From assembly GCA_963828195.1 (NCBI GenBank), contig CAWHDT010000003.1, positions 32,001-96,000 of the forward strand: a stretch of 64,000 bases of DNA, in the 5' to 3' direction. The notes beneath the pieces were generated by a model, which did no database searches, was not told the origin of the DNA, and saw nothing but the letters and a program-made list of their open reading frames with translations. The DNA comes from Candidatus Bathyarchaeota archaeon (lineage in GTDB: Archaea; Thermoproteota; Bathyarchaeia; Bathyarchaeales; Bathycorpusculaceae). The position numbers and the translations under genes are program-made. Each line of letters starts with the position of its first letter. The first letter of the stretch is position 1. This document shows, one piece after another, positions 1-64,000 of this stretch.

Positions 1-351
1 CGTATAACAAGAGAGAAAAAAACCATCGACGCGATGGTTCACATATACTGCAGAGGCCACCACGGCACCAAAGGGAAGGAGCTGTGCCCCGAATGCACCG
101 AGTTTATGTCCTACGCTTTTCTGCGTTTGGATAAATGTCCTTTCCAAGAAGAAAAATCCACATGTGGCAAATGTCTCGTGCATTGTTATCAGCCTCAGAT
201 GAGGGCGAAAGTGAAGAAGGTCATGCGGTATTCGGGTCCACGAATGCTTTTGCATAGTCCAGGGTTGGCGATGCACCACGCGTTCGATGGAAGAAAGAAG
301 CCGCAGACAATAGAAGAATTCAGGAAGAAAAAAGCTCAAAGTCCAACTTAA
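1..351 (+). CDS. YgbA/nitrous oxide-stimulated promoter family Cys-rich protein (5' end outside window)
   Basis: Frame is open from base 1 (RITREKKTIDAMVHIYC...). Motifs YCxxHH, LCPEC, RLDKCPF, KSTCGKCLVHCY, VMRYSGPRM. Confidence 0.85.
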   Translation, partial: RITREKKTIDAMVHIYCRGHHGTKGKELCPECTEFMSYAFLRLDKCPFQEEKSTCGKCLVHCYQPQMRAKVKKVMRYSGPRMLLHSPGLAMHHAFDGRKKPQTIEEFRKKKAQSPT

Positions 352-478
352 AAGCTGCAGGATAAGCTTTTGACTTGCGCGGTCCTCGACCTTAGGCTTA
401 GATTGTTTGCTAACCTGGCATTGTCGCCCTTTGATTATGCCTGACCTAAAATTTCCAGTATCGGCGATAACTTGATTT

Positions 479-748
479 TTACAGAAGCTTTGAGAAGTCA
501 GAGTAAACTTTTTTCCTGTGACCTACAAAAAGCACTGTTACTTGGTTCTGATTTGTATTTATTTCATAGATAGCCCTGTAGTCACCTGATCTTATGCTCC
601 AAAAATGCGAGGGATGTAGAGGTTTTCCTGTTTTGAACGGGTCTATCGCAAGTTCATCAAGGGCTATTTTCATCCTCGCTTTATTTACTTCATCAATTTT
701 TCTAAAGTCTCTGGCGGCGCTAGCCTGCAAAAGAACCTTAAAAACCAA
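479..748 (-). CDS. RelE/ParE family type II toxin
   Basis: 89 aa; GKPL...WSIRSGDYRAIYEI...VLFVGHRKKVY; directly downstream of an RHH gene. Confidence 0.85.
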   Translation of the reverse strand: MVFKVLLQASAARDFRKIDEVNKARMKIALDELAIDPFKTGKPLHPSHFWSIRSGDYRAIYEINTNQNQVTVLFVGHRKKVYSDFSKLL

Positions 749-752
749 AAAG

Positions 753-974
753 CTATACGTCCTCTAAGGGAATTAGCTTTTCCGGGTGCTTTTTTGCTTC
801 TTCGCTTCGTTTATTGAGTAGGTCGTAGAACTTGCGGGTTTTCTCTCTTTCCTCGTATAAGCTGATGATCGTTTTTATTGCGTCGCTGCGGCTTTTGAAG
901 CGTCCTTCAGCAACCCAGGAATCAATTTCCGCAATTGTTTTCTCAGGCAGCCTTAATTGAACTTGAGTCATCAC
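753..974 (-). CDS. ribbon-helix-helix (CopG/Arc) antitoxin
   Basis: QVQLRLPE...IDSWVAEGRFKSRSDAIK; C-terminal LIPLEDV; upstream of relE. Confidence 0.8.
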   Translation of the reverse strand: MMTQVQLRLPEKTIAEIDSWVAEGRFKSRSDAIKTIISLYEEREKTRKFYDLLNKRSEEAKKHPEKLIPLEDV

Positions 975-1075
975 AGTTCACAGTAAACAATAATGTTTAC
1001 AAATCACTTAAAAGTTTTGCCTCCAGAGGAACCCAACAGCGGCAAGGGCAGATTCGTTACTTCTAACTAAGTGAT

Positions 1076-2560
1076 TTACCAGCTGAGGTTTTTGGTCAAA
1101 TCATCTGATGTAAAAACAATATCTGGGTTAAGCAGAGCTTTGGTGTCAAAGATTTTTTTGATTTGCTCAAAGTACCCATAGATTTTGTTCCCCCATTCCT
1201 GGCGAAGGTACTTAGACCTGTTTCTTCCCAATCCATGCTCGCCTGTTATGGTGCCGCCTGCTTTCAAGGTGGCTTCGAAGATTGCGTTGGAAAGTTTTCT
1301 CAGGTTTTCTTCCCAATTTTCTTTGCAGATCATCGGCCTGACATGGATGTTTCCTTCGCCTGCGTGACCGTAAATCACCGCAGCAGTCCCAAATCGGTCC
1401 AGTATATCTTGAATGGCGACCAAAAAATTGGGCATTTGGTTGATAGGCACCGCAAGGTCATCTGCAAAGGGTGGAAACCGCTTCTCTGGTGTTTCCAGTT
1501 TGCTCATTATCCAAAGAAGCATCGATTCCCGTACTTGCCAAAGCTCAGCTTGCTTTTTCACGTCGGTTTCAACTAGAAAGTTGATTGATTTTTCTTTCAA
1601 ATGATTTCTCATGAGGGTATCTGCCTGATCCAAGTCAGAGTCAAACTCCACAAGCAAAACAGCTCGGCAGTCTAGCGGAACATTAACCTCGTTTCTAAGC
1701 AAGTCAACACCGTAAGAATCCATGGCCTCAAGGGCTGACGGCTCAAAAACCTTTATTTCAATCACGGCTTCTGCAGCCTTGAACAAAGAGCGGAAAAACA
1801 GCAGATAAAGGCTGGTATTTTTGGGGCAGGGAACCGCCTCCAACTCGACCTCGCTGAAGACACCCAGTGTCCCAACAGATCCCGCCAATAGATGAGTAAC
1901 AATTTCAGCAGGCGCTTCGTAATCGTAAAAGCTTTTCAGGTTGTATCCGCTGCTTGATTTCAAGTTTCTTCTCGACTCCAAGATACGGGTTGTTTCTATG
2001 TCGTTTCTAAGCCGACTTTTTAGGTCAACGATTGCTTCCTCGAGTTTTCCTGGCAACCCATGCCACGTATCTATTAATCCATGTTCGATATCGAAGAAAC
2101 GGAGATTTCTAAGAGCAGAATTAACTGTTCCATACTTGAGGCTCCGCAAGCCGCTTGCTTTCGTTGCAACATTTCCGCCGATGGTACAGAATGAGCGGGA
2201 AGTCGGGTCGTATGGAATTCGAAGCCCATCAGCGTTCAGCTGCTGGTCCAGTTGCTGATGGATTACGCCTGGCTGAACCCTTACTCTTCGCCCTTCCCTC
2301 TCGATGATGGCGTGCATTTTGGAGAAGAGAACAATGATGCCTGAGCCAACGGCTGAACCAGACTGATTGGAACCCCCACCCCGCGGGGTTATTGGGACAG
2401 CTTCTGCTTTGGAGTAAGCAATTATCTTCGCTAAGTCCTCTTCGTTTGTGGGAACCGCAATCATCAAAGGTTTGACTGCATAATGACTCATGTCGATTGA
2501 ATACTTTTTAATAGATGCCCCGTCGGTTAGCACTTCGCCAGAGATTTGTAGTTGCCTCAA
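1076..2560 (-). CDS. FAD-linked oxidoreductase, GlcD/D-lactate dehydrogenase-like
   Basis: PRGGGS, CTIGGNVAT, GSVGTLG, GHAGEGNIH, GEHGLG, LNP motifs. Confidence 0.88.
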   Translation of the reverse strand: MRQLQISGEVLTDGASIKKYSIDMSHYAVKPLMIAVPTNEEDLAKIIAYSKAEAVPITPRGGGSNQSGSAVGSGIIVLFSKMHAIIEREGRRVRVQPGVIHQQLDQQLNADGLRIPYDPTSRSFCTIGGNVATKASGLRSLKYGTVNSALRNLRFFDIEHGLIDTWHGLPGKLEEAIVDLKSRLRNDIETTRILESRRNLKSSSGYNLKSFYDYEAPAEIVTHLLAGSVGTLGVFSEVELEAVPCPKNTSLYLLFFRSLFKAAEAVIEIKVFEPSALEAMDSYGVDLLRNEVNVPLDCRAVLLVEFDSDLDQADTLMRNHLKEKSINFLVETDVKKQAELWQVRESMLLWIMSKLETPEKRFPPFADDLAVPINQMPNFLVAIQDILDRFGTAAVIYGHAGEGNIHVRPMICKENWEENLRKLSNAIFEATLKAGGTITGEHGLGRNRSKYLRQEWGNKIYGYFEQIKKIFDTKALLNPDIVFTSDDLTKNLSW

Positions 2561-2594
2561 TCTCTGCCTCCAACATTAATTTTAGACGGCAAAG

Positions 2595-3941
2595 TCACGC
2601 GTACCTTTCCTGCTGCGCCAACGGGTTGGTCCATTTAATTATTGCGCTAACTGAGTTCTGGTTAAACCCCTTAAACCCTTGCCCCCTCTCAATATTCTCC
2701 AAGTGGCTGGCAACGGCGCCGTCCCGAGAAAAAGTTGAGGCTTGATCCTCGTTTAGTTGATGATTTTTCACCAACTGAGCTAACTTGTCTTCTTTCACCT
2801 GCCACTTCTCAGGTTCCGTGAATGCTTGCTTCAGAAAGGGGAAATTTGAGAAAGGCTTCATCATTCCGACGCCTGCACTTTTGAGGTCTTCTTGAACGCT
2901 GTCGAAACGAAATTTAGCGGCTAAATGATGCATGCCTGCTTCAAGAATGCTTTCGCCATGCAGACCAACCCATAAGCCAACTGTGCCAAGCTTTTCCTGC
3001 GGCTTGAGCCCTTGATGCGCGAAGTCAACGTCTTTTTCTTCCCTAGACAAATCTACGTCTGCAAAAACAACGTTTCTTCCATCTGTGTCTTCCAAGATTT
3101 GGGCACCCCAACCTGCCTGGGCTCCAGCGTGGAATCTTTCCCGCGGGTTTAAGCCTAAGTGCTCAAAAATTCTGATGAGGGAAACAAAGTTCTGCCTTGA
3201 AGACCTAAAGGTGTGGTGGTCAACGTTGCCCCAGCCCCCTCCGACTTGATCCTGCCTTCTCTTTTGAACCGTGGCCGCATGGTTTCTGCTCTCCCAATAG
3301 CGTCTTTCTGCTCGGAAGAACGCGTCGGCTAATCTCTTCTTGCTAATTTTGGTGCCCAAGGATGCGAGGAGCTTTTCTGTCTCCAACAAGCCTTCTTCAC
3401 CTGAAGCAAATGTTCTTTGTCGAGAACCTAAAGCTCCAGATGCCTCAATGTACGAATCAACATCGTCGCTATCCTCAACACAGTACCCTGAAGAGCCGCG
3501 CCTCTCAACAGCCGAAAACAAAAAGTCGCCTTCGCCCGTCAGCATCAATTTTCTGAAAGCCGCGTTAGGTTCCCCCTGAATGTTTTTTTCTTCGGCAAAG
3601 ACTTTGCGAAAGTCATCGATGTCTTCCACGCCAAATGCAAGCTCCAAAGCCTTGCCTTTTTTTAAAAGCATCGGGAACAATACGCTGCCTTCAACTCGAA
3701 AAACAGATGAGCCATCGGTTAATTTTGATTCTTGAAAACCCATTTTAAAAAGGTCATCCACATCCACTTGTTCCGATGGGACTGCTAGGTGGTCAACCCA
3801 ATCAAAAATTCTTGTCGAAGTCTGCTGCTTAATCTCATCAGCTAAGGTTGCCGCATAATTGTTCTTGCTTAAGAATTCGTCAAGTTTTGTCTGCAGGAAA
3901 GATTCTGCTTTTGGAAAAAGAGCCCAATCAAACTTGTTCAA
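2595..3941 (-). CDS. conserved hypothetical protein, possibly VOC/glyoxalase-like metalloenzyme
   Basis: 448 aa ORF; VDHL, DHHTFRSSR, GMHHLA, HLENIER (putative His/His/Glu metal ligands); in operon with the FAD oxidoreductase. Confidence 0.6.
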   Translation of the reverse strand: MNKFDWALFPKAESFLQTKLDEFLSKNNYAATLADEIKQQTSTRIFDWVDHLAVPSEQVDVDDLFKMGFQESKLTDGSSVFRVEGSVLFPMLLKKGKALELAFGVEDIDDFRKVFAEEKNIQGEPNAAFRKLMLTGEGDFLFSAVERRGSSGYCVEDSDDVDSYIEASGALGSRQRTFASGEEGLLETEKLLASLGTKISKKRLADAFFRAERRYWESRNHAATVQKRRQDQVGGGWGNVDHHTFRSSRQNFVSLIRIFEHLGLNPRERFHAGAQAGWGAQILEDTDGRNVVFADVDLSREEKDVDFAHQGLKPQEKLGTVGLWVGLHGESILEAGMHHLAAKFRFDSVQEDLKSAGVGMMKPFSNFPFLKQAFTEPEKWQVKEDKLAQLVKNHQLNEDQASTFSRDGAVASHLENIERGQGFKGFNQNSVSAIIKWTNPLAQQERYA

Positions 3942-4194
3942 GTAACGCTCTCCTTTTCATGAAAAAAGTTTCTACTTAACAGTATACTCCCTCGGCTAAA
4001 TAAGCTTGAAATCTGATAAATCATGGGCAAAGCGCCGAAGGTTAAGCGTTTAATGTGAAGCTTTCAGCTAAAGTGAATCTATCACGCGTTTTTTTATGGG
4101 GTTTTTCTTTTCGGCAAGGCAGAATTGGTCGAGCAGCCAAGCGCTTTCCCGAAAACCTTTTAAATCCAGCCTGCGAATCCTTTTTACGGTAAAC

Positions 4195-4365
4195 ATGTCA
4201 TCAAAAAAAGATAAAGCTAAAGAAAAAATCGAAGTAGACGCTAAAAAGACTAAAGAAGACGCAAAAAAGGTCGGCGGAGACCTAAAGAAAGCGGGTAAGA
4301 AAGGCGCCGAAGAAGTCAAAAAAGTCGGCGAAGAAGTTAAAGCAAAACTTCACAAAAAATCTTAA
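4195..4365 (+). CDS. small Lys/Glu-rich LEA/CsbD-like protein
   Basis: ATG at 4195 downstream of TTTAAA; repeated KKVG(G/E)(D/E) units; T-rich terminator follows. Confidence 0.65.
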   Translation: MSSKKDKAKEKIEVDAKKTKEDAKKVGGDLKKAGKKGAEEVKKVGEEVKAKLHKKS

Positions 4366-4536
4366 ACCCGCTTTTCTCTTTTTTTGGCAATTAGCTCACC
4401 CGAATGGTAGGCTCTGCCCAGAAGTGAGCAAATCTTACTGCACATTTTTGAAAAAATATGGAGTATTTGTTGGCTGTAATGATGGAACGCGGATTTTCTT
4501 GCTGGAAGGGCTTGAGAAAAAATGTTTGTTCATTAC

Positions 4537-4579
4537 TGTAGTCACCTCACCATTAAAATTTAAATCTGTGTAGTCACCT
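4537..4579 (+). promoter_or_regulatory. direct repeat TGTAGTCACCT flanking the TATA box of the fic gene
   Basis: Identical 11-mers at 4537-4547 and 4569-4579 with TTTAAAT between them. Confidence 0.55.
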
Positions 4580-4588
4580 AATATATTT

Positions 4589-5530
4589 GTGCACGTCGAA
4601 ATTAGAGAAAAGAATGGTTCACGTAAATACTATTTAGCGCACTCTTATAGAGTCGGAAAATTCGTAAAAAAAGTTAGAGTTTACCTCGGCACAAACTTAA
4701 CTCACGAGGAATTAAAACAAAAAAGAAAAATGGCTGAAGCCAAACTTAAAGAACGGATAAAGCAAGCCGAATCAATCCATGACCCCTATTTAACACCGCT
4801 TTCGTCCTCAGAATCAAAAGAGCTTGAAACTCTTGAAGCGCGAGGGGAATTACGAGTACCTCGTCTCTCAGAACTTGACTGGGACAAGTTCAAGGAAGCA
4901 TTTACCTATAATACAAACGCTATTGAAGGTTCACGGGTTAAATCTAATGAAGTTGCAGACATTCTTAGAAAGAGAAAATGGCCACCAAACGTAAGCAAAG
5001 AGGATATTGCGGAAACCTATGGAGTCGCTGAAGCAGTGGACTACATTCGTAAAACCAAAGAATGCGTTTCCTTGAGACTTATAAAACAACTTCACAAAAT
5101 AGTTTTTAAGAATTCAAAGCATTTTGCAGGGGAATTTAGAGAAAAAGGTGTGGAAGTAATAGTTGCTGACTCATATGGAAATGTTATTCACCGTGGAGCA
5201 CCATCGTGGCAAATTGAGGAACTGCTAAAAGATTTGGTTCGGTGGTATAATCGGAATAAGGAAATGTGTCCTTCGCTGGTTTTAGCCGCCGTTGTTCATA
5301 ATCAATTCGAAAACATTCATCCATTCCAAGATGGAAACGGCAGGGTTGGAAGATTGCTCCTTAACAATATCCTGTTAAAGCATGATCTTCCGCCTTTAAA
5401 CATTGAACTAAAAAATAGAGCGCAGTATTATGAGGCTTTACAAATCTATGAAAAAGACCACAACATACGTCCCACTATAGATTTAATGCTTAAAGAATAC
5501 AGGGCACTTAAGAAGATCTTACATAGGTGA
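4589..5530 (+). CDS. Fic family protein (AMPylase-type)
   Basis: Canonical HPFQDGNGRVGR motif; TNAIEG motif. Confidence 0.92.
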   Translation: MHVEIREKNGSRKYYLAHSYRVGKFVKKVRVYLGTNLTHEELKQKRKMAEAKLKERIKQAESIHDPYLTPLSSSESKELETLEARGELRVPRLSELDWDKFKEAFTYNTNAIEGSRVKSNEVADILRKRKWPPNVSKEDIAETYGVAEAVDYIRKTKECVSLRLIKQLHKIVFKNSKHFAGEFREKGVEVIVADSYGNVIHRGAPSWQIEELLKDLVRWYNRNKEMCPSLVLAAVVHNQFENIHPFQDGNGRVGRLLLNNILLKHDLPPLNIELKNRAQYYEALQIYEKDHNIRPTIDLMLKEYRALKKILHR

Positions 5531-5575
5531 CCACAAATTTCGCATGCGTAGTCACCTCTAATACGATTTGGTTTT

Positions 5576-5620
5576 TGGCGCGGGATGTTAGGTTTACACC
5601 CACGTTTAAATCCACACGAA
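5576..5620 (-). repeat. tRNA-Ser 3'-end-derived site A (att-like) plus arm motif
   Basis: TGGCGCGGGATGT is identical to 9936-9948; CACGTTTAAATCCACACGAA at +25. Confidence 0.8.
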
Positions 5621-5750
5621 AAATTTAGGAAGAAAAACGCAATACGCTGTTGTTCTGAACTCAAAAAAGCTCAAAGAAGTTAAATAGAAAGAAAAAAAGA
5701 ATTTTGAATTCGTAGTTTCCCTTTGTCGTTGTCTAAAAGATGGGTGCGGT

Positions 5751-6188
5751 TTACCCGAATGTTACGTATTTTTTGGGCTCCATCATGTTAGCTCTGCTCC
5801 AGTGGTGAGCCTGGCATTTTGCTACCTTCATGATGACCAACTCGGGGCTTTCTGCCGTTATGCCCATTTGCTTGAGGAAGGGCCGCGCTTCTATCACTTT
5901 CCGCTTCATCTCCAGATCTTGCACAAACTCCACCTTGCCCGTGACCCGCACCATGTCTCCGCTTTTGCTTTTGTAGTCGAGGAAGCAGACTTCTACTTTG
6001 GGATTGGCTTTAAGCTGCTTATAGACATCTTTGCTCGCATCCATGCTGTAGTAGAGTCCGGTTTTGTCGGCGGAGAAAAGCTGCAGCGCACGCACTTTCG
6101 GCTGGTCGCCATCTAAGGTGGCGAAGAAGCTGATTGGGTTGTCGGTTACAAACTTGAGAATTTCGTTCAATTCCATAATTATCGCCAA
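5751..6188 (-). CDS. pyridoxamine 5'-phosphate oxidase-like (split beta-barrel flavin-binding) protein
   Basis: FFATLDGDQPKVR, KDVYKQLKANPKVEVCF, VRVTGKVEF. Confidence 0.88.
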   Translation of the reverse strand: MAIIMELNEILKFVTDNPISFFATLDGDQPKVRALQLFSADKTGLYYSMDASKDVYKQLKANPKVEVCFLDYKSKSGDMVRVTGKVEFVQDLEMKRKVIEARPFLKQMGITAESPELVIMKVAKCQAHHWSRANMMEPKKYVTFG

Positions 6189-6367
6189 GCAGTAAGAGTG
6201 GCGACGACGATTATAGGCTTTTCCTAAGCAGGCGAGCGGCGGTTTGGCAGTTTGTAGAGCCTCGCGAGACTTAACGCCGGTGTGGTTAGGATGAATTTGG
6301 ATTAACCCGAATTACCTTACTTGCTTTCTATATAGTAAGCGGCTCACAAATTAACGGAATTTGGAAA

Positions 6368-6412
6368 TGGGCGGGATGTCAAATTTTGCATTCACTTTCA
6401 AATTTCACGCAG
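6368..6412 (-). repeat. tRNA-Ser 3'-end-derived site B plus arm motif
   Basis: GAATTTGGAAATGG-GCGGGATGT matches the tRNA end and its flank with a 1-nt deletion; CACTTTCAAATTTCACGC at +25. Confidence 0.75.
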
Positions 6413-6537
6413 GTAATAACCGTCTTTTTAAAAAGAATCAAGAGATGATAGGTTGCTGTCTTAAGCCAGCCACAAATGTTTATTTTTCGCTCCCTCTTTG
6501 AGAAATGGCGGAGTAAAAGTTATGTCATTAAATGTGA

Positions 6538-7041
6538 ATGGGCAAAGAGTACACTCCCTGGAAGATTCCTATGTCAGAACAAGCGGCATCTAAGGAAGAA
6601 GCCCTGAAAGAACCGGTGCGGCCTCATCAGCCGGGCCAGTCGACGTTCCGAGCGATCCTCGCCGAAGGCGTTGAGTGGAAACCGTTCGCGGCGTTTCCGC
6701 CGGAAGCACGCTTGGCGGTTCTGGTTGGCCGACCCTTGGAGCCCGGACCTTATACCATCAGGGTAAAGGTGCCTAACGGGGTGAAACTGATGCCTCACTG
6801 GCATCCTGAGGACCGCGTTTACACGGTCATTTCCGGGGTCTTCTACATCGGCTTAGGCGATAAATTCGACGCCGATAAGCTAGAGGCATATCCACCCGGC
6901 GCTGTAATTATTCTTCCCGGCAACACTTCCCACTTTCACTGGGCAAAGTCCGGCGAATACGTCACGCAGGTAACCGCCATAGGGCCACTCGGTCTGGAAT
7001 ATGTCGACTCGAAGGACGATCCGCGGAATGTTCCCCGTTAA
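6538..7041 (+). CDS. cupin domain protein
   Basis: PHWHPEDRVYTVISG and PGNTSHFHW cupin motifs; visibly GC-richer than neighbours; start may be 6571. Confidence 0.88.
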   Translation: MGKEYTPWKIPMSEQAASKEEALKEPVRPHQPGQSTFRAILAEGVEWKPFAAFPPEARLAVLVGRPLEPGPYTIRVKVPNGVKLMPHWHPEDRVYTVISGVFYIGLGDKFDADKLEAYPPGAVIILPGNTSHFHWAKSGEYVTQVTAIGPLGLEYVDSKDDPRNVPR

Positions 7042-7076
7042 TACGCGCGCTGGTTTGCCCTAAAAATCACTAATAT

Positions 7077-7508
7077 TTATGTTTGGGTTGGAGTTGCGCG
7101 TACCGCGTCTAATTTCTTCCTTCCGAAGACTAAAGCCCCTAAAAAGAGTAAGCCGAAACCTACAACGAAAGCTATGACAACGTTCGCACCTAACGAACCA
7201 CCAGAGCCTTCAGAAAAACCATAGCCACCAGAAAGAAGATCAAGAACTGACCCGAATACAAGAAAAGTTAGTCCTAAATAAGCCATAAACCTGCCAATCT
7301 TCATCTTCTCGGTGAGCATTATTGGTGTTTTTCTGCGTTTGAAGCCTGAGATACCAAAATAAGCCATAGACATTCCCATCGATGATACCACAGCGCCCAG
7401 AATTGGAATTGTGCTAATGAGAAAGACAAGATAGATACCGAATCCTAAAATAAGTAATCCAGCCAATCGGACAGCTAGATCTGAATTTCTTATTGGATTC
7501 ACAGACAT
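7077..7508 (-). CDS. hypothetical membrane protein (about 4 TM)
   Basis: Four hydrophobic segments. Confidence 0.65.
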   Translation of the reverse strand: MSVNPIRNSDLAVRLAGLLILGFGIYLVFLISTIPILGAVVSSMGMSMAYFGISGFKRRKTPIMLTEKMKIGRFMAYLGLTFLVFGSVLDLLSGGYGFSEGSGGSLGANVVIAFVVGFGLLFLGALVFGRKKLDAVRATPTQT

Positions 7509-7769
7509 GTAATGGATCCTTTACTATTTCAATTCCTATGGCTTTATGTTTTTTCTCTATTAATATTTTAGGGACAAAGCGGCGCCCTAAACCCCTTTTA
7601 CAATTTAGGGCGTGAGTGGGGGATCCCATCACTAGTTCACGAGTAAAAGTATGCACTGAAGGGCGCGAAATAAGTGCTGTCCTTGAACGCATATAGACTA
7701 AACCTAAAGCGCTCATAGAATGGCTTGAGCGCTTAGCGGTTTAAGACTTCTCATACCGTCGTGTTAAAC

Positions 7770-8156
7770 TCAGGGCTTCATCAAGGTAACGTGAATAGGT
7801 TCTATTCTCAAAATGACCCTATCTCCGTGCTGTCTGTAATCCATGCCTATGTACTTATGCGCTAACTTATCGATATGTTCCTCAGCGCCTTCTTTTCTTA
7901 TCTCAACAACCTTGCCCCTAATGAAAAGCGAATCGTACGGGTCGTTCATGTTGAATACGCTTATCGCCACACGAGGATCCCGCCTAATATTCCTTGTCTT
8001 GACCCTGTTCTCAGTCGTATTAATCAGTACGACGTCGCCGTCGTGGTCTACCCAAGTGGTCGTTACGTGCGGGGAACCATCCCTCATCAATGTGCCTATG
8101 TTTGCGAAATTTTTTGCCTCAATCAATTGCTTCGCTTTTTCAGGAAGGTTTACCAT
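7770..8156 (-). CDS. PPOX class F420-dependent oxidoreductase family protein
   Basis: GTLMRDGSPHVTTTWVD, KTRNIRRDPRVAISV, HIDKLAHKY. Confidence 0.88.
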   Translation of the reverse strand: MVNLPEKAKQLIEAKNFANIGTLMRDGSPHVTTTWVDHDGDVVLINTTENRVKTRNIRRDPRVAISVFNMNDPYDSLFIRGKVVEIRKEGAEEHIDKLAHKYIGMDYRQHGDRVILRIEPIHVTLMKP

Positions 8157-8386
8157 GCAGCCACCATTTACTAAGACGGATGGAACGAAGATTAATAGTT
8201 TTCTTGGCAGCGCGTCGTGAAATGCCGTATGGCAAGTGGGGCGGGGGCGAACGCTGATTTGTGTGCAACTTAAACGCTGAATTAAATTGGATTGCCTAAA
8301 CGGTTGAAACGCAAATTAGAAGCCAACAACTCATGGTTCATTTTTAGAAATAAATGAATGTTAAGCCTTATTTGGCAAAAAGAGCT

Positions 8387-8430
8387 TGGCGCGGGATGTT
8401 GGATTTGAACCCACGCGGCCTTTCGACCAC
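8387..8430 (-). repeat. 44-bp copy of tRNA-Ser 3' half (site C, attR-like)
   Basis: 43/44 identical to 9936-9979; weak similarity continues to about 8448. Confidence 0.92.
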
Positions 8431-8521
8431 CTCAGACTTTCTGACCTGTAGAATCGCGGGCATCTTTGTAACAATATTTTTTAATGTTTTTTGACAATTG
8501 TTAAATACGGCTCTATGATAT

Positions 8522-8749
8522 TTGGGTTTGATGGATATGACGTCTGAAGCAGAGTTGAAAGAGATTCGAAGTCTGCTTGTGGAACTGAACAAAAAAGTGC
8601 AAGGGCTCAATGAGTTGGTGGAAGAGAGGCTAATAGGCTGTGAGGTGCCCACCAAAGAGGATGTTGAAGCCATAAACGAGTATGAAGCTTCAAAGAAAAG
8701 CAAAAAACTCCACGTTGAGCCTCTAAGCGAACTATCAAAAGGGAATTAG
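8522..8749 (+). CDS. putative antitoxin
   Basis: Small acidic protein (PTKEDVEAINEYE...PLSEL) 3 bp upstream of relE; start uncertain (8537 possible). Confidence 0.7.
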   Translation: MGLMDMTSEAELKEIRSLLVELNKKVQGLNELVEERLIGCEVPTKEDVEAINEYEASKKSKKLHVEPLSELSKGN

Positions 8750-8752
8750 CTG

Positions 8753-9019
8753 TTGCCTAAGCATCTGGTTTTTGTAGAAAGCAAAGCCAAAAAACAATTC
8801 AAGAAGTTGCCCAAAGAAAACCAAACAAGGGTTCTTGCAGCTCTGAAAACCTTGGAAGACGAAGGCTTTTCTGCAAGGTTAGACCTCAAGAAGCTGCAAG
8901 GGTATAGAAGCCATTACCGTATAAGAGCGGGCAGAATTATACGAATAAGGTTTGAGCTTTCGGCAGACGGAACAATTGTTGTTTACTCTATTTCAATGCG
9001 CGAAAATGCATACGAATAG
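8753..9019 (+). CDS. RelE/ParE family toxin
   Basis: AKKQFKKL, DLKKLQGY, YRIRAG, RENAY. Confidence 0.85.
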   Translation: MPKHLVFVESKAKKQFKKLPKENQTRVLAALKTLEDEGFSARLDLKKLQGYRSHYRIRAGRIIRIRFELSADGTIVVYSISMRENAYE

Positions 9020-9085
9020 GCGCTGACAAAACCAAGGTTTTTAAGCAATTTCTTTCAGCAGACCGTAGTTGCAAGGAGGTTTAAG

Positions 9086-9131
9086 TGGCGCGGGATGTCA
9101 GTTTTACATTCACGTTTAAATTTCACGCGAA
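9086..9131 (-). repeat. tRNA-Ser 3'-end-derived site D plus arm motif
   Basis: TGGCGCGGGATGT exact; CACGTTTAAATTTCACGCGAA at +25. Confidence 0.8.
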
Positions 9132-9226
9132 GCGCCGTGAATGCCGGAATAAGTGAATAAAGTATAAAACCAATATGTTCAAATCGCCAAAACTGTTAAG
9201 ATCCCATTTCGTATGGTTTGTTTGAT

Positions 9227-9688
9227 CTATTTGCTTAGTCCTAGCTGTTGCATGAATCCAACAAAGTCATAAAATAGTCTTTCTTCGACGATTTCGCCGT
9301 TCTTCCAGGTGGCTACGGTGCAGAATTCAAGCTTAGCTGTCTTTCCGGTTGGTTGGATGATCTTTCCGTCTGCGCTTTTCATGGGTCCTTTCATCGTTAC
9401 TGTCCAGTCGGCGACTGTGCATGTGTGGTCTCCATCTCCAAATGCGATCTTGTAGGGGTTATTGACTATTTTGTTGTCGAAAGTTTTGAAGAACTCTGTA
9501 GCTTCGACATCGTGGTTGTGCCTTCCTATCGTGGGAAGGGGTTGCGCTGGCCAGTAAACCTTAACGTCTTCTCTGTGACGTTTCTTAAACGTCTCCCAGA
9601 GGGGGCTGTTTGGACCTGCGTTCCAGGCGTCATCAAGGGTTTTCATCAACTCGAGATTTTCTTTTGATCCCATCTTGCATTCACCCAA
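9227..9688 (-). CDS. SnoaL-like ester cyclase (NTF2 fold)
   Basis: DDAWN, IQPTGK, FCTVATWKNGEIVEERLFYD...QQLGL; start probably 9673. Confidence 0.85.
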   Translation of the reverse strand: MGECKMGSKENLELMKTLDDAWNAGPNSPLWETFKKRHREDVKVYWPAQPLPTIGRHNHDVEATEFFKTFDNKIVNNPYKIAFGDGDHTCTVADWTVTMKGPMKSADGKIIQPTGKTAKLEFCTVATWKNGEIVEERLFYDFVGFMQQLGLSK

Positions 9689-9828
9689 ATTATCCTGTTA
9701 AAAATCTCTGTGTCTAGATTCTGCATTGTTTCGCTTAAAAGCCTTGCGTGAGCTTCTCTGGTTGTTTAAAACGCGAATGTGTTCCAGTGCAATTGTCTTT
9801 CAGGAGCTTCTTCTTGAAGCGGGATTTA

Positions 9829-9847
9829 TTCGCGTGTAATTTAAACG
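9829..9847 (-). repeat. inverted copy of the 19-bp arm motif
   Basis: Reverse complement CGTTTAAATTACACGCGAA is 18/19 identical to 9113-9131; another inverted copy (15/19) at 8258-8276. Confidence 0.75.
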
Positions 9848-9874
9848 CTTGACCTGAGGAGGTAAATCTCAATT

Positions 9875-10315
9875 TCATGCGATAATTTGAGTATAATCAT
9901 TAAAAATAGGTTCAGAAATAGGCTGAATTTGGAAATGGCGCGGGATGTGGGATTTGAACCCACGCGGCCTTTCGACCACAGACTTAGCAGGCCTGCCCCC
10001 TACCAGGCTAGGGCAATCCCGCACGAAACTGTTTTGTTGTTCCAAGCCTGATTTAGACATATTAAGATGTTCAATTTGAACACCTAAGTGGTCGGTCTCA
10101 GCCATCTCAGTATGAGGTAATTTAATTAAAGTTTTCTGAACATTTAAACCACAGCCTTTGCTTAGCTGCAGTTCTGCGTATTCCTTAGACTGTTGATGAT
10201 AGAAGAATTTGCTTTTACCATACTCAGCTTTGCCTGCATAATGCCTAACTCTGTAGTAGTTGCCTAATTGCTGAAGATAACCTTCTCGCTTACATACTTC
10301 ACATATTATTCTCAT
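9875..10315 (-). CDS. Zn-finger-like ORF reading through tRNA-Ser; candidate split-integrase N-terminal fragment
   Basis: MRIICEVC...YYRVRHY...YHQQ; TTTATA upstream; frame stays open across the whole tRNA. The integrase link is inference. Confidence 0.5.
   Translation of the reverse strand: MRIICEVCKREGYLQQLGNYYRVRHYAGKAEYGKSKFFYHQQSKEYAELQLSKGCGLNVQKTLIKLPHTEMAETDHLGVQIEHLNMSKSGLEQQNSFVRDCPSLVGGRPAKSVVERPRGFKSHIPRHFQIQPISEPIFNDYTQIIA
9936..10022 (-). tRNA. tRNA-Ser(GCT), CCA encoded
   Basis: GCGGGAT/ATCCCGC acceptor stem, CAGGC-CTGCTAA-GTCTG anticodon arm, long variable arm, GGTTCAAATCC T-loop, G73, CCA. Confidence 0.96.
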
Positions 10316-10437
10316 TTTATCACATTCTAGGTTTTGGTCTTCTGGGGTGGTCAACTTTGGATATAAAGACCATTAAAACAAAAATAGGGAGCGTTAAGCA
10401 AAGATATTATATTCAAAATAAACTATGAAGCATTGTT

Positions 10438-10779
10438 GTGGGAGCAATGTTAAGAGACATTAAACTAATGCTTGTGGCTAATGCATTCTTAAGTTTGCTT
10501 TTTGTTTATACTAACTACTTCATTTGGGCAGGTTTCAACATAAGCCCCAAAGGCTACATTAATTTATTAACCTATGGACCTGGCATAATTGGTTATCACT
10601 TATATTTTCTTGTCAATGGTCAGATGGAAGGTTTTAATGGAGCATATTTTGTTACGTTTAACTTTCCTTTCTGGCTCTTCTTTCTGGCAATAGCAGTAAA
10701 CATGTACTTCATCTTTAGACTCCAAAGAAGCATCGAAGGAAAACAGCATTCTGAGTGGGGAGCCCCTCTGCCACCTTGA
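10438..10779 (+). CDS. hypothetical membrane protein
   Basis: 2-3 hydrophobic segments in AT-rich DNA. Confidence 0.6.
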   Translation: MGAMLRDIKLMLVANAFLSLLFVYTNYFIWAGFNISPKGYINLLTYGPGIIGYHLYFLVNGQMEGFNGAYFVTFNFPFWLFFLAIAVNMYFIFRLQRSIEGKQHSEWGAPLPP

Positions 10780-11385
10780 GAGGTCCTTGAATTAAAGAAG
10801 ACAGCTAAAAGAATATGCTCTAAATGTTTAATCTTCTGTTATGAAGCAAATGTGCGATAAATATTCTTGCTGACCCAGTCAAGCTTGCCATATGTGCTCT
10901 ATATTCAAAGTAATATGCCCAGAAGTATATTACTTGTTTACAGCTGGCTGGGGCACCGTTACTTTATATATAATCTTTAAAGAAATTTCTTGTTAAGATT
11001 CTTCAGCCTTTACCTTTAACCTCTTAACCATCGAAACTTAGCTGGTGTTCAATGTACCATGAGGGGGCTGAGCCTAAAAAGACTGTGCCCTTTTGCACAC
11101 CAAACTTTGGCTTTTAAGAAGTAGATAGGCTGATAAAGTAGGCAAAAGATTTCGGCTTTTCTAGATTGATGAGGATCATGAAATCACTTGCCCTTTTCAG
11201 GTGCAAATAACGCCAATCCACCGAAGTAAATATCTAGGCAAGCCTTCATCCAAAATGGGGCTAACAAGGGAGGAAAAGCAGACAACGCCAGACGAAGGAT
11301 TAGAAAATATTTTCATCACCAAGACAGAAATAGAGAAATACCTGTAGTCTCAACAGTAAAGTAGACCTTTGCGGTAGGGTTTTGT

Positions 11386-11823
11386 ATGGTTGGAAAGTTA
11401 TCAAAAGCGGATGTAGCCTTCATGCAGAAATTGCCAGTGTGCAGAATGGCAACGGCAACCGAAGAGTGTGAGCCAATTGTGAGGCCTGTTTGGCCCGTAT
11501 TTGACGGCGTACATATCTATATTGCGACTGACCCTGACACACCCAAGCTGGAACACATAGAAGCAAACCCTGAGGTGTCACTGGTGTTTGATGATTACGA
11601 CCGAAACAACTGGTCAAACATCAAGGGCGTCCGCGTGCAGGGAGAAGCGACAGTTATATTGAAAGGCAAAGAATACCGTTACGCACATGATCTTCTCAAG
11701 GAAAAGTACCCTGAGTACCAAACAGAGGAAGGCAGCTGGAAAGAAGGCGACATACCAATAATCAAGGTACTGCCGACATCTTTCACGACGTGGGCACAAG
11801 GCGAATGGAAAAAGCAGCCTTAA
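11386..11823 (+). CDS. pyridoxamine 5'-phosphate oxidase family protein
   Basis: CRMAT, PVWPVFDG, KLEHIEANPEVSLVFD, GVRVQGEA. Confidence 0.87.
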   Translation: MVGKLSKADVAFMQKLPVCRMATATEECEPIVRPVWPVFDGVHIYIATDPDTPKLEHIEANPEVSLVFDDYDRNNWSNIKGVRVQGEATVILKGKEYRYAHDLLKEKYPEYQTEEGSWKEGDIPIIKVLPTSFTTWAQGEWKKQP

Positions 11824-11873
11824 ACTAAATTTTTCTCAAATTGATATTGACCTGCCTTTCTCGTATGGCAACC

Positions 11874-12758
11874 TTAAACCTTACGTAAGCGGTGAGCAAC
11901 AAATATTCGCCACTTAGATGTCGTTGAGTCATGGGGGAAATTGGCTTTTCTAAACTCTTCCAATTCTTCCCTGACTGCCTTTTGTGTTGCTGGGTCAAGG
12001 TTTGGAAAGGACCAATTCCATCGCCCGCCTCTATCCGAGAAAGCCGATATCTGCCTCCATTCGCCGCGAGACTCAGGAGAAACTTTAAACTCAAAAGGCA
12101 CCTCTCTTGCCGCAAACCCGCATCTGCCAAAAAGAGCGGGAAAGTCAATTCTTTGGCGAAAACGCTGAGCCAAATTATTTTTCAAGTCTTCAGGCTTGAC
12201 GCCATGCTTCAAAAGCACCTCTCTAACCTTTACGCGGAAAGTTTCACGCATCTCTGTGTTTCCATCGACCCAGGACGGCACGCTGACGGCGAATTCGCCT
12301 GACTCAGTCAAGAGCCCGAGAAGCCCAGCAAGCACTCTTTCAGGTTCGGGAAAGTGCCAGAATGCTGAGTTGCAAACTGCGAAGTCAAATTTTTGTCCAG
12401 CGAGAAGCTGCGAAATGTCACCTGCGTCTCCGTGAATGAAAACAATATTCGTAGCTTTGGCTGCCGCTGCGTTCTCCTTGGCGACATTCATCATCTCCTC
12501 TGAGAAATCTAAGGCAACAACATTTCCTCTTCTGGCAATCTTAGCGAGTTTAAGGGTGCACACGCCGGTTCCGCATGCTAGCTCAAGCACTCTTGAGTCC
12601 TCTTTTATTTGGAGTTGATGGATTAATTCTTCAGCAACGGTGCCGTAAAAGTGCCACTTCTTTTCATATGCGTCATATTGTCTCGCGCTGCCGTTCCACT
12701 CGTCAAGCTGAATCGGGGATGGCTCTGACGATGCAGAAGACGCATTAACTTTTTGCAT
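11874..12758 (-). CDS. class I SAM-dependent methyltransferase
   Basis: VLELACGTG, ALDFSEEM, GDA, FDFAVCNSAFWH. Confidence 0.9.
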   Translation of the reverse strand: MQKVNASSASSEPSPIQLDEWNGSARQYDAYEKKWHFYGTVAEELIHQLQIKEDSRVLELACGTGVCTLKLAKIARRGNVVALDFSEEMMNVAKENAAAAKATNIVFIHGDAGDISQLLAGQKFDFAVCNSAFWHFPEPERVLAGLLGLLTESGEFAVSVPSWVDGNTEMRETFRVKVREVLLKHGVKPEDLKNNLAQRFRQRIDFPALFGRCGFAAREVPFEFKVSPESRGEWRQISAFSDRGGRWNWSFPNLDPATQKAVREELEEFRKANFPHDSTTSKWRIFVAHRLRKV

Positions 12759-12917
12759 TTCAGGTTTGTTTGAGGAAACCGTGAACTTTTCAACTCCTTA
12801 ACCAATATCGAGTTTAGATTTATTTGAATTCTCAAATTGCTGATAAGCTCCTAATATAGTTAGCCGATGACATGTAGCTGAAAAGTTTTTTTAACCTAAA
12901 CCCAGCTAACGGTTGGT

Positions 12918-13691
12918 ATGCAAAACATTGACCCAGTCTTTATCCTTCAGCCAATCATCGTAATTATCCTCTGCTCAGCGCTGCTGGTTTACTGGTATGC
13001 CAAGCGCCGCTTTCACCTAATGGTACTCATATATTCTCTGGTCGCATACTCGGTCGCAATCGCCCTCAAAGAGGCAGTCCAAATTCCCACCATTGGCATG
13101 GTTACAAGCTATTTTGGCTCGCAAAGCGCGGGGTTAGGCGTCTATTATGGGCTTCAAACTGTTTTCTTCGAGGTAGGTCTCGCTTACGCAGTGGCTTGGT
13201 ATGTGGTTTCCCGGGGTTTGCTGGAGAGAAAAGACGCTGAGGCTTATGGAGCAGGATTAGCTTTCTGGGAAAACGCTGGCTTACTTGGTGTTCTCTCGTT
13301 AATCAGCCTGGTTGCTTACTACAGCATTCTCTCAACAAACACGTCGCTTGCCCAAACTGTCTATGACCAATTAAGCAAGAATGCGTCTGGACTCTTCGCA
13401 CCCGCCTCAACAGCACTGGCGTCCGTTGCTTACGGCACCCTTGAGCGGGTTTCTTCAATTTTATTTCATTCCGCTTGGGGATACCTCTGCTTCATGGCGG
13501 CTTACTTTCACAAAAAACGGTTATTCGCTATCGCTTTGCCCATGGGCTTTGTTGACTTTCTTGTTCCTTTCGCTCAAAATTTAGGAATCCCTCTCTTTGA
13601 AGCAGTAGTTTTCGCTTTGTCTGTCCTCTCGGTGTTGGTGGCCTGGTACTCAGTAAAGCATGTGAGGACAACCGCTAGAAGCCAGCAGTAA
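12918..13691 (+). CDS. YhfC-like intramembrane metalloprotease family protein
   Basis: Multi-TM; FFEVG, AYGAGLAFWE, ERVSSILFH motifs. Confidence 0.7.
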   Translation: MQNIDPVFILQPIIVIILCSALLVYWYAKRRFHLMVLIYSLVAYSVAIALKEAVQIPTIGMVTSYFGSQSAGLGVYYGLQTVFFEVGLAYAVAWYVVSRGLLERKDAEAYGAGLAFWENAGLLGVLSLISLVAYYSILSTNTSLAQTVYDQLSKNASGLFAPASTALASVAYGTLERVSSILFHSAWGYLCFMAAYFHKKRLFAIALPMGFVDFLVPFAQNLGIPLFEAVVFALSVLSVLVAWYSVKHVRTTARSQQ

Positions 13692-13772
13692 CTGAAATTA
13701 ACTTTAAACCGCGGTCTAAGTGGCGAAAAGCTTATCTCTGAACCGCCATAAAAAGGGTAACGAGGGGTAGCT

Positions 13773-14573
13773 GTGTCGCTTGAACCGGGCAGAAAATTGG
13801 GGCTGACAGCAAGCATAATCAACATTTTATTGCCAGTCATCACGGTAATCTTATATGGCTTTATTATTTTGTCTATTATCGCGTCGGTTTCCCGCGCGGT
13901 TTCAGGGGAAAGCGTTGGTCTTCCAATTCTTTCTTCAGCGGCAATATTAGGCGTGTTTATCGGGCTTGGATTGCTTGGGCTAGTGGGGTTCATATTTTTC
14001 GTAATCTCAATGCATCGGTTGAGCCAATACTACAATGAACCGGGCATTTTCAAAAATATGCTGCATGGCATAATTGTAGCGATTGTTGGAGTCATTTCAC
14101 TGGTTATAGTACTGGTTGCCATCGTTGTCTACGCAATTGAAAGAGCAAAAACCGCAACGACAGTTGCCCCATCAATAATATCGGTCATCGGAGTATACCT
14201 AGTTTTATTCGTTGCGTTCCTGGCGATCTTAATAGTTAGCGCCGTCTTTTGGAAGCGCGCATTCAACAAGCTTGCGGAAAAATCTGGAAACAACAATTTC
14301 AACACTGCTGGATTGCTAATGTTACTGGGGGCAGCCCTCTCGGTTGTTGGAATAGGCGGATTATTAAGCTGGATTGCATGGATCTTCGCAGCCATGGGAT
14401 TTAACTCGCTTAGACCGAAAACACCTGAAACCTCAGCTTTCCCATACGCCACCCCACAGCCCCAATTTACAAGCCCAATGCAAAAAAAGTTTTGCCCTTA
14501 CTGCGGAACAGAAAACCCCATAGACTCTGTTTACTGCACAAACTGCGGCCAAAAACTCCAAGAAACCAAGTGA
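13773..14573 (+). CDS. DUF996-like membrane protein with C-terminal zinc ribbon
   Basis: LSQYYNEPGIFKN, LAEKSG...FNTAGL; CPYCG...CTNCG. Confidence 0.8.
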   Translation: MSLEPGRKLGLTASIINILLPVITVILYGFIILSIIASVSRAVSGESVGLPILSSAAILGVFIGLGLLGLVGFIFFVISMHRLSQYYNEPGIFKNMLHGIIVAIVGVISLVIVLVAIVVYAIERAKTATTVAPSIISVIGVYLVLFVAFLAILIVSAVFWKRAFNKLAEKSGNNNFNTAGLLMLLGAALSVVGIGGLLSWIAWIFAAMGFNSLRPKTPETSAFPYATPQPQFTSPMQKKFCPYCGTENPIDSVYCTNCGQKLQETK

Positions 14574-14694
14574 CCAATCTCTTCAGAATCTCCTCGTCGG
14601 TTCGATTTTGGCTTAAGATTTTTAGCCGATTTTTTTTACAAAAAATCTTATATCTAAGAGATTGTTCCTTTGTGAGTGGAAGTTGTGATTATTT

Positions 14695-15675
14695 ATGGCT
14701 GTTAAAACAACCCCTGACTACATTGACTTGCTGAACCGAGCGGTTGAACGTGAAATCCAAGTTTCACTTCAGTACATGCTTCAGCACGCCAAAATGGAAA
14801 AGCTCGTGCGTAGAGTTATCCCTGAAAACATCCTTCTGGACAAAACCACCTACGACGCGGTTGGAAAGTTCCTGCGAGAAATCGCCATTCAAGAAATGAA
14901 ACATGCCGCAAGCATAATTGAGCGCATTTACTATCTTGGTGGACAAGCAACAACAAAATCGGGTAAAGTCACTATTGGCGACAGCTTAAGCGAATTTGCC
15001 CAATTAGGCGTCAAAGCTGAAGAAGAAGCCTTAACCCTTTATCGGCAAATCATCGAGACGGCAGGAAAAATGGGCGATTGGGAAACACGCGAGCTTTTCG
15101 AGAAAATCTACGGCGAAGAAGAAGGGCACTTATTCAAATTCCAAGAGTACACAAAGTTCCAAGACGAGAAAGATGAGCCGAGCAAAATGCCGATGGACGA
15201 TTGGCGTAAAATATACACAGACGACTACTTTACACTCTTAAACAAGGCTGTCTCAGGCGAAATCACCGGAATCATCCAGTACACGAATCAACATGAGAAA
15301 ATGGCTTTCATGGAGCTCCGAAGGAAAAATACGCCGTTAGAAACTGTCACTGAAACTAACTATGCTGCGGTTGCAAGCAAAATACTCAAGGGCGTCTTTA
15401 TGCAAGAAATGGACCATCTAGAAAAAATCAGTGAACGGATTTACTTACTTGAAGGCGAAGCAGCAATTAAACCAGATCCACTGCCAGTCATAGGCGAATC
15501 ACCTTTAGATTTCATGAAGTTGGATCACGCATTAGAAAGCACCACAATATCGCTATATCGACAAATCATCGCTGAAGCACTTAAACGCGGCGACACAACC
15601 ACAAGACGACTGTTTGAAGACATAATACTCCAAGAAGAAGACCACTACTGGACATTCGACGATTACGTAAAATAA
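14695..15675 (+). CDS. tandem two-domain bacterioferritin/ferritin-like protein
   Basis: Two repeats of LLNxAVxxE...QY...EMxH...ERIY..EExH. Confidence 0.85.
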   Translation: MAVKTTPDYIDLLNRAVEREIQVSLQYMLQHAKMEKLVRRVIPENILLDKTTYDAVGKFLREIAIQEMKHAASIIERIYYLGGQATTKSGKVTIGDSLSEFAQLGVKAEEEALTLYRQIIETAGKMGDWETRELFEKIYGEEEGHLFKFQEYTKFQDEKDEPSKMPMDDWRKIYTDDYFTLLNKAVSGEITGIIQYTNQHEKMAFMELRRKNTPLETVTETNYAAVASKILKGVFMQEMDHLEKISERIYLLEGEAAIKPDPLPVIGESPLDFMKLDHALESTTISLYRQIIAEALKRGDTTTRRLFEDIILQEEDHYWTFDDYVK

Positions 15676-15761
15676 AACAAAACCCCTCTCTTTCCTTTAG
15701 TTTGAAATTTCATGGCGGTTTTCTCCGAAACCTTAATTCCACAGATTCAGCAACAGTAAAT

Positions 15762-15917
15762 ATGGCAGAGGCGAAGAATGTGACAGAAAAAAATAAGCCT
15801 CGTTGCATGAACTGCGGACATTTTATCGACGACTGCAACTGCGTTTGCCCATACTGTGGGGAAACCGTGAAATGCACTTGCTGTATAGGAACCGATAAAG
15901 CATCAGGCGGCGGCTAA
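15762..15917 (+). CDS. small Cys-rich protein
   Basis: ATG at 15762; CMNC...CNCVCPYC...CTCC (9 Cys in 51 aa). Confidence 0.7.
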   Translation: MAEAKNVTEKNKPRCMNCGHFIDDCNCVCPYCGETVKCTCCIGTDKASGGG

Positions 15918-15957
15918 ACCGTCTACTTAACAAAAAAATTGTTCAAAGGGAAACAAA

Positions 15958-18835
<2,878 letters not shown>

Positions 18836-19246
18836 AAAAATGGCTGGCCTCTTAAAAGAGGCGTAAAAAGCTTTCCTTTCTCCTCGATCCTTCTCAAACA
18901 AGATTAGTCAAAACTGCTTATAAACCGCTATTGCCACAATTGACATATGTCTAAAAGTGCTTTACTTCGGTTTTCTTTCTGACTCGTTGAAACAGTTTGC
19001 ATTTGCCCAAATTTTGTGCCTTATTTTTTGGGATTGACCAAGAAATGAGCGAGGATGGGCATCTTGTTTTAATTATATTTTGGCACAAGCCTTAACCCTA
19101 CTAGTTTTTAGTCGATTACGGGTTTTTTTGTGGAAAAAAGGCTTTTTTGGATTATTTTATTTGCTCTTTTTTGTTTATTTTCTATGGGAACTATTATTGT
19201 CTCTATAGGCTATATTTGCAATTTGATGTGGAAACAATTTATATAT

Positions 19247-19294
19247 GCGCTAAATGTAGTGTGTGGATAAGAACGTTGACACTATGAGATGTCC
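19247..19294 (+). promoter_or_regulatory. putative NrdR boxes
   Basis: GCGCTAAATGTAGTGT (19247-19262) just after TATA TTTATATA; weaker ACACTATGAGATGTCC 32 bp downstream. Consensus acaCwAtATaTwGtgt. Confidence 0.55.
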
Positions 19295-19730
19295 CTACTG
19301 CAACTCTGAAAACTCCAAAACTTTGGAAACACGTGATTCTCCAGATAACACTACACGCAGACGCAGAGAATGCGTCAGTTGCGGAAAACGCTTCACGACC
19401 TACGAGTACGTGGAAACCGTGGAGATTATGGTTAGAAAAAAAGACGAGCGGCTCGAACGCTTCGACGTCAACAAGATAATCCGTGGCTTGCAGAAAGCAT
19501 GCGAGAAAAGACCTGTAACCATGAACCAAATCAACGAGTTAGCAGGACAAGTAAGACAGGATCTTATGCTTAAAGACGCCGAAGAAGTCTCATCGCAGGA
19601 AATCGGAGATTTAATAATGAAGTACCTGAAAAACGTGGATCGCATAGCGTACATTCGGTTTGCGTCTGTTTACAAAAAGTTTGAGGAGCCTGAAGATTTC
19701 AGGCGGTTACTCCTTGAGGTGAAAAAATGA
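19284..19730 (+). CDS. nrdR: transcriptional repressor NrdR
   Basis: MRCPYC...RRRRECVSCGKRFTTYE, ATP cone, AYIRFASVY. Confidence 0.95.
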   Translation: MRCPYCNSENSKTLETRDSPDNTTRRRRECVSCGKRFTTYEYVETVEIMVRKKDERLERFDVNKIIRGLQKACEKRPVTMNQINELAGQVRQDLMLKDAEEVSSQEIGDLIMKYLKNVDRIAYIRFASVYKKFEEPEDFRRLLLEVKK

Positions 19731-21853
19731 AGTTTGTATTAAAACGTGATAGTAAATTAGAAACCTTCGACCAAGAACGTATAGCAAACGCCATTTGGAA
19801 AGCCGCTAAAGCTGTAGGCGGAACGGATAAAGAGCTTGCAAAACGCTTAAGCGACGAAGTAGTGGCGGAGCTGCAAAAAACTTACGGCGACGATGGAGTA
19901 CCCACAGTTGAGGAAATCCAAGATGTCGTTGAAAAACGCTTGATTGAAAACGGCAACGCACAGACGGCGAAAGCCTACATTCTCTACAGAAAACAGCACA
20001 CTGACATGCGTGAGTTAGCCGCATTGCTTAGTTCCTCAGACATGGTGGATCAGTACCTTGAGGTTGAGGATTGGCGGGTTAAAGAAAACAGCAACATGAG
20101 CTATTCCCTGCAGGGGTTAAACAATTACCTCTCATCCACTGTGATAGCTAAGTACTGGATATCAAGGATTTATCCCCAGAACATTGCTGATGCACACTTC
20201 TCCGGCGACATGCACATCCACGACTTAGGCGTGCTGGGCGCATACTGTGTCGGCTGGGACATAAGCGAATTGTTACTCGCAGGCTTCGGAGGAGTTTCAG
20301 GTAAAATAGAAAGCAAACCAGCCAAACACTTCCGAACTGCACTAGGCCAAGTCGTAAACTTCTTCTATACGTTGCAAGGTGAAGCGGCGGGTGCGCAAGC
20401 TTTCAGTAACTTTGACACTTACCTTGCCCCATTCATAAGATATGACCATCTTAATCAGAAGGAAGTTGAGCAGGCGCTTCAGGAATTCTTCTTCAACATG
20501 AACGTGCCGACCCGCGTGGGCTTCCAAACACCCTTCACCAATTTGACGCTAGATTTGACTGTACCTGACTTCATGAAAAACGAGGCGGTTCTATTCAACG
20601 GAAAAGTAACTCAAGACACCTACGGCGACATGACTAAGGAAATGGAAATGTTCAATTTAGCCTTCGCTGAAGGCATGCGACAAGGCGACTCTAAAGGCAG
20701 AGTATTCACTTTCCCGATACCGACGTACAACATCACTAAAGACTTCAATTGGGATTCACCCGTTGCCCAAGCGATCTTTGAAGTTACAGCCAAATATGGG
20801 GTGCCGTACTTTTCAAACTTCGTTAACAGCGACATGAAGCCTGAAGATGTACGCAGCATGTGCTGCCGCCTGAGAATAGATAACCGTGAGTTACGCAAGC
20901 GAGGCGGAGGATTCTTCGGCGCTAACCCGTTAACAGGCAGCATAGGCGTCGTCACACTTAACATTCCAAGAATCGGCTATTTATCCAAAGACGAAGATGA
21001 ATTCTTCGAGCGGCTAGAAACACTGATGGAAACCGCCAAATCAAGTTTAGAAATCAAACGCAAAGTGCTTGAAGCCTTCACAGACAACGGCTTATACCCG
21101 TATTCCCGCCGTTACCTGCGCCACGTGAAAGAAAACTACGGCAAATTCTGGAAGAACCACTTCTCCACCATAGGCATAGTCGGCATTAACGAGGCAATCA
21201 TAAACCTGCTGGGACAAAATATCGCGACGAAGGATGGACAAGCATTCGCCGTTAAAATGTTAGATTTCATGCGCAGCCGCTTAGCTGATTACCAAGAGGA
21301 AACAGGCTGCATCTACAATCTTGAAGCAACTCCCGCTGAAGGCACGTCGTATAGGCTAGCCCGCATAGACAAACGCCGATACAAAGACATCATATTCGCC
21401 AACCAAAAACAAGTACAAACTGAACATGCAGAACCATTCTACACAAACTCCTCCCAGCTACCCGTTGATTTCGCAGGAGACCTCTTTGAAGCTCTTGAGC
21501 ACCAGGAAACTCTTCAGACACTCTACACTGGAGGCACCGTGTTTCACATTTTTCTCGGCGAGCGACTTAACTCGTGGAAAGCAGCCGCTGAACTCATCAA
21601 AAAAGTCGCTTGGAACTCAAAGCTCCCCTACTTCACGCTGACACCCACATTCAGTGTTTGCCCAACACATGGCTACACTAACGGCGAACACAAAATCTGC
21701 CCAACCTGCGGAGCGAACTGCGAAGTTTACTCAAGAGTAGTCGGGTACCTGCGACCTGTTGACCAGTGGAACGATGGAAAACAAGCCGAATTCGCGATGC
21801 GCAAAACCTTCGATAGATCAACCGTCACGGTTTCGACGCCCTTAACATCGTAA
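19727..21853 (+). CDS. nrdD: anaerobic (class III) ribonucleoside-triphosphate reductase with ATP cone
   Basis: N-terminal ATP cone, HIHDL, SMCCRL, EATPAE, CPTH..CPTC, YSRVVGYLRP glycyl-radical loop. Confidence 0.95.
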   Translation: MKFVLKRDSKLETFDQERIANAIWKAAKAVGGTDKELAKRLSDEVVAELQKTYGDDGVPTVEEIQDVVEKRLIENGNAQTAKAYILYRKQHTDMRELAALLSSSDMVDQYLEVEDWRVKENSNMSYSLQGLNNYLSSTVIAKYWISRIYPQNIADAHFSGDMHIHDLGVLGAYCVGWDISELLLAGFGGVSGKIESKPAKHFRTALGQVVNFFYTLQGEAAGAQAFSNFDTYLAPFIRYDHLNQKEVEQALQEFFFNMNVPTRVGFQTPFTNLTLDLTVPDFMKNEAVLFNGKVTQDTYGDMTKEMEMFNLAFAEGMRQGDSKGRVFTFPIPTYNITKDFNWDSPVAQAIFEVTAKYGVPYFSNFVNSDMKPEDVRSMCCRLRIDNRELRKRGGGFFGANPLTGSIGVVTLNIPRIGYLSKDEDEFFERLETLMETAKSSLEIKRKVLEAFTDNGLYPYSRRYLRHVKENYGKFWKNHFSTIGIVGINEAIINLLGQNIATKDGQAFAVKMLDFMRSRLADYQEETGCIYNLEATPAEGTSYRLARIDKRRYKDIIFANQKQVQTEHAEPFYTNSSQLPVDFAGDLFEALEHQETLQTLYTGGTVFHIFLGERLNSWKAAAELIKKVAWNSKLPYFTLTPTFSVCPTHGYTNGEHKICPTCGANCEVYSRVVGYLRPVDQWNDGKQAEFAMRKTFDRSTVTVSTPLTS

Positions 21854-21860
21854 GAGTGAA

Positions 21861-22544
21861 ATGAACATGAAGTTTTGCGGATTACAAAAAACAAGCCTTC
21901 TGGACTACCCGGATAAAGTAGCCAGCGTGCTGTTTACTCCAGGCTGCAACCTGCGCTGCCCCTTCTGTCATAACTGGCGCATAGCGGTCGATCCGCAGCC
22001 GCCGTTTCTGCAGGAAGCCGCTGCACTGGAAATTTTGGAGAGTCGCAAAAAATACGTTGACGCAGTAGTGGTGACTGGGGGGGAACCATGCATGCATAAA
22101 GAGCTGCCGAAGTTCCTCGCTAAACTTAAGGAGCGCGGCTTTATGGTTAAGTTGGATACGAACGGGTTCTACCCTGAAGTTCTTGAGGAATGCTTGGGCT
22201 GCGTGGACTACGTGGCTATGGACGTGAAAACATGCAGAGAAAAATACAAGCTGCTGGGTGCAAAGGACACCTCTGGGCTTATGCGAACCATGGAAATCCT
22301 AAAAACAGGCAAGGTACCCTACGAGTTCAGGACAACGGTTGTGCCAGAAATAGTTACAGCGCAGGACGCTACATGCATCGGCGAACTCGTGAAAGGCTCA
22401 AAAAACCATGCACTCCAACAATTCATCCCGCAAGATACGCTTGATAAAAGATTCCAAACCCTCAAGCCCTACACGCCAGAAACAATAAGCGAATTCGCGG
22501 AAATAATACGCAGATACACAGAAAACATCTCGCTTCGCCTCTAA
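21861..22544 (+). CDS. nrdG: anaerobic RNR activating radical SAM protein
   Basis: GCNLRCPFCHN, TGGEP, KLDTNG; follows nrdD. Confidence 0.93.
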   Translation: MNMKFCGLQKTSLLDYPDKVASVLFTPGCNLRCPFCHNWRIAVDPQPPFLQEAAALEILESRKKYVDAVVVTGGEPCMHKELPKFLAKLKERGFMVKLDTNGFYPEVLEECLGCVDYVAMDVKTCREKYKLLGAKDTSGLMRTMEILKTGKVPYEFRTTVVPEIVTAQDATCIGELVKGSKNHALQQFIPQDTLDKRFQTLKPYTPETISEFAEIIRRYTENISLRL

Positions 22545-22657
22545 TTCCACAAAAATCCCCAAGCTTCCAATCCGAGCAATCGACAAAAAAATTGTGACAG
22601 CTAAATCGAAAAATGAAAACCCTTCAAATGACTCACTTTATTTACTGAAAAACTTTT

Positions 22658-23692
22658 ATGTCAACAAGCACTTGTAGGTTTATGGTTAAATTTCTTTCCT
22701 GCACTGAACTGTACGAAGTGATTCAACAGAAATCCTCAGAGGCAAAAGAGGTTTTATGGGTTTGTTCTCCAGAACTTGGAACAGGCGCCCACAAGGTTTT
22801 CTCGCAGGAAATCCTAAAAAACCCGCCGTCGAACATTCGATTTGTCTTTCGGCTTAATGACACAGCAATCAAGCGAGGCGAAACCGATCCTTACGAAATA
22901 CAGTACTTTATTGAGCACTTTAAAGACTGCAGCATAAAATCCTGTGACATTTTCGACTCAAATATTTACATTTTTGATGATTCTGCGTTGATAACATCAG
23001 CAAACTTGGCGGTAACTGCATTTGAACGCAATCTTGAAGCGGGCGTTTTGCTTGAGGGTTCAGAATTAGGTGAAATCAAACGTTACTTTGAAGAAATTCT
23101 TTGGGCAAATGCAAAACCGATAGGTGACTTGAGGAAACTTAAGAAAACGTGGAATTTAACCCAAAAAACCAGGGCAAACGAAACTGTGAACAAGATTAAA
23201 CCTCATACCAAAATCAAAGATTGGACAGACGACTATGTTAATGCATGGTACATTGCTGTTCCAAATCGGATGACCGCGAAGACTGAACAGAAGGTAAAGA
23301 AGGAAGAAGGTTGGGCAAAGGAACTTTTACTGGTGGGGGATATTGGTTATAATGCCTTTAAGCAATTAAAACTCGGTGACTTAACATATTTAGCCAACCT
23401 ATACAAGAAAACTGGTAAAATAGAGGTTGAGTCAGCAAGAGTATTTGACAAAGGCAAGGTGGAAACTGACGAAGGCGACTTGCATGTTGCATGCCAAATT
23501 CAGAAAAACTATATCCTTGAACGCGAACAGTTTTATGAACTTTTAAAAAACATGAATATCCACTCAAGAACCTGCGAAACAACACTTAACCAAGAACAAT
23601 TAAATCAACTAAACCTCACGCTCTCGACAATAAAGCACAAAAGAAAAAGAAAACAAAAAACTAAGGAAAAAAAGAATTTAACAAAAAAATAG
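22658..23692 (+). CDS. phospholipase D-like (PLD nuclease fold) protein with degenerate HKD motif
   Basis: VCSP...FDSNIYIFDDSALITSANL...NLEAGV. Confidence 0.75.
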   Translation: MSTSTCRFMVKFLSCTELYEVIQQKSSEAKEVLWVCSPELGTGAHKVFSQEILKNPPSNIRFVFRLNDTAIKRGETDPYEIQYFIEHFKDCSIKSCDIFDSNIYIFDDSALITSANLAVTAFERNLEAGVLLEGSELGEIKRYFEEILWANAKPIGDLRKLKKTWNLTQKTRANETVNKIKPHTKIKDWTDDYVNAWYIAVPNRMTAKTEQKVKKEEGWAKELLLVGDIGYNAFKQLKLGDLTYLANLYKKTGKIEVESARVFDKGKVETDEGDLHVACQIQKNYILEREQFYELLKNMNIHSRTCETTLNQEQLNQLNLTLSTIKHKRKRKQKTKEKKNLTKK

Positions 23693-23743
23693 GCTCACGG
23701 AGCAAACTGAAATTCTCAAAGTTCAATAGTAGCGATAATGCAA

Positions 23744-24127
23744 CTATAGTGGGTAGAGTTCTAACCCGATGTCTTTGAGGGTCTCGAAGTGTTTTAGGTT
23801 AAATGTGCAAAGTTTTGCTCCATGGTTAATAGTTATGGCTGCAATCATGGCATCAGTTCTGCCCGCGGCTTTTCCTTTCTTTTCAACTTCTAGCTCAATT
23901 TTGCTTGATAGAACCGCATCATTTTTTATGTAGCTTAGAATTGGAAGCAAAAGAAGTTCTTTAACTGGTTTGCCGTATTTGTTTAAGCCGAACAAAACTT
24001 CGTGAAGGCTAATCACCGTAGTTGCTATTTCTTCGCCGCTTTCAATGATCTGTTTAAGAGCTTTGTCGCCTTTTGCGGATTTGCGGTCTAAAATCTCGAT
24101 CAAGACATCTGAATCAATGACTATCAA
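23744..24127 (-). CDS. vapC: VapC PIN-domain toxin
   Basis: MIVIDSDVLI, SLHE, DAMIAA, TFNLKHF. Confidence 0.9.
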   Translation of the reverse strand: MIVIDSDVLIEILDRKSAKGDKALKQIIESGEEIATTVISLHEVLFGLNKYGKPVKELLLLPILSYIKNDAVLSSKIELEVEKKGKAAGRTDAMIAAITINHGAKLCTFNLKHFETLKDIGLELYPL

Positions 24128-24336
24128 CTTCTGTTTTCCGCTCTTTTGGAGTAAAGTTCTGCAATCATCATTTCTTTATCCTTGAATTCAACTCTGCCTC
24201 TAAGTTTCTTTAACGTCTCTGCAGGCGATGTGCACTCAACCAGCCGATCAAATAATTCGCTAAAGCTCTCATCTTTTCCCTTGATGGTTAACAGTTTCCC
24301 ATAGACTTCGTCTCTAATGGTGATAGTTTTTACCAT
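24124..24336 (-). CDS. vapB: VapB antitoxin (DUF217-like)
   Basis: KTITIRDEVYGKL...ESFSELFDRL; overlaps vapC start. Confidence 0.88.
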   Translation of the reverse strand: MVKTITIRDEVYGKLLTIKGKDESFSELFDRLVECTSPAETLKKLRGRVEFKDKEMMIAELYSKRAENRS

Positions 24337-24660
24337 AAACGACCCAAAAAAATGACTGTTTAAACATACATTTAAACGTATTCAGAATACAACTGCAATA
24401 ATTCTTTCCTATTTAAAGTCAACCTAAAAATTTTAGGTCGGACAGCACACTGGGCTCTAAAACACCTGTCACTGTGCAGGCTCTCCCAGACGTTTTTCAG
24501 CTCAGATGCTGATGCGCCAAAAACGTGTTTTTTTGGGGGGTTTAACAAACGCTTTTTTATATGGTTGAATTATTGGATTGTCTAAAGGGGCGAGAGGCTG
24601 TCGATTAAACAAACAAGCACACTGCAAGATGCAAAACAAAATTCGGCTAGCCCCTCAGTC

Positions 24661-26259
24661 ATGCTTCGCCTAAAACTCGCCGTAAAAGCCAACAAGTGGC
24701 GGCTGATTTTCCTGTGCTTCGCAGTAATCTACGCTTATCTGGCTACGTTAAGCCTGGGGTTTATGTCGCCGCAGTGGGATGAGATGCCCCATTTGTACGG
24801 CGCACTGCTTTTAACTAGGGGGCAAACCCAATCTTATTTGACGACATACGGGTATTACCCGCCGCTTTTAGACATCCTTACCGCTGGGTACATACGGCTT
24901 TTCGGCGCAACCGCCGTGGCGGGACGACTGGTCTCCGTAACTTTTGCGTTGCTGGCACTGTGGGCTGTTTTCGAGTTCTGCAAAAAAATATATGGACCCC
25001 GAAATGCGTTAATCGCAAGTATTTTGCTTGGCACGATGCCCGGGTTCTTTTGGCTTTCAAGAATAACTCTGCTAGAAACAATGCTCATATTCTTTTTCAC
25101 GCTTGTAATGCTCTTTTTTTACTCTTGGATCACTGAGAACAAAAACAAAGCACTTCTTTTGAGCGCTGTAGCCCTCGGGATAGGGATTCTTGCCGAATAC
25201 GAAATTCTAGTTGCAGCCGTCGCAATGGTGATAAGCGTCCTGTTCTTCTGCAGAAAAAAATTGAAGATAAGCATGACCAAGCTCATAATTCTACTTATAA
25301 TAGTAGCTGTCGTGGCGGCTCCTTGGTTTATAATGGTGTTCCAAGCTGACGGCGCAACAAAATTTCAAACTTTAGAGTATGTCATACAGAGCGGCGACCA
25401 AAACCGCCCAGTGTACAGCAACCGATTTTTTACTCCAGTCTTCTACCTGATTGAAATGACTTGGCCCTTCAACGGCGTCCCCGTTAACCCCATCTCGCTG
25501 CCCATCTTCATTTTAGGACTATGCGGTTTAGGCTTGTTTGCTTACCGAAGAAAAAAACAAGACGTCTTCTTACTTACATGGTTCATGGCGGTTTATGTTT
25601 TCTTCACTCTTATTCCGAACAGGCAATGGCGCTACGTGACCCCGCTTTTCCCGATTTTAGCTATTTCCGCAGCCTGCTTCATCATGTTTCTCTACGGCCA
25701 AATTCAAGCGTGGAAACCCCAGCATATGGGTCTTGGCAGAGAACGCTACAGGAAGCTGGCAGGGGCACTTTTCCTTGTTCTTGTGGCGTCAACGGTTTTT
25801 TACAGCGGCTACAATGCGTATCAGATGACTGCACGCGACGAAATCGGTATCCCGATACAGCAGGCAACAGATTACCTGGCTGGGCATATGACGCAGAACC
25901 AGTCGGCAGTGATTGTTTGCGCCTTCAACCTTTTAGATCAAGACATGTTCCGATTTTATTTGCCTGCAAACATGTCGGAGTACCAGATTTGGCAGTATCC
26001 AGAACTTGCGGTTGACGCTTACACCCCGAATTTTAACGTAACAGAATTTGTTAACCTGTGCGAACAAAACAACGTCAAATACATAATTCTCTACGATTAC
26101 GGAGCCAACACACAGTTCTACAACACAACATTAACCTACGCAAATATACTTCAGATGATTTTCGCCACTGGAAGATTCGGCGTCCCCACAGACCAGCCCT
26201 TCTTCGGCCAAATGCCAAACAGGCTTTTCCTAGTCCGCTTCAACCAAACCCAAACCTAA
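24661..26259 (+). CDS. GT-C fold glycosyltransferase (family 39/ArnT-like)
   Basis: WDE, YYPPL, GRLVS, RYVTP motifs; many TM helices. Confidence 0.85.
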   Translation: MLRLKLAVKANKWRLIFLCFAVIYAYLATLSLGFMSPQWDEMPHLYGALLLTRGQTQSYLTTYGYYPPLLDILTAGYIRLFGATAVAGRLVSVTFALLALWAVFEFCKKIYGPRNALIASILLGTMPGFFWLSRITLLETMLIFFFTLVMLFFYSWITENKNKALLLSAVALGIGILAEYEILVAAVAMVISVLFFCRKKLKISMTKLIILLIIVAVVAAPWFIMVFQADGATKFQTLEYVIQSGDQNRPVYSNRFFTPVFYLIEMTWPFNGVPVNPISLPIFILGLCGLGLFAYRRKKQDVFLLTWFMAVYVFFTLIPNRQWRYVTPLFPILAISAACFIMFLYGQIQAWKPQHMGLGRERYRKLAGALFLVLVASTVFYSGYNAYQMTARDEIGIPIQQATDYLAGHMTQNQSAVIVCAFNLLDQDMFRFYLPANMSEYQIWQYPELAVDAYTPNFNVTEFVNLCEQNNVKYIILYDYGANTQFYNTTLTYANILQMIFATGRFGVPTDQPFFGQMPNRLFLVRFNQTQT

Positions 26260-26261
26260 CA

Positions 26262-26708
26262 CTAACCAACTTCTAAAAATTCAAAACCCGTATCCCTATC
26301 TTTTGCCCTTTTAGCTGAAGAACCAGCCAACTCCAAAATAACCACTTCGCCTATCTGCCATACATCAACACCCATACGCACGCAACCCGTAACAGCCGCG
26401 TCGTTTCTTCCAAAGCTTGCGTGCATATGCAGTTTCGGTTTACCTTGCTCATCCGCAAAGATTGTTCCTACACCGCAGGCTTCATGTACCCCCCTCAAAA
26501 GGGTAACCATCGGTTCAGGCGGAAGCGCCTTTCCATCTTTTGGCCCCACCACAACTTTGCTTTTGTCTTCTGCACCGCCTAAAAAAAAGCACAGCGCACT
26601 GGAGACGTGTTTTTCCGCAGCAAATTTTTCTATAATTTCGTGTAACCGTTCGCCTTGGTGGAGTCTAAGTATGAAGATTCTTCCTAGTTTAGCTTCGGTG
26701 TAGTTCAA
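26262..26708 (-). CDS. PPC domain (DUF296) protein
   Basis: GRIFILRL, GTI, LHMHASFG, E-VILE. Confidence 0.88.
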   Translation of the reverse strand: MNYTEAKLGRIFILRLHQGERLHEIIEKFAAEKHVSSALCFFLGGAEDKSKVVVGPKDGKALPPEPMVTLLRGVHEACGVGTIFADEQGKPKLHMHASFGRNDAAVTGCVRMGVDVWQIGEVVILELAGSSAKRAKDRDTGFEFLEVG

Positions 26709-26799
26709 GGGTTCAACCTCTTTTTAAACAAAAATGATTGATGGTCAAATATAAAAGACTTCAACTTTAGCAAAGTTGCTCGGGAAGAAGCCTGCTTGA

Positions 26800-26946
26800 T
26801 TATATTCTGTTTAAGTAGAGAATCTGTTCTGCGTCTTTTTTCCGTTTTTGCGTAGGCACGTTTGATGCGCTGCTGTCAGCTGCTATGACTGCGCTTTCGA
26901 TAGGCATCGGGCAGTCAAGGTGCCTCGCAACATTTTTCTGGGACAT
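26800..26946 (-). CDS. possible small protein (48 aa, absent from ORF track)
   Basis: MSQKNVARHLDCPMPIES...LYLNRI*; GAGGTTGA RBS and TTTATAA upstream. Confidence 0.4.
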   Translation of the reverse strand: MSQKNVARHLDCPMPIESAVIAADSSASNVPTQKRKKDAEQILYLNRI

Positions 26947-27235
26947 ATTTTTCAACCTCTTAAAGAATTCACCCAAACCAACATACTCCTTATAAACTTT
27001 ATCCCCGAGTTAAAAGCAACTTTATGAATCGATAAATTTATTGTAAACAACAATTAAGGCGACAACATTGATTAAGTTTAAAATAACATACAAAATAGCC
27101 GCTTAAAACGAAAGTTTAACGGCAAAACCCTTCGGCTTCTCATCTTTGCGCAATTTCATTCCTTGATAAATTTGTTCCTGAATCAAGTTTATCAACGTCA
27201 AAATTGGATTTTCCACGGGATACGAAATTTTTTCT

Positions 27236-27829
27236 TCAATGATTAAAACGCTGATTCTTCCAAACATCAGCGTTGTCGCTGTATCCACGTCGCTCCCAAA
27301 AGCCTAACTCTTTGTTGCGGGTAAACCGTAAACTTACGACCCACAAGGCGCTTTTGTACGCATACTTGTTTGGAACTACTAGGCGCACTGGAAAACCCAG
27401 CCCCTCATCCAACACTCTGTCATTAAGCTTATAAGCTAAAAGCACCTCGTCCCCGCGAAGCTCCTCTCGGAACAACGAAGTAGTGTAGGAGTCAGCGCAT
27501 TCAAAAGTTACACTTTTCGCCACCTCTTTAGGTTTAACCAGCTTCTCAATTTCTCGGATGTGCACGCCTTCCCACTTGCAGTCCACTACGCTCCAGCCTT
27601 CAACACAGTGGAAGTCGCTGATCGAGACGGTTTTGGGCAGCTTCATGAAGTCGTTCCAGCTAAGCTTCACTGGATTTTCTACTTCACCATCGACTGCCAA
27701 TGTATAAGTTTCAAGTTTAATTTTGGGGTTAGTTGAGGTTATGCCTGGATGGTCAGTGCCCCACTGCAAAATGTGGTCAGTAACCTGCTGGTTAGGCGGC
27801 AACTTCTTTTTCTTCGGTTCGCAAGACAA
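27236..27829 (-). CDS. molybdopterin-dependent oxidoreductase (sulfite oxidase/MsrP-like)
   Basis: LPPNQ, DFHCVEGWS, WEGV, GFPVRLVVP, YKSALWV, GFWERRGY. Confidence 0.9.
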   Translation of the reverse strand: MSCEPKKKKLPPNQQVTDHILQWGTDHPGITSTNPKIKLETYTLAVDGEVENPVKLSWNDFMKLPKTVSISDFHCVEGWSVVDCKWEGVHIREIEKLVKPKEVAKSVTFECADSYTTSLFREELRGDEVLLAYKLNDRVLDEGLGFPVRLVVPNKYAYKSALWVVSLRFTRNKELGFWERRGYSDNADVWKNQRFNH

Positions 27830-27881
27830 AAGTTATCCCAAGTTTAAAATGGGTTTACAAAGAGAAAAAGTTTGCTTTACT

Positions 27882-28985
27882 TCAGCTCGCTTGGAAAAAA
27901 CTTGTTAGCTGTTTCTGCAGCCGCTCTTCTCTGCTGAAGCCTGAGACTTTCACGCCTACCCTTCGCACTTCAAGCGGGGTTTCGCTTAGATACTTATCCA
28001 ATAGCTCTTTGACGTTTCTTTTGATAGTTTCAGCGTCTTTTGCGGGTTGATCAAGCGTTACTGACCTGCTTTTGCAGCTTAAATCAGTTAAAACCACGTA
28101 GATCGCAACTTGCTTAAAATACAAATTCTTCTCCGCTACCTCTTTTGAAACGTCATCAGTTAACTCGTCAGTTTTCTGCAAAATAAACGCTAAATCGCGT
28201 GAATCCTGCTTCAAAGTGCCGATTCGGCTGATAGATTCAGCTTCACCCTGCTCCTGGACGGGTTCGTTGTCTACGCCGTTGGCCGCATTGTGAAAGTAAA
28301 CACCGAGAATCTTGCCCCAAATAGCTGTCAGCTTCTGCACGTCGTAAACTGCCAGGTCGCCTATCGTTTTTATGCCAAGCGAATCCATCTTTGCCGAAGT
28401 TTTTTTTCCCACGCCTAAGAGCCGCTCGACAGGCATCGGCGCAAGAAAAGATTTAGCTTCGCCAGGTTTAACCACTGTTAAGCCGTCGGGTTTTTGGCTG
28501 TCACAAGCAATTTTAGCCACAAGCTTGTTGGGTCCAACCCCAACGGTAAAGGAAATGCCGACTTGACCCTTAACTTCTGTTTTTATTTTTTGAGCGTAAT
28601 CTTTGGCTTTCTCGAAGCTGCCTTGAACTTGCTCGGTCACTTCCAAGTAGGCTTCGTCAACGCTGACTTGCTCAAGGCTAGTTGCGTAGCCGCGGAGAAT
28701 CTGCATTATTCTGTCGCTTATTTGGTCATAGTACTGGTGGTCAACGGGCAGGAAAACTGCGTCTGTGCCTTCGAGTTTGCGTTTGGCAAGGAACAGGGGC
28801 ATGCCTGATTTCACCGTGTATTTTCGGGCTATGTAGTTGCTGGTGCTTACGGCGCCGCTTTCTTCTGTGCGCCCCGAATAGACGCCAACGACAACTGGCT
28901 TGTCTTTCAAGGCTGGATTGCGGAGCTCCTCGCATTGCGCAAAGAAATAGTCAAAATCAACCAACATGACAACTCGACTCTGCAC
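27882..28985 (-). CDS. dinB: DNA polymerase IV (Y family)
   Basis: VDFDYFFAQ, SNYIAR, SVDEAYL, NKLVAKIA, KPDG; start probably GTG 28985. Confidence 0.93.
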   Translation of the reverse strand: MQSRVVMLVDFDYFFAQCEELRNPALKDKPVVVGVYSGRTEESGAVSTSNYIARKYTVKSGMPLFLAKRKLEGTDAVFLPVDHQYYDQISDRIMQILRGYATSLEQVSVDEAYLEVTEQVQGSFEKAKDYAQKIKTEVKGQVGISFTVGVGPNKLVAKIACDSQKPDGLTVVKPGEAKSFLAPMPVERLLGVGKKTSAKMDSLGIKTIGDLAVYDVQKLTAIWGKILGVYFHNAANGVDNEPVQEQGEAESISRIGTLKQDSRDLAFILQKTDELTDDVSKEVAEKNLYFKQVAIYVVLTDLSCKSRSVTLDQPAKDAETIKRNVKELLDKYLSETPLEVRRVGVKVSGFSREERLQKQLTSFFQAS

Positions 28986-28986
28986 G

Positions 28987-29865
28987 CTACTTTTCCTCCT
29001 TAACTTTAGGCATAAGCCAAGAGCCGTCACAGGGCGCCGTGTTCAACTCGGGTAAGCCTTCCCTGCAAACACCAAACTTCATGTGATTCGCGTCCGCTAG
29101 CTCACGAACACTTTTGAGAATCTTAAACCTGACCTCTTTTGGAAGAAGAGCGCTTCCCCCGATTTTTTCGCCCTGCTGAAAATAGAGCGGCTTCAGTTTC
29201 TCTGCTACGTCGGGTAGAGCTTGGCTGAGCCTCATCCAATTATCTGGTTTTGCCTTGTAGGTTGAGCATGTCAAATGTTTAACGCCGATTGCAGCTAAGT
29301 CTCGGATGAGTTTTTGCTGTTGGTCATTTACGAAGGGTATGATGGGGTCTATCCTTACTGAGACAGGTATACCTGCCTTGATTAAGTCTTGTGCCGCTCT
29401 GAACCGTTGAGACGGCAAAGGCGCATTTGGCTCAATAAGTTTTGCCAAACCATCATCGTCTGTAGTTATAGTTAACGCCACAGTTGACGGAACTTTGCAG
29501 AGCAAGTCATCGTCTCTAACTACAAGGTTGCTTTTCGTGATGATTTGTATTTTGCAGTTGCTCTCAGCAAGGACTTCGAGGCATCGCCTTGTCATGCCTT
29601 CAGTTGCTTCCACATGTGGATAAGGGTCGGATGAATTAGCTATTGAAATGGTTTCTCCGTTGAGCTTTGAGGCTTCCCGCTTCAAAGTCACAAGCTGGTC
29701 TTTTTTGGGGCGGCAATCCTTGAAATTGGGGATGTAGCTGGAGGCGTAGCAGTAAACGCATTGGTGGTCACATCCAGTGTAGGGGTTAAACGTTAGCTTG
29801 GACGGACAAGTGCACAGGCCAGAGCGCCATGGATCAAACTTCGAAATTAACGGCACACATTTCAC
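28987..29865 (-). CDS. radical SAM protein (SPL-like family)
   Basis: NPYTGCDHQCVYCYA, SDPYP, ITKS, RIDPIIP. Confidence 0.88.
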   Translation of the reverse strand: MKCVPLISKFDPWRSGLCTCPSKLTFNPYTGCDHQCVYCYASSYIPNFKDCRPKKDQLVTLKREASKLNGETISIANSSDPYPHVEATEGMTRRCLEVLAESNCKIQIITKSNLVVRDDDLLCKVPSTVALTITTDDDGLAKLIEPNAPLPSQRFRAAQDLIKAGIPVSVRIDPIIPFVNDQQQKLIRDLAAIGVKHLTCSTYKAKPDNWMRLSQALPDVAEKLKPLYFQQGEKIGGSALLPKEVRFKILKSVRELADANHMKFGVCREGLPELNTAPCDGSWLMPKVKEEK

Positions 29866-29944
29866 TTACGGCTATTTATGAAGGGTTAGATAGACAAAAA
29901 GTATTCGCAGCAAAAAAGCAGTTTACATGATTAAATGGAAATCA

Positions 29945-30646
29945 CTAGGCAGTCATCAGGAAATCCATTAGGTTCTTCTCTGCTCTTCTTAGATGTTCGC
30001 CAACGTTTCCTTTCTCCATCTTCAAACGTTTGGCAAGCTGTTCAGTGCTGATTTTTCGTGGGATGCTGTAGTACCCTTCAACATAGGCGAGTCTTAGAAT
30101 CCGCATCTGCTGTGGCGTCAGGCGGTCAAATGGGGAATCATGGCTCTTTTTGAATCCCGAAATCTTGGTGACGGTGTATCGCAAGCTTACATTGCTGAGA
30201 GTTTTTTCGAACACTTTTATCCATTCAGGTTCGCCTACGAGAACGCAGCGTAGTCGATTGCCGATAATTTCTGGTGACCTAAGGAAACATGTCTCATTTT
30301 GATAAAATGCCATTAGCTTGCGAAATTCGTTTTCTTGAGTAAGATAGCCTTTTTCGTCATTCCACAAGTATTCATGGGTATTCGCGTGAACCCAGTTGCC
30401 GCTTACAAGTATGATGCCCTGGCCTTCATGCGAAACTTTGACTGTGCCTTTCTGCACCTGCGGGTAATGTTTTCTAAGAAACTTTATCGTGTCTTTTACT
30501 TGATTTTCTTGAACGCGACAGGTAAACAGAAAACCCTTAAAGTTTAGGCGCAAAAATCTAACTGAGGAAGTTATGTTGAGCAGCTTTTCGGGGACGAGGC
30601 CGGGCGGCATGGTGTCGAGGGGAAATTCAACCGTTATTTGTCTCAT
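29945..30646 (-). CDS. Bat-like (HTH_10) transcriptional regulator
   Basis: LTPQQ..IL.LAY.EGYYSIPRK...LA..L...EHLRRAE. Confidence 0.88.
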   Translation of the reverse strand: MRQITVEFPLDTMPPGLVPEKLLNITSSVRFLRLNFKGFLFTCRVQENQVKDTIKFLRKHYPQVQKGTVKVSHEGQGIILVSGNWVHANTHEYLWNDEKGYLTQENEFRKLMAFYQNETCFLRSPEIIGNRLRCVLVGEPEWIKVFEKTLSNVSLRYTVTKISGFKKSHDSPFDRLTPQQMRILRLAYVEGYYSIPRKISTEQLAKRLKMEKGNVGEHLRRAEKNLMDFLMTA

Positions 30647-30744
30647 GAAATATCAACTGGGGACTAAACGTATAGCTTGGAATAGACCACCTGTGCGGAT
30701 ATAACTTTTTTGCTTATCCCGCCACCAGTGCTCTAAGAACAAGA

Positions 30745-31809
30745 ATGATAGACAACAATCCCATCACTAAGAAACAAGCCGCCTTAACAGTGGACGCTCC
30801 AAACGAAAATACATCTGCAAAACCAATCATAAACGTCCTAAATCTATCAAAGATATACCCGCCCCAAATAAAAGCCGTCAACAACATCTCCTTCCAAGTC
30901 AACGAGGGCGAAATCTTCGGGTTTCTTGGTCCAAACGGCGCTGGCAAGACTACAACAATCAGTATGTTGACCACTCTTCTAAGACCCACCTCGGGAACTG
31001 CAGAAGTGGCAGGATACGATATAACGAAAAATCCGTCGAAGGTAAGAAGGGCGATAGGTGTTGTTCAGCAAGATAATACCACAGACAGACACATGACTGG
31101 TCAAGAAAACTTGATTTTTACTGCTCGCCTTCAAGGTGTCCCCATTCGCTTAGCCGAAAAAAGGGCAGCGGAACTTCTCGATCTTGTTGAGCTATCTGAC
31201 GCCGCACAAAGAAAGGTGGAAACCTATTCCGGTGGCATGAGGAGAAGACTTGAAGTAGCATGTGGATTGATGAATATGCCAAAAGTCCTTTTCCTTGATG
31301 AGCCAACACTTGGGCTGGATGTGCAAACTAGAACTGCAATTTGGCAGTACATCCTAAAACTAAAACAGGAGCGTTCGATGACCATTTTTTTGACCACCCA
31401 CTACATGGAGGAGGCAGATAGCTTATGCAGCAGAATTGCGATTATCGACCATGGGCAAATTATCACTTACGGTTCTTCCGTGGAACTAAAGTCGAAACTT
31501 GGCGGCGACACGATTGAACTTGGCGTTAAAGGGGCAGAAAATGATCTCTCCCAATTAATCAGCGGTCTTCCAATGGTAAAGAAAGTCGCTAAAGAAGGCT
31601 TTGTTTACCGAATAAAGGCGGATAACGGTGAAGAAGTTGCTCTTGCCGTACTTGAAGCTGTCAAGTCACAGGGATACTATGTTAACAAGATTCTTGTCAA
31701 CAAACCGTCTCTTAGCGAGGTATATTTGGAACTGACTGGGCGCGCTTTCAGAGAAGATGAGCCTGGAAAAGAGTCGCGGCATTTCTTTGGCAGAAACCTT
31801 TCACTTTAA
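30745..31809 (+). CDS. ABC exporter ATP-binding protein (DrrA-like)
   Basis: GPNGAGKTT, YSGGMRRRL, LDEPT, TTHYMEEAD. Confidence 0.93.
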   Translation: MIDNNPITKKQAALTVDAPNENTSAKPIINVLNLSKIYPPQIKAVNNISFQVNEGEIFGFLGPNGAGKTTTISMLTTLLRPTSGTAEVAGYDITKNPSKVRRAIGVVQQDNTTDRHMTGQENLIFTARLQGVPIRLAEKRAAELLDLVELSDAAQRKVETYSGGMRRRLEVACGLMNMPKVLFLDEPTLGLDVQTRTAIWQYILKLKQERSMTIFLTTHYMEEADSLCSRIAIIDHGQIITYGSSVELKSKLGGDTIELGVKGAENDLSQLISGLPMVKKVAKEGFVYRIKADNGEEVALAVLEAVKSQGYYVNKILVNKPSLSEVYLELTGRAFREDEPGKESRHFFGRNLSL

Positions 31810-31819
31810 CAAATAATGG

Positions 31820-32614
31820 TTGGGATTTAAAATGGCTGAAGCAGGCAACAATTTTTTTCAAGGGTTCGGCGCTCTTGTTTCAAGACAGATTAAAGATTGG
31901 TACAAAAGCACAACTTTGTTTGCTCTTTCTTTAGTTCAACCAGTGATCTGGATTGTGCTTTATGGTGAATCCTTTCCTAAGGTGGCGTTGCCTGGAATTT
32001 CAAGCGACTATTTTTCTTTTCTGTCGGTTGGTATGCTGAGCTTTGTTGTTCTTTTTGCCTCAATTTTCAGCGGAATGGCTATAGTTTTTGATCGGCAATC
32101 AGGTTTTCTAAAGAAGATGCTTGTATCCTCTGTCTCGCGTGGAAACATAATTATGAGCTATGTGTTTTCGACAGTGCTTAAAGCCCTCGTACAGGTTGCT
32201 ATTCTCTTGATTGTGGCAGTACTGCTTGGTATGCAAACTTCAAACATAACAGCCGTTGGGTTAATAGCCGCATTTATTGCGGAAGCCTTGCTTGTTATAG
32301 GTCTTTCTGCCTTTTTCACAATGATCGGTATTTTGTCAGCCGACCCGAACGTTCAGTTGGCCGTTATGAGCTTTATTAGTTTGCCGTTGCTGTTTGCCAG
32401 CAACTCGTTGTTTCCAACAAGCTCTATGCCGCAGTGGCTTCAATGGGTTGCAAAGGCTAATCCTCTTAGCTACTCAAGCGACGCAGCAAGGCAGACGCTG
32501 CTTGGAACCTCGGGAATGACAAGTCTCATGTTAGATTTTGCTGTCCTCGCTGTATTTGCCGTCGTGTTTTCCTTGCTAAGCGTAATGCTTTCTCTGAAGC
32601 TTCTTTCAAAATAA
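31820..32614 (+). CDS. ABC-2 type permease
   Basis: DRQSGFLKKML, FP...MPQWLQW..ANPLSY. Confidence 0.9.
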   Translation: MGFKMAEAGNNFFQGFGALVSRQIKDWYKSTTLFALSLVQPVIWIVLYGESFPKVALPGISSDYFSFLSVGMLSFVVLFASIFSGMAIVFDRQSGFLKKMLVSSVSRGNIIMSYVFSTVLKALVQVAILLIVAVLLGMQTSNITAVGLIAAFIAEALLVIGLSAFFTMIGILSADPNVQLAVMSFISLPLLFASNSLFPTSSMPQWLQWVAKANPLSYSSDAARQTLLGTSGMTSLMLDFAVLAVFAVVFSLLSVMLSLKLLSK

Positions 32615-32659
32615 TTACAATTTAGCGAAAAACAAACATTTCGTGGGTGCAAGAGTTTT

Positions 32660-33103
32660 TTAGAACCCGCTTTTAATCCATGTTTTGACGGTTTCAAAGC
32701 AGAATGCAACCGCACAGCCAGCAATTACCACGGTTGTAAAAAAGTATCCACTTGTAATAATTTGCGGTCTTAGCAAAGTTAGCTCAATTATTAGGGCGGC
32801 GACGGTGAAGATGGCATAGAACAAATATCTTGGAACAAGGAAATGGCTGATTTTCACTTCATTGTCCAAGACGACTTTGTCGATGACGTATTCGCCGTTT
32901 TCCCGTTTAAGAAGCCCTGCCTCTTCCAGCTTGGACATGTGGTACAATGCGAGTGAGGGCGAGCTGAGGTTGAGGGCTCTTTGAACCTCGCGGATTCCCA
33001 CAGGCTTGCCGCTTTTGAGCACGAAACGGTAGACTTCAAGCGTTGTCCCCTTAAGTACGCCGTCGGTTTTGTCTGAGCCCAAGTTACCCCCTGATACGTC
33101 CAT
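32660..33103 (-). CDS. membrane-anchored winged-HTH regulator
   Basis: LKGTTLEVY...GIREVQRALNLSSPSLALYHMSKL plus two C-terminal TMs; start probably ATG 33103. Confidence 0.82.
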   Translation of the reverse strand: MDVSGGNLGSDKTDGVLKGTTLEVYRFVLKSGKPVGIREVQRALNLSSPSLALYHMSKLEEAGLLKRENGEYVIDKVVLDNEVKISHFLVPRYLFYAIFTVAALIIELTLLRPQIITSGYFFTTVVIAGCAVAFCFETVKTWIKSGF

Positions 33104-33132
33104 TAATTGAATGATTGATTTAAGCAAATCTG

Positions 33133-33184
33133 TGTTCAAAACTTTGAACAGACAAAAAAGGGAACAGGTGGGGTGTTCAAAACT
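33133..33184. promoter_or_regulatory. palindromic operator TGTTCAAA-AC-TTTGAACA plus half-site
   Basis: Perfect 8-2-8 palindrome at 33133-33150; GTGTTCAAAACT repeated at 33173-33184; lies between divergent genes. Confidence 0.6.
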
Positions 33185-33207
33185 GTAGAATTAAGTAGCT
33201 CCCTGCC

Positions 33208-33855
33208 ATGGGTAACTTACGAAATTTAGGAGAAACAACTGTGACCAATCAAACTGCAAAATCAAAGGTTCCGGCGGTTGCCTATGCTTTAATCGTCGTG
33301 GTCATAGTCGCGGGTTTCATTGGCTACAACATGACCCAGCTGAATTTTGGGAAGGCAGGGCTTCTGGTTAAGCTCGGCTTGGTAAAGACGACTCCTGTGA
33401 CAACATATCATGACCTCTTTGGCTCCACACCTATCGTAGGCGGCAACTATTCATTCTCTCCCCCAGTCACAATGTACCGTGCAGTTACAATTGGCTTGGA
33501 AAGCGACGGGTGGAACGCAAGCAGCTTAAACAACATGACGGTACATGTTTCCCTTAACTACTACATATTTTACACAAATGTTACCGCACTATACCAGCTA
33601 ATATCCAAAGACAACATAACTCTAACAGGTTTACCAGATCCAAATTTGACTGGAGCCGCATCTGGGTTCGAAATCATAAACGCGGTAACTGCCCCAGTTG
33701 ATAATTATCAGCCGCAAATCTTTAACGGGGTATCCTGCAGGTACATCTGGGCCATAGAGGTTGAGCAAAATTCAGGAATGTGCATGCCGCCTCCGGGATA
33801 TTATTTGGTGGATGCAGCAACAGCCCAACTTATCCCAACAGGACCCCTCATATAA
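33208..33855 (+). CDS. hypothetical exported/membrane-anchored protein
   Basis: N-terminal TM, NxS/T sequons, C-terminal YLVDAAT (PepSY-like ending). Confidence 0.7.
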   Translation: MGNLRNLGETTVTNQTAKSKVPAVAYALIVVVIVAGFIGYNMTQLNFGKAGLLVKLGLVKTTPVTTYHDLFGSTPIVGGNYSFSPPVTMYRAVTIGLESDGWNASSLNNMTVHVSLNYYIFYTNVTALYQLISKDNITLTGLPDPNLTGAASGFEIINAVTAPVDNYQPQIFNGVSCRYIWAIEVEQNSGMCMPPPGYYLVDAATAQLIPTGPLI

Positions 33856-33877
33856 AACAATCCGCAAGTGACAGTCT

Positions 33878-35245
33878 ATGAGCGCACAAAAAAACAAAAT
33901 TGCCATCGCCATAACGCTTGCAATAGTTTTAGTTCTGCTTTTAGGCGGAGTAAGCTTCACATTCTTTCCTTCAAAGGTAACGTCCACGGCGCATCAGACA
34001 CCAGTGGCTCCTGAGTCATTCTTGCCGGCCACCAACTCTTCAATTGACACGAATACTTTGCTATTCGAAGTTTATTTTGCTCCACCAATGAATACAACCA
34101 TCGCGATTGAAAACGATGGAAGCATCAACTCAACCACAGCGCCAATTCAAAGAGTCGGCGACACATACACAGTTACAGCAAACATTGTTAACGAAACAAT
34201 CCTAATTCAAAAAGATAACATTGTGTTAAATGGCGATGGGCACACGCTGGAAGGCTTCGGCAGCGGTTTTGTTTGGGCTTATGAAGCAATAGACTTGCAA
34301 AACGTAAAAAACGTCACTGTCGAAAATTTTGATGTTGATTCTTTCTGGCAGCCGATTCAAGCTCATGACTCATTAAACTTCCAAATTAAAGACAACAACT
34401 TGACAAATTGCGGTTCAGAGGCAATAATGCTTGATTCATGCAACGGCTCTGTCGTTTCAGGCAACATTTTGGAAGGATCAATCGACATATTCAACGGTGT
34501 GGCGCAATCAGCAACCAACGCTATAACCGGAAATACCCTGTATGATGCTGCGGAGGGCATCCAAATCTACGGAAGTTCCTTCAACATCATAAGTGGCAAC
34601 TTGCTCACAAACATCTATGACAACATCGGAGTAGACGGTAACTCAAGCGTAATTTCAAATAATGTTATGCTAAACGGGATTGAAGGTATTTTTGCAGGAG
34701 GCGACACAGTAATCTTTGGCAACACCGTGGATAATATGACTGATATTGGTTTAGAAGTCCAGGGTCAAAATAACACGATATATGCAAACACTGTTGAAAA
34801 CGCTAAATGCGGCGTTTCTCTGCAAATAAGCAATGGACCGGGAAGCACCGTTTTCTACGACAACAACTTCATCAATATCACGCAAAACCTTCAATTTGAC
34901 CAAGCTGCAGAACCCGCTCTTTGGGATAACGGCAAAGTAGGCAACTACTGGAGCAGCAACAACGGAACCACCGAAAACGGCGGAGTAGGCGACTCACCAT
35001 ACAATTTGGGAGGCAACAATGTAGATGAGTACCCGCTTATGCAGCCTTATGCTTACGCTGTTCCCCAATCAACCGCTATCGTGGCAGGTGGCTCCTCGAC
35101 TGGTCTGCTCTTCTTTACCTTTGCAATAATAGTGGCAGCTATCGGAGCCGTCGCGACGCTTTGCCTATACATTAGAAATAAAGCCGCTTTGAGACCCAAA
35201 AATGGGGATTTTCCCAGTTTCAACGGGGAGAAGAACAACATTTGA
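33878..35245 (+). CDS. NosD-like right-handed beta-helix surface protein
   Basis: Signal/TM, GN-rich repeats, WDNGKVGNYWS, GVGDSPY, D.YPLM, C-terminal TM. Confidence 0.85.
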   Translation: MSAQKNKIAIAITLAIVLVLLLGGVSFTFFPSKVTSTAHQTPVAPESFLPATNSSIDTNTLLFEVYFAPPMNTTIAIENDGSINSTTAPIQRVGDTYTVTANIVNETILIQKDNIVLNGDGHTLEGFGSGFVWAYEAIDLQNVKNVTVENFDVDSFWQPIQAHDSLNFQIKDNNLTNCGSEAIMLDSCNGSVVSGNILEGSIDIFNGVAQSATNAITGNTLYDAAEGIQIYGSSFNIISGNLLTNIYDNIGVDGNSSVISNNVMLNGIEGIFAGGDTVIFGNTVDNMTDIGLEVQGQNNTIYANTVENAKCGVSLQISNGPGSTVFYDNNFINITQNLQFDQAAEPALWDNGKVGNYWSSNNGTTENGGVGDSPYNLGGNNVDEYPLMQPYAYAVPQSTAIVAGGSSTGLLFFTFAIIVAAIGAVATLCLYIRNKAALRPKNGDFPSFNGEKNNI

Positions 35246-35541
35246 ATTTAGGGTGTTGTTGTTCTTTCAAAAACCTTCAGAAATAGCGACGTCTTGACAT
35301 TTTTGCTTTTTCAAATTCAGATAACCTTATATTTACGCCCTAAACAAAAAATAAAGCCAGAACAAGCCCTAAACTCTAAGCCACCAACCGACCTATAGAC
35401 CTACATACTATTTGCGCCAAAAAACAACCACAAAAAGCAAACAGTAGCAGAAGAAGAAAAAAACTTTTTACAGGCTTCTTCTTCTTTTAAAAAAATGTTG
35501 CCGAGAAGAGCAACAGTTGTTCCCCAAGTGTTGTTGTTCTT
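35231..35541. repeat. three 10-16-10 palindromes (consensus AAGAASAACA-N16-TSTTSTTCTT)
   Basis: Copies at 35231-35266, 35451-35486 and 35506-35541 with identical spacing. Confidence 0.7.
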
Positions 35542-35782
35542 TTAATTTAAAACTTGCTAACGAAAACCAGCCACAAAAAGATAAAAAATAAAAAAGGTAC
35601 TGAAAAGAGGAAGGTGTGTTATTTCATAATGACTTTTTGGTCTTTCGAAAAGGGGCAGCTAACGCTTGAGAAAAAAAGATTCTTGCAAGTGCTTTTTACT
35701 CGCCGTTTTGATTTTCGCGAGCTTTTTAACCCTGCCTAAGATTGAGAAAGCATTAAATCTCCACGCATTCCACTACTAACCC

Positions 35783-37189
35783 ATGAAAGCTTTTCTCGGT
35801 TACATCAAAGAGGAAAACATGGGGTTATTCACAGATTTTTATGAATTGACTATGTGTGCAAGTTATTTTGATAACAAAAATTTTGAACCCGCAACCTTCG
35901 ACTTGTTTATTAGACGACTGCCAGAAAACCGCTCCTACTTCTTATTCGCGGGGTTAGAAGAAGCCTTGCAGTACCTGGAAAGCGTCAGATTCACTGAGGA
36001 GCATTTGACTTATCTGAAAAAACAGGGGTTCAAAGAGGAATTTCTTGATTACCTGTGTGGATTTAGGTTCACGGGCGATGTCTTCGCTGTCCCAGAGGGC
36101 ACAGTTGTTTTTCCAAATGAACCCTTGATCCGCGTTACCGCACCGATAATTGAAGCCCAGCTGATTGAAACGTTTTTGCTAAACAGCGTTAACTTGCAAA
36201 CCATGATAGCGACAAAAGCCTCGCGGGTAGTGCATGCAGCAAAGGGAAAATCCGTGATTGAATTTGGCTTGCGGAGAGAACATGGCATCGACGCAGGCAT
36301 GAAAGTGGCGAGGAGCAGCTACATCGCTGGGTGCCAAGGCACCAGCAACGTTTTGGCAGGGCAAGCCTACGGCATCCCGGTTTTCGGAACCATGGCTCAC
36401 TCCTTCATAATGTCTTACCCCAAAGAGATTGATGCGTTCCGAGCTTTCGCCAAAACTTTCCCAAACAAATCCACACTTCTCATAGATACTTACGACGACA
36501 TTTCGGGCGCTGAAAAAGCCGCAATTGTAGCTAAAGAGCTTGAGGCCAAGGGCTTTAGGCTTGGAGGCGTCCGATTGGACAGCGGTGATTTAGAGAAAAC
36601 CAGCAAAAAAGTCAGAAAAATTCTTGATGCTCAGGGCTTGGAATATGTGAAGATTTTTGTAAGTGGCGACTTGGACGAATACAAAATTTCGGAGCTTCTC
36701 GGTGGGCGAGCAAAAATTGATTCGTTCGGGGTGGGAACAAAGATGGGAACGTCAGCTGATAGGCCTTACTTGGATGTGATTTACAAGCTCTGTGAAACCA
36801 TGGCGTCTGACGGCAGCTTTTCTCCGATTATGAAGTTAAGCAGGGACAAAATTACTTTGCCAGGTCGAAAACAGGTTTACCGCTTTACCGACGCGGCAGG
36901 GAATTTTGAAAAAGACACTATTGCCCTATATGATGAAAAAATGCTGGGTGAACCTTTGCTGGTTGAAGTTATGGAAAAAGGCAAATTGATCTATAAGTTG
37001 CCTTCGCTTGATACAATTCGAGCTGTTGCTACAGAGAATCTATCCAAGTTTCCTGAAGAGTATAAAGCATTAACCGATGCTCCTGTTTACCCCGTTGAGT
37101 TAAGCAGAAACTTGCTGAGCCTAGTTAAAACCTTAAAGCGCCAGTTAACTCTAAAAGAGGTAAATCGGGGTTCTGATCTTCACGCTTAA
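35783..37189 (+). CDS. pncB: nicotinate phosphoribosyltransferase
   Basis: LFTDFYELTM, EFGLRR, GTMAHS, LIDTYD, GVRLDSGD, FGVGT. Confidence 0.95.
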   Translation: MKAFLGYIKEENMGLFTDFYELTMCASYFDNKNFEPATFDLFIRRLPENRSYFLFAGLEEALQYLESVRFTEEHLTYLKKQGFKEEFLDYLCGFRFTGDVFAVPEGTVVFPNEPLIRVTAPIIEAQLIETFLLNSVNLQTMIATKASRVVHAAKGKSVIEFGLRREHGIDAGMKVARSSYIAGCQGTSNVLAGQAYGIPVFGTMAHSFIMSYPKEIDAFRAFAKTFPNKSTLLIDTYDDISGAEKAAIVAKELEAKGFRLGGVRLDSGDLEKTSKKVRKILDAQGLEYVKIFVSGDLDEYKISELLGGRAKIDSFGVGTKMGTSADRPYLDVIYKLCETMASDGSFSPIMKLSRDKITLPGRKQVYRFTDAAGNFEKDTIALYDEKMLGEPLLVEVMEKGKLIYKLPSLDTIRAVATENLSKFPEEYKALTDAPVYPVELSRNLLSLVKTLKRQLTLKEVNRGSDLHA

Positions 37190-37392
37190 CTTTTCTTATT
37201 TTTCTCATGTTTCTTTTTTTTGTATTCCCCGCAGTAACTGTTGCCGCCTGCCCTGCATTGCTTAGAAACTTTATCGCATTCTTTTATGTATTCGCAGCTG
37301 TAAAAAAAGCCGTCAATTCTCTCTTGCAAACCAACAAATGCTCCCTTAACTCTTTCCAAGTGAAGCGCCCAATGAACTATCATTGTGTTCAC
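37186..37392 (-). CDS. possible small Cys-containing basic protein
   Basis: 68 aa ORF filling the gap; four Cys and a Lys tail; no family recognised. Confidence 0.35.
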   Translation of the reverse strand: MNTMIVHWALHLERVKGAFVGLQERIDGFFYSCEYIKECDKVSKQCRAGGNSYCGEYKKKKHEKNKKS

Positions 37393-37487
37393 TATATTAG
37401 GTAACCGCTATTTCGTGGAAATATGGCAAACCCTTAATAGCTCTTGTAGAAAAGGATAAGTGCTATTCAAAAAGGGAAGACGTAATT

Positions 37488-38693
37488 ATGCAAAATCGCC
37501 CAGCCATAGTTGGTGTTGGCAGAACAAAGTTTGGAGAGCATTATGGCAAAGAACCAGAAAAACTAATTGAGGAAGCCTGGCTTGCCGCTTCAAACGAATT
37601 TAATATAGAACGCAAAGACTTAGAAGCCTGTTACATGTCAGATTGTTTTCTTCCCATCACAAATAAACTGGGCTTAGAAGAAGGCTTCCTCTCGGAACTT
37701 ACCGAACTGCACGTTCCTATGGAGGTAACTCGCTCTTTCAGCGCAGCGTTATTAACCGCTTGCCACGCGATTCAAGCAGGAGTATACAACACGGTTCTGG
37801 TCGGCGGCATAGAAAAAATGACTGACCGCTGGGACAAAATACGCGATGACCTCATGCTTCTGGAAGATCCATGGAGCTACTATGCAGGCGGGACTCCCGA
37901 AGCAAACCATGAACTCCTGTTGAGAGCTTACATTAAAAAGCACAACATAACTGGCGAAAACCTTGACAAACTCAACATCGCTCTAGCTCAAGTCGCAGTT
38001 AAAAACCACGCGAACGCAACCAAAAACAAGTATGCTCAGTACCAAAGAAAAATCACTGTTGAACAAGTCTTGAACGCGCGGAAAGCAGCGCATAAATCCC
38101 TGGGACTCTACGATTTTGCCCCAATCTCTGATGGCGCATCAGCCTTGATTCTTACAAGCGAAGCAGTAGCCAAAAAATCGGTTGCCCATCCAGTTTACGT
38201 TTTAGGCTGCACTTCAGCGACCGATTACCTGAATTACTCAGCAAGAGACGATTTGTCTCATTTTATCGCGGCTGAAATCGCCATGAAGAATGCTTCTCAA
38301 ATGGCTAAAACAGCCGTCTCTGACATGCAGGTTATTGAAGTAAACGACCAGTCAACCATGATGGAGCTTGTTTCCCTCGAAGACTTAGGCTTCTGCGCGC
38401 CGGGAACAGCTTGGAAGAATATTTATGAAAGCTGCCAAAATAACCAAAATTGCTATGAAATTGGCGGCAGGCAACTTTACGTTAACACGGATGGCGGGTT
38501 AAAAGCAGATGGCAACCCGCTAGGCGCCACCGGCGGGGCACAAATTTTTGAGATTTACCGCCAGTTAAAAGGTGAAGCGGGCGAACGCCAAGTTAAAATC
38601 GCCAACGGTTCACCGAAAAATGGTTGTGTTCTTGAGTTTGAAGGCTTTGGAACTAAAGCTTACGTTAGCATCTTGGGAGAGAAGAAAGATTGA
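37488..38693 (+). CDS. archaeal thiolase-family protein (catalytic motifs degenerate)
   Basis: GVGRTKFG, GGIEKM, VKNHANA, PISDGASA, VNTDGGLKADGNPLGATG. Confidence 0.88.
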   Translation: MQNRPAIVGVGRTKFGEHYGKEPEKLIEEAWLAASNEFNIERKDLEACYMSDCFLPITNKLGLEEGFLSELTELHVPMEVTRSFSAALLTACHAIQAGVYNTVLVGGIEKMTDRWDKIRDDLMLLEDPWSYYAGGTPEANHELLLRAYIKKHNITGENLDKLNIALAQVAVKNHANATKNKYAQYQRKITVEQVLNARKAAHKSLGLYDFAPISDGASALILTSEAVAKKSVAHPVYVLGCTSATDYLNYSARDDLSHFIAAEIAMKNASQMAKTAVSDMQVIEVNDQSTMMELVSLEDLGFCAPGTAWKNIYESCQNNQNCYEIGGRQLYVNTDGGLKADGNPLGATGGAQIFEIYRQLKGEAGERQVKIANGSPKNGCVLEFEGFGTKAYVSILGEKKD

Positions 38694-40198
38694 GTAGCGA
38701 ACCGATAGAGCGGCGGGTTTCTTATTTAGGCGATAGGTTACGGGCAAGCCGCTGTCAAAGCTGCGGCAAAGAATACTTTGAAGTTAGAGATTACTGCAGC
38801 AACTGCGGCAGAAAAAGCTACGGCAAAATGGCTAGCATAGATCTATTTTATGATAAAGGTAAACTTGAACTATGCACCCTCATCAACGAGCCTACCAATA
38901 AGTTCATGAAATTTCCCAGTTTCGTCTACGGCATCATTTCTTTCCACGATGGTAAAATTCGTGTTCCAGGAAGGTTAACTGATCAGTTGATAACTGACAG
39001 TGCGGATGTTGATTTTTCAAGCCTTGAGGGCAGAGAAGTGATTCCGCGTTTTAGAAGGCGCTATTCAGTCGGCAAAAACGACTTGATTCCAACCATCTCT
39101 TTAGCCTTCACTTTAGCCGACGAGTATTATCCCCATCAAGAATACAGTATGCTTGCGCCAAACAAAGAATATGAAATCCCCGGAGTGGTAGGCTACGGCG
39201 TTTACACATCTAAGTTTCGAATAAAAGAAAGCGGGTTGGAACGTGCTGTTCCCTTCATTGACGAAGATTCGGTGACAGCCGCTGTGGAAGCGGGAAAACT
39301 GGCTCTGATTCATTCAGGTGTTGACAGCAGGCTGGTTGGCAAAGTTTATGTTGGCTCCGAATCGAACCCCTATGCAGTTAAGCCAATTGCCTCAAAGGTG
39401 GCTCAAGTGCTTAAACTTGGCGAAGAAGACGGCGACATCCAAGGCGTGGACGCTGTAGACACCGAGTTTGCTTGTAAAGCAGCAACAAGCATGTTCAAAG
39501 ATGCAGCTGCCCTTGTCAGCTACCCAAGGTCAGGCATAAAATACACCATGGTTATCGGCGCCGATAACTCTCAAGCAGCACCCCGAGGCTGCCTCGGCGG
39601 CGAACTGGACGCGTTTGTTGGGTACGGCGGCGCCGCGTTTATTTTTGGGAAACATGACGTTATCGCTGAAGTCGAGGGATGGTACTCTTGCACGTCTGAT
39701 ACCCCCGATTTTTGGCGCAGAGACGGCGAACCTTTCCCGATGCATGGTGGAAGATTCACAGGCGACCCAGCCTATTTCAAGCATGTCAGAAAAGCGACGT
39801 GTAAACTTATGGAACGCTTTAACCTCAAAGCAAATGACTTGAACTATTTTGTGGCGCATCAGCCTAACCCCACGTTCCCAGTCAGGATGGCAAAGGAGCT
39901 GGGTTTTAAGGATGAGCAGTATTTGCCTGCGCTTCAAATTAACAAGTTCGGAAACACTTATTCCGGTTGCTCACCTGTTGGTTTAGCAGCCGTGTTAGAT
40001 GTCGCTGAGCCTGAACAACGCATCTTAGTTGCAAGTTACGGTTCAGGCGCGGGAAGCGACGCGTATTTACTTAGAACCACCAGCCAACTTCTTGACAAGC
40101 GAAGACGCCAAAAAGTTAACGTTAAATTTCAAGCAGAAAACCCGTTCATAGAGTACGTGGATTACCAGACTTATCGCCGATTTAAGCTTGGTATGTAA
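38690..40198 (+). CDS. DUF35 (Zn-ribbon/OB)-hydroxymethylglutaryl-CoA synthase fusion
   Basis: N-terminal CQSC..CSNC plus OB fold; C-terminal DEDSVT, VGSESNPYAVKP, EFACKA, HQPN, GNTYSG, SYGSGAGSDA. Confidence 0.9.
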   Translation: MSSEPIERRVSYLGDRLRASRCQSCGKEYFEVRDYCSNCGRKSYGKMASIDLFYDKGKLELCTLINEPTNKFMKFPSFVYGIISFHDGKIRVPGRLTDQLITDSADVDFSSLEGREVIPRFRRRYSVGKNDLIPTISLAFTLADEYYPHQEYSMLAPNKEYEIPGVVGYGVYTSKFRIKESGLERAVPFIDEDSVTAAVEAGKLALIHSGVDSRLVGKVYVGSESNPYAVKPIASKVAQVLKLGEEDGDIQGVDAVDTEFACKAATSMFKDAAALVSYPRSGIKYTMVIGADNSQAAPRGCLGGELDAFVGYGGAAFIFGKHDVIAEVEGWYSCTSDTPDFWRRDGEPFPMHGGRFTGDPAYFKHVRKATCKLMERFNLKANDLNYFVAHQPNPTFPVRMAKELGFKDEQYLPALQINKFGNTYSGCSPVGLAAVLDVAEPEQRILVASYGSGAGSDAYLLRTTSQLLDKRRRQKVNVKFQAENPFIEYVDYQTYRRFKLGM

Positions 40199-40252
40199 CA
40201 AATACTTTAATAAATCACGCGTTAATGTCTGATAGCGACGGAGCCAAAAGAA

Positions 40253-41533
40253 TTGATTCTCGACGACATACCGCAAGTTGTTTACGCACCTGCAAAAGCA
40301 TTCAAGAAAATAATTGAAAACCCCAAATACTTGGGTGCAATAGTAATTCTGGTTCTTTTCATAGGCTTACAGATTGCTTATAGCTATTCACAGTTCTCAA
40401 GCACTTACACAGAAAACACGTCCCCGTCAATTACTAATTTATCAAATTACGTCAATGCGACGGCGACCTCATCAGGGTTGCCGCTTTGGAACTCCATCTC
40501 CGGCGCATCTTTCAGCAACAACAATGTTGACTTCTACAACTACACCATTTACGTCCCCGCGATTGCGGAAAACTATACTTTGTTTGGCAACAGCAGCTTA
40601 GAAATCGACGCTGCAAACGCCACAGACGTTTCAGCTACATTAAGCAACGCTTTCGACGTGAACTGCGGCGCCGGCGGCTTTGAAAACCTTTCAATGGCGC
40701 TTCAACTGGTTGAGCCGCAGGCTGTGCCTCAAAGCGCAGCTTTAACACTTTACTCAGTTAATGCTTCAAACTACTACACATACGATTTGACTTCTTCACT
40801 GTCAAATCCCTCAGACATTAACCAGTGGAATAACCTAACGCTTCCAGTGGGTTCATCCGCGCAGGGCTGGACGCCCACAGGGAATCCTTCCTGGGGCAAC
40901 ATAACATCACTAATGTTAAACTTCAATTACCCATCCGCCACAAACGTAACCATCCTCATCGGCACCTTGTTCTTCCACGGTCAATACCAAACATTTAACC
41001 AAGCCTTCGGACCTACACCGCTAATCTCATTTTTAGAAGCGTACTCTTTGCAGTTCATTTTCAGTTGGTTCCTGTTAACAGCGTTGCTTTACATTTTCTT
41101 CAAAGCACTCAAAGCCAACATAACTTGGAAACCGATTTTCATCTCTACAGCTTTTGCATTATTCGTGATGGTTGTTCGATCCGTAGTAAATCTTATCGCG
41201 ACATTTACCTTGCCGGCAGTTTATTACCCCTACGATTTGTCGCTTGGAGTAACCTCGAACGTTTTTGGCGCGGTATCTGTTCCCTCAGCGGCGGCAACCA
41301 CCTATTCAGCGCAAACGCAAGCAATCCTCAGCCACATCACATCTCTGACTTCAACTTTCAACGGAATAATAGAAGTGATGTTTCTGGTTTCATACATTTG
41401 GTTAGGTGTCCTCTGCACAATAATTGTTGGAACACTCAAACCCGAGTTCTCAATGATGAAGCGCATAACCATTGCAGCGGTAAGCGTCGCAGTCACCCTG
41501 CTACTCCTACTACTATTCGTGGGCCTAGTGTAA
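40253..41533 (+). CDS. Yip1-like membrane protein with large extracellular domain
   Basis: VVYAPAKAFKKI N-terminus, glycosylation-sequon-rich loop, multiple C-terminal TMs. Confidence 0.7.
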   Translation: MILDDIPQVVYAPAKAFKKIIENPKYLGAIVILVLFIGLQIAYSYSQFSSTYTENTSPSITNLSNYVNATATSSGLPLWNSISGASFSNNNVDFYNYTIYVPAIAENYTLFGNSSLEIDAANATDVSATLSNAFDVNCGAGGFENLSMALQLVEPQAVPQSAALTLYSVNASNYYTYDLTSSLSNPSDINQWNNLTLPVGSSAQGWTPTGNPSWGNITSLMLNFNYPSATNVTILIGTLFFHGQYQTFNQAFGPTPLISFLEAYSLQFIFSWFLLTALLYIFFKALKANITWKPIFISTAFALFVMVVRSVVNLIATFTLPAVYYPYDLSLGVTSNVFGAVSVPSAAATTYSAQTQAILSHITSLTSTFNGIIEVMFLVSYIWLGVLCTIIVGTLKPEFSMMKRITIAAVSVAVTLLLLLLFVGLV

Positions 41534-41690
41534 AAATCAACTAACCCCTAAGCAACCCCTATCTTCTTTTGCTTTTCACATCTTAAACACAGCAAAGTTA
41601 GGGCTTATCGAGGTTTCTGTCGGCGCTTTGTTTGGATTTTGTTTGTTGTGCGTTGGGTTGCTTTTTTGGTTTAGCGTTTGTTTTTTTGGC

Positions 41691-41760
41691 AGGTTGCGTT
41701 TTTTCCCGTTCGCTTCCGTTGTATCCCGTTGTTTCCCGTTGAACGCCGTTTCTATCCGTT
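41691..41760 (+). repeat. 10-bp-period tandem array NNNNNCCGTT
   Basis: Six units ending in CCGTT (41701-41760) plus one ending in GCGTT. Confidence 0.85.
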
Positions 41761-41798
41761 TGTAAATGCCAAAGCAAGAAGAAATAAACAAGAACAAT

Positions 41799-42015
41799 AT
41801 GCCCTAACAGAAAAAGTCACCTTCACCGCCACGCTCCAAGCAGCCAACACCGTGCAGATCCCGAAGCTAATCCGTTGGCAATTCTTCTGCTCAAAAATCC
41901 GCAAAGACGACGCATAACGATCCCAAAACTGGTGCTCATCCACCTCCCAAACGAAAAAACAAACCTAACAGGCAACCCAGTAGAAATAACGCTTGAACCA
42001 GCATACCAAAAATAA
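41799..42015 (+). pseudogene. decayed double AbrB/SpoVT-like DNA-binding protein
   Basis: MP-LTEKVTFTATLQAANTVQIPKLIRWQF and KIRKD-RITIPKL...VEITLEPA in different frames; two frameshifts. Confidence 0.6.
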
Positions 42016-42182
42016 AAAAGACACCCCCGACAATTTGCAAAGCTGCCAACCAACCTCATAAAATAGACTATACCCAGCAAGCTTTAGTGGAAAAACTCCG
42101 AGGGAAGCATGCGGAATAACCATTGAAGGCGAAAACAAATGGAAAACTCTGATACAAAATGCGAGCAAAAACAAGCAAAATT

Positions 42183-42434
42183 CTACTCTTGCTTGACTAA
42201 GGTATAATGCCCGTAAATTATTCGTTTAATAACTCGTTCAGGCAAAATTATAGTTGTTTCTTCTATTTCAGAAGAACTGGTTTCGCCCATGCTTTTTGAA
42301 ATAACTTGATCTGGGTCAAATTTCACAAAGGAACCAACAATCTCAACGTTTTTTGTTATATACTTTACGTCACCTAGTTCAGATGTGGTTTGAATCTGGT
42401 ACCAATCAGCTTTCCATTTTTTTTCTTTAGACAA
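42183..42434 (-). CDS. small hypothetical protein (cargo of element A)
   Basis: 83 aa; AGGTGA RBS and TTATAA upstream. Confidence 0.6.
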   Translation of the reverse strand: MSKEKKWKADWYQIQTTSELGDVKYITKNVEIVGSFVKFDPDQVISKSMGETSSSEIEETTIILPERVIKRIIYGHYTLVKQE

Positions 42435-42643
42435 GATGATTCACCTAGCTAAGTTGTTCGGCATCGGAAATTATAAGTTTGCGCTAAGTTAAATAACTTA
42501 ACAGTGCCCGACAAAGTAAACAAGTAACAGACGAATTTTCACAAGATAAATCAGCAGTCACAAACTTCACAGAATCAAAGTTAGGGTTCTGTAAAGTCTC
42601 TAAGGGATAGTTCTCCATGTAAACTTTTGAGGGATAATAAAAA

Positions 42644-42907
42644 CTAAGGGATTATTTTCCCATTTTCATCGTACTTCGTGATGGATACCGATTCCGTAGC
42701 ATGTGCTGTATCGTTTAAGCCAATTCCAACTGACCGAGTAGTTTTGCCACAGACATCGCACCTGTATTCGATATCTGCTTTCTGATGTAGCCCTTGTTCT
42801 GGTCTTGGAACATATTCAAGATACCCTCCATGGCTTGTTAGGTAAAGTTTGCCTTTTCCGCAAAATGGACAGCTCTCTCCTGTTAATTCTTTGATTTCAT
42901 TAACCAA
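42644..42907 (-). CDS. small zinc-ribbon protein (cargo of element B)
   Basis: CPFCG...CDVCG; GGAGG RBS. Confidence 0.7.
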   Translation of the reverse strand: MVNEIKELTGESCPFCGKGKLYLTSHGGYLEYVPRPEQGLHQKADIEYRCDVCGKTTRSVGIGLNDTAHATESVSITKYDENGKIIP

Positions 42908-43018
42908 TTAATCGCCTCCCTATTCCATTCCCTATCTTATTTCCCCTTTTTTAGGTTTTACTACTATTGAGGGAGAAAATAAGTGGAAAACCCTAATACA
43001 AAATGCCAGCAAGAAAGC

Positions 43019-43198
43019 CTAAGTCATTTTGCTGGTTAATTCACGTTTTAAATATGCTGTTACCATAGCTGGATTTTCGCCGCTCCCAACAATTGCAATT
43101 AATTCCCAACCATTTTTTCCCAATTTGTTGAGTGCCTCTACTTGTTTTGGGGCTTCATTACCCATTAGAGTAGTAACAGTGTATTCCCATTTCGCCAT
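43019..43198 (-). CDS. DUF4177-like small protein (59 aa, absent from ORF track)
   Basis: MAKWEYTV...LNKLGKNGWELIAI...AYLKRE; GAGGTGA RBS. Confidence 0.8.
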   Translation of the reverse strand: MAKWEYTVTTLMGNEAPKQVEALNKLGKNGWELIAIVGSGENPAMVTAYLKRELTSKMT

Positions 43199-43451
43199 TT
43201 TTTCACCTCACATGCTTCTTTTAATTTAGGGCTAAGTTGGCTTAAAGTTTACCGTTGCCCAAAGTAAATCAGAACCCCTTCCGACCCACCCCACAACCAG
43301 AATGTCCTTCCGAAAATTAGCAGACGAATTTTCACAAGATAAATCGGCAGACGCAGACTTCACAGAACCACAGTTAGCAAGATTTATATGATTGCAGGCT
43401 ACCTTTGCAAGATAAAAACCCTCACGGGAAATTTACAGTTAGGTGCTTAAT

Positions 43452-43757
43452 ATGTCGGCAAATGTTACACCAATTAAAGATTTGCAGAATGGAATGAAAC
43501 GGGTCAGCGTTGAAGCAAAAGTTGTTGAAAAAGGCGACCCCCGAGAAGTCAGATCACGCTTTAAAGATGAAACCTACAAAATAGTTGACGCTGTAGTTGC
43601 AGACGAAACAGGCAGCGTAAAGCTGACACTGTGGAACGAACAGATCGACCTAGTTAACGTGGGCGACAACGTCAAAATCGACAATGGCTACGTGACCAGC
43701 TTCAAAGGCGAACTTCAACTTAACGTGGGCAAATTCGGAAAACTAGTCGTTGGGTAA
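43452..43757 (+). CDS. ssb: single OB-fold ssDNA-binding protein
   Basis: IKDL, VEAKVVEKG, VADETGSVKLTLW, NGYV..FKGELQLNVGKFG. Confidence 0.88.
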   Translation: MSANVTPIKDLQNGMKRVSVEAKVVEKGDPREVRSRFKDETYKIVDAVVADETGSVKLTLWNEQIDLVNVGDNVKIDNGYVTSFKGELQLNVGKFGKLVVG

Positions 43758-43928
43758 AAACTCAATCAATAATGCCTCTTTTCTATTTTAATGATTTTTT
43801 TGTTTTTTCAAATGTTTTAAGACACGGTCTATTGGCGCCTAAAATGGGCTCGGATTTAGTCAAGAAATCTTGTGGCAATGAATCTTTACAAAAACTCTCT
43901 TAAGAGCACACGCAATACCGTTAATTGA

Positions 43929-45455
43929 GTGAGTGTTATGGCAAAGACCAAGGCTTTTTTGAGCGCATTTTTGATTGTCCTTATGGTTAGCGGGTTAGCT
44001 TTCGTTGGTACGATGCATTTTGGGGCGGCTCAAAGCGGCACAGACGTAAGTTACATAATAAGTCAAGATTCTACGTGGACGCCTGCAGGTAATCCATATA
44101 CGCTTACAGGTGACACTCTTGTGTATCAAGGGGTAACATTAACCATCGAGCCAGGCGTCACAGTGAATCTTGGAAGCTACTACATCGAAGTAAACGGCAC
44201 CCTAAACGCAGTCGGCGGTCCATCTGACAAGATAACCTTCAACGGCGGACAAATAACATTCACCGCTTCCAGCAACGGTTGGAATGAACAGACCGATTCC
44301 GGCTGCATAATCGAAAACTCCATTATCGACCAAACTTCAATATCCAGCATCAACCCCATAAAAATTGATAGCTGCATCATAAACACCCAAATCACCGTCG
44401 CTTCGTCAATAATAACAAACAACATAGTAACTGGCAACATTAATAGCCAATCAGCAATACCAACATTGGGGCAGACTAATGCCCCCGTAGATACATCGGT
44501 AATTTCAGGCAATAACGTCAACGGTAACATAATTGTTGGGGCAGTCTCTTTAGGCGCCATTACAGCACCTTCAGAAGCATGCACAGTTTCCGACAACACA
44601 GTTACGGGTTCAATCATATCGGGCAGCCCCCAAGGTACACCTCAAATATTCAACAATACCGTCAGTGGGGGAGGAACCGAGGGAGGAATCGTGTGTGTTG
44701 GTTATGGCTCTATTTTTAACAATTACGTCTATGGATGCCAGGAGGGCATTAATCTTTTCACTGAGAGAGTTTTCGGCGGTGAACTTCCCTGTTACGCAAC
44801 AGTCGAAAACAACTTGGCAGTCGATAATACTCAAGGCATCAACATTGAGCTTACTTCCGTTTTTGGACCCGGCACCATATGTCCCACAGTTCTAAACAAC
44901 ACAATTTCAGGAAATTCCGTCGGAATATACCTATCTGAGAACTATTACAATTCAACGCCAACCATTCAATATAACAATCTGCAAAACAACTCCAACTACA
45001 ATTTTAACTTAGCCGCACCCAACAACATCGATTTGACCTACAATTGGTGGGGAACAACCGACCCGTCAGCTATCAGCAGCTCAATTTACGATTACAACCA
45101 AGACTTCAATTTAGGTCAAGTAACCTTTACGCCTTTCTTGACCGCTCCAAACCCCGAAGCCGCTTTAAACCCAAATGAGCCAATACCAACGCCAGCGCCT
45201 ACCTCAACCCCAGTGCAGTCTACAGGTCCATCTACTAACCAAACATCAACACAATCGCCGAATCCCCCTTCTTCAACGCCTTCGAAAACCGCTCCTTCAT
45301 CAAGCGCTTCTCCCAGCTCGTCGCCTTTAGCTTTACAATCGCAGAAACCGAGCTCATCGCTACCCACATGGCTGATAGTTGCAGCCGTCGTGATAGCCTT
45401 CATAGTAGTGGCAATTGGAGCATTCTCGTTAGGAAAGAGAGCAAGACCGAAATAG
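43929..45455 (+). CDS. secreted beta-helix surface protein with Pro/Ser/Thr linker and C-terminal anchor
   Basis: WTPAGNPY, LTIEPGV, NWWGTTD, IYD, PFL; PST-rich tail followed by TM. Confidence 0.85.
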   Translation: MSVMAKTKAFLSAFLIVLMVSGLAFVGTMHFGAAQSGTDVSYIISQDSTWTPAGNPYTLTGDTLVYQGVTLTIEPGVTVNLGSYYIEVNGTLNAVGGPSDKITFNGGQITFTASSNGWNEQTDSGCIIENSIIDQTSISSINPIKIDSCIINTQITVASSIITNNIVTGNINSQSAIPTLGQTNAPVDTSVISGNNVNGNIIVGAVSLGAITAPSEACTVSDNTVTGSIISGSPQGTPQIFNNTVSGGGTEGGIVCVGYGSIFNNYVYGCQEGINLFTERVFGGELPCYATVENNLAVDNTQGINIELTSVFGPGTICPTVLNNTISGNSVGIYLSENYYNSTPTIQYNNLQNNSNYNFNLAAPNNIDLTYNWWGTTDPSAISSSIYDYNQDFNLGQVTFTPFLTAPNPEAALNPNEPIPTPAPTSTPVQSTGPSTNQTSTQSPNPPSSTPSKTAPSSSASPSSSPLALQSQKPSSSLPTWLIVAAVVIAFIVVAIGAFSLGKRARPK

Positions 45456-45579
45456 CCATGGCACAGTAATTTTTTTTAAGCAACTGAAAATATATCAGGT
45501 TTAAATCACCATTTTTTTGGAAAATACTTATTAAATCAATTCTTCTTTGGGTCATTTCTCTTAGTTGTGGAGAAGCACC

Positions 45580-47559
45580 ATGCAGTTTCAACTTGTCGCG
45601 CCATTTCAAATCTCGCCCGGTCAGGAAAAGGCAGTTGACCAGCTGGTTAAGAACTTCGCCACGAAAGATGAGCAGACGCTCTTGGGGTTGACGGGCAGCG
45701 GCAAAACCTTTGTGATGGCAAACGTCATCAACCGCCTGCAGAAACCAACCCTAATAATATCTCACAACAAGATTTTGGCGGCGCAACTTTACAGTGAGTT
45801 GAAAGCTTTTTTTCCAAACAACCGCGTGGAGTACTTCATCAGCTTCTACGACTTCTACCAACCCGAATCCTACCTGCCTGCGCAGGACATGTACATAGAG
45901 AAAGATTCAAGCGTAAATGAACAAATAGAAAAAATGCGCATGCACGCCGTCTCCAGCGTAGTCAGCCGAAACGACACCATCATAGTTGCAAGCATAAGCT
46001 GCATCTACAGCCTTGGAAACCCCGAGGACTTCAGAGCTATGGCGCTGAACTTGGAAGTTGGAAAACCACTTACAAGGCAGGGGCTAATCCGCTCGTTGGT
46101 TGATATGCAGTATGAGCGAAATGACATGGTCCTGGAACCCGGAAGGTTCCGCGTAAGAGGGGAAACCGTCGATGTGGTGCCTTCGTATGAGAGCGATATT
46201 TTGCGGGTTGAATTGGACGGAAACAAAGTTGCTAAGCTAAAAGAAGTCCATTTGCTGACGGGCGACGTTAAGGTTACGCTTGATAAGCTTACGCTTTACC
46301 CTGCACGCCAGTACGTCGTGCCAGAAGAGAAGCATGCCTTGGCTCTTGAGGCGATTAAACAAGAATTAGAAACCAGACTTCCCAATCTTCCTCCGCTTGA
46401 GGCGCAGCGGCTAAAACAACGGACAAATTACGATTTGGAAATGATAAGGGAAGTCGGTTTCTGCGCGGGAATGGAGAACTACAGCCGCCACTTTGACGGA
46501 CGCAAGCCGGGTGAGCCCCCGTTCACTTTGATGGATTATTTCCCTAAAGATTATCTTTTGATTATTGATGAAAGTCACCAGAGTATTCCTCAAGCCCACG
46601 CCATGTACAACGGTGACTACTCAAGAAAAAAGAACCTCGTAGACTTCGGCTTCAGACTCCCCAGCGCACTGGACAACAGACCTCTCAAGTTTGAGGAGTT
46701 CGAGCGGAAAATGGGCAAAACCCTCTTCGCATCCGCAACCCCCGCCGAGTACGAACTGGAAAAAAGCGGACCACCTGTTCAATTAATAACTCGGCCCACA
46801 GGTCTTTTAGACCCCGAAGTCGAAATTCACCCAATCGCTGGGCAGATGCAGCATTTAATGGCTGAAGCAAAGAAAACCATTGAGCGCGGAGACCGCGTTT
46901 TAGTTACAACGTTGACGAAGCGGATGGCTGAAGACTTGGCGGATTACCTTGTTAAGGAAGGTTTTCGCGTCCGCTACATGCACTCCGACATTGAAAGCTT
47001 AGACAGAATAGAGCTGGTGCGTGAGCTGCGTGTGGGCGAATTCGACATTTTAGTCGGCATCAACCTGCTCCGTGAAGGCTTAGATATTCCTGAGGTGGCA
47101 ACCATCTTCATCTTAGACGCTGACAAGGAGGGTTTTCTGCGGGACGAGCGGAGCCTCATCCAGACCATTGGGCGAGCGGCAAGAAACGTCAACGGCAGAG
47201 TCGTACTGTATGCTGACGTGGAAACGGCGTCAATTAAGCGAGCTATGAAAATAACAAAGCAACGTCGCGAATTTCAGAAACGGTTCAACAAAATCCACCA
47301 CATCACGCCTAAAACAATCGTTAAGAGTGTTTCCTTAAAAGAAAGCAAGATTAAAGGCACTAAGCACTTGGCGAAATCAGATATCCAGCACCAACTGATT
47401 GAGTTGGACGCGCAGATGAGGGCGTCCGCGGAGAAACTGGATTTTGAGCGGGCTATTGAACTTCGGGATACGATTACAGAGTTGAATTTGGCGTTGGCTA
47501 AGAAAGTGGAAAGTGAAGTGTATAACCAGAAAAAGATGGCTTTAGAGCAAAAAGGTTGA
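45580..47559 (+). CDS. uvrB: excinuclease ABC subunit B
   Basis: GLTGSGKT, YDFYQPESY, IDESH, SATP, LLREGLDIPEV, QTIGRAARN, UVR domain. Confidence 0.97.
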   Translation: MQFQLVAPFQISPGQEKAVDQLVKNFATKDEQTLLGLTGSGKTFVMANVINRLQKPTLIISHNKILAAQLYSELKAFFPNNRVEYFISFYDFYQPESYLPAQDMYIEKDSSVNEQIEKMRMHAVSSVVSRNDTIIVASISCIYSLGNPEDFRAMALNLEVGKPLTRQGLIRSLVDMQYERNDMVLEPGRFRVRGETVDVVPSYESDILRVELDGNKVAKLKEVHLLTGDVKVTLDKLTLYPARQYVVPEEKHALALEAIKQELETRLPNLPPLEAQRLKQRTNYDLEMIREVGFCAGMENYSRHFDGRKPGEPPFTLMDYFPKDYLLIIDESHQSIPQAHAMYNGDYSRKKNLVDFGFRLPSALDNRPLKFEEFERKMGKTLFASATPAEYELEKSGPPVQLITRPTGLLDPEVEIHPIAGQMQHLMAEAKKTIERGDRVLVTTLTKRMAEDLADYLVKEGFRVRYMHSDIESLDRIELVRELRVGEFDILVGINLLREGLDIPEVATIFILDADKEGFLRDERSLIQTIGRAARNVNGRVVLYADVETASIKRAMKITKQRREFQKRFNKIHHITPKTIVKSVSLKESKIKGTKHLAKSDIQHQLIELDAQMRASAEKLDFERAIELRDTITELNLALAKKVESEVYNQKKMALEQKG

Positions 47560-47619
47560 AATCTTTCGTGATAAAACAGGGTATAATTTGAGAAGTGGAG
47601 AAGAGCACAGGTTTACGTT

Positions 47620-50523
47620 ATGAGAGATACTATTTCAATTAAGGGCGCAAGGGAACATAACCTCAAAAACATCGATGTGGACTTGCCCAGAAACAAGTTT
47701 ATAGTTATCACTGGGCTCTCAGGCTCAGGAAAATCCACTCTTGCATTTGACACCCTATACGCTGAAGGCCAAAGACGCTATGTTGAAAGCCTCTCAGCTT
47801 ATGCTAGGCAATTTCTCGGCTTAATGGATAAGCCAGATGTAGACTCTATCGACGGGTTATCTCCCGCAATCTCCATCGAGCAGAAAAGCACCAGCAAAAA
47901 CCCCCGCTCAACCGTCGGCACAGTAACCGAAATATATGATTACCTAAGGCTGCTTTTCGCCCGCATCGGCGTGCATCACTGCCCAAAATGCGGCAGCTCA
48001 ATTCACCCTCAGAGCCCCGAAAACATCACCAGCCTGGTTATGGCTGAGAAAAGAAAAACCCTTGTTTTTTTGGCTCCGATAATTCGGGGCATAAAGGGAA
48101 CGCATGAGCAAGTTTTTGAAGACCTAAAGAAGCAGGGGTACACCAAAATACGTGCGGACCAGAAAATTTACGATTCAGACTCAATCAAAGAAGAAGTTAA
48201 GCTGGTACGCTACGAGAAACACTGGATTGAAGCCGTTATTGACACGGTGAAAATCGTTGACGAGGAGCGGTCACGCATTTCTGAGGCTGTGGAGCAGGCG
48301 CTTCAAGTCGGCAAAGGAACCATGATTGTTATCGACGCAGAAAAAGAAGCGGATGCGGAAAAGAAGAAGGAGCTAGAACGTTTCCAAGATGAAACCATGT
48401 ACAGCACCTTCGGAGCCTGCCCAAACCATCCCGAAATCGTGTTTGAAAGCCTCGAACCCCGCATGTTCTCATTTAACTCGCCCTTCGGCGCCTGCACAAC
48501 CTGCCATGGCCTGGGCGAAATCACAGAAATATCCCAAGACAAAGTTATCCCCGACAAAAACCTCTCCATAATGGATGGAGCACTGGCGATTTACGGCAGC
48601 ATGGATCTTAGCTGGAGGGCGCAGCAGCTTGCAACAGTTGGGAAAAAACACGGATTCGACGTTTTCACCCCGATAAAAGATTTTACTGAACAGCAACTGC
48701 ACGTGTTATTGTACGGCGATCGGGAACCTCTGACTGGTCAATGGTCTAATGGGGCAAGCATGTGGATGCGTGACGGCTGGGAAGGCGTAATCCCACAAAC
48801 CATGCGGCTTTATCGGCAGACAGAAAGTGCGTGGCGAAAGGAAGACATTGAAAAATTCATGACATCGCGACCATGCAACGCCTGCAAAGGCAAAAAACTT
48901 CAACCTGTGGTTCTTGCAGTCAAAATCTTGGATAAAAGCATCATCGACACGACGGACCTTTCAATTGAAGAAGCCGTTGAATTCTTCCAGAATCTACCCG
49001 CTAAGCTGAACGAGAAAGAATTAGCCATAGCTAAGCAGGTGCTAAAGGAAGTTAACGAGCGGTTGGGTTTTCTTAAGAACGTTGGGTTAGGCTATCTTTC
49101 GCTTTCCCGCGCGGCAAAAACGCTTTCGGGCGGCGAGGCGCAGAGAATCCGTTTGGCAACGCAAATCGGTAGCAACCTGATGGGGGTCCTCTACATTCTT
49201 GATGAACCCAGCATCGGCTTACACCAACGCGACAACACTAAACTCATCAGCACACTGCACCGCCTCCGCGATTTAGGCAACACCCTCATAGTTGTTGAGC
49301 ACGACGAGGAAACCATACGCAACGCGGACTACATCGTTGACATGGGACCAGGAGCAGGCGTCCACGGAGGACACATCGTCGCGGAGGGTTCGCCTGAGGA
49401 AATCATGGCGAATAAGCGCAGCCTCACGGGGAAATACCTTTCAGGCGAATTAAAAATTGAAGTTCCCGAAACAAGACGCCAACCAGTCGGCTACATCACC
49501 GTTAAAGGAGCACAAGAAAACAACCTCAAAAACCTCACCGTGCAGCTGCCTTTGGGAGTACTTTGCGGAGTTACAGGTGTTTCGGGTTCAGGCAAGAGCA
49601 CGCTGATGAATTTAACCACCATCCCCGTTTTGCGGCAAATGTTCGGCGAACACATCGACAAAGTAGGCAAACACGAATCCATCGAGGTTCCCCCATTCGT
49701 CAGAAACGTCATAGTTATCGACCAAGACCCAATCGGCAGAACCCCCAGAAGCAACCCAGCAACTTACACCAAGCTTTTTGACGAGATCAGACGAATTTTC
49801 GCTTCAACTAAAGAAGCTAAAGCACGCGGGTACAAGGAAGGGCGATTCAGCTTTAACGTGAAAGGCGGCAGATGCGAAACCTGCCAAGGCGATGGAGTGC
49901 TGCGTATAGAAATGAATTTTCTGCCCGACGTCTACGTTCAATGCAGCGACTGCAAAGGCAAACGATACAACAAAGAAACCCTCAGCATACTCTTTAAAGG
50001 CAAAAACATCGCTGAAGTATTAGACATGACCGTTGAGGAAGCAGCAAAGTTCTTTGAGAATACCCCGAGAATTTCGCGCAAACTAACCACGCTCTTAGAC
50101 GTGGGACTCGGCTACATTAAGCTTGGTCAAAGCTCAACTACGTTGTCTGGCGGGGAAAGCCAACGCATCAAAATCACCCGTGAACTCAGCAAAAACAAGT
50201 CTGGGCACGTGGTTTACATGCTTGACGAACCCACCACGGGGCTGCATTTCGACGACACGAAACGGCTAATTAAGGTGCTGAATCGACTGGTTGACAACGG
50301 CAACACCGTTTACATTATCGAGCACAACCTAGATGTGATTAAAAGCTGCGATTACCTAATCGATTTGGGTCCTGAAGGCGGAGCGGCAGGCGGGGAACTA
50401 CTCGCTAAAGGAACGCCTGAAGAAGTTGCGCAGATGGATGTATGTTACACTGGCATGTTTTTGAAGAAAATACTTAACCGTCCACAAGAAGAAATTAGTT
50501 TGGCAGTGAAGCAGCCTGCATGA
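47620..50523 (+). CDS. uvrA: excinuclease ABC subunit A
   Basis: GAREHNLKN, two Walker A and LSGGE motifs, Zn fingers. Confidence 0.97.
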
Positions 50524-52124
50524 TCCAAATAACGTGTCCCAAAGACTTCAAAAGCCAAAATATGCCGACAAACCCGGGAGTTTACCTCTTCAGGAACGAG
50601 CTGGACGAAATCCTATACATCGGCAAAGCCAAAAGCTTGCGTTCCCGCGTTAAAAGCTACTTCGCAAACACGGACCAACCTGCGAAAACGCGGCAGCTGG
50701 TTTCCAGAATCCGCAGCATCGACTGGATCATCGTCAACAACGAGGTTGAGGCACTTCTTTTGGAGAACAAGCTGGTTAAGCAGCATACGCCCAAATACAA
50801 TATTGATCTCAAAGACGCTAAAACCTTCGCATACATCTCGCTGACAAGAGAACCTTACCCAAGGATTCTGACCAGCCGCAAAGTCTCGCGTAAACTCGAA
50901 TCATTCGGACCTTACACTGAGGGCTTCATACGCCAGGACCTTCAGCGACTTGTAACGCGGGTCTTCAAACTACGCACCTGCAAAACAATGCATCAACGCG
51001 CATGCTTAAACTACCACATCCACATTTGCACTGCACCCTGCATCCAAAAAGCCACGGCAGAACAGTACGCTGAGCAGGTCAAACAGGCACGGTCTTTTCT
51101 AAACGGCAACTACCAGCAAACAATCGAAGCGCTTAACTCTCAGATGCAAACCGCCTCTGAGCAGCGGCAATACGAGACCGCGCTTGACCTACGCAACCAA
51201 ATCGCATCAATCCGCCTCCTGACGCAACATCAGATTGTTGACCATGAACGGCGATTTGACCAGGACATCATGGCGTTTAAACGGGTCAGCGAGAAGATGC
51301 TGACGGTGCAGATGGGCGTGCGCAAGGGCGTCTTGCGAGGAAAAACTCAGTTCACCGTTGATCTTCAACCCCAGATTGAACAGGAATTCCTAAAAGCCTT
51401 CTACACAACCAACCAAATCCCACGCGAAATACTGCTAAACAAGCCCTGCTGGCAGGAACCTGAAGAGAAAAAAGCACTCGAAGAATTCCTCTCCACAAAA
51501 AGGTTGGCGCCCGTTTCCCTGACGATTCCAAGAAGAGCGGATAAGCTTGCGCTTGTAAAGTTGGCGGAGAAAAATCTTGAGTCCACCTTGGAAGTGGATA
51601 GTGCACTTGTTGATTTGCAGGCTGCGGTTAACTTGCCTGTGCTGCCGCGTGTGATTGAGTGCTTTGATGTTTCCAACTTGGGACAGGAACACGTGGTTTC
51701 AGGCATGGTCAGCTTCCGTGACGCGAAGCCGGACAAGAAAAACTACCGCAAATTCAAAATCAAAACCTTCTTGGGTCAAGATGATTTTGCCGCTGTCAAC
51801 GAGGTCGTTGCCCGCCGATACAAACGTTTAACTGAAGAGAAGGGTCAACTTCCAGATTTAGTTATGATTGACGGGGGACCCGGTCAGGTGAGCGCCGCAA
51901 AAGCTGCGTTGCAAACGCTTGGACTGCAGATTCCGCTTATCGGCTTAGCTAAGGCGCATGAGGAAATCTATTTGCCAAACGAGCCCACACCAAAAATCTT
52001 TGACAAGAACAGCCGAATGATGCTTCTGCTCAGAAAAATCCGCGATGCCGCACATGACTTCTCGCTGAGCTACAATCTTAAGAGGCGGCAGATGAAGATT
52101 AGGGAAGAATTTAAGCATCGATGA
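50520..52124 (+). CDS. uvrC: excinuclease ABC subunit C (no C-terminal HhH domain)
   Basis: GIY-YIG (PGVY...YIGKA), Cys-rich region, ECFDVSN, IDGG, RDAAH. Confidence 0.95.
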   Translation: MIQITCPKDFKSQNMPTNPGVYLFRNELDEILYIGKAKSLRSRVKSYFANTDQPAKTRQLVSRIRSIDWIIVNNEVEALLLENKLVKQHTPKYNIDLKDAKTFAYISLTREPYPRILTSRKVSRKLESFGPYTEGFIRQDLQRLVTRVFKLRTCKTMHQRACLNYHIHICTAPCIQKATAEQYAEQVKQARSFLNGNYQQTIEALNSQMQTASEQRQYETALDLRNQIASIRLLTQHQIVDHERRFDQDIMAFKRVSEKMLTVQMGVRKGVLRGKTQFTVDLQPQIEQEFLKAFYTTNQIPREILLNKPCWQEPEEKKALEEFLSTKRLAPVSLTIPRRADKLALVKLAEKNLESTLEVDSALVDLQAAVNLPVLPRVIECFDVSNLGQEHVVSGMVSFRDAKPDKKNYRKFKIKTFLGQDDFAAVNEVVARRYKRLTEEKGQLPDLVMIDGGPGQVSAAKAALQTLGLQIPLIGLAKAHEEIYLPNEPTPKIFDKNSRMMLLLRKIRDAAHDFSLSYNLKRRQMKIREEFKHR

Positions 52125-52426
52125 ACAGTTAAAGCTCTTAGAAGCGCAAGGCATGAGCTACGTTTTGCCCGCCAGAGTAGTTAAGTAACAAGCAACCTGT
52201 AGAGGTAAAACTGCCTTAATCAATTAAAGCAAGGGCAAAAAGTTCGAAGGCTCATAAGTATCTTGTAATTAAATAGCAAATTGGCGCCTTATTTGACCAG
52301 TTTCCACCGCTTCTTAATTCTGTACCGTGCGTTATTTTGTATGTCGCAAAAGCGAATTGGCGAAAGCTTAAAAGTAAAAGTGGTGTAGATGTCGTTTCAC
52401 AACATGGAAGAGAGGATAGACTAAAA

Positions 52427-53653
52427 GTGCAAAAACTACGTATTATTTTAGTGTTAGTCACTATTGGATGCATTTTAGGACCCATCGGAACTGTCGCGAT
52501 AATGTACCGAAATAATATTAGCCAGATGGTCGTTCCACCTCAGCTTCAGCAATTATTGTCCAAAAACGACTCCAATAATAACGGTAATAATAACAATAAT
52601 AACAATAGTGGGAATAACAACAATAACAATAACGGAAATAATAACAATAATTCTACCCCAAATAACAACAATAACAACCCCGGTAGCCCTAACCCAAATA
52701 ATAACGGAAACACCGGGGATAATTCAGGAAACGTAAATAACAATAATTCACCGATATCCAATCCAACAAGCAGTTTTGGAAGCTCAGGTCAATTTGATGT
52801 AACCGTTCAATCCAGTGGGAGCCAAGTTTCGGACCAAATGATGGCAAACATAAATTGCCAGGTTGAGCAAAACGGAAATAACATCCAAATAAGTTTAGAC
52901 TTGTTCCCACAAAATGTCCCAAGCGATCTTACGTCAACATTTAATCCAAGCAATGATTATGTTTTTAACTTTGATGGAACAACAACCAGCTCATCTTCTG
53001 GCACGCAAATCACAGCAAATGCTCAAGGCAACCTTAATTCAGGAGGCGCATTTAACATCAACCTCAACGGAGCAATCGACCAAAATCAGGACACATTCAC
53101 ATTCGCGCTAACGTCTGCAGGCAACGCCCAAGCAAGCATCACCACTCCTCAGGAAATAAGCGCGTACCCCAACAACAATAACAACAATGGGAACAACAAC
53201 AACCCGACCAGTACGAACAATCCTAACAGCAGCAATAATCCGAATAGCAGCAACAATCCTAACAACAACAGTCAAAACGGGCTTAATCCAACTTTCACCA
53301 GCGGACAAATCAACACAGTACAAAAAACAATAACATTGACTTTCCAAGTAACCAACACTCTGAGTCAGTCAACGACAATAAACTCAATGGGCGGTACAAT
53401 AGAAATAACTGCCGATCAATATCAACTGGGAACGGGCAGCTCTAATGGCGCCGTTACGATTCCCCAAGGACAAACTGGAACCATAACAGTTTCAGGCACT
53501 TTGACCCAGAATGGTCTGAACTACTTAAATGCTCACTACAGCCACGTCTCTTCATTGGATGTTTCCGTTCTTAATGGTCAAATGACTGAAGACGGCGTTT
53601 CAAATCAATCAACGCAAGCCCAAGATATAGGGAGCGTATCGGTGACCTGGTGA
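52427..53653 (+). CDS. membrane-anchored Asn-rich exported protein
   Basis: N-terminal TM; two poly-Asn tracts separating beta-rich domains; start probably GTG 52427. Confidence 0.78.
   Translation: MQKLRIILVLVTIGCILGPIGTVAIMYRNNISQMVVPPQLQQLLSKNDSNNNGNNNNNNNSGNNNNNNNGNNNNNSTPNNNNNNPGSPNPNNNGNTGDNSGNVNNNNSPISNPTSSFGSSGQFDVTVQSSGSQVSDQMMANINCQVEQNGNNIQISLDLFPQNVPSDLTSTFNPSNDYVFNFDGTTTSSSSGTQITANAQGNLNSGGAFNINLNGAIDQNQDTFTFALTSAGNAQASITTPQEISAYPNNNNNNGNNNNPTSTNNPNSSNNPNSSNNPNNNSQNGLNPTFTSGQINTVQKTITLTFQVTNTLSQSTTINSMGGTIEITADQYQLGTGSSNGAVTIPQGQTGTITVSGTLTQNGLNYLNAHYSHVSSLDVSVLNGQMTEDGVSNQSTQAQDIGSVSVTW
52565..52750 (+). repeat. AAC/AAT low-complexity coding repeat (second tract about 53170-53280)
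   Basis: Runs of aat/aac codons. Confidence 0.85.
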
Positions 53654-54225
53654 TTATGATGCAAAAAATTAATTTTATCGGTTTAGCGGCTGGAATTTCA
53701 AGTTTGCTCCTCATCGCCATTTCGTACTTTGTCCCGTGGTGGCATCTCTCAGCCGGCAGTCCAGCAAATTTCCAACTTAACTTTTCTCCCGTTAACTTCA
53801 ACATAACCCATTCGGGTACTGGCGTCGCCATACCCTTAGTTTTGGCTTTGAACATAGCGTGCCTACTGACCCTGTTGGCAGGCGGCATCACACTTACAAT
53901 CTACGCATTAAAACCAACCCAATCTTACTCGAAACAGCTGCTTGGATTCGGATATACAAAACCCATCTTCACTCTCGCGGCTTTCATTGCAATATTGATT
54001 ATTGTGCCAATTGTTCTGCAGGTATTTATCAGAGTAAGCTTGCCCGTTAACGGTTCAGCAATCATAAGTCCAAACGGATCAAGCCAAAGCGCAAGCGTTT
54101 CAACCTCTTTAAACTGGCCCTTCTACTTCGCCATCGCAGTCACAGCATTAAGCATCGCAACACGATTCTACCATCGAAACCTAATGAAATCAGCAATCGT
54201 GACTCCGACACCGCCTCTAACATAA
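53650..54225 (+). CDS. hypothetical membrane protein (about 4 TM)
   Basis: VPWW, LLGFGYTKP; overlaps the upstream stop. Confidence 0.75.
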   Translation: MIMMQKINFIGLAAGISSLLLIAISYFVPWWHLSAGSPANFQLNFSPVNFNITHSGTGVAIPLVLALNIACLLTLLAGGITLTIYALKPTQSYSKQLLGFGYTKPIFTLAAFIAILIIVPIVLQVFIRVSLPVNGSAIISPNGSSQSASVSTSLNWPFYFAIAVTALSIATRFYHRNLMKSAIVTPTPPLT

Positions 54226-54302
54226 AAATTGACAGATCTGACGGGAACCAATGCTGGACAACCGCATTTTATACTGCAATACCTCGCTTTTTCTTTTGAC
54301 CT

Positions 54303-54564
54303 TTACTCCAGAAGCGCCTCCACAATGTGGCTGCTGTCCCCAACTATCAGCGATTTCTGTCCTCGCGAATCATTCGCACTATTTCGTCAGTAGACATTTT
54401 ATGGGATTCTTTGCTTGGAGCTCCTTAAGTTTGGCGAGGGTATCTTCGTATTTTTTGTTGTTCAGATAGAGTTTTATGGCTTCCCTTAGAGTGCTGGATA
54501 GACTTCCGTACTTCAATAATTCCAGTTTTTCCTCTTCCGTGATTCTAACACAAACTGAAGTCAT
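54303..54564 (-). pseudogene. decayed vapBC pair
   Basis: The antitoxin needs one extra A to reach MSTDEIVRMIREDRNR*; followed by a 15-codon PIN-like start LIVGDSSHIVEALLE*. Confidence 0.65.
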
Positions 54565-54660
54565 AGACTTCGTCATACATAATGTAAAATAATTCATATA
54601 AAATATTGCAGAGGAAAAGTAGCCGGAAGGAAAAAAATCTTGATTAGGCGGCAGTTGGAT

Positions 54661-54738
54661 TGGCGGGCCCGACGGGAATTGAACCCGCGACCTACGGATT
54701 AAGAGTCCGCCGCTCTAGCCTGACTGAGCCACGGGCCC
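54661..54738 (-). tRNA. tRNA-Lys(CTT), CCA encoded
   Basis: GGGCCCG/CGGGCCC acceptor stem, GCGGA-CTCTTAA-TCCGT anticodon arm, GGTTCAATTCC T-loop. Confidence 0.96.
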
Positions 54739-54858
54739 GCATGGCTTGCTTTTGAAAAAGGTTCCACTGGATAATATAGAGCTTACGGTTGTTGTTGCAG
54801 CTTGATGCAATGAAAAACTAATAACATACCAGCCCCGTAGCTTTAATGGAGAAGTTTT

Positions 54859-55785
54859 ATGGCAAACTCTTCGGGAGAAGTTTTCATTCTAAAAACTACG
54901 GATCGCGCAACAGGTGTTCCTGCACTGCTCAAAAAGTTTGACCTAAACGATTACGTGGGAAAGCAGGTGGCGTTGAAAGCGAATTTTAACAGCGCTGACC
55001 CGTTTCCCGCTTCAACCCACTTGGATACGTTACGAGCTATCGTTGGAACCATAAAAAACGCTGGAGCAGGCGGCATAACCATGGCTGAACGCAGCGGTAT
55101 GGGTGACACAAAGCAGGTTCTGGAGGAAATGGGCGTTTTATCCCTGTCAAGGGAGCTGGGGTTCAAGGCGGTTGTTTTAAATGACGTGCCCAAAGATGAG
55201 TGGGTCAAGATTGAGCGGGGTGGCACCCACTGGATTAAAAGGTTCTACATGGCGAAGGTATTCCATGATGCGGACAAGGTGGTGCAGACCTGCTGCTTGA
55301 AAACTCACAGGTTCGGCGGCCACTTCACGCTTTCGCTAAAAAACTCGGTTGGGTTGGTTGCAAAAAGGGTTCCGGGCGGAATGTACGATTACATGTGGGA
55401 GCTGCATGGGTCGCCTTATCAACGTCAGATGATTGCTGAAATAAACAGCCACTACAACGTGGACTTTGTTTTGATGGATGGAATAAAAGCCTTTGTTACC
55501 GGTGGTCCCGATAAGGGCACGTTGGTTGAGCCGAATCTTTTACTTGCAAGCCGCGACAGAGTAGCCATCGACGCGGTGGGCGTTGCGATTCTTAAAATGT
55601 ACGGGGCGAAAGGCAAAGTTGGCGAAGCAGACGTTTTTGAGCAAGACCAACTCAAGCGGGCAGCAGAGCTGGGCTTCGGCGTAAAATCAGTCGCTGAAAT
55701 ACAGTTGACGCCTCTAAACGATGGAAGCCGAGCTGAAGCGGAGCGGATAGAGCGGGTTCTTAAAATGCAGGTTGCTATGCATTGA
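54859..55785 (+). CDS. DUF362 family protein
   Basis: VALKANFN, AERSG, LKTH...TLSLKN.VG, D.VAIDAVG. Confidence 0.87.
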   Translation: MANSSGEVFILKTTDRATGVPALLKKFDLNDYVGKQVALKANFNSADPFPASTHLDTLRAIVGTIKNAGAGGITMAERSGMGDTKQVLEEMGVLSLSRELGFKAVVLNDVPKDEWVKIERGGTHWIKRFYMAKVFHDADKVVQTCCLKTHRFGGHFTLSLKNSVGLVAKRVPGGMYDYMWELHGSPYQRQMIAEINSHYNVDFVLMDGIKAFVTGGPDKGTLVEPNLLLASRDRVAIDAVGVAILKMYGAKGKVGEADVFEQDQLKRAAELGFGVKSVAEIQLTPLNDGSRAEAERIERVLKMQVAMH

Positions 55786-56446
55786 GCTTCATTAGAATGT
55801 CTGGTTTGTCGCTGGCTATGCCGTCCACGCCTTTCTTCGCGTAATCTTCTGCTTCCTCTGGCGTGTTTATGGTCCAAACGACCACTTTTAAGCAGCATTC
55901 ATGAGCTTTCTCAACGTTAGCGGTGTGGGTGAACCTGTAGAGCGCAAATAGATAGTTGGCTTTTAGCTCCAGCGCTGCCTTAAGCGGATTCTTGTGCTTC
56001 GCATAAATCAAGCCAGTCTCAATATCCATGTTGAGTTCCCTAACTTTCTTTAACGCATCTTCAAGAAAAGAAATGATAACAACATTCTTCTCCAATTTTT
56101 TCGCATGCACTATCGAAAGCACCTGCTCTTCAATGCCCACTTCTTTAAGCTCAACAAACACCTTCACCTTCTTATCCAAAAAATCCAGCGTTTCCTCCAA
56201 AGTCGGAATTTTCTCGCCGTCAGCGGAAAGGTTTTTGATTTCCTTAAGCGTAAGCTCGCTTACCAAGCCTTCGCCGTTGGTTGTCCGCTTAACATCCGCA
56301 TCGTGAATAACGACGATTTGGTTATCTTTAGTTTTTCTAACGTCCAACTCAACCGCGTCCACTCCAATTTCTAATGCCTTCTTAAAACTCGCCAACGTAT
56401 TCTCAGGCGAATAAGCTCTCGCGCCCCTATGACCAATACGTAACAT
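55775..56446 (-). CDS. glycerophosphodiester phosphodiesterase
   Basis: IGHRGA..PENTL, ELDV..TKD, HD, IPTLEE, ELK, WTIN, GVDGI.SD. Confidence 0.93.
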   Translation of the reverse strand: MLRIGHRGARAYSPENTLASFKKALEIGVDAVELDVRKTKDNQIVVIHDADVKRTTNGEGLVSELTLKEIKNLSADGEKIPTLEETLDFLDKKVKVFVELKEVGIEEQVLSIVHAKKLEKNVVIISFLEDALKKVRELNMDIETGLIYAKHKNPLKAALELKANYLFALYRFTHTANVEKAHECCLKVVVWTINTPEEAEDYAKKGVDGIASDKPDILMKLNA

Positions 56447-56570
56447 AATAAATTGATTTCTCAACGAAGAATAATACTTTTTGCAAGTTCCCTCTTTACA
56501 TAACTAAGTAGTTCCAAACCTGATGAAAAAAGTTAAGTGAAGTACACTATATCTTAATTGTGGGATTTCA

Positions 56571-57290
56571 TTGGAATATAAAGGAGAATCCAAAATAGAC
56601 GAGTGCGTGGAATGTTGTGTCAGGGACAATGATTTCTCTAAAAAGAAGGTATTTCTGTGTAATTTTTGTAATAGATGGCTTTGTGAAAAACATATTGAAC
56701 CTAGAGTAGCGTTTATTCCAAATTTTAATCCTACAAACTATCCACCACAGATAAAAGTGTTATATGAACAAGAATACAGACACAAAGGCGGACACCCTGA
56801 TTGGAATTTTAGCCGTAAGAAATTTGAAGACCTTGATATTGAAGAGAAAACACGGAATGAATTGGTAAAACAAGCCTTGGATAGAATGTTGAATCCTGAA
56901 GAGTCTTTTGAAGAGGATACGGATGCAAACAGGCAAAAAAGAATGGTCATGACGCAAGAACGCGAATTTGACGGGAGAATAAGAAAAGAGAACAAAAAAG
57001 AATGTCCCAAAAACGATAGAGAAGATACAGACAAAACTGTGGAAATACCCCTTCAGGAAGAGAGCAACATTATGTGGCATCCAGAAAAGGTATTTGTCGG
57101 ATATACAAAAACAGTTGGTAACATTCATAAATATAATTACATAGTTCCGACAAGAATTTACTATGATGAACAATACCGCAAAAGGCTTGATAAAGCAGAA
57201 ACGTTGGCGGAAGTAGAGCAAATCATTAGAGATTATGATAAGCATCATCGAACAGAACAAGGAGATAAACAGAGTAAGAAACATTGGTGA
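56571..57290 (+). CDS. hypothetical protein with AN1-like Cys/His zinc finger
   Basis: CVECC...CNFC.RWLCEKH...GGH; AT-rich DNA. Confidence 0.6.
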   Translation: MEYKGESKIDECVECCVRDNDFSKKKVFLCNFCNRWLCEKHIEPRVAFIPNFNPTNYPPQIKVLYEQEYRHKGGHPDWNFSRKKFEDLDIEEKTRNELVKQALDRMLNPEESFEEDTDANRQKRMVMTQEREFDGRIRKENKKECPKNDREDTDKTVEIPLQEESNIMWHPEKVFVGYTKTVGNIHKYNYIVPTRIYYDEQYRKRLDKAETLAEVEQIIRDYDKHHRTEQGDKQSKKHW

Positions 57291-57402
57291 TGATGGCGAT
57301 TAAACTACTAAGCCAAACAACTTGGCGATGCAAAAACTTAAACCAGTTATCAGAAAATAATTAAGTCCTTGTAGAATGTAAACAGAGAAAGAGGAAATAC
57401 TA

Positions 57403-57867
57403 ATGGTTTACAACCGCAGAAGAGGTACTGCTATAGTCGAGTTTCCCGAAGGCATTTTGGTTGTTAGTCAAGGAAGCGAATCATTTATGCTTGCAGGTGG
57501 CGGGGCGAACAAAGGTGAAAGCCGAAGAAAAGCTGCAATGCGAGAACTTCAAGAAGAAACAGGTTTAAAGCCTTTAGATTCAAAATATTTGTTTTCTTAC
57601 ACAGGTAGACTTCACAAAGACTTTAAGGGCAGAGAGCCTTTTCGAGATAACCACAAGGTCTTTTTAATCAAGGCAGACGGCACTCCTACACCTCAAAGAG
57701 AAATTAAGCGCATAGCATTTTTCAAAGAAGGTTCAGGTCTGAAATTAGTATATTCTACAAAAGAAATCATTGAAAAGTTCTTGGTTATGAAAGGTGAGGG
57801 CTTCAAACCTTTAGTTTGTAAGGAGTGTGGAGGGAAGACTTTTTTTACCTTCACAAAAAACCGATAA
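57403..57867 (+). CDS. NUDIX hydrolase (C-terminal zinc ribbon frameshifted)
   Basis: GGANKGESRRKAAMRELQEETGL Nudix box. Confidence 0.88.
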   Translation: MVYNRRRGTAIVEFPEGILVVSQGSESFMLAGGGANKGESRRKAAMRELQEETGLKPLDSKYLFSYTGRLHKDFKGREPFRDNHKVFLIKADGTPTPQREIKRIAFFKEGSGLKLVYSTKEIIEKFLVMKGEGFKPLVCKECGGKTFFTFTKNR

Positions 57868-58209
57868 TGCACTCGAATGTGACCATTGTGGAACGACATA
57901 TAAAAAAAGCTGAATTAAAATTAAGCTTCCATCGAAAGTTTTCCTATGGTAAAAAGTCTTAAATCTGCATAGCGTAGAAATAGGGCTGATAGGCTATTTT
58001 TAGCCAATTAAATTGTGTTCTAAAAAATTATAATGACAATTTGTTTTTTAACTTTTTTTAAAAGAAAATTAGCACGTCGGGATAGGGTATCAATTAGCAA
58101 TTGAATTTCTCCGACAAAATTGACCGGTAGAGCGTAATTTTTGCGTGTCTCTATTGACGTGGAGCGGGCAGCTATATTTTTTGAAGGCACTTTTTATACA
58201 AACATGATT

Positions 58210-59040
58210 TTATGCTTCTGCTTTCAGTGTTTTTAGCATGCTTCCCGATCGGAAGCCCTCCAAATCAAATGTCACATATTTGAATCCTAATTTTGTGAGA
58301 TCCTCAGCTACCTTATCCAAAACATCGACGTTACAAAGGAGGTTTCTTTCAGCTTTACCAACCTCTATCCTCGCCAACCCATTATGGTCTCTAACTCGAA
58401 TCTGCTTAACCCCAGTTATTGCCTTTACAGCTTGCTCCGCCTTGTCAATTCTGCTCAGTTTCTCAGCCGTAATTCTCTCGTTAAACGGTATTCTCGAAGC
58501 CAAACACGCTAAAGCAGGCTTGTCATGAACGCTAAGCCCCATTGTTTTGGCTACTTGGCGAATCTCATCCTTGCTAAACTTGTTAATCATCCATGGACTA
58601 TACACGCTTTCTGCTTCCTGAACGGCTTTGAATCCTGGTCGGTGATCGTTTAAATCAGTGAAGTTTGTGCCTTCAAAAACCGCTTTGAACCCCATTTCAT
58701 GTGCGAAGTTGACGAGCGATTGGAGTAGTTCGGTTTTGCAGTAGTAGCAGCGGTTTTCAGGGTTTTTAGCAAAATCTTCGTTGGTTAACTCGTTGGTTTC
58801 AATCACGCATAGTTTGATGCCGATGTCTTCGGCTATTTTTTTGGCGTCTTTCAGTTCTTCCGACGTGTAAGTTGGGCTCTGTGCGATAACAGCTACAGCT
58901 TTTTCGCCGAGAACTTCATGGCTAACAGCAGCCAATGTCGAACTGTCTACGCCTCCGGAAAAAGCAATTACTACTCCGCCTTTTCCTTTTTCTTTGATGA
59001 AGCGTTTGAGCTCTTCAAGCTTGCCGTTTAAATCTTCCAT
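58210..59040 (-). CDS. larE: NPN cofactor sulfur transferase LarE
   Basis: AFSGGVDS, RCYYCK, DHRPG, ACLASRIP, RVRDH..ARIEV, GFRSGSM. Confidence 0.93.
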   Translation of the reverse strand: MEDLNGKLEELKRFIKEKGKGGVVIAFSGGVDSSTLAAVSHEVLGEKAVAVIAQSPTYTSEELKDAKKIAEDIGIKLCVIETNELTNEDFAKNPENRCYYCKTELLQSLVNFAHEMGFKAVFEGTNFTDLNDHRPGFKAVQEAESVYSPWMINKFSKDEIRQVAKTMGLSVHDKPALACLASRIPFNERITAEKLSRIDKAEQAVKAITGVKQIRVRDHNGLARIEVGKAERNLLCNVDVLDKVAEDLTKLGFKYVTFDLEGFRSGSMLKTLKAEA

Positions 59041-59045
59041 TTAGA

Positions 59046-60299
59046 TCACTTTGTTTGGTTGAAAACTTCTTTTGCCCTCGAAATTACGAGCTCCGAAAGC
59101 TCCCTAAGAGGCTTGTTAGTTTTTTCCGCCAACCCTTTAAGGTCATCGTATTCGGGTTTTATGCGGATTATTATTCCATTCCGATTTTTGGAAACTTTAA
59201 CCTTAACTGTTTCTTTAACGTCGCCGATCAGCACGTCAACAAACTGGGTTTCTTGAGTAACAATATGTCGTTCACACAGGTAAACTCTAACTCCCAGCGT
59301 GCCTGTTTCATTAATTAGCACGTCTGAGAGGTGCCCGATGTCTTTTTGGTCAGCAATCACTTTGATAATTTGTCCAGGTCTATTCTTTTTAGTGAACATC
59401 GGGATGACGCTTACGTCTTTAGCGCCTTCCACGAGAAGCCTGTCAACGGTGTGACCTACAATTTCGCCTGACACATCGTCAACGTTGGTTTCCAACACGG
59501 CAATCTGATCCTTTATCAACGAATCTTCTAAAGGTTTACCAACAATTATTCGAAGAACGTTAGGTATTTCAGGAAACTCTTTGCCGCCCGCACCATAACC
59601 GACCTTGACGGGAGCCATTTCAGGGTAAAACCTGCTTACTTCGTCTGCCAAATTAACTATTATTGATGCTCCAGTGGGCGTTGCAAGTTCTGACTCGACT
59701 GGTCCGCCTTTGATCGGGAAATTTTTTGATTGAAAAATAGCCAACGCTGCGGGGGCTGGGCTAGATACGGTGCCATGCGAGAACTGGAACAGCCCTCCGC
59801 CAACGGATACTGGTGACGCAACTATTTTTGCGTTGAAGAAGCCCAGGTCTTCCATGGCAACTGCTGAACCGATAATTTCAGCGGCGGTATCAACTAAACC
59901 GACTTCATGCAGATGAGCATCAGATAAGTGGTGCCCGTGAAGTTTCGATTCTGCATCAACCAACGTATGAATCACATTTGAAGCAAACTGCTTTGCTTTT
60001 ACTGAAAGCTTAAGGTTTTCTGCTGTTTTTTCAACTATTTCGATCAGTTGTTTTCCGTCTTTTCGGGATTTTCCTTCCGCTGTAACATCGACTTTGGTGG
60101 CTCTGAACTCCTTACGCATCACATGTTTGATTTCAACAGCAACATTCTTGTAGCCGTATTCTGCGTTCTCCAGACTTTTTATTGCGGAAGTAACCTTGTT
60201 CACGTCTGCTCCAAGATCCAGAAGAGCGCCAAGCATCATGTCGCCTGAAACTCCAGCGACTTGGCAATCAATCATAACTATTTGGGAAAACTCAGTCAT
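59046..60299 (-). CDS. larC: NPN cofactor nickel insertase LarC
   Basis: GVSGDMMLGAL, HLHEVG, HG...PAPA, TPTGA, ETNVDD, KKNRPG, TLGVR, PEYDD. Confidence 0.93.
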   Translation of the reverse strand: MTEFSQIVMIDCQVAGVSGDMMLGALLDLGADVNKVTSAIKSLENAEYGYKNVAVEIKHVMRKEFRATKVDVTAEGKSRKDGKQLIEIVEKTAENLKLSVKAKQFASNVIHTLVDAESKLHGHHLSDAHLHEVGLVDTAAEIIGSAVAMEDLGFFNAKIVASPVSVGGGLFQFSHGTVSSPAPAALAIFQSKNFPIKGGPVESELATPTGASIIVNLADEVSRFYPEMAPVKVGYGAGGKEFPEIPNVLRIIVGKPLEDSLIKDQIAVLETNVDDVSGEIVGHTVDRLLVEGAKDVSVIPMFTKKNRPGQIIKVIADQKDIGHLSDVLINETGTLGVRVYLCERHIVTQETQFVDVLIGDVKETVKVKVSKNRNGIIIRIKPEYDDLKGLAEKTNKPLRELSELVISRAKEVFNQTK

Positions 60300-60374
60300 T
60301 TTTTTCGACCGCTTGCTAATACTAAAAAGCAAAAACGATATATTGCTTGCGGTTCTTGAGAAAGTGACCCAATC

Positions 60375-61157
60375 ATGTCAACAGTAAAAGAGATTCTTGA
60401 AAAAACCGCGAAAAACGAGTTAACAGTTGAGGAAGCAGAAAAACTGTTACGTATGCTATCAATCGCTGAAGTTGAAGACATAGCAAAAATCGACGCCAAC
60501 AGGGAACACAGAAAAGGCATACCTGAAATAATTCTAGCCGAAAACAAAACAAAAAAAGACCTAGTTGAAATAACTCTTCGGATGCTCAGCGAAAACGGCA
60601 GGGTGATAGTGAGCAGATGCAGCCAAGAACAAGTTCATGCCCTCAACCAAGCGCTGCCTGCCAATGCAACCTGCAATATTAACGAGAAAGCAAGAATGGT
60701 TGTTATAAAAAAGAAAAACCACTCAGTTAAAAGCACGGGTGGAAAGATTGGGCTTTTAACCGCAGGCACCTCGGATATTCCGGTGGCTGAAGAGGCCAAG
60801 GTGATTGCGGAGGAAATGGGCTGCCAAGTTTACACGTCGTATGATTTGGGTGTAGCAGGGATCCACAGGGTTATGCAGCCTCTGAAAGATTTGATAATGA
60901 AGGACGTTGACGTTATTGTCGTGGTTGCAGGCAGGGAAGGCGCTTTGTCCTCAGTGGTCGCCGGCATGGTCAATGTACCCGTGATTGCGGTTCCAACCTC
61001 CAACAGCTACGGTTTCGGCGAAAAAGGCGTAAGCACCCTGATGGCTATGCTTCAGTCTTGTTCACTGGGTTTGGCGGTGGTAAACATCGACGCGGGGGTT
61101 GCCGCTGGCGCTGTAGCAACGTTGATCGCGAATCGCGCCGCAAAATTCAGAAGCTGA
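60375..61157 (+). CDS. larB: NPN cofactor carboxylase/hydrolase LarB
   Basis: GIPE, AGTSDIPVAEEA, D.GVAGIHR, AGREGAL, AVPTS, MLQSC, VVNID. Confidence 0.94.
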   Translation: MSTVKEILEKTAKNELTVEEAEKLLRMLSIAEVEDIAKIDANREHRKGIPEIILAENKTKKDLVEITLRMLSENGRVIVSRCSQEQVHALNQALPANATCNINEKARMVVIKKKNHSVKSTGGKIGLLTAGTSDIPVAEEAKVIAEEMGCQVYTSYDLGVAGIHRVMQPLKDLIMKDVDVIVVVAGREGALSSVVAGMVNVPVIAVPTSNSYGFGEKGVSTLMAMLQSCSLGLAVVNIDAGVAAGAVATLIANRAAKFRS

Positions 61158-61252
61158 AGACATTTTTCTTTTTAGTAAACGTTAGTCAAGCTTATTGGCG
61201 ATCAGTAGAATGCTTAAATAGTGTTTGAGTCTACTCAGAAACGAGGGTTTTC

Positions 61253-61717
61253 ATGGAGAATAGTCAAGACGAAATCTTGTTGAACCCGATAGGCACCGTC
61301 AAAACCGAAGCTGTCGGCGATGAAGTTAAAGATAAATCCAGAATATGCCAGATTATTATCCGTGAGGAATTTGCTGCAGCTTTAGATGGGGTTGATGGTT
61401 TTTCGCATCTGTTTGTGCTATTTTGGCTCAACAAAGTTTCCGGCAAGCAACGAATGACTTTGAAGGTTCATCCCAGAGGCAGAATGGATATGCCTTTGCT
61501 TGGAGTTTTCGCAACCCGAACCAACATTCGACCCAACCCCATAGGCTTAACCCTTGTTGAGTTGTTAAATGTTGAAGGCGACACTTTGACTGTTCGCGGA
61601 TTGGACGCTTTCGACGGCACACCCGTCTTGGATATCAAGCCTTTTGATTCATGGGACACCGCGGAGAAGGCACGTGTTCCTGACTGGTGGATTAAACTAA
61701 ACATGGAAAAACGTTGA
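61253..61717 (+). CDS. tsaA: tRNA m6t6A37 methyltransferase TrmO/TsaA family
   Basis: PIGTV, FSHL, GVFATR..RPNPIG, GLDAFDGTPVLDIKP. Confidence 0.9.
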   Translation: MENSQDEILLNPIGTVKTEAVGDEVKDKSRICQIIIREEFAAALDGVDGFSHLFVLFWLNKVSGKQRMTLKVHPRGRMDMPLLGVFATRTNIRPNPIGLTLVELLNVEGDTLTVRGLDAFDGTPVLDIKPFDSWDTAEKARVPDWWIKLNMEKR

Positions 61718-61719
61718 TG

Positions 61720-62220
61720 CTACAGCAATTCTTGGATTCCGTATTTTGTGTTAAGTATTTTTAGCATTTCTGTTCTGAGCTCTTCTCCTTTTAGGCCCGT
61801 CGCTTTAACGCCGCCAATTTCTTTTGCAAGCTCTGGCTCTTTGTAAGCTTCTTTTAGCCAGTTTTCAAAGTCGCCTCTGTAGAGGTGAAATTCCAGCGAA
61901 CCTGCATTGATTTGCTGTATTGCCAAGTAAAACTCCCGTAGCGTGTTGGCTTTGAATTCTGAAGGTTGATTGACACCAAAGTAAAAGTGAAAACTCATTC
62001 CGATAGGAACAGCTGTGAGGGCTTTAAGAGCCTCTTTCCCTTTTTCTGAGACACTAAATCCTCTTTCGTTTCTCTGCAGAAAACCTTCTTTTGCCAACTC
62101 TTGGAACTGCTGTATAGTTTCGGTAGGAGTTAAATTTGCTTTTTTAGCAAACATATTCAAATCCATGCGGCCTGTCGCTTCGCTCATTGTTTTTAAAACT
62201 TTAAACTGCTGCTCTTTCAA
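61720..62220 (-). CDS. winged-HTH plus DUF5752-like domain protein
   Basis: FHFY...A..L.EF...SLEFHLYRGDFENWL. Confidence 0.75.
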   Translation of the reverse strand: MKEQQFKVLKTMSEATGRMDLNMFAKKANLTPTETIQQFQELAKEGFLQRNERGFSVSEKGKEALKALTAVPIGMSFHFYFGVNQPSEFKANTLREFYLAIQQINAGSLEFHLYRGDFENWLKEAYKEPELAKEIGGVKATGLKGEELRTEMLKILNTKYGIQELL

Positions 62221-62413
62221 ACGGCTTCCCTCAACGCCTATTATTGTCTAAACGGAAATTTAAACATCTTAACCATCTAAATAAGCAATTTCCCCGAAAA
62301 GGCAAAACACAGCTAAGCCAGTTCACTTCGCAAAACAAAAACGGCGTTTTCTCTCTGAAGCTTGTTTTTTAAGCGTAAGAGTCTTATGTTTTGTTGTCCA
62401 CTTGGTGTTTCGG

Positions 62414-62470
62414 ATGATGAGCACTAGAGTCTGAGCTTAAGCAGTGAGATGGACTCGACGGGCGAACTGA
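62414..62470 (+). ncRNA. candidate box C/D guide sRNA
   Basis: C box ATGATGA at 62414, D' CTGA at 62431, D CTGA at 62467; intergenic; typical length. Confidence 0.6.
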
Positions 62471-62564
62471 CACTTTCAAGCGGAAAACTTATCTGTGAAG
62501 CAGTTATGGAAATGTACGCTGCAGGCAAGTTATTAGGCTGACTTGAACCGAGGTGAATATGAAA

Positions 62565-62846
62565 ATGGTTGAAATGAAAGTCGATACTTCCGAACTTAAA
62601 GGCGACGAAGCCAAATTAATCGAGAAACTAGCGGATTTCCTCAAGGAGAAAACAGGCGGGGAAGTAGTAACAGGCGATAAAATCTTAACGGTGAAAGGCG
62701 AAGGCGAGGGACTCAGCAAAAAATACGTACGCATAACATTGAAAAAGTTCCTCTACAAGTATGCGCTTACAGAGTCTTTCAGAGTAATAGGCAACGAAGA
62801 GAACACGCTTAAAATAAAACAGAGAAAACTTGAAGAAGAAGATTAA
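62565..62846 (+). CDS. rpl22e: ribosomal protein eL22
   Basis: LADFLKEK...LSKKYVRITLKKFL...FRVI resembles eL22 (FSKRYLKYLTKKYL..LRVV); acidic tail; start uncertain. Confidence 0.8.
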   Translation: MVEMKVDTSELKGDEAKLIEKLADFLKEKTGGEVVTGDKILTVKGEGEGLSKKYVRITLKKFLYKYALTESFRVIGNEENTLKIKQRKLEEED

Positions 62847-62997
62847 CCAGTCCTTTTTTTCCAAATTTAATTAATTCTTTATTTTTGCCATCAAACAAAC
62901 CATGCCCGCCTGCTGTCTATTTTCTGAACAGAATGTTCCACAGCTTAGCATTAAATCAAAAAGGCGCTAACTATGCATTGAGCAGGAGAGACTCAAG

Positions 62998-63171
62998 TTG
63001 CGCCACAAAAAAATAGCTGCCAGTGCGGTAGTTACAGTTTCAACAATAGCCTTTTTGGGGTTGACTGGGGAAACGGGCATAGCACTTCGAGGCGTGGACC
63101 CAGTAGCTGTAATTGCAGCCGTGGCAGTTGCGGTTATAGGTATAGTCTGGTTCAAAAAAACAGTTAGTTAA
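62998..63171 (+). CDS. small two-TM membrane protein (57 aa, absent from ORF track)
   Basis: TTG start after GGAG; two hydrophobic helices with basic flanks. Confidence 0.5.
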   Translation: MRHKKIAASAVVTVSTIAFLGLTGETGIALRGVDPVAVIAAVAVAVIGIVWFKKTVS

Positions 63172-63213
63172 AACGGCTTGTGGCTAAGCCTTGGCTGTGA
63201 TGAAACAAGAAAA

Positions 63214-64000
63214 CTAGATTTTTAACTTCTTATAAATGTGGAGAAATACTTTTTCGCCTTCGGGCACTGGTTCTTTGAACTTGACTGAGACTTCGCTTGG
63301 TGACAGTGAAGTCCTGATTTCGCCTGTAACTCCTGATGAAGTAAGGACTTTTTCGCCCATGAATTTGGAGGCAGCTTCCGAGGTGCCGAAGAGACCGTTC
63401 ACTGAGTACTCGTTGGCTTCACTTTTCTGTCCAACGGTTCCTTGCTTGGTCTTTTTTGAATAGAACTCTAATTTGCTGTCTGTTTCAGTGATTCTTCCTC
63501 CACCTATTATTCGGAATTCTCGGGCTTGGAGTCCAGGGTTCATCAAGAGAACGTGGTCTCCCCTTTCAGCCACGACCTGCTGCCTGAGTTCTATGTAAAC
63601 TAAGCATTTTTCAGGAGCCTTCACCTGGGTTTTCACGACGAACTTGCCGTCTTCCATGACTCCGGGCACAATGTTTCCCAGCACTTCATAAGACCCAACA
63701 AACACGTCTACATCGCTATACAGTGTCAACGGACGCAGATAGTACTTGTCCACTTCTAACTCGATTACCACACTGCGGGTCGAACTGATGGAGCCAGGAG
63801 AAACGGCTACATAACCCCTGTGAGCGTCAGCAGGTTTCAGGTCTTTGACGGCAACGCCCACTCTGTCTCCAGCGATAGCTTCCTCTTTGTCCTCCCCGAA
63901 GGACCGCAGCGAACGTACTTGACCTTTTTTGTCGATGGGTTTGATTTCAACAACATCTTTCACCTTAACTTTCCCACGGTGTACCGTGCCAGTCAAGACG
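63214..64000 (-). CDS. SelB/eEFSec-like translation elongation GTPase (C-terminal part)
   Basis: TGTV..G, AIAGDRVGVA, RG (domain II); RIIGGG (domain III); extra C-terminal domain IV-like region. Confidence 0.78.
   Translation of the reverse strand, partial: VLTGTVHRGKVKVKDVVEIKPIDKKGQVRSLRSFGEDKEEAIAGDRVGVAVKDLKPADAHRGYVAVSPGSISSTRSVVIELEVDKYYLRPLTLYSDVDVFVGSYEVLGNIVPGVMEDGKFVVKTQVKAPEKCLVYIELRQQVVAERGDHVLLMNPGLQAREFRIIGGGRITETDSKLEFYSKKTKQGTVGQKSEANEYSVNGLFGTSEAASKFMGEKVLTSSGVTGEIRTSLSPSEVSVKFKEPVPEGEKVFLHIYKKLKI

Follow-up and report, generated by a model that had tools for sequence, protein, structure and literature searches.

The minus strand of the window, by which we mean the whole analysed stretch of 64,000 nucleotides, carries an intact tRNA-Ser(GCT) gene, and downstream of this gene the DNA is divided by copies of the tRNA 3′ end into an array of short units (Table 1). 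The host is an uncultured soil archaeon. Exact plus-strand copies of a 13-mer (TGGCGCGGGATGT, the core) stand at 5576, 8387, 9086 and 9936, and at 8387 the likeness to tRNA-Ser reaches 44 nt with 98 % identity. The recurrences of the tRNA-Ser 3′ end noted in the preliminary description (5576, 6368 with 1 nt missing, 8387 over 44 nt, and 9086) were all recovered, and the core copies delimit units D (792 bp), C (2019 bp), B (699 bp) and A (850 bp). A fifth match in the window, at 41266, contains 2 mismatches; the shuffle expectation is 0.92 matches, and five were reached in 0 of 100 shuffles. Within the whole 2.83 Mb assembly the core occurs five times at ≤ 1 mismatch, four times in the array and once at C5:348000, so the 13-mer is not common genome-wide. 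Independent Logan contigs span the junctions at 9086 (X1 record 6), 6368 (X2 record 12) and 8387 (X2 record 15), one run possibly being the source sample of the assembly.

Table 1 Features of the tRNA-Ser(GCT) locus, in window positions
Feature	Position	Strand	Description
Fic block	4537-5531	+	Fic gene 4589-5530 (PF02661, 4.7e-20); outermost module, without conserved arm
Fic block repeat motifs	4535-4547, 4567-4579, 5545-5557		GTAGTCACCT; the block's own repeats
Distal junction	5576-5619	+	13-nt core 5576-5588, then 31-nt arm; nhmmer E 1e-12
Unit D	5576-6367		PNPOx-like gene 5751-6188 (-), 2.2e-13
Unit D right end	6291-6299		Type-1, ..GAATTTGGA
Unit D second right-end remnant	6300-6367		63-67 nt; 6341-6370 resembles 9909-9938
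Junction D/C	6368-6412	+	Core with one C missing (6368-6379), then arm; nhmmer E 1.2e-11
Unit C	6368-8386		Cupin-like 6538-7041 (+), membrane ORF 7077-7508 (-), F420-type PPOX 7770-8156 (-)
Unit C right end	to 8386		Type-2; inverted arm motif 8257-8278, 126 nt upstream of junction
Unit B left end	8387-8430	+	Core and true tRNA-Ser 3′ fragment, 44 nt
Unit B	8387-9085		Putative antitoxin 8522-8749 (+), RelE-like toxin 8753-9019 (+); without conserved arm
Junction B/A	9086-9131	+	Core 9086-9098, then arm including motif CGTTTAAATTTCACGCGAA at 9113-9131; nhmmer E 7e-14
Unit A	9086-9935		SnoaL-like gene 9227-9688 (-), 1.4e-18
Unit A right end	to 9935		Type-1, ..GAATTTGGAAA; inverted arm motif 9829-9847, 104 nt upstream of junction
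tRNA-Ser(GCT)	9936-10022	-	Rfam tRNA, 54.9 bits; intact attachment target, last 13 nt = core
Int(N) remnant	10040-10354	-	SSV-type (suicidal) integrase; reads into tRNA

Domain searches upheld the Fic, PNPOx-like, PPOX and SnoaL identities given in the preliminary description, the PPOX of unit C (1e-16) belonging to the F420-dependent class TIGR03618 (96 bits). Its other assignments fared less well. The cupin-like ORF of unit C gave a weak match under curated cut-offs, and the membrane ORF of the same unit had no family match. The RelE-like ORF of unit B matched Gp49/HigB-like proteins at E 0.0026, below cut-off, and RelE3 in the PDB (3bpq_B) at E 1.5e-4 over residues 14-87, with no match in an NCBIfam search; these results only weakly suggest a RelE identity. 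Its 75-aa ‘RelB’ partner had no family match and is labelled an antitoxin from position alone. Cargo orientation and base composition both vary, as had been described: the genes of units A and D lie on the minus strand, those of B on the plus strand and those of C on both, with no common orientation, and G+C in 400-nt windows across the array ranges from 0.37 to 0.585.

On the other side of the tRNA, upstream and away from the array, we identified the Int(N) remnant from P0002 (380 aa, PF16795; 56 % identity over 76 % of the query). This is the only half of Int found; the C-terminal part was not found in the assembly, nor was there any PF16795 match above the cut-off in the genome. It records an earlier integration, distinct from the array, at the 5′ side of the tRNA.

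Units A, C and D form one conserved family defined by their ends. At the tRNA-distal end the core is followed by a 31-nt arm (..CACGTTTAAATTTCACGCG), and core and arm together (44 nt, a length matching the att of about 44 nt of SSV1) form a degenerate, A+T-rich likeness of the final 44 nt of the tRNA, with which they align. The tRNA-proximal end is a 100-125 nt module of two types, which holds an inverted copy of the arm motif CGTTTAAAT; in unit A the motif and its inverted copy are 95 % complementary over 19 nt. The motif copies lie 12-14 nt from one unit end and, in the case of the inverted copy, 88-126 nt from the other. To judge from their sequences the arm half and right-end module look like a split attP, and no long reading frame runs across either. 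The inverted motif was present at the expected distance in only 8 of 46 junctions, indicating that the right ends of many units are incomplete or different. Two natural full junctions, examined by folding as DNA (L041:3855-4035 and L034:2135-2315), gave z values of -0.66 and -1.10 with no attC-like hairpin, and their two motif copies were not paired together. As in non-autonomous elements, units A, C and D are flanked by att-like sites and encode no recombinase; as in elements that target tRNA genes, direct repeats of the tRNA 3′ end stand at both unit borders and the tRNA is restored. Unit B and the Fic block occupy the same hot spot but represent different kinds of module, both lacking the conserved arm, and the single uniform cassette kind of the preliminary description is in this respect limited to A, C and D. 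Units range from 0.36 to 5 kb in size and usually hold from nought to a few genes.

The arm recurs elsewhere in this genome beside other tRNA ends, with two sites on contig C1 and one each on C6 and C5 (nhmmer E up to 1.4e-8). At the three sites on C1 and C6 the adjacent core is unlike the end of that tRNA, so some copies are old or rearranged. A 26-mer of the arm was found with ≤ 3 mismatches in 4 of 101 GTDB family genomes, this one included, and the reversed control in none. A search of 185,579 species genomes gave 18 stretches with an exact 20-mer of the arm, where about 2 would be expected by chance on our own arithmetic; 17 of the 18 are titled Bathyarchaeia or Bathyarchaeota, and the same 20-mer was found in 47 metagenome contigs. 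On these matches the arm is almost confined to Bathyarchaeia. We counted 85 arms in 69 of 70 sources, 14 of which contain at least two arms at a spacing of 670-6200 bp. Their neighbours are mostly tRNA-Ser(GCT) ends, and also Leu, Ser(GGA) and one Arg-like tRNA. The arm lies downstream and in the expected orientation in 22 of 25 tRNA-arm pairs, and for 15 of these 22, core and tRNA end have 9 nt or more in common. Viral contigs were scanned with three patterns, two of which gave no match and the third three matches, all without core.

Comparison with relatives had been set beforehand as the test of the cassette proposal. One relative (G102) has the left (outer) flank in common with the window and another (G101) the right flank; array content is different in both, and the Fic block is absent from G102. 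At the tRNA of a genome of the same genus (G081) there is one core only, and the arm is absent. The Fic block, which shares 78.6 % nucleotide identity over 1000 nt with a further locus (L049) within bounds at 4537 and 5531, is exchangeable separately from the units. Unit D is homologous from arm to right end with a unit in another genome (L044; 92 % amino acid identity), and both neighbours differ. Two loci (L041 and L065) differ by a 358-bp indel placed precisely at the border of core and tRNA body; the flanks are about 90 % identical, and the 358 bp contain no gene. Two others (L043 and L088) differ by an extra unit of approximately 760 bp. Many homology blocks between contigs end at cores. 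These alignments show array content to differ between relatives by whole units with breakpoints at cores. Circles, excision joints, empty-site reads and core-to-core joints were not seen in the short, low-depth contigs of public runs. Unit turnover, the recurrence of the PNPOx unit, the core-bounded blocks, the 358-bp indel and the rare 13-mer support the minimal non-autonomous cassettes of the preliminary description, and do so more widely than first seen. The region is best explained as a hot spot of small non-autonomous integrative cassettes, and we put at roughly 0.6 the probability that these are attP-only cassettes which a trans-acting recombinase has captured serially at tRNA ends.

The same turnover might be produced with no dedicated recombinase, if homologous recombination between repeated end modules of incoming or neighbouring DNA inserted, deleted and swapped units. 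The arrays contain repeats 44 to about 125 nt long that could act as homology, module-bounded internal indels and swaps would look identical, and module exchange among tandem integrated elements is mentioned in the available text of PMC8371274. However, an incoming unit and the tRNA have no more in common than the 11-14 nt core and a degenerate likeness to the T-arm, yet the 358-bp indel falls exactly there, and the occurrence of the same arm beside different tRNA cores and across genera would be left unexplained, as would the fixed spacing of the motif copies. We consider this route unlikely.

Domain searches bore out the claim that the units lack recombinase and replication genes, as neither domain was found in any unit by Pfam on the window ORFs (4589 to 10779). 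The nearest PF00589 match on the contig lies at C3:219797, approximately 178 kb from the tRNA. Using tblastn, five integrases of this genome gave no match in 24 arm loci and matches in one of 47 metagenome loci, while Pfam searches of 126 and of 125 ORFs of arm loci listed no recombinase among the 25 families with most members. A single integrase, one doubtful case in about 70 loci, lies close to an arm (L069, at a distance of 2.8 kb), and a second att site could not be recognised for it. Of the integrase families in this genome, the most plausible is present in 75 of 101 family genomes, which makes its co-occurrence with the arm uninformative. Neither the 24 and 47 loci, nor co-occurrence, nor the viral contigs linked an integrase to the arms.

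The junctions may fit either conservative recombination within an element-borne core or an 11-13 nt target duplication. The latter would make the units transposon-like, a transposase or casposase-like enzyme inserting them at tRNA 3′ ends, and an arm that stays constant while the core varies with the tRNA is what target duplication would give. Casposons are known to occur at tRNA 3′ ends, where they are accompanied by duplications of 14-15 bp, and the genome contains three Cas1 matches (C3:404718, C9:87786 and C5:11), all away from the array. Against this, the termini are not mutual inverted repeats, their motif copies standing at unequal distances from the two ends; the arm can be aligned, in the manner of att sites, with the T-arm region of the tRNA itself; and no transposase or Cas1 gene was found in the window units or, among the Pfam families listed, in the fetched loci. 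Such an origin is very unlikely.

The units could also be decay products of integrase-bearing elements that integrated successively at the tRNA and lost most of their DNA, forming no dedicated family and having no present mobility. Tandem integration and post-integration loss of the integrase in archaea are described in the available text of PMC8371274. Many other tRNA 3′ fragments of 40-59 nt lie 0.7-1.5 kb downstream of tRNA genes in this genome, unit B holds a plain 44-nt tRNA fragment, the Int(N) remnant sits at the same tRNA-Ser(GCT), and some arm-side cores no longer match their tRNA. Decay is nevertheless rather unlikely: both ends are conserved around unrelated cargo in several genera, a gene-less 358-bp unit forms a precise indel at the tRNA, one PNPOx unit is present in two arrays with different neighbours, and integrase fragments were not detected in the 24 and 47 loci, L069 excepted.

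In a typical cassette (units A, C and D here), a cargo of nought to few genes accompanies the two halves of one attP-like site. With serial capture in trans, the halves would join in the circular form to a site of approximately 150-170 bp in which the core is flanked by motif copies, resembling the attP of heterobivalent tyrosine integrases. Recombination of this joined site with the identical 11-13 nt at the tRNA 3′ end would be the work of an integrase encoded elsewhere, and integration would restore the tRNA and shift older units outward. As far as the available text of PMC8371274 goes, archaeal integrases change targets mainly within tRNAs with long extra arms (Ser, Leu), and trapped archaeal elements can be excised by the integrase of an incoming element. 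More tentatively, and at somewhat less than even odds, Bathyarchaeia may have a cassette system of their own, in which attP-only units (down to 358 bp, usually with one to few accessory genes) are captured serially at tRNA 3′ ends, mainly Ser and Leu, by an integrase encoded elsewhere. Such a system would be the integron's independent counterpart acting on double-strand sites, and would build variable islands in an uncultured class.

Bathyarchaeia abound in soils, peat and sediments, the gain and loss of their accessory genes is poorly known, and we know of no genetic system for them. Tiny units entering tRNA genes without an enzyme of their own would explain part of the variability of their genomes, and the array and its relatives point to a little-known mode of gene shuffling. 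The concept of cassette capture would then reach beyond integrons. The locus offers a concrete case for how non-autonomous elements persist and how one arm pairs with different tRNA cores, and the minimal attachment module (approximately 150-170 bp plus the tRNA target) is a possible tool once the enzyme is found.

A number of known systems share features with the array. Streptococcal cis-mobilizable elements, which undergo site-specific accretion at att sites, are integrase-less, att-flanked and tandem at their integration site, are thought to be moved by the integrase of a related element, and count as decayed bacterial ICEs or IMEs; the units described here are by contrast conserved and minimal (down to 358 bp), with defined ends in several archaeal genera. 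Xer-exploiting elements at dif and the pdif modules of Acinetobacter plasmids are likewise small, site-bounded, moved by a recombinase encoded elsewhere and found in tandem arrays, but they use dif-like sites in place of tRNA ends, and no sign of XerA involvement emerged here. SSV-type suicidal integrases and gene capture, in the portion of PMC8371274 available, have in common archaeal tRNA targets and elements that, having no working integrase, depend on that of another element. Capture through such an integrase was rejected for the present units, which are not bordered by Int(N)/Int(C) halves and have no long reading frame across the att modules, the one Int(N) remnant lying on the 5′ side of the tRNA. 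A classical tyrosine-integrase tRNA element was also rejected, the direct repeats being present but the integrase gene absent from the units. The tycheposons of Prochlorococcus, as presented in the accessible text (10.1101/2020.12.28.424599), form tRNA-anchored variable islands through repeated integration at one tRNA, with incomers pushing older elements outward and partial tRNAs as borders. They carry their own tyrosine (or serine) recombinase, often with replication genes, and span approximately 10-20 kb, whereas the units here have neither and span 0.36-5 kb. Integrons and CALINs, including archaeal ones (Ghaly et al. 2022, PMC9668308, in its available part), resemble the array in consisting of small cassettes that each carry a recombination module, with no recombinase inside the array, a toxin-antitoxin-like cassette and content that varies between relatives. 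The integron analogy of the preliminary description stands for this behaviour and not for the machinery, as IntI, attI, attC-like hairpins at the two folded junctions and a common cargo orientation are lacking, and cargo on both strands leaves no common promoter logic in the array. In place of these the array is anchored at a tRNA 3′ end, and its units may hold several genes.

The last 13 nt of tRNA-Ser(GCT) (plus-strand TGGCGCGGGATGT, hereafter the core) recur exactly at 5576, 8387 and 9086 and, with one C missing, at 6368, delimiting four units (A-D) beyond the last of which lies a Fic gene. This number of matches in the window was reached in 0 of 100 shuffles, and the suspicion that the 13-mer might be common genome-wide did not hold, the whole 2.83 Mb assembly containing just one copy outside the array. 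Units A-D vary in G+C and gene orientation and a domain search of the window ORFs identified no recombinase or replication domain within them, which upholds the array as first described. The label RelBE attached to unit B in the preliminary description stands in part: one ORF resembles RelE more weakly than claimed (E 1.5e-4 against PDB RelE3), and its partner ORF matched no family. Rfam returned the tRNA as its sole match in the window.

Features of the tRNA-Ser(GCT) array and arm sites elsewhere in the same assembly (window coordinates unless a contig is named)
Feature	Location	Strand	Content or basis
Unit D	5576-6367		PNPOx-like gene
Unit C	6368-8386		cupin-like gene, membrane ORF, F420-type PPOX
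Unit B	8387-9085		small ORF, RelE-like ORF
Unit A	9086-9935		SnoaL-like gene
tRNA-Ser(GCT)	9936-10022	-	ARAGORN and Rfam
SSV-type ('suicidal') integrase, N-terminal remnant	10040-10354	-	reads into tRNA-Ser(GCT)
Arm site	C1, 1.1 kb downstream of tRNA-Leu(GAG)		
Arm site	C1, 13 kb further than the tRNA-Leu(GAG) site		adjoins inverted 54-nt tRNA-Leu fragment
Arm site	C6, 0.6 kb downstream of intron-bearing tRNA-Leu-like gene		tRNA read as Met by intron-aware ARAGORN run
Truncated orphan arm (L013)	C5:141453-141489		ends after TTTAAAT; adjoins perfect tRNA-Leu(GAG) 3′ end, no tRNA gene nearby

Three of the cores (5576, 6368 and 9086) are each followed on the right by ~31 conserved nt (..TTTACATTCACGTTTAAATTTCACGCG), the arm. 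Core and arm together span 44 nt, equal in length to the true tRNA fragment at 8387-8430, and the arm aligns to the T-arm/variable-arm region of the tRNA as a degenerate, A+T-rich copy. Inverted arm motifs are found in unit A (9829-9847, 95 % complementary to 9113-9131 and 104 nt from the junction) and unit C (8257-8278, 126 nt from the junction). The right end, between the inverted motif and the core, is of two conserved types, type 1 (units A and D) terminating ..GAATTTGGAAA and type 2 (unit C) reading ..TATTTnnnnAAATA..AAGCTCTAATTGGCAAAAGGAGC. Were a unit to circularize, its joined ends would form one site of ~150-170 bp with CGTTTAAAT-type motif copies flanking the core on either side, a layout that would correspond to that of an attP with arm-type sites. 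In unit B the tRNA fragment is plain and no arm is present, and the outermost Fic block (4537-5531) has neither tRNA fragment nor arm. An attC-like hairpin was unsupported by the folding of two natural junctions, and an att site inside an integrase gene was rejected, only very short reading frames crossing the arm or right end. The arm holds a TATA-like TTTAAAT and may be a promoter; the cargo orientation does not match a single direction.

We favour, with a probability of roughly 0.6, the reading that these are non-autonomous cassettes, each of which would comprise cargo and the two halves of an attP-like site; their capture at tRNA 3′ ends would be the work of a trans-acting recombinase encoded elsewhere, a tyrosine integrase being the likeliest candidate. 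Comparison of the tRNA-Ser locus across relatives, which the preliminary description had proposed as a check, bore out its expectation of differing units with homology breakpoints at or near the cores. Three relatives have flanks in common with the window. In G102 left-flank homologues of 1076-2560 and 2595-3941 are followed by three other ORFs in place of Fic, beyond which come a core with arm, a unit carrying PNPOx and a further, different unit of three genes. G101 carries the right-flank genes of the window and the tRNA, a single, unrelated unit of 1.28 kb and, more distally, the Fic block, with nucleotide homology beginning at 4537 and ending at 5531 of the window. Within the same genus, G016 contains a unit of 5.2 kb encoding PAP2, a hydrolase, Ldh_2 and an FGGY kinase; it also has a Fic unit that includes a tRNA fragment, and ABC transporter genes come after an arm. 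In G081 the tRNA has a single core and lacks an arm. The match between unit D and its G102 counterpart extends from arm through to right end (..GAATTTGGA; protein identity 92 %), the neighbouring sequence being unlike on either side; in the window the right end of unit D bears an extra 63-67 nt resembling the tail of another right end.

All-against-all comparison of arm-bearing loci yielded many blocks of 90-100 % identity that break off no more than a few tens of bases from a core, with both sequences continuing beyond. The most clear-cut example is the pair of loci L041 and L065, which share at ~90 % identity a 1.9 kb unit and the tRNA together with the flank upstream of it; an additional 358 bases in L041 lie precisely between core and tRNA body, start with an arm, end with a second core and contain no gene, and on this alignment the event, gain or loss, is bounded by cores. 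Homologous recombination between repeated ends could exchange units, an explanation we regard as quite improbable; the sequence common to an incoming unit and its tRNA target is limited to the core and a loose resemblance in the T-arm. Three junctions were confirmed by Logan contigs from four public runs; core-core joints and circles were not seen in these contigs, which are short and of low depth and hence uninformative either way.

The assembly contains five PF00589 matches, all far from arms. Searches with these five integrases (tblastn) gave no match in 24 related loci and a match in 1 of 47 metagenome loci. Pfam scans covered 126 ORFs of ≥ 90 aa from 18 genome loci and 125 ORFs of 200-620 aa, drawn from 170 ORFs of ≥ 150 aa in the 47 metagenome loci with L069 placed first. 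No recombinase or transposase family occurred among the 25 largest (by member number) of either scan, a ranking that a single-ORF family could escape, save in L069. Ordinary elements that have since decayed are an unlikely source of the units, and a transposase duplicating its target is very unlikely. The L069 integrase, 2.8 kb from an arm, was set aside, no second att site being found in the stretch examined. The best integrase of this assembly, at C3:219647-220972, belongs to a 440-aa zinc-ribbon family and showed no att-like repeats in its flanks. Its family was detected in 75 of the 101 genomes sampled from this GTDB family, so co-occurrence is uninformative and the integrase family is neither linked to the arms nor excluded. 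Integrase paralogs of 470-508 aa were discarded as diverged copies with no tie to tRNAs. An integrase beside an arm-bearing tRNA in G105 was likewise rejected, being part of a distinct island of 5.8 kb that makes use of the 5′ part of the tRNA. This island (L048, G105:C18, 3575-9435) encodes a TIR-domain protein, an N6-adenine methyltransferase and a frameshifted PF00589 integrase between repeats of the tRNA 5′ part, and the 3′ side of the same tRNA has a 1.19 kb arm unit.

The SSV-type remnant marks an older integration on the 5′ side of tRNA-Ser(GCT), making this tRNA a repeated target; it is not a border of the array. A full-length relative of 380 aa (P0002) matches PF16795 and its frame includes the translated 5′ half of a tRNA-Gly, as compared with the translation of tRNA-Gly(TCC) on C1. 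A frameshifted N-terminal paralogue at C1:38666-39009 lies upstream of and reads into tRNA-Gly(TCC), and no C-terminal part of an SSV-type integrase was found in the assembly.

A 26-mer of the arm (≤ 3 mismatches) is present in 4 of 101 genomes sampled from the GTDB family to which this one belongs, this one included, representing 3 genera. Among genomes of 185,579 species, where by our own arithmetic ~2 chance matches are expected, an exact arm 20-mer occurs in 18 stretches, 17 of them titled Bathyarchaeia or Bathyarchaeota. The eighteenth (L042), the sole non-archaeal title (Limnocylindrales bacterium), carries a tRNA-Ser(GCT) core and arm and matches two metagenome contigs of our set at 99.9 % identity; its title is possibly a binning error. 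The 20-mer was also found in 47 metagenome contigs and was absent from viral contigs, where two of three scanned patterns had no match and the third had 3 chance matches without a core. The resulting 85 arms come from 69 of 70 sources, at least 35 lying beside a tRNA-Ser(GCT) core, and 14 of the 70 sources contain at least two arms, at spacings of 670-6200 bp. In loci containing a tRNA, the arm is downstream of it and oriented as expected in 22 of 25 tRNA-arm pairs, the exceptions being two matches to the inverted motif copy and the inverted C1 site; the core is identical to the end of that tRNA over at least 9 nt in 15 of these 22. Targets include Ser(GCT), Ser(GGA)-like, Leu(GAG), other Leu and one read as Arg(CCT); since mainly Ser and Leu were seen, most, though not all, are tRNAs with a long extra arm. 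For archaeal integrases target switching has been reported with the same long-extra-arm restriction (PMC8371274). A tRNA-Val in L035 was rejected as a target, its core being mismatched to that tRNA.

The two C1 sites enclose ~10.7 kb of housekeeping genes (L011, C1:277135-290290; arginyl-tRNA synthetase, deoxyhypusine synthase, deacetylase and ABC transporter) in opposite order, tRNA-Leu(GAG), unit and arm preceding the genes and inverted arm, unit and tRNA-Leu fragment following them, an arrangement that could be an inversion between att-type sites. The orphan arm on C5 may be the trace of a rearrangement. Further tRNA 3′ fragments of 34-59 nt (Asn, Ala twice, Cys and Thr) were identified at C5:224005, C5:248969, 249717, C5:398978, C9:109414, C4:79592 and 81042; the C5 and C9 fragments are each located 0.7-1.5 kb downstream of the corresponding tRNA gene, indicating that small tRNA-bounded units without an arm are common in this genome.

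The Fic gene of the window is framed by GTAGTCACCT repeats (4535-4579 and 5530-5557), two upstream around a TATA-like stretch and one downstream inside a palindrome. Fic genes stand immediately before a core in the G016, L041 and L043 arrays and inside the array in L049, and Fic family matches account for 3 of the 126 and 5 of the 125 scanned ORFs near arms. The SnoaL protein of unit A has a 90 % identical counterpart in a sister genome (L025, G016:C6, 16223-16673) outside any recognisable unit. Nucleotide homology between the two ends at the coding sequence, which hints at how cargo may be acquired.

No description of this cassette family was found in the literature searched, exclusive of supplementary tables, among which the archaeal integron/CALIN list (PMC9668308), for example, might include such loci. 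The proposed analogy to an integron is retained for behaviour, which is similar, but not for membership, the sequence-level tests of which were negative for the array; the array also behaves like cis-mobilizable elements.

Follow-up and report, generated by a model that had tools for sequence, protein, structure and literature searches.

Integrative elements are known to accumulate in tandem at tRNA genes, as exemplified by streptococcal ICEs together with their integrase-less CIMEs. In a lambda-type attP, arm-type Int sites lie on either side of the core. The term cis-mobilizable elements (CIMEs) is used, for example, in PMC5704250 and PMC6323972. According to passages of bioRxiv 10.1101/2020.12.28.424599, the tycheposons of Prochlorococcus carry their own tyrosine or large serine recombinase, often with replication genes as well; a length of about 40 nt is typical of their att sites. 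The archaeal "suicidal" integrases of SSV, pTN3 and pT26-2 are described as containing attP inside the integrase gene (passages of PMC8371274; abstract of PMC7253208), and PF16795 has been linked to them (PMC8371274).

The window analyzed here is a stretch of 64,000 nucleotides from a Candidatus Bathyarchaeota genome. It contains four integrase-less cassettes stacked from position 5576 up to tRNA-Ser(GCT), which serves as the attachment site and anchors the array (Table 1). The sequence TGGCGCGGGATGT is read at 5576 (core A), 8387 (C), 9086 (D), and 9936 (the tRNA end), and core B at 6368 reads TGGGCGGGATGT, with a 1-nt deletion. Core A is the outermost junction still recognizable. Each complete junction comprises a 10–13-bp copy of the tRNA-Ser(GCT) 3′ acceptor strand, including CCA, and a conserved module of about 33–45 bp, i.e., a degenerate T-arm-like stretch of 15 nt followed by an arm of 17–19 nt. 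The 19-bp motif singled out in the sequence-only reading is the outer half of this module. Core and module form the boundary of three of the four cassettes; core C has no module and is thus a junction of a different kind. Module A represents the "ACACCC/TTCCAC" variant, and 50 nt of it are 98% identical to positions 8260–8309 of locus L049. Junction B contains a 64-nt duplication.

Table 1. Features of the cassette array behind tRNA-Ser(GCT), in window coordinates.
Feature	Position	Strand	Description
Core A	5576–5588	+	13-nt copy; reverse complement of tRNA-Ser(GCT) 3′ end (acceptor strand and CCA)
Module A	5589–5619	+	T-arm-like stretch TAGGTTTACACCCAC, then arm motif with 1-nt deletion
Cassette 1 cargo	5751–6188	−	PNPOx-like protein, 145 aa
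Core B and diverged module B	6368–6413	+	Core 12 nt, one base deleted; arm 14/19
Cassette 2 cargo	6538–8156		Cupin (+), 143-aa protein without Pfam match (−), PNPOx-like (−)
Type I pre-core region	8258–8386	+	Inverted arm 8258–8276 (15/19); TTATTTGGCAAAAAGAGCT last before core C
Core C	8387–8432	+	44–46-nt true copy of tRNA 3′ half, 98% over 44 nt
Cassette 3 cargo	8522–9019	+	Two small ORFs in toxin-antitoxin-like layout
Core D and module D	9086–9131	+	Core 13 nt; reference copy of arm motif at 9113–9131
Cassette 4 cargo	9227–9688	−	SnoaL-like protein
Type II pre-core region	9829–9935	+	Inverted arm 9829–9847 (18/19); ends GGCTGAATTTGGAAA, abutting tRNA 3′ end
tRNA-Ser(GCT)	9936–10022	−	Intact; Rfam tRNA 54.9 bits

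The arm of site D served as the query for 19-mer matching within the window. As the sequence-only reading had stated, the motif opening with CACG begins 25 nt from the T of TGG at A, B, and D (5601, 6393, and 9111). The copy at B (6395–6413) agrees with the D 19-mer at 14/19 positions, and that at A matches only with a 1-nt deletion (by eye). The inverted copies that it had placed on the minus strand at 9829–9847 and 8258–8276 were recovered with 18/19 and 15/19 matches to D, separated from their cores by 88 nt (9847 to 9936) and 110 nt (8276 to 8387), respectively. A third, weak copy proposed at 6261–6276 gave no match at up to five mismatches; by eye it agrees at about 11/16 positions and is therefore not above chance alone. 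As described, ATTTGG stands ahead of cores A and B and of the tRNA; the same is true of core C. The suggestion that only the first CACG resembles tRNA was too narrow: the first 15 nt after the core resemble a tRNA T-arm (10/17 by eye), so the likeness extends past CACG. The pattern greatly exceeds chance: in the window, a 21-mer with up to three mismatches matched twice (0.01 expected) and the 12-nt core with up to one mismatch four times (0.15 expected). Genome-wide, the 19-mer with up to four mismatches gave 20 matches, five of which are beside tRNA-derived cores or in a pre-core region; the other 15 have 3–4 mismatches and are scattered, about as many as chance would give for an AT-rich 19-mer by our own estimate.

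The module is not confined to a single tRNA. In this genome, it is present behind the Ser(GCT) core at three window sites, behind Leu-like cores at C1:278275, C1:289063, and C5:141466, and, on contig C6, behind a further core 0.6 kb past a tRNA-like gene. On C1, an inverted 54-nt copy 13 kb from tRNA-Leu marks an apparent inversion between the two. In other genomes, the exact 26-mer is found behind both Ser and Leu cores; overall, the module is fused to acceptor ends from at least four or five different tRNAs, and many cores are degenerate across junctions. The module is present in 37 of 120 genomes of the genus (its reversed control gave no matches), with no carriers among 16 genomes of the order's other families. 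A species-representative collection contains 55 stretches with the module, 52 of them titled Bathyarchaeota or Bathyarchaeia MAGs, and metagenome contigs contain more than 123. In seven of ten regions examined, a series of two to four modules in the same orientation terminates at tRNA-Ser(GCT) or tRNA-Leu(GAG). The fusion to several tRNA ends and the presence in 37/120 genomes bear out the proposal of a shared, dedicated signal linked to the core rather than a scattered ordinary promoter.

The inverted arm behaves differently from the module. It was found at 23/156 junctions compared with 2/146 downstream controls, counts in which sites from related genomes are not independent, and always 83–111 nt before the core; an earlier count gave 12/76 against 13/5000 random segments. 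The inward-facing copy is thus real, but a feature of a subfamily. The geometry of an inverted copy 83–111 nt before the core and an arm at +25 after it recurs in independent genomes. Of the proposed core flanked by two arms, the part after the core stands, as the module there is invariant; the inward copy, present at just 23/156 junctions, is no general requirement. The same types of pre-core region precede both Ser and Leu cores, beside different cargo. Indeed, the window's type II region is 84% identical to L052 10164–10298 (genome G127), where it adjoins a different cargo gene.

The cassettes of the arrays examined measure 0.35–6 kb and carry small accessory enzymes, transporters, and toxin-antitoxin-like pairs on either strand. 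The second ORF of cassette 3 has a weak Gp49/RelE-like match (E 0.0026, under the Pfam cut-off), and the SnoaL-like gene of cassette 4 has a counterpart with 78% identity in the tRNA-Ser array of G127. Cargo varies between species, and homology breaks at the cores. For example, cassette 1 matches, at 83% identity across 753 nt, a region of G016 (L044 5078–5821) in which its neighbors are different, and a 1.9-kb cassette shared by G095 and G130 (85% identical) is homologous from the core on, with different neighbors on both sides. Since the identity of cassette 1 (83%, G000 versus G016) is about that of flanking genes (79–86%), at least this cassette is old and vertically inherited.

No integrase lies within the arrays examined, and searches for a circle, an excision product, or a cognate integrase of this genome, which is 96% complete, were negative: it lacks a homologue of the core-using integrase at E ≤ 1e-20, and none of its long ORFs starts in a tRNA-antisense core. 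Public contigs matched to the array contain no core-to-core joint, although these are low-depth contigs and cannot show absence. In related genomes, such arrays contain a subfamily of PF00589 tyrosine integrases, 61–71% identical to one another, that use the same core. In G091 and the metagenome locus L187, a type I or type II pre-core region leads straight into an integrase ORF whose start coincides with the core; its first 5–9 codons (N-terminus MARDVG..) are antisense to the tRNA 3′ end, and the ORF is whole (295–296 aa). Where visible, the tRNA-proximal side of this kind of element in G091 has no arm. In G122 and on C6 of G016, the integrase abuts the tRNA, and the element is closed by a degenerate module (5 or 6 mismatches of 26) together with a matching core, at distances of 5.5 kb and 10.7 kb. 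Close homologues (at least 60% identity) occur in 3/120 genomes, together with one pseudogene. Two of these three, G091 and G122, gave no module in the genus scan at up to three mismatches of 26, their diverged copies having 4 and 5 mismatches.

Judging from sequence, we lean toward regarding the modules as attP-derived ends of non-autonomous cassettes moved in trans, with module and core marking the distal boundary. Taken as a whole, the observations tip slightly in favor of cassettes that are non-autonomous members of a tRNA-targeting integrative family in one genus of peat and soil Bathyarchaeia. A circular cassette would bear the pre-core region, core, and module side by side, i.e., as an attP, and an autonomous relative would supply the tyrosine integrase in trans. 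Strand exchange would occur inside the approximately 11 bases common to the cassette and the tRNA 3′ end, so that the tRNA would be restored and the pre-core region of the cassette would become its new trailer. The array would grow as each new cassette shifted older ones outward, and a change of core would retarget the family to other tRNAs. In an autonomous element with a tRNA-adjacent integrase, circularization would set the module directly upstream of the integrase gene. The motif probably serves related mobile elements as a docking or control site for their integrases. In addition, the arm resembles an archaeal BRE/TATA box directed toward the core: the tRNA genes of this genome have boxes of the TTTAAAT/TTTAAAG type after A-rich bases about 30–40 nt upstream, and the arm read as GTGAAATTTAAAC fits this pattern, aimed at the core from both sides. 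Since integrase-bearing relatives would have arm sequences immediately ahead of the integrase gene, the arm is no less likely to act as a promoter or operator than as an arm-type binding site. Most likely, the arm is a protein-binding site or operator of the recombination module that doubles as a promoter toward the core.

The arms might, however, be BRE/TATA promoters only, either vestiges of integrase promoters or outward- or inward-directed promoters for neighboring genes, with no recombination role; their fixed core spacing would then be merely the distance from promoter to start codon. Besides the match to host tRNA promoters on both sides of the core, this explanation accounts for the type II arm 89 nt upstream of the integrase ATG in L187, for the NTG start codon before the core at 101/165 junctions (C before TGG is rare, 2/63), and for SD-like words 3–14 nt before the NTG triplet at 23/106 junctions, compared with 8, 0, and 3 in shifted windows. 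Yet the upstream TTTAAAC cases keep the whole 17-mer, beyond the box, in 18/21, and the module arm is kept whatever the orientation of the adjacent gene, as in window cassette 4, which has a minus-strand gene only. Moreover, core-starting ORFs have a median of 24 codons, so most such promoters would have no gene to express, and the motif was not found around other integrases of the genus (loci L249–L260). We consider a purely promoter role unlikely. Somewhat less plausible still is that the junctions are inert scars, fossils of a few ancient full-size integrations that have since lost the integrase and most genes, in arrays now altered just by ordinary deletion and homologous recombination between repeats. 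Such decay would suit the age of cassette 1, the lack of a cognate integrase in this genome, the degenerate cores, the apparent inversion on C1, and the duplication at junction B. It sits poorly with an identical 26-mer behind cores of different tRNAs and with shared pre-core types beside different cargo before Ser and Leu cores. Furthermore, cassette sets at the same locus differ widely among congeners, some cassettes are closer between genomes (91%) than their own flanks (78–86%), and a six-frame PF00589 search of the arrays revealed no integrase pseudogene fragments.

Other kinds of element can be set against the same anatomy. The 10–13-nt direct repeats around each cassette, the inverted arms near both ends of some, and the three Cas1 genes of this genome would agree with a casposon- or MITE-like transposon, the 13-nt core being a target-site duplication from staggered cuts and the arms terminal inverted repeats. 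However, the right-hand arm is 83–111 nt off the core rather than abutting it and is missing at about 85% of junctions, the Cas1 genes are far from any array, and related elements have tyrosine integrases overlapping the same core; we regard a transposon as very improbable. The Cas1 genes are presumably CRISPR-associated. Just as improbable is a small RNA, an antisense or guide with a tRNA 3′ complement, encoded by pre-core region, core, and module and directing a recombinase or regulating the tRNA. Promoter-like arms do converge on a conserved non-coding stretch of about 110 nt that contains the target-identical core, but Rfam matches nothing but tRNA, and RNAalifold finds no structure in the pre-core region and only a 10-bp hairpin between core and module, with no compensatory changes. 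A classical integron-type array of clustered attC sites without an integrase is scarcely credible, despite small accessory and toxin-antitoxin-like cassettes arrayed with no integrase nearby and AAC/GTT at arm ends or starts. These arrays terminate in a tRNA gene, with tRNA sequence in place of the module, which puts the crossover at the core and not at a GTT site; the arrays lack an attC-like folded palindrome, they have genes on either strand, and tRNA goes unmentioned in the passages searched of the archaeal integron paper (PMC9668308).

The favored reading, mobile cassettes with attP-derived ends, can be compared with known systems. At a subset of junctions, a short crossover core has inverted repeats at distances of about 100 nt to one side and about 25 nt to the other, an arrangement analogous to the lambda attP, although one arm is absent at about 85% of junctions and the putative arms also fit the host promoter consensus. 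As in suicidal integrases, the integrase ORF of G091 and L187 overlaps the att core, and integration would part the promoter-like pre-core region from the gene. Unlike in suicidal integrases, however, only the very 5′ end of the ORF takes part in the overlap, which leaves the ORF whole. The Pfam match is PF00589 rather than PF16795, which does not exceed its cut-off in this genome and does not appear among the Pfam hits to the integrases at E ≤ 0.01 or 0.001, and the hosts are mesophilic peat and soil Bathyarchaeia, not hyperthermophiles. Integrons and CALINs, including those described in parts of the archaeal report (PMC9668308), likewise form arrays of small cassettes with accessory genes, mostly with no integrase nearby, and cassette content differs between relatives; here, attC structure and IntI are lacking, the attachment site is a tRNA 3′ end, and genes lie on both strands without a common promoter. 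Tycheposons, as characterized in passages of bioRxiv 10.1101/2020.12.28.424599, are also cargo elements at a handful of tRNA genes that leave degenerate remnants, with partial tRNAs separating tandem integrations and older elements pushed into the island. The present array differs in its stacked units without recombinase, its target identity of 10–13 nt, and its archaeal host. Finally, CIMEs resemble these cassettes in being att-bounded, in lacking recombination genes, in gathering beside autonomous relatives at one site, and in their proposed mobilization by the integrase of a related element. In contrast to CIMEs, the cassettes described here are archaeal, much smaller (0.35–6 kb), and free of conjugation machinery; their target identity extends over only 10–13 nt and is followed by a conserved non-tRNA module, and the same ends serve several tRNAs.

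The intact tRNA-Ser(GCT) gene closes an array of four integrase-less cassettes that begins at window position 5576 (see the table of features). The cassettes are bounded by cores, short copies of the acceptor strand and CCA of this tRNA. TGGCGCGGGATGT, the reverse complement of the tRNA 3′ end, recurs at sites A, C, and D, while core B is a copy with one base deleted; the 12-nt core is matched four times in the window against 0.15 matches expected. Beyond the core, sites A, B, and D share TAGGTTTACA(TT/CC)CAC, which resembles a tRNA T-arm but does not keep the T-arm stem, followed by GTTTAAATT(T/C)CAC(G/A)CGA, which includes a 19-bp arm. This module extends ~33 nt beyond the core and up to ~45 nt in many copies. 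Site C is a true copy of the tRNA 3′ half, from which the module is absent. The sequence-only reading had placed a motif beginning with CACG 25 nt from the T of TGG at A, B, and D, and this spacing was borne out. The arm of B differs from the 19-mer of D by five mismatches and that of A matches it only with a 1-nt deletion, in a by-eye reading; a 21-mer, with up to three mismatches, has two matches in the window against 0.01 expected. The same reading had named three inverted arm copies: that at 9829–9847 has one mismatch to the 19-mer of D, that at 8258–8276 has four, and the similarity at 6261–6276 proved too low to count. The genes of the four cassettes lie on both strands.

Features of the tRNA-Ser(GCT) array and its flanks in the window
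Feature	Position	Strand	Description
tRNA-Ser(GCT), intact	9936–10022	minus	Rfam 54.9 bits
Core A	5576	plus	direct tRNA repeat of 10–13 nt
Core B	6368		direct tRNA repeat of 10–13 nt
Core C	8387	plus	direct tRNA repeat of 44–46 nt
Core D	9086	plus	direct tRNA repeat of 10–13 nt
Arm of site D	9113–9131		reference copy
Pre-core region, type I	8258–8386		ends in ATTTGGCAAAAGGAGC ahead of the core
Pre-core region, type II	9829–9935		begins with inverted arm, ends in GGCTGAATTTGGAA, then ATGG
Cassette 1			cargo: PNPOx-like gene
Cassette 2			cargo: cupin, protein without known family, PNPOx
Cassette 3	8387–9085		cargo: small gene pair, toxin-antitoxin-like
Cassette 4			cargo: SnoaL-like gene
Gene for 448-aa protein	2595–3941		
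Fic-domain gene	4589–5530		
PNPOx gene across the tRNA	11386–11823		

Several local features of the array were observed besides. The outer boundary of cassette 3 is the long tRNA copy instead of a core with module, and this cassette is without the usual pre-core region, the non-coding DNA ahead of a core; a long tRNA copy ~0.7 kb ahead of a module site also occurs in two congeneric genomes, G019 (locus L001) and, in a tRNA-Leu version, G003 (locus L003). Directly ahead of core B (6293–6365), GAATTTGGA is present twice, 64 nt apart. Since the orthologous junction of the congener G016 has a single copy abutting the core, a 64-nt duplication or mini-insertion took place at the window junction. 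The stretch from the 448-aa gene to core A (3987–5575) holds a lysine-rich 89-aa ORF and the Fic-domain gene, is occupied by other genes in G016 and G075, and may consist of older cassettes with decayed boundaries; the tRNA-Ser arrays of G095 and G116 also have Fic genes outermost. The 448-aa protein was considered as a possible anchor gene or recombinase and rejected; no Pfam or NCBIfam family matches it, and only 8 of 120 genomes encode it. In G075, 1.3 kb separate its gene from tRNA-Ser, an interval that holds different genes but no module, so this locus cannot be read as a clean empty site.

The module occurs far beyond this array. With up to three mismatches of 26, it was found in 37 of the 120 genomes of the genus, a reversed control giving no match, and in none of 16 genomes from other families of the same order. 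An exact degenerate pattern matched 55 stretches in species-representative genomes, 52 of them titled Bathyarchaeota or Bathyarchaeia MAGs and three bearing other names, and more than 123 stretches in metagenome contigs among the matches listed, from which 80 loci were fetched; the viral contig collection gave no match to it. Pooling sites with up to five mismatches yielded 165 distinct ones, which include orthologues and are not independent. Their 10-nt cores carry the Ser(GCT) sequence in 64 cases and the Leu(GAG) sequence in 16; nine have GTGCAGGGGG, matching the tRNA-Leu(TAG) end of the window's genome (G000), and the remainder are variants. In G000 itself, modules come after acceptor copies of Leu type at three places (contig:position), namely C1:278275, which is 1 kb downstream of tRNA-Leu(GAG), C1:289063, and C5:141466, and a diverged module lies 0.6 kb past a tRNA-like gene on contig C6.

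Small insertions at the tRNA genes of G000 are common. Partial 3′ copies of 47–59 nt lie 0.8–1.4 kb downstream of tRNA-Asn, tRNA-Ala(CGC), and tRNA-Thr(GGT), and contig C4 has two full tRNA-Cys genes and a partial copy within 6.7 kb. At C1:277135–290279, a 1-kb cassette carrying a DUF7347/HTH gene separates tRNA-Leu(GAG) from a module; ~13 kb from this tRNA, 54 nt of its 3′ half recur in inverted form together with a module of opposite orientation, an arrangement that looks like an inversion between att copies.

A non-coding pre-core region precedes each core, and two conserved types of it were recognized. The sequence-only reading had proposed that arms face inward at both ends of the cassettes. 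An inverted 17-mer of the arm, with up to four mismatches, is present at 23 of the 156 junctions with enough upstream sequence, always 83–111 nt ahead of the core start triplet, against 2 of 146 downstream controls of equal length; a separate count gave 12 of 76 junctions against 13 of 5000 random genome segments. TTTAAAC occurs at the same distance in 21 of 153 junctions, with the whole arm in 18 of these. Owing to this excess, the fixed distance, and the whole arms, the inward-facing pair is real and fixed in position, as proposed, but it is limited to a subfamily of junctions that includes two of the four in the window. The module is thus the constant part of the junctions, and the inverted arm is a subfamily trait. 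An inverted arm as part of a longer inverted copy of the module was rejected, since only 4 of the 23 arms have a GTAARCC-like word behind them.

Seven of ten fetched regions contain two to four co-oriented modules, spaced 0.35–6 kb apart, that end at tRNA-Ser(GCT) or tRNA-Leu(GAG). Cassette 1 of the window has a counterpart in G016 (83% identity over 753 nt) with different neighbors there; the outer flank (1075–3986) is 79% identical between the two genomes. A 1.9-kb cassette shared by G095 and G130 (85% identity) shows similarity beginning at the core; it lies between a Fic gene and a gene-less 345-bp mini-cassette in the former and between an ArsB cassette and the tRNA in the latter. The type II pre-core region of the window is 84% identical to a G127 copy beside a different gene. 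Since the PNPOx gene across the tRNA is conserved in several genomes, these arrays represent the same locus with varying content. The crossover must fall within the shared ~11 nt GCGCGGGATGT, because at the proximal junction the module gives way to the tRNA body and on the other side the pre-core region or flank differs. In contigs of four DNA runs, fragmentary and of low depth so that absence does not follow, no core-to-core joint was seen over 5000–10400; the only joint (6702–6916), within the cupin gene, is from a contig of high depth that probably belongs to another organism. Contigs have loose ends exactly at 9934 (run X2) and at 5575 and 5624 (run X5); at these points the tRNA end or the module borders on other sequence. 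These ends fit variable neighbors, although the contigs, taken at 90% likeness or more, may belong to other species.

The cargo of eight arrays (82 ORFs scanned, others besides) comprises accessory enzymes, transporters (ArsB and ABC types among them), redox proteins, catalase-peroxidase, HicA/PIN, Fic, and DUF7347-family HTH proteins, together with one rve transposase and one IS200-like fragment; no tyrosine recombinase was found among the 82 ORFs. Four module-bounded cassettes of different tRNAs contain or adjoin a DUF7347 HTH gene (fetched loci L110 3403–4224, L043 13190–14104, L044 2447–3154, and L112 4618–5934), whose product may be an ordinary regulator or a DNA-binding factor linked to the cassettes. 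The mini-cassette of G095 (locus L045 9976–10337) consists of core, module, and ~300 nt of non-coding DNA between a normal cassette and the tRNA; the metagenome locus L187 has a similar unit of ~660 bp, and both may be minimal units of the family.

The PF00589 profile matched nothing in the array of the window, nor in those of five other genomes. G000 has five PF00589 matches, all far from arrays and none starting in a tRNA-antisense core. When these integrases were searched by tblastn against the 80 metagenome loci (212,871 nt), a single match appeared, in L187, where an integrase lies 0.63 kb after a module. Its homologues (61–71% identity) show two layouts. In the first (L187 2187–3077; G091, locus L263 7131–8018), the ORF begins at the core as ATG/GTG GCG CGG GAT GTG GGA…: the start codon is one extra base plus the complement of the tRNA CCA, and the N-terminus M/V-ARDVG is the antisense of the tRNA end (acceptor and T-arm). 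Only codons 1–9 overlap the core, the ORF has its full 295–296 aa at the distal junction, and the gene is whole after integration while its upstream region changes. The L187 ORF stands directly behind a type II pre-core region with arm and that of G091 behind type I; the tRNA-Ser array of G091 has a module cassette beside this 7.2-kb integrase element, which also carries AbiV-HEPN and HNH genes. In the second layout, the integrase of G122 (locus L261 4858–5796) directly follows tRNA-Ser(GCT), reading away from it, and 5.5 kb off the element is closed by a degenerate core and a module that differs at 5 of 26 positions, adjoining a conserved aminoacyl-tRNA synthetase gene. On contig C6 of G016, a tRNA-like gene (Rfam 40.5 bits; anticodon loop CCU) precedes the integrase, and 10.7 kb away lies a module with 6 mismatches of 26 whose core matches the end of that gene. 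In a circle of such an element, the module would lie directly upstream of the integrase across the core, with its arm read as GTGAAATTTAAAC and aimed at the integrase. In this small sample, the core is that of the cassettes, two integrase ORFs stand directly behind known pre-core types, and two other integrase elements have a far-end module, though one with 5–6 mismatches of 26; att sequences may be shared between cassettes and such autonomous relatives. The broad family of the L187 integrase is present in 99 of 120 genomes and hence cannot account for where the module is found. Its close relatives are rare, and in G000 no homologue was found at E ≤ 1e-20, the best local matches having 26–34% identity. 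Tyrosine recombinases of 470–510 aa also lie 4–20 kb from contig ends in G000 (C6:5712, C5:949941, and C7:19940), with similar ones in G016, G095, and G127, two G016 contigs having them at an identical offset; this points to a multi-copy element at which assemblies break.

Most simply, the module cassettes can be explained as non-autonomous members of a family of tRNA-targeting integrative elements. Core and module would then form the element-side half of attP, and the arms would be putative cis sites of a recombination or expression module, serving as an integrase-binding site or operator, a promoter, or both. This account is weakened by the rarity of cognate integrases, by the small number of integrase-bearing examples (2 + 2, with degenerate modules in two), and by the fact that no circle was observed. 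If the arms were promoters only, their promoter likeness would be expected: tRNA genes of G000 carry TTTAAAT or TTTAAAG boxes with A-rich bases just upstream, ~30–40 nt before the mature 5′ end, and both arms, read towards the core, fit this pattern. Other features also point to an expression signal: of 165 junctions, 101 form ATG, TTG, or GTG with the CCA complement, C ahead of TGG is rare (2 of 63), and an SD-like word stands before the triplet at 23 of 106 junctions, compared with 8, 0, and 3 in shifted windows. However, where a module follows, the in-frame ORF from the core is short (median 24 codons; at least 60 codons in 8 of 106), and the module as a protein-gene start was rejected.

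A small RNA would suit the ~110 nt conserved among eleven aligned type II junctions; their fold is not conserved, the sole structure given by RNAalifold being a 10-bp hairpin of the core with module ACA(YY)CACG and zero compensatory changes, and an Rfam search of 4500–11000 at a permissive E-value returned the tRNA alone, apart from one chance-level miRNA match. Inert scars of past insertion would agree with the lack of a cognate integrase homologue in G000; against them stands the type II pre-core region, found beside different genes in related genomes. Transposition with terminal inverted repeats and target-site duplication, for which the inward-facing arms speak, and a classical integron, which the tandem cassettes recall, are taken up below with the known systems. 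A bolder reading, which we regard as improbable, is that the arrays are an archaeal integron-like gene-capture platform made of tRNA parts, whose integrase-less cassettes are moved in trans. Each cassette would leave a landing pad behind the tRNA: a promoter-like arm ~90–110 nt upstream, in some cases together with an SD-like word, and a single base (A, T, or G) with which the tRNA CCA complement would become an ATG, TTG, or GTG start codon. The pad would switch on a core-starting gene, such as an integrase, of the next integrating element; the module would likewise switch on a tRNA-abutting integrase after circularisation, and the family would retarget between tRNAs by exchanging the ~11-nt core alone.

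Bathyarchaeia are abundant and uncultured, and to our knowledge almost nothing is known of gene exchange among them. Literature searches on Bathyarchaeia with integron/attC or with integrase/attachment site/tRNA, and on archaeal integrase-less tandem elements, returned no description of the family. A genus-wide boundary sequence provides a marker by which peat and soil metagenomes can be searched for a flexible pool of redox enzymes, stress genes, transporters, and toxin-antitoxin pairs. Together with the candidate integrases, the defined attP/attB pair offers a way to test archaeal site-specific recombination with very short homology, and in the arrays one can study how islands at tRNA genes arise from non-autonomous cassettes.

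Like islands of tRNA-targeting tyrosine integrases, the window array has direct tRNA repeats and a rebuilt intact tRNA; an integrase inside the element by att, the other mark of such islands, is lacking in the window and was seen only in G091, G122, contig C6 of G016, and L187. The arrays resemble integrase-less cis-mobilisable elements, and they function in the manner of tandem accretion at tRNA genes and of tycheposon islands. Integron attC sites are foldable imperfect palindromes recombined at the GTT of R′, and integron cassettes, most of which have no promoter, share one orientation downstream of a platform promoter, with IntI by attI. In contrast to integrons and CALINs, the present arrays have no attC-like fold, the core/module hairpin lacking compensatory pairs; the crossover is confined to the tRNA-identical core, genes lie on both strands, and the window tRNA is without an adjacent integrase. 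The arrays are not integrons. In casposons and TIR transposons, terminal inverted repeats abut the target-site duplication, and Cas1 or a transposase is carried. Here, the right-hand arm is 83–111 nt away from the core and confined to the junction subfamily, and the three Cas1 genes of G000 lie elsewhere in the genome. In suicidal SSV-type integrases, attP lies within the integrase ORF and integration splits the gene. The core-overlapping integrases of L187 and G091 recall such archaeal enzymes. According to the review PMC8371274, the suicidal SSV-type integrases have a Phage_integr_3 (PF16795) catalytic domain. PF16795 gave nothing above the cut-off in G000, and Pfam scans of the related integrases give PF00589 only; unlike the suicidal type, these integrases keep their ORF intact upon integration, the core reaching no further than codon 9.

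Follow-up and report, generated by a model that had tools for sequence, protein, structure and literature searches.

Stacked, decayed IS6-family insertion sequences at one 8-bp target upstream of an Ssb-like gene in a Bathyarchaeota genome suggest promoter-anchored target choice

Insertion sequences (IS) of the IS6 family occur in Archaea, including Pyrococcus furiosus, and MICs and MITEs, which lack a transposase gene, are families with several copies. In Ty3 and Tf1 of yeasts, the promoter or the transcription machinery sets where integration takes place, and the same sites are hit repeatedly. According to the sections of the IS6 review used here, members of the family are typically about 800 bp long with one ORF, and ISDsp3 is the single named member with a passenger gene (PMC7986276). 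TnGBS, ISLre2 and the ISKra4 group have been described to insert upstream of sigma-A promoters, 15-17 bp from the -35 box; for the archaeal ISH6, the portions of the source used here mention duplication of an AT-rich motif and no fixed distance to a TATA box (PMC3942029).

The window, a stretch of 64,000 nucleotides from a Candidatus Bathyarchaeota archaeon (contig CAWHDT010000003.1, positions 32,001 to 96,000), contained two abutting elements (hereinafter referred to as A and B) lying among three copies of an 8-mer, upstream of an Ssb-like gene. The segment 41602-43369 is read here, with a probability of about 0.8, as two elements of the IS6 lineage, stacked head to tail, that hit the same 8-mer twice through promoter-set targeting, B after A. 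The features of the locus were as follows, in window positions.

41594..41601, no strand: T1, the leftmost 8-bp target copy (AAAGTTAG), continuous with native upstream DNA
41602..42576, plus strand: element A, a decayed IS6-family element of 975 bp; right end kept, no recognisable left inverted repeat
41627..41760, plus strand: dispersed non-coding repeat in A, followed by short CCGTT-type repeats; core TTGGGTTGCTTTTTTGGTTT at 41653-41672
41799..42015, plus strand: small-protein pseudogene in A with a frameshift at codon 3, an internal deletion and a stop; the gene follows the dispersed repeat at other loci
42020..42169, plus strand: transposase gene stub in A, covering roughly the final 50 codons and broken by a frameshift and a stop
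42183..42434, minus strand: 83-aa passenger ORF in A, no family match
42522..42576, plus strand: right end of A, with the terminal inverted repeat ACTTCACAGAATC at 42564-42576
42577..42584, no strand: T2, the middle 8-bp target copy (AAAGTTAG), the "spacer" of the apparent 13-8-13 site
42585..43369, plus strand: element B, an IS6-family element of 785 bp with both inverted repeats; transposase gene internally deleted
42644..42907, minus strand: 87-aa ORF in B with two CxxC pairs, zinc-ribbon-like
42963..43019, plus strand: transposase gene stub in B, the last 19 codons, TIEGENKWKTLIQNASKKA; 89% over 19 aa to the transposase of contig C1 (tblastn)
43019..43198, minus strand: 59-aa ORF in B, an Sp36-family/DUF4177-like small protein by profile searches
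43315..43369, plus strand: right end of B, with the terminal inverted repeat AGACTTCACAGAACC at 43355-43369
43370..43377, no strand: T3, the rightmost 8-bp target copy (ACAGTTAG), abutting the putative promoter
43378..43394, plus strand: BRE/TATA-like element CAAGATTTATATGATTG; the TATA-like box, 43383-43390, starts 6 bp past T3
43443..43757, plus strand: Ssb-like OB-fold gene, presumably driven by the preceding element (Pfam Ssb-like_OB, 56.8 bits, cut-off 24); the ATG at 43452 is the likelier start

The three 8-mer cores that a preliminary description had placed at 41594, 42577 and 43370 were verified in both string and coordinates, and the complementary junction arms, the inverted ends of B and the right ends shared by the two elements were all re-found. 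The junction reads ACTTCACAGAATC-AAAGTTAG-GGTTCTGTAAAGT, with 11 of 13 arm positions complementary, and the ends of B (42585-42599 and 43355-43369) were complementary at 14 of 15 positions (93%). The 8-mers on either side of A were identical (8/8), and those on either side of B matched at 7/8. Both outer cores had been described as carrying an arm on the inner side only; this held for the right one, but the left core (41594) had none, since 41602-41614 matched the inverted-repeat 13-mer at only 6/13 positions (our count). A search for the left inverted repeat of A gave nothing at 41602 and a weak GGTTTCTGT 9 bp inside, and 41602-41636 had no other copy in the genome.

The right ends of A and B shared a repeat of about 57-63 nt with 87-89% identity (63 nt and 87% with the core included). 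A second repeat common to the two elements (42119-42171 versus 42963-43015; about 50 nt, 83-85%) proved to be a remnant of a transposase gene that codes for the C-terminus, equivalent to the 3' end of transposase ORFs at other loci; the presence of this remnant in both elements indicates that the enzyme was once encoded. When the C4 and C1 transposases were used as tblastn queries, the stub in A was also recovered (61% over 51 aa and 86% over 29 aa). The locus had been said to hold tiny ORFs on one strand and no enzyme; the 83-, 87- and 59-aa ORFs were indeed all on the minus strand, but the transposase stubs had been missed. The cargo ORFs and left parts of A and B were unrelated.

The apparent 13-8-13 site consists of the inverted repeats of two elements, the right one of A and the left one of B, with a shared 8-bp duplication between them. 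When the 64-kb window was scanned loosely for the arm (up to 2 mismatches), five matches were obtained where 2.88 were expected, and five were reached in 16 of 100 shuffles; this count is not above chance and proves nothing alone. The arm signal is nevertheless real because the 13-mer was found exactly at four other IS ends in the genome, the 8-mers around A agree at 8/8 positions, and 41602-43369 is missing from relatives. Public soil metagenome contigs, from runs of three studies, spanned all three junctions with no differences; one may come from the window's own source sample. The contigs of X1-X4 showed no joints, and none of them had this strain's site empty or occupied by a single element; the sole metagenome contig with an empty site had 2 differences in 35 letters and resembled other species of the genus.

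Seven full-length transposase copies were identified in the genome by tblastn. The enzyme is a DDE protein of 372-377 aa, scoring 67.2 bits with Pfam DDE_Tnp_IS240 (cut-off 27) and 128.1 bits with NCBIfam transpos_IS6 (cut-off 125). Full-length elements included the following.

C1:296460-298893, 2434 bp
C6:18214-20647, 2434 bp, identical to the element in C1
C4:105826-109934
C8:160229-164069

Their ends were of the GGTTCTGT(A/G)AAGT type, with one C1/C6 end reading GGAACTGTAAAGT, and each element was flanked by a perfect 8-bp duplication, all four being different (CTCTCTCT, TCGAACAG, TAATAAAG and TCCAAAAT). The autonomous copies called for in the preliminary description were thereby located as transposase-bearing elements, and the duplications varied between loci, as it had proposed for a DDE transposase. 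The left 48 nt or so of B resembled the left end of the full-length C1/C6 IS.

Features of the IS6 family were compared with these elements. Short terminal inverted repeats were present in the full-length copies and at both ends of B, and in A at the right end only. Perfect 8-bp duplications were found at the C1, C6, C4 and C8 elements, in a relative (G021) and at six stacked loci. The full-length copies were not compact single-ORF elements (about 0.7-1.8 kb): they measured 2434-4997 bp, and passenger ORFs, from one to several per element, lay to either side of the transposase gene. This departure from the IS6 norm is a difference of cargo, not of transposition apparatus. Replicative transposition, with cointegrates that are later resolved, would fit the simple insertions and their duplications. 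A CxC...CxH motif was visible in the transposase N-terminus; a SWIM-type zinc finger was considered for this region and rejected, with no Pfam SWIM match (E<=0.01) and NCBIfam zinc-binding domains below threshold. An AbrB/MazE-like assignment of a 61-aa ORF in the full-length IS was likewise dropped, at 18.3 bits in Pfam (cut-off 24.7).

The core of the dispersed repeat in A had 32 matches in the genome (up to 2 mismatches), and the repeat itself was 96% identical over 105 nt to C5:698024-698128. The pseudogene that follows was recognised by eye, through comparison with G020:C25 and with two intact copies of 89 and 127 aa, found in C5 and C4. These intact paralogues matched no Pfam family, and an AbrB/MazE-like guess for this left small gene was therefore discarded. 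The 83-aa ORF had a 91% identical copy (82 aa aligned) in another genome (G016:C4); no IS end (up to 2 mismatches) was found in the 4-kb locus around that homologue, so the gene is not established as IS cargo there. The 87-aa ORF of B gave sub-threshold scores only, with Pfam Lar_restr_allev (18.1 bits, cut-off 28.6) and TIGR03655 (21.7, cut-off 39.6), and the 59-aa ORF scored 53.5 bits with NCBIfam Sp36_fam (cut-off 50) and 23.5 bits with Pfam DUF4177 (cut-off 25).

Neither A, B nor their three ORFs had a second copy in the genome, and no copy of A or B as a unit was found in 40 other genomes searched, where only pieces common to the IS family and the 83-aa gene were seen. Together with the transposase stubs, this single-copy state makes A and B look like decayed insertion sequences and not like a mobile cassette family, and it suggests relics, not an active family; the terms "cassette system" and "mini-elements" used previously were overstated. 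An origin of A and B as non-autonomous cassettes (MIC/MITE-like, with cargo) that arrived without a transposase and were moved in trans is unlikely, with the same single-copy state speaking against it, but several observations are in its favour. B, which is transposase-less, has both IS ends (14/15) and a 7/8 duplication, as expected of a MITE or MIC; A does not show this combination. The perfect 8-mer beside the missing left repeat of A is not easily given by a two-ended insertion followed by decay, and would be easier to obtain if A had inserted in its present form via a surrogate left end. The seven transposase copies are present in the same genome, and two relatives (G127 and G013) have similar short relics, in which the left repeat and the right end are kept together with a stub of the transposase C-terminus. 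However, neither A nor B occurred in several copies at different loci, and the stubs show descent from full-length elements by deletion. Any movement of A or B would rely on transposase supplied in trans by the full-length copies.

The stacked IS6 elements could be set against unoccupied loci. The stretch 41602-43369 was missing from relatives, in which homology picked up at 43371, and the left flank up to and including T1 aligned with their empty sites (e.g., ...ggcGCAGTTAGgcaagattt). The predicted empty site was found, as the upstream gene followed by (N)NAGTTAG-CAAGATTTATATGATTG with nothing between, in 9 of 9 relatives' loci of a first alignment and in 18 of 20 loci with the promoter motif. 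G098, the sister of the present genome (G000) on a UvrB tree, has the empty site. Further, IS6-type elements were located at exactly this 8-mer in three other genomes. G013 carried two stacked elements, of which the promoter-side one encodes an intact transposase and is flanked by a perfect GAAGTTAG duplication; G021 carried one 2972-bp element with an intact transposase and a perfect CGAGTTAG duplication; and in G127 an 892-bp relic abutted the same 8-mer. The three did not form a clade with G000 on the UvrB tree (a single gene, 30 genomes), where the four occupied genomes need four changes and well-supported branches force at least three. The ...AGTTAG 8-mer was used six times in four genomes.

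Stacks were also found elsewhere in the genus. The pattern ACAGAAYC-N8-GGTTCTGT (up to one mismatch) was detected in 19 of 120 genomes, and the same pattern with an N10 spacing in 3 of 120. An exact-match survey of spacers from N0 to N30 gave four sites for N8, two each for N6 and N7, three for N18 and one for N23; the three N18 sites are near-identical and probably orthologous. At six further loci, the same 8-mer was also present on the other side of one stacked partner, and in G013 and other stacks the two partners were different elements. In 8 of 8 stacks, the element with a verified duplication adjoined the TATA-like flank, where a partner was scored as complete when its duplication was located within the fetched DNA and two contigs ended inside the distal partner.

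The CAAGATTTATATGATTG element (up to 2 mismatches) was present in 20 of 30 relatives' loci, the remaining 10 being too short to reach it; its position and conservation point to a promoter function. Among 12 insertions examined, outward ORFs began 39-84 nt from the IS end in the nine stack or same-site insertions, and the genes beyond those ends encoded Ssb-like, TBP, LSM and proteasome-subunit proteins.

Distances between IS ends and TATA-like boxes were analyzed in two samples of IS ends of the genus, drawn in the order of listing and comprising 81 and 38 unique ends. An 8-mer with up to 2 mismatches to TTTAWATA, a consensus not derived from this organism, was counted as TATA-like. An insertion can face a promoter with one of its ends at most, and the sample includes some chance matches. 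Many insertions had no clear box, such as those in C8 and C6 of this genome. A TATA-like 8-mer started 5-7 bp past the duplication at 16 of 81 and 10 of 38 ends, and at 22 later offsets the means were 5.0 and 2.3, respectively; pooled, 26 of 119 ends had the box at +5 to +7, whereas later offsets averaged 7.3 and did not exceed 14. The observed count was reached by 0 of 2000 rotations in either sample. A putative promoter element was enriched at a fixed distance from the IS end, in the manner of TnGBS and ISLre2, in both samples. This result speaks to behaviour only, as membership of the TnGBS/ISLre2 transposase family is excluded by the IS6 match.

These data suggest that target choice in this IS6 lineage is anchored to promoters, which would explain the reuse of one 8-mer. 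We consider it somewhat probable that this archaeal lineage reads the core promoter and places its staggered cut such that the duplication stops about 5 bp before the TATA box, where the BRE begins, and that successive elements stack in front of heavily used genes (ssb, TBP, LSM and a proteasome subunit). We found neither promoter-anchored transposition in Archaea nor a cargo-carrying IS6 lineage using promoters as safe havens described in the literature.

The stack could have formed as follows. The DDE transposase would cut with an 8-bp stagger, each insertion duplicating those 8 bp, and A and B would both have taken A(A/C)AGTTAG, giving three copies. The target would be picked at a fixed distance from the promoter, the duplication ending about 5 bp upstream of the TATA-like box and just upstream of the BRE. 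After the first insertion, the TATA-side copy of the 8-mer would still be a perfect target, and the next arrival there would push the older element upstream. Because the TATA-side copy would stay a target, we infer on this promoter-anchored reading that B arrived later than A; the mismatch in the duplications (one for B, none for A) would alone make A the younger, opposite to this order. TBP/TFB-bent DNA or the sequence itself may be what the transposase recognises.

Alternatively, an incoming element may target the flank of a resident IS end, as IS26 does, and not the promoter, the position being simply where the first copy survived. The enrichment of exact 8-bp head-to-tail junctions in the genus (N8 versus N10) is in line with this, and cointegrates of IS26 form about 100-fold more often when the target already has IS26, but targeted integration of IS26 leaves no new duplication and no spacer, in the sections of the review used here (PMC7986276). 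Flank targeting also predicts arrivals on either side, whereas the verified or complete element was TATA-side in 8 of 8 stacks. It explains neither the first insertions at an identical 8-mer in lineages split by genomes with empty sites nor the +5 to +7 peak of TATA-like boxes among unstacked ends, and is quite unlikely.

The preliminary description had weighed two origins: IS-end-derived elements reusing one 8-bp target, which proved essentially right, the ends being IS6-family inverted repeats, and tyrosine-recombinase cassettes with a loxP-like site, which the present data contradict. Action of a site-specific recombinase (tyrosine, Xer/dif-like or integron-like) at a 13-8-13 site with a constant GTTAG core is highly improbable. 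Its palindromic layout and the recurrence of the ...AGTTAG 8-mer would fit, but the arms are terminal repeats of a DDE transposon, the spacer differed at each of 16 other head-to-tail junctions inspected in the genus, and duplications elsewhere were unrelated in sequence. No recombinase or integrase family was detected among 19 ORFs of at least 120 aa between 28 and 58 kb of the window (E<=1e-5). No tRNA or Rfam family was found at the site when the whole window was searched (ARAGORN; Rfam gathering thresholds). Integration targeted to a tRNA was dropped as a candidate, both tRNAs in the window, the only two, lying away from the site at 9.9 and 54.7 kb. A and B are two decayed IS6-family insertion sequences and not recombinase cassettes. 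Local tandem duplication of one element and its flanking 8-mer by slippage, with later divergence, is hardly credible: unequal exchange is expected to turn T-X-T into T-X-T-X-T, and A and B have right ends and a transposase stub in common, but their homology is limited to these parts, with cargo and left parts unrelated, and the partners differ also in G013 and other stacks.

Two stacked IS6 elements with a proposed promoter-set target can be compared with several known systems. MICs and MITEs resemble B in its two IS ends, target duplication, lack of a transposase and small cargo ORFs, and differ in that A and B are single-copy, contain transposase stubs and look like products of decay in place. 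The loxP, FRT and dif sites likewise place an 8-bp spacer between two inverted arms of 13 bp; here, in contrast, transposon ends form the arms, the spacer stems from target duplication and varies with the locus, and no recombinase was found in the ORFs at 28-58 kb. For annotation, palindromic "13-8-13" sites in Archaea can be IS6 ends that abut across a common target duplication and should not be read as recombinase sites.

With the IS6 family (IS26, IS257, IS240), the elements share the IS6-model DDE transposase, 8-bp duplications and short terminal inverted repeats, and this transposase has a putative counterpart of the zinc-binding N-terminal extension noted for the longer IS6 clade in the review sections used here (PMC7986276). 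The full-length elements here, at 2.4-5.0 kb with passenger ORFs, differ from typical members. In arrays of IS26, whole IS copies are shared without a spacer, whereas here different elements abut via an 8-bp duplication. Nor do those sections of the review (PMC7986276) describe insertion preferentially at the upstream edge of promoters, as suggested here. The family has been studied mainly through IS26 and antibiotic resistance; the archaeal branch described here routinely carries passenger genes, appears to insert at a constant spacing from TATA-like boxes, and stacks at one and the same nucleotide in separate lineages. For genome evolution, stacks of foreign small genes build up directly upstream of housekeeping promoters, and the promoters are not destroyed.

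TnGBS, ISLre2 and the ISKra4 group show the same kind of fixed-distance "safe haven" targeting as proposed here. They are Mutator-like DDE elements with an unrelated transposase, bacterial hosts, sigma-A promoters and, it is thought, a circular intermediate, whereas the present elements have an archaeal host, a TATA-like box as landmark and an IS6-type transposase. Ty3 and Tf1 differ further, being eukaryotic retroelements whose integrases are tethered by transcription factors; a role of TBP/TFB in targeting here would be pure conjecture. If confirmed, promoter anchoring would offer a test of whether an archaeal transposase senses TBP/TFB-bound DNA, and the lineage would represent an archaeal counterpart of the promoter-upstream targeting of TnGBS and ISLre2 in bacteria and of Ty3 and Tf1 in yeasts.

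The preliminary description of this locus, as two transposase-less mini-elements joined by a loxP-like 13-8-13 site, was accurate for most of its strings. The 8-mers AAAGTTAG (41594-41601 and 42577-42584) and ACAGTTAG (43370-43377) were located, the central junction read ACTTCACAGAATC-AAAGTTAG-GGTTCTGTAAAGT with 11/13 complementary arm positions, and an inverted-repeat search gave 14/15 complementary positions at the ends of element B (42585-43369). The right ends common to elements A and B extended over 63 nt (87%, core included; repeat search), and the three small ORFs (83, 87, and 59 aa) were all on the minus strand. An inner arm at the left outer 8-mer was not borne out, as 41602-41614 agreed with the 13-mer at 6/13 positions (hand count). 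A loose scan of the window alone returned 5 arm matches versus 2.88 expected, which was not above chance; the evidence for real elements comes from the comparisons below. All three junctions were bridged with 0 differences by public soil metagenome contigs, from runs of three studies, and one of these runs may be the assembly source.

A second repeat common to A and B, missed earlier, was found (42119-42171 versus 42963-43015; 83%). BLAST of the region against its own genome (G000) placed this repeat at about eight further positions, where it made up the 3' portion of a long ORF whose product ends in ...GKTPxEACGIxIEGENKWKTLIQNAS. Complete elements surrounded those ORFs, with inverted ends of the GGTTCTGT(A/G)AAGT type, except that one end of the element shared by contigs C1 and C6 deviated (GGAACTGTAAAGT). 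The relevant features are as follows.

Features of elements A and B and full-length insertion sequences (IS) of the same genome
41602-42576, element A
41627-41760, copy of a dispersed non-coding repeat, core TTGGGTTGCTTTTTTGGTTT
41799-42015, pseudogene of a small protein found after the dispersed repeat at some other loci
42020-42169, transposase stub of about 50 C-terminal codons, interrupted by a stop and a frameshift; followed in the right portion of A by the 83-aa ORF (minus strand, no family match) and the right end
42585-43369, element B, part 1: left end resembling that of the C1/C6 element; part 2: 87-aa ORF on the opposite strand with two CxxC pairs
42963-43019, element B, part 3: transposase stub, last 19 codons; part 4: 59-aa ORF (minus strand) of the Sp36 family (NCBIfam, 53.5 bits, cut-off 50), then the right end
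C1:296460-298893 and C6:18214-20647, identical full-length IS, 2434 bp
C4:105826-109934, full-length IS
C8:160229-164069, full-length IS

The four full-length elements carried perfect 8-bp duplications, all different (CTCTCTCT, TCGAACAG, TAATAAAG, and TCCAAAAT). Their 372-377 aa transposase matched Pfam DDE_Tnp_IS240 (67.2 bits, cut-off 27) and the NCBIfam IS6 equivalog (128.1 bits, cut-off 125), and seven full-length copies were present in the genome (65-100% identity to the C1 copy). From these matches, the ends, and the duplications, the elements were assigned to the IS6 family. They were unusually long because extra ORFs flanked the transposase gene on both sides. In C1/C6 and C8, one passenger was an ORF of 58-61 aa that adjoined the transposase gene but was oppositely oriented, and it gave a weak match of MazE/AbrB-like type (18 bits). 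Larger passenger ORFs of 271, 176, and 306 aa, without functional assignment, lay downstream. Two IS-end-like sequences were found in the interior of the C4 element.

The layout of B matched that of a full-length element from which the transposase gene had been deleted, and A and B are very probably IS6 relics with an 8-bp duplication common to both. The left 400 bp of A were unlike the rest of the IS and contained the dispersed repeat and the pseudogene. With this module against the left 8-mer, A may have used a substitute left end for its movement, or a rearrangement may have followed its insertion. The repeat core had 32 matches in the genome (≤2 mismatches), including C1:101081, C1:159387, C5:424357, C5:481698, C6:24401, and about 25 more; about 20 copies had pairs of GTTGCGACTTT repeats on either side, then ...ATTGTCGGTTATGGGCG, and a few were followed by other short repeats (GATAC-, AGTCA-, and CCGTT-type) and a small ORF (MPLTEKVTF...). 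The repeat has the appearance of a module family, regulatory or mobile in nature, and no Rfam family was reported at the window copy. The four relics considered independent (A, B, element 1 of genome G013, and that of genome G127) all kept the C-terminal 19-64 transposase codons and the right end, and three also kept the left repeat. Their disabling deletions seem to remove the same part, and a recurrent deletion mechanism might be involved. Further, 43857-44000, comprising the upstream region and first codons of a gene for a 508-aa secreted-looking protein (43929-45455), recurred on the same contig (C3:159313-159456, 86%) and in relatives, and is probably a paralogous 5' region.

As objects the two relics are ordinary; the interest lies in why one 8-mer was used more than once. 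The empty site predicted earlier was present in relatives. In 9/9 aligned loci, (N)NAGTTAG-CAAGATTTATATGATTG stood no more than about 100 nt past the upstream gene, without insertion, and homology with the window resumed at 43371. Among 20 loci with the promoter motif, 18 were empty, the others being those of G013 and G127; 10 further loci stopped short of the promoter and were outside this count. IS6-type ends were located at exactly the ssb position in three more genomes of the genus. G013 carried two stacked elements (AAAGTTAG / decayed element / GAAGTTAG / full-length element with intact transposase / GAAGTTAG), G021 one 2972-bp element whose transposase was intact and whose CGAGTTAG duplication was perfect, and G127 an 892-bp relic, so that the ssb 8-mer was occupied by six elements in four genomes. 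On a UvrB tree (single gene, 30 best-matching genomes), four changes of state were needed for the four occupied genomes, at least three being forced by well-supported branches, and empty sites were found in G098 and G116, the sister genomes of G000 and G013, respectively. The same 8 bp have therefore been hit repeatedly.

Similar flanks were found beyond the duplication in the window and G021 (caagatttatatg) and in six other genomes (caagacttttatattg in G070, caatattaataaatc in G130 and G019, taatattaattaag in G087, caatacttataagtc in G067, and agctatttaaatag in G020). A survey with a 14-mer end pattern gave 192 rows from 63/120 genomes, with about 34 reversed-pattern matches (hand count). Sample 1 comprised the first 80 rows listed, whatever their content, and 11 G000 ends, reduced to 81 ends after 6 abutting another IS were dropped and near-identical flanks merged; sample 2 (rows 81-120, already viewed by eye and thus not blind) added 38 unique ends. 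TTTAWATA was taken as the TATA-like consensus, and we counted 8-mers with ≤2 mismatches to it starting 5-7 bp past the duplication. Such a box was present at 16/81 ends in sample 1, versus a mean of 5.0 and a maximum of 10 for 3-wide blocks at 22 later offsets, and at 10/38 in sample 2 (mean 2.3, maximum 6); 0/2000 rotations of the flanks reached the observed count in either sample. The A/T-rich block was usually one-sided, in 5-6/8 insertions with both ends sampled (judged by eye). Read outward from the IS end, the duplication began with C in 36/81 and ended with G in 34/81, a weak C-N6-G palindromic target preference.

Beyond the TATA-like flank, an ORF pointed away from the IS. Of 12 insertions examined, nine belonged to stacks or to the same site, and in these nine the ORF began at a distance of 39-84 nt from the IS end. 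The ORF product was an Ssb-like protein in the window, G013, and G021 (family match for the window copy), TBP in G020, an LSM protein in G070, and a proteasome subunit in G019; the orthologous proteasome site was also occupied in G130 and G087 (judged by sequence). In G020, an IS6-type element of 3410 bp, whose ACTTAGCG duplication was perfect, lay directly upstream of the TATA-like box of the TBP gene (L041 (G020:C75), 1946-2586; Pfam TBP, 213 bits). Stacked IS6-type elements lay just upstream of the TATA-like box of the proteasome-subunit gene (G019:C13, G130:C11, and G087:C1; orthologous 8-mers TTGAAGCG / TCGAAGCG / GTGAACCG), which is probably a second recurrent site akin to that of ssb. 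A fixed-distance preference for TATA-like boxes in this archaeal IS6 lineage is probable.

The 8-mer reuse likely reflects a choice of target that is anchored on promoters, made by an archaeal IS6 lineage that carries cargo. About 5 bp would separate the end of the 8-bp target from the TATA-like box downstream, which would put that end at the upstream border of the expected BRE, and insertion would leave the core promoter intact. One 8-mer copy would still be correctly placed, so the next arrival would use this promoter-side copy and shift the older element upstream, which predicts a younger promoter-side partner. The cue could possibly be DNA sequence, DNA shape, or bound TBP/TFB. In 8/8 stacks (G000, G013, G020:C75, G067, G070, G019:C13, G087, and G130), the promoter-side partner had a verified duplication or intact structure, and the distal one was decayed or incompletely seen. 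The window stack fits a younger B in that both repeats were kept in B and one was lost from A; contrary to this order, the duplication of A was perfect and that of B had one mismatch.

The second hit in a stack could possibly have arisen instead by targeting of the flank of a resident IS, as described for IS26 in PMC7986276. Such targeting does not account for initial insertions into one identical nucleotide position in separate lineages, for the bias to the promoter side, or for the TATA peak at unstacked ends. We put the probability that stacking is caused by promoter anchoring rather than IS-flank targeting at about 0.55-0.6. It is also possible that A and B, most plausibly A, were already shortened when they inserted, having moved as trans-mobilised cassettes, but a further copy of A or of B was not found in G000 or the other genomes searched.

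Of the two interpretations offered earlier, IS-end-derived elements at one 8-bp target largely stood, and tyrosine-recombinase cassettes did not, as the arms are IS ends and the spacers vary. The arrangement ACAGAAYC-N8-GGTTCTGT (≤1 mismatch, at which reversed-pattern controls gave non-negligible chance matches) occurred in 19/120 genomes of the genus, versus 3/120 for identical arms with N10. Most of the 16 other N8 junctions inspected had extended IS-end sequence on both sides; the spacer differed in each, and at six loci the 8-mer was repeated at the far end of one partner (ACTTAGCG, TCTTTTGT, CTGTTTCA, CGCTTCAA, CGGTTCAC, and TCGAAGCG). The spacer is therefore a target duplication common to two neighbours, not a recombination core. 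In addition, none of 19 ORFs of ≥120 aa in 28-58 kb of the window matched a recombinase family, and neither a tRNA nor an Rfam family was found at the site. A head-to-tail junction in six genomes (G083, G094, G004, G023, G022, and G085), near-identical in its arms and spacers (TTTTCGGT, TTATCGGT, CTTTCGAT, and the 7-bp TTTCGAT), could descend from a single ancient stack, or could be an internal part that some element conserves. A local duplication was rejected, as the greater parts of A and B show no relationship.

These elements belong to the IS6 family by transposase, duplication length, and inverted ends, but their size and cargo set them apart; in the available portion of the IS6 review (PMC7986276), just one member is named as carrying a passenger gene. 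They abut through a duplication, whereas IS26 arrays share IS copies. Full-text searches of main articles returned no account of an IS that targets archaeal TATA/BRE elements at a fixed distance. In insertion behaviour they are similar to TnGBS/ISLre2/ISKra4 elements, whose insertions, according to PMC3942029, lie 15-17 bp upstream of sigma-A promoters in bacteria; the present elements differ from these in transposase family and in having an archaeal host.
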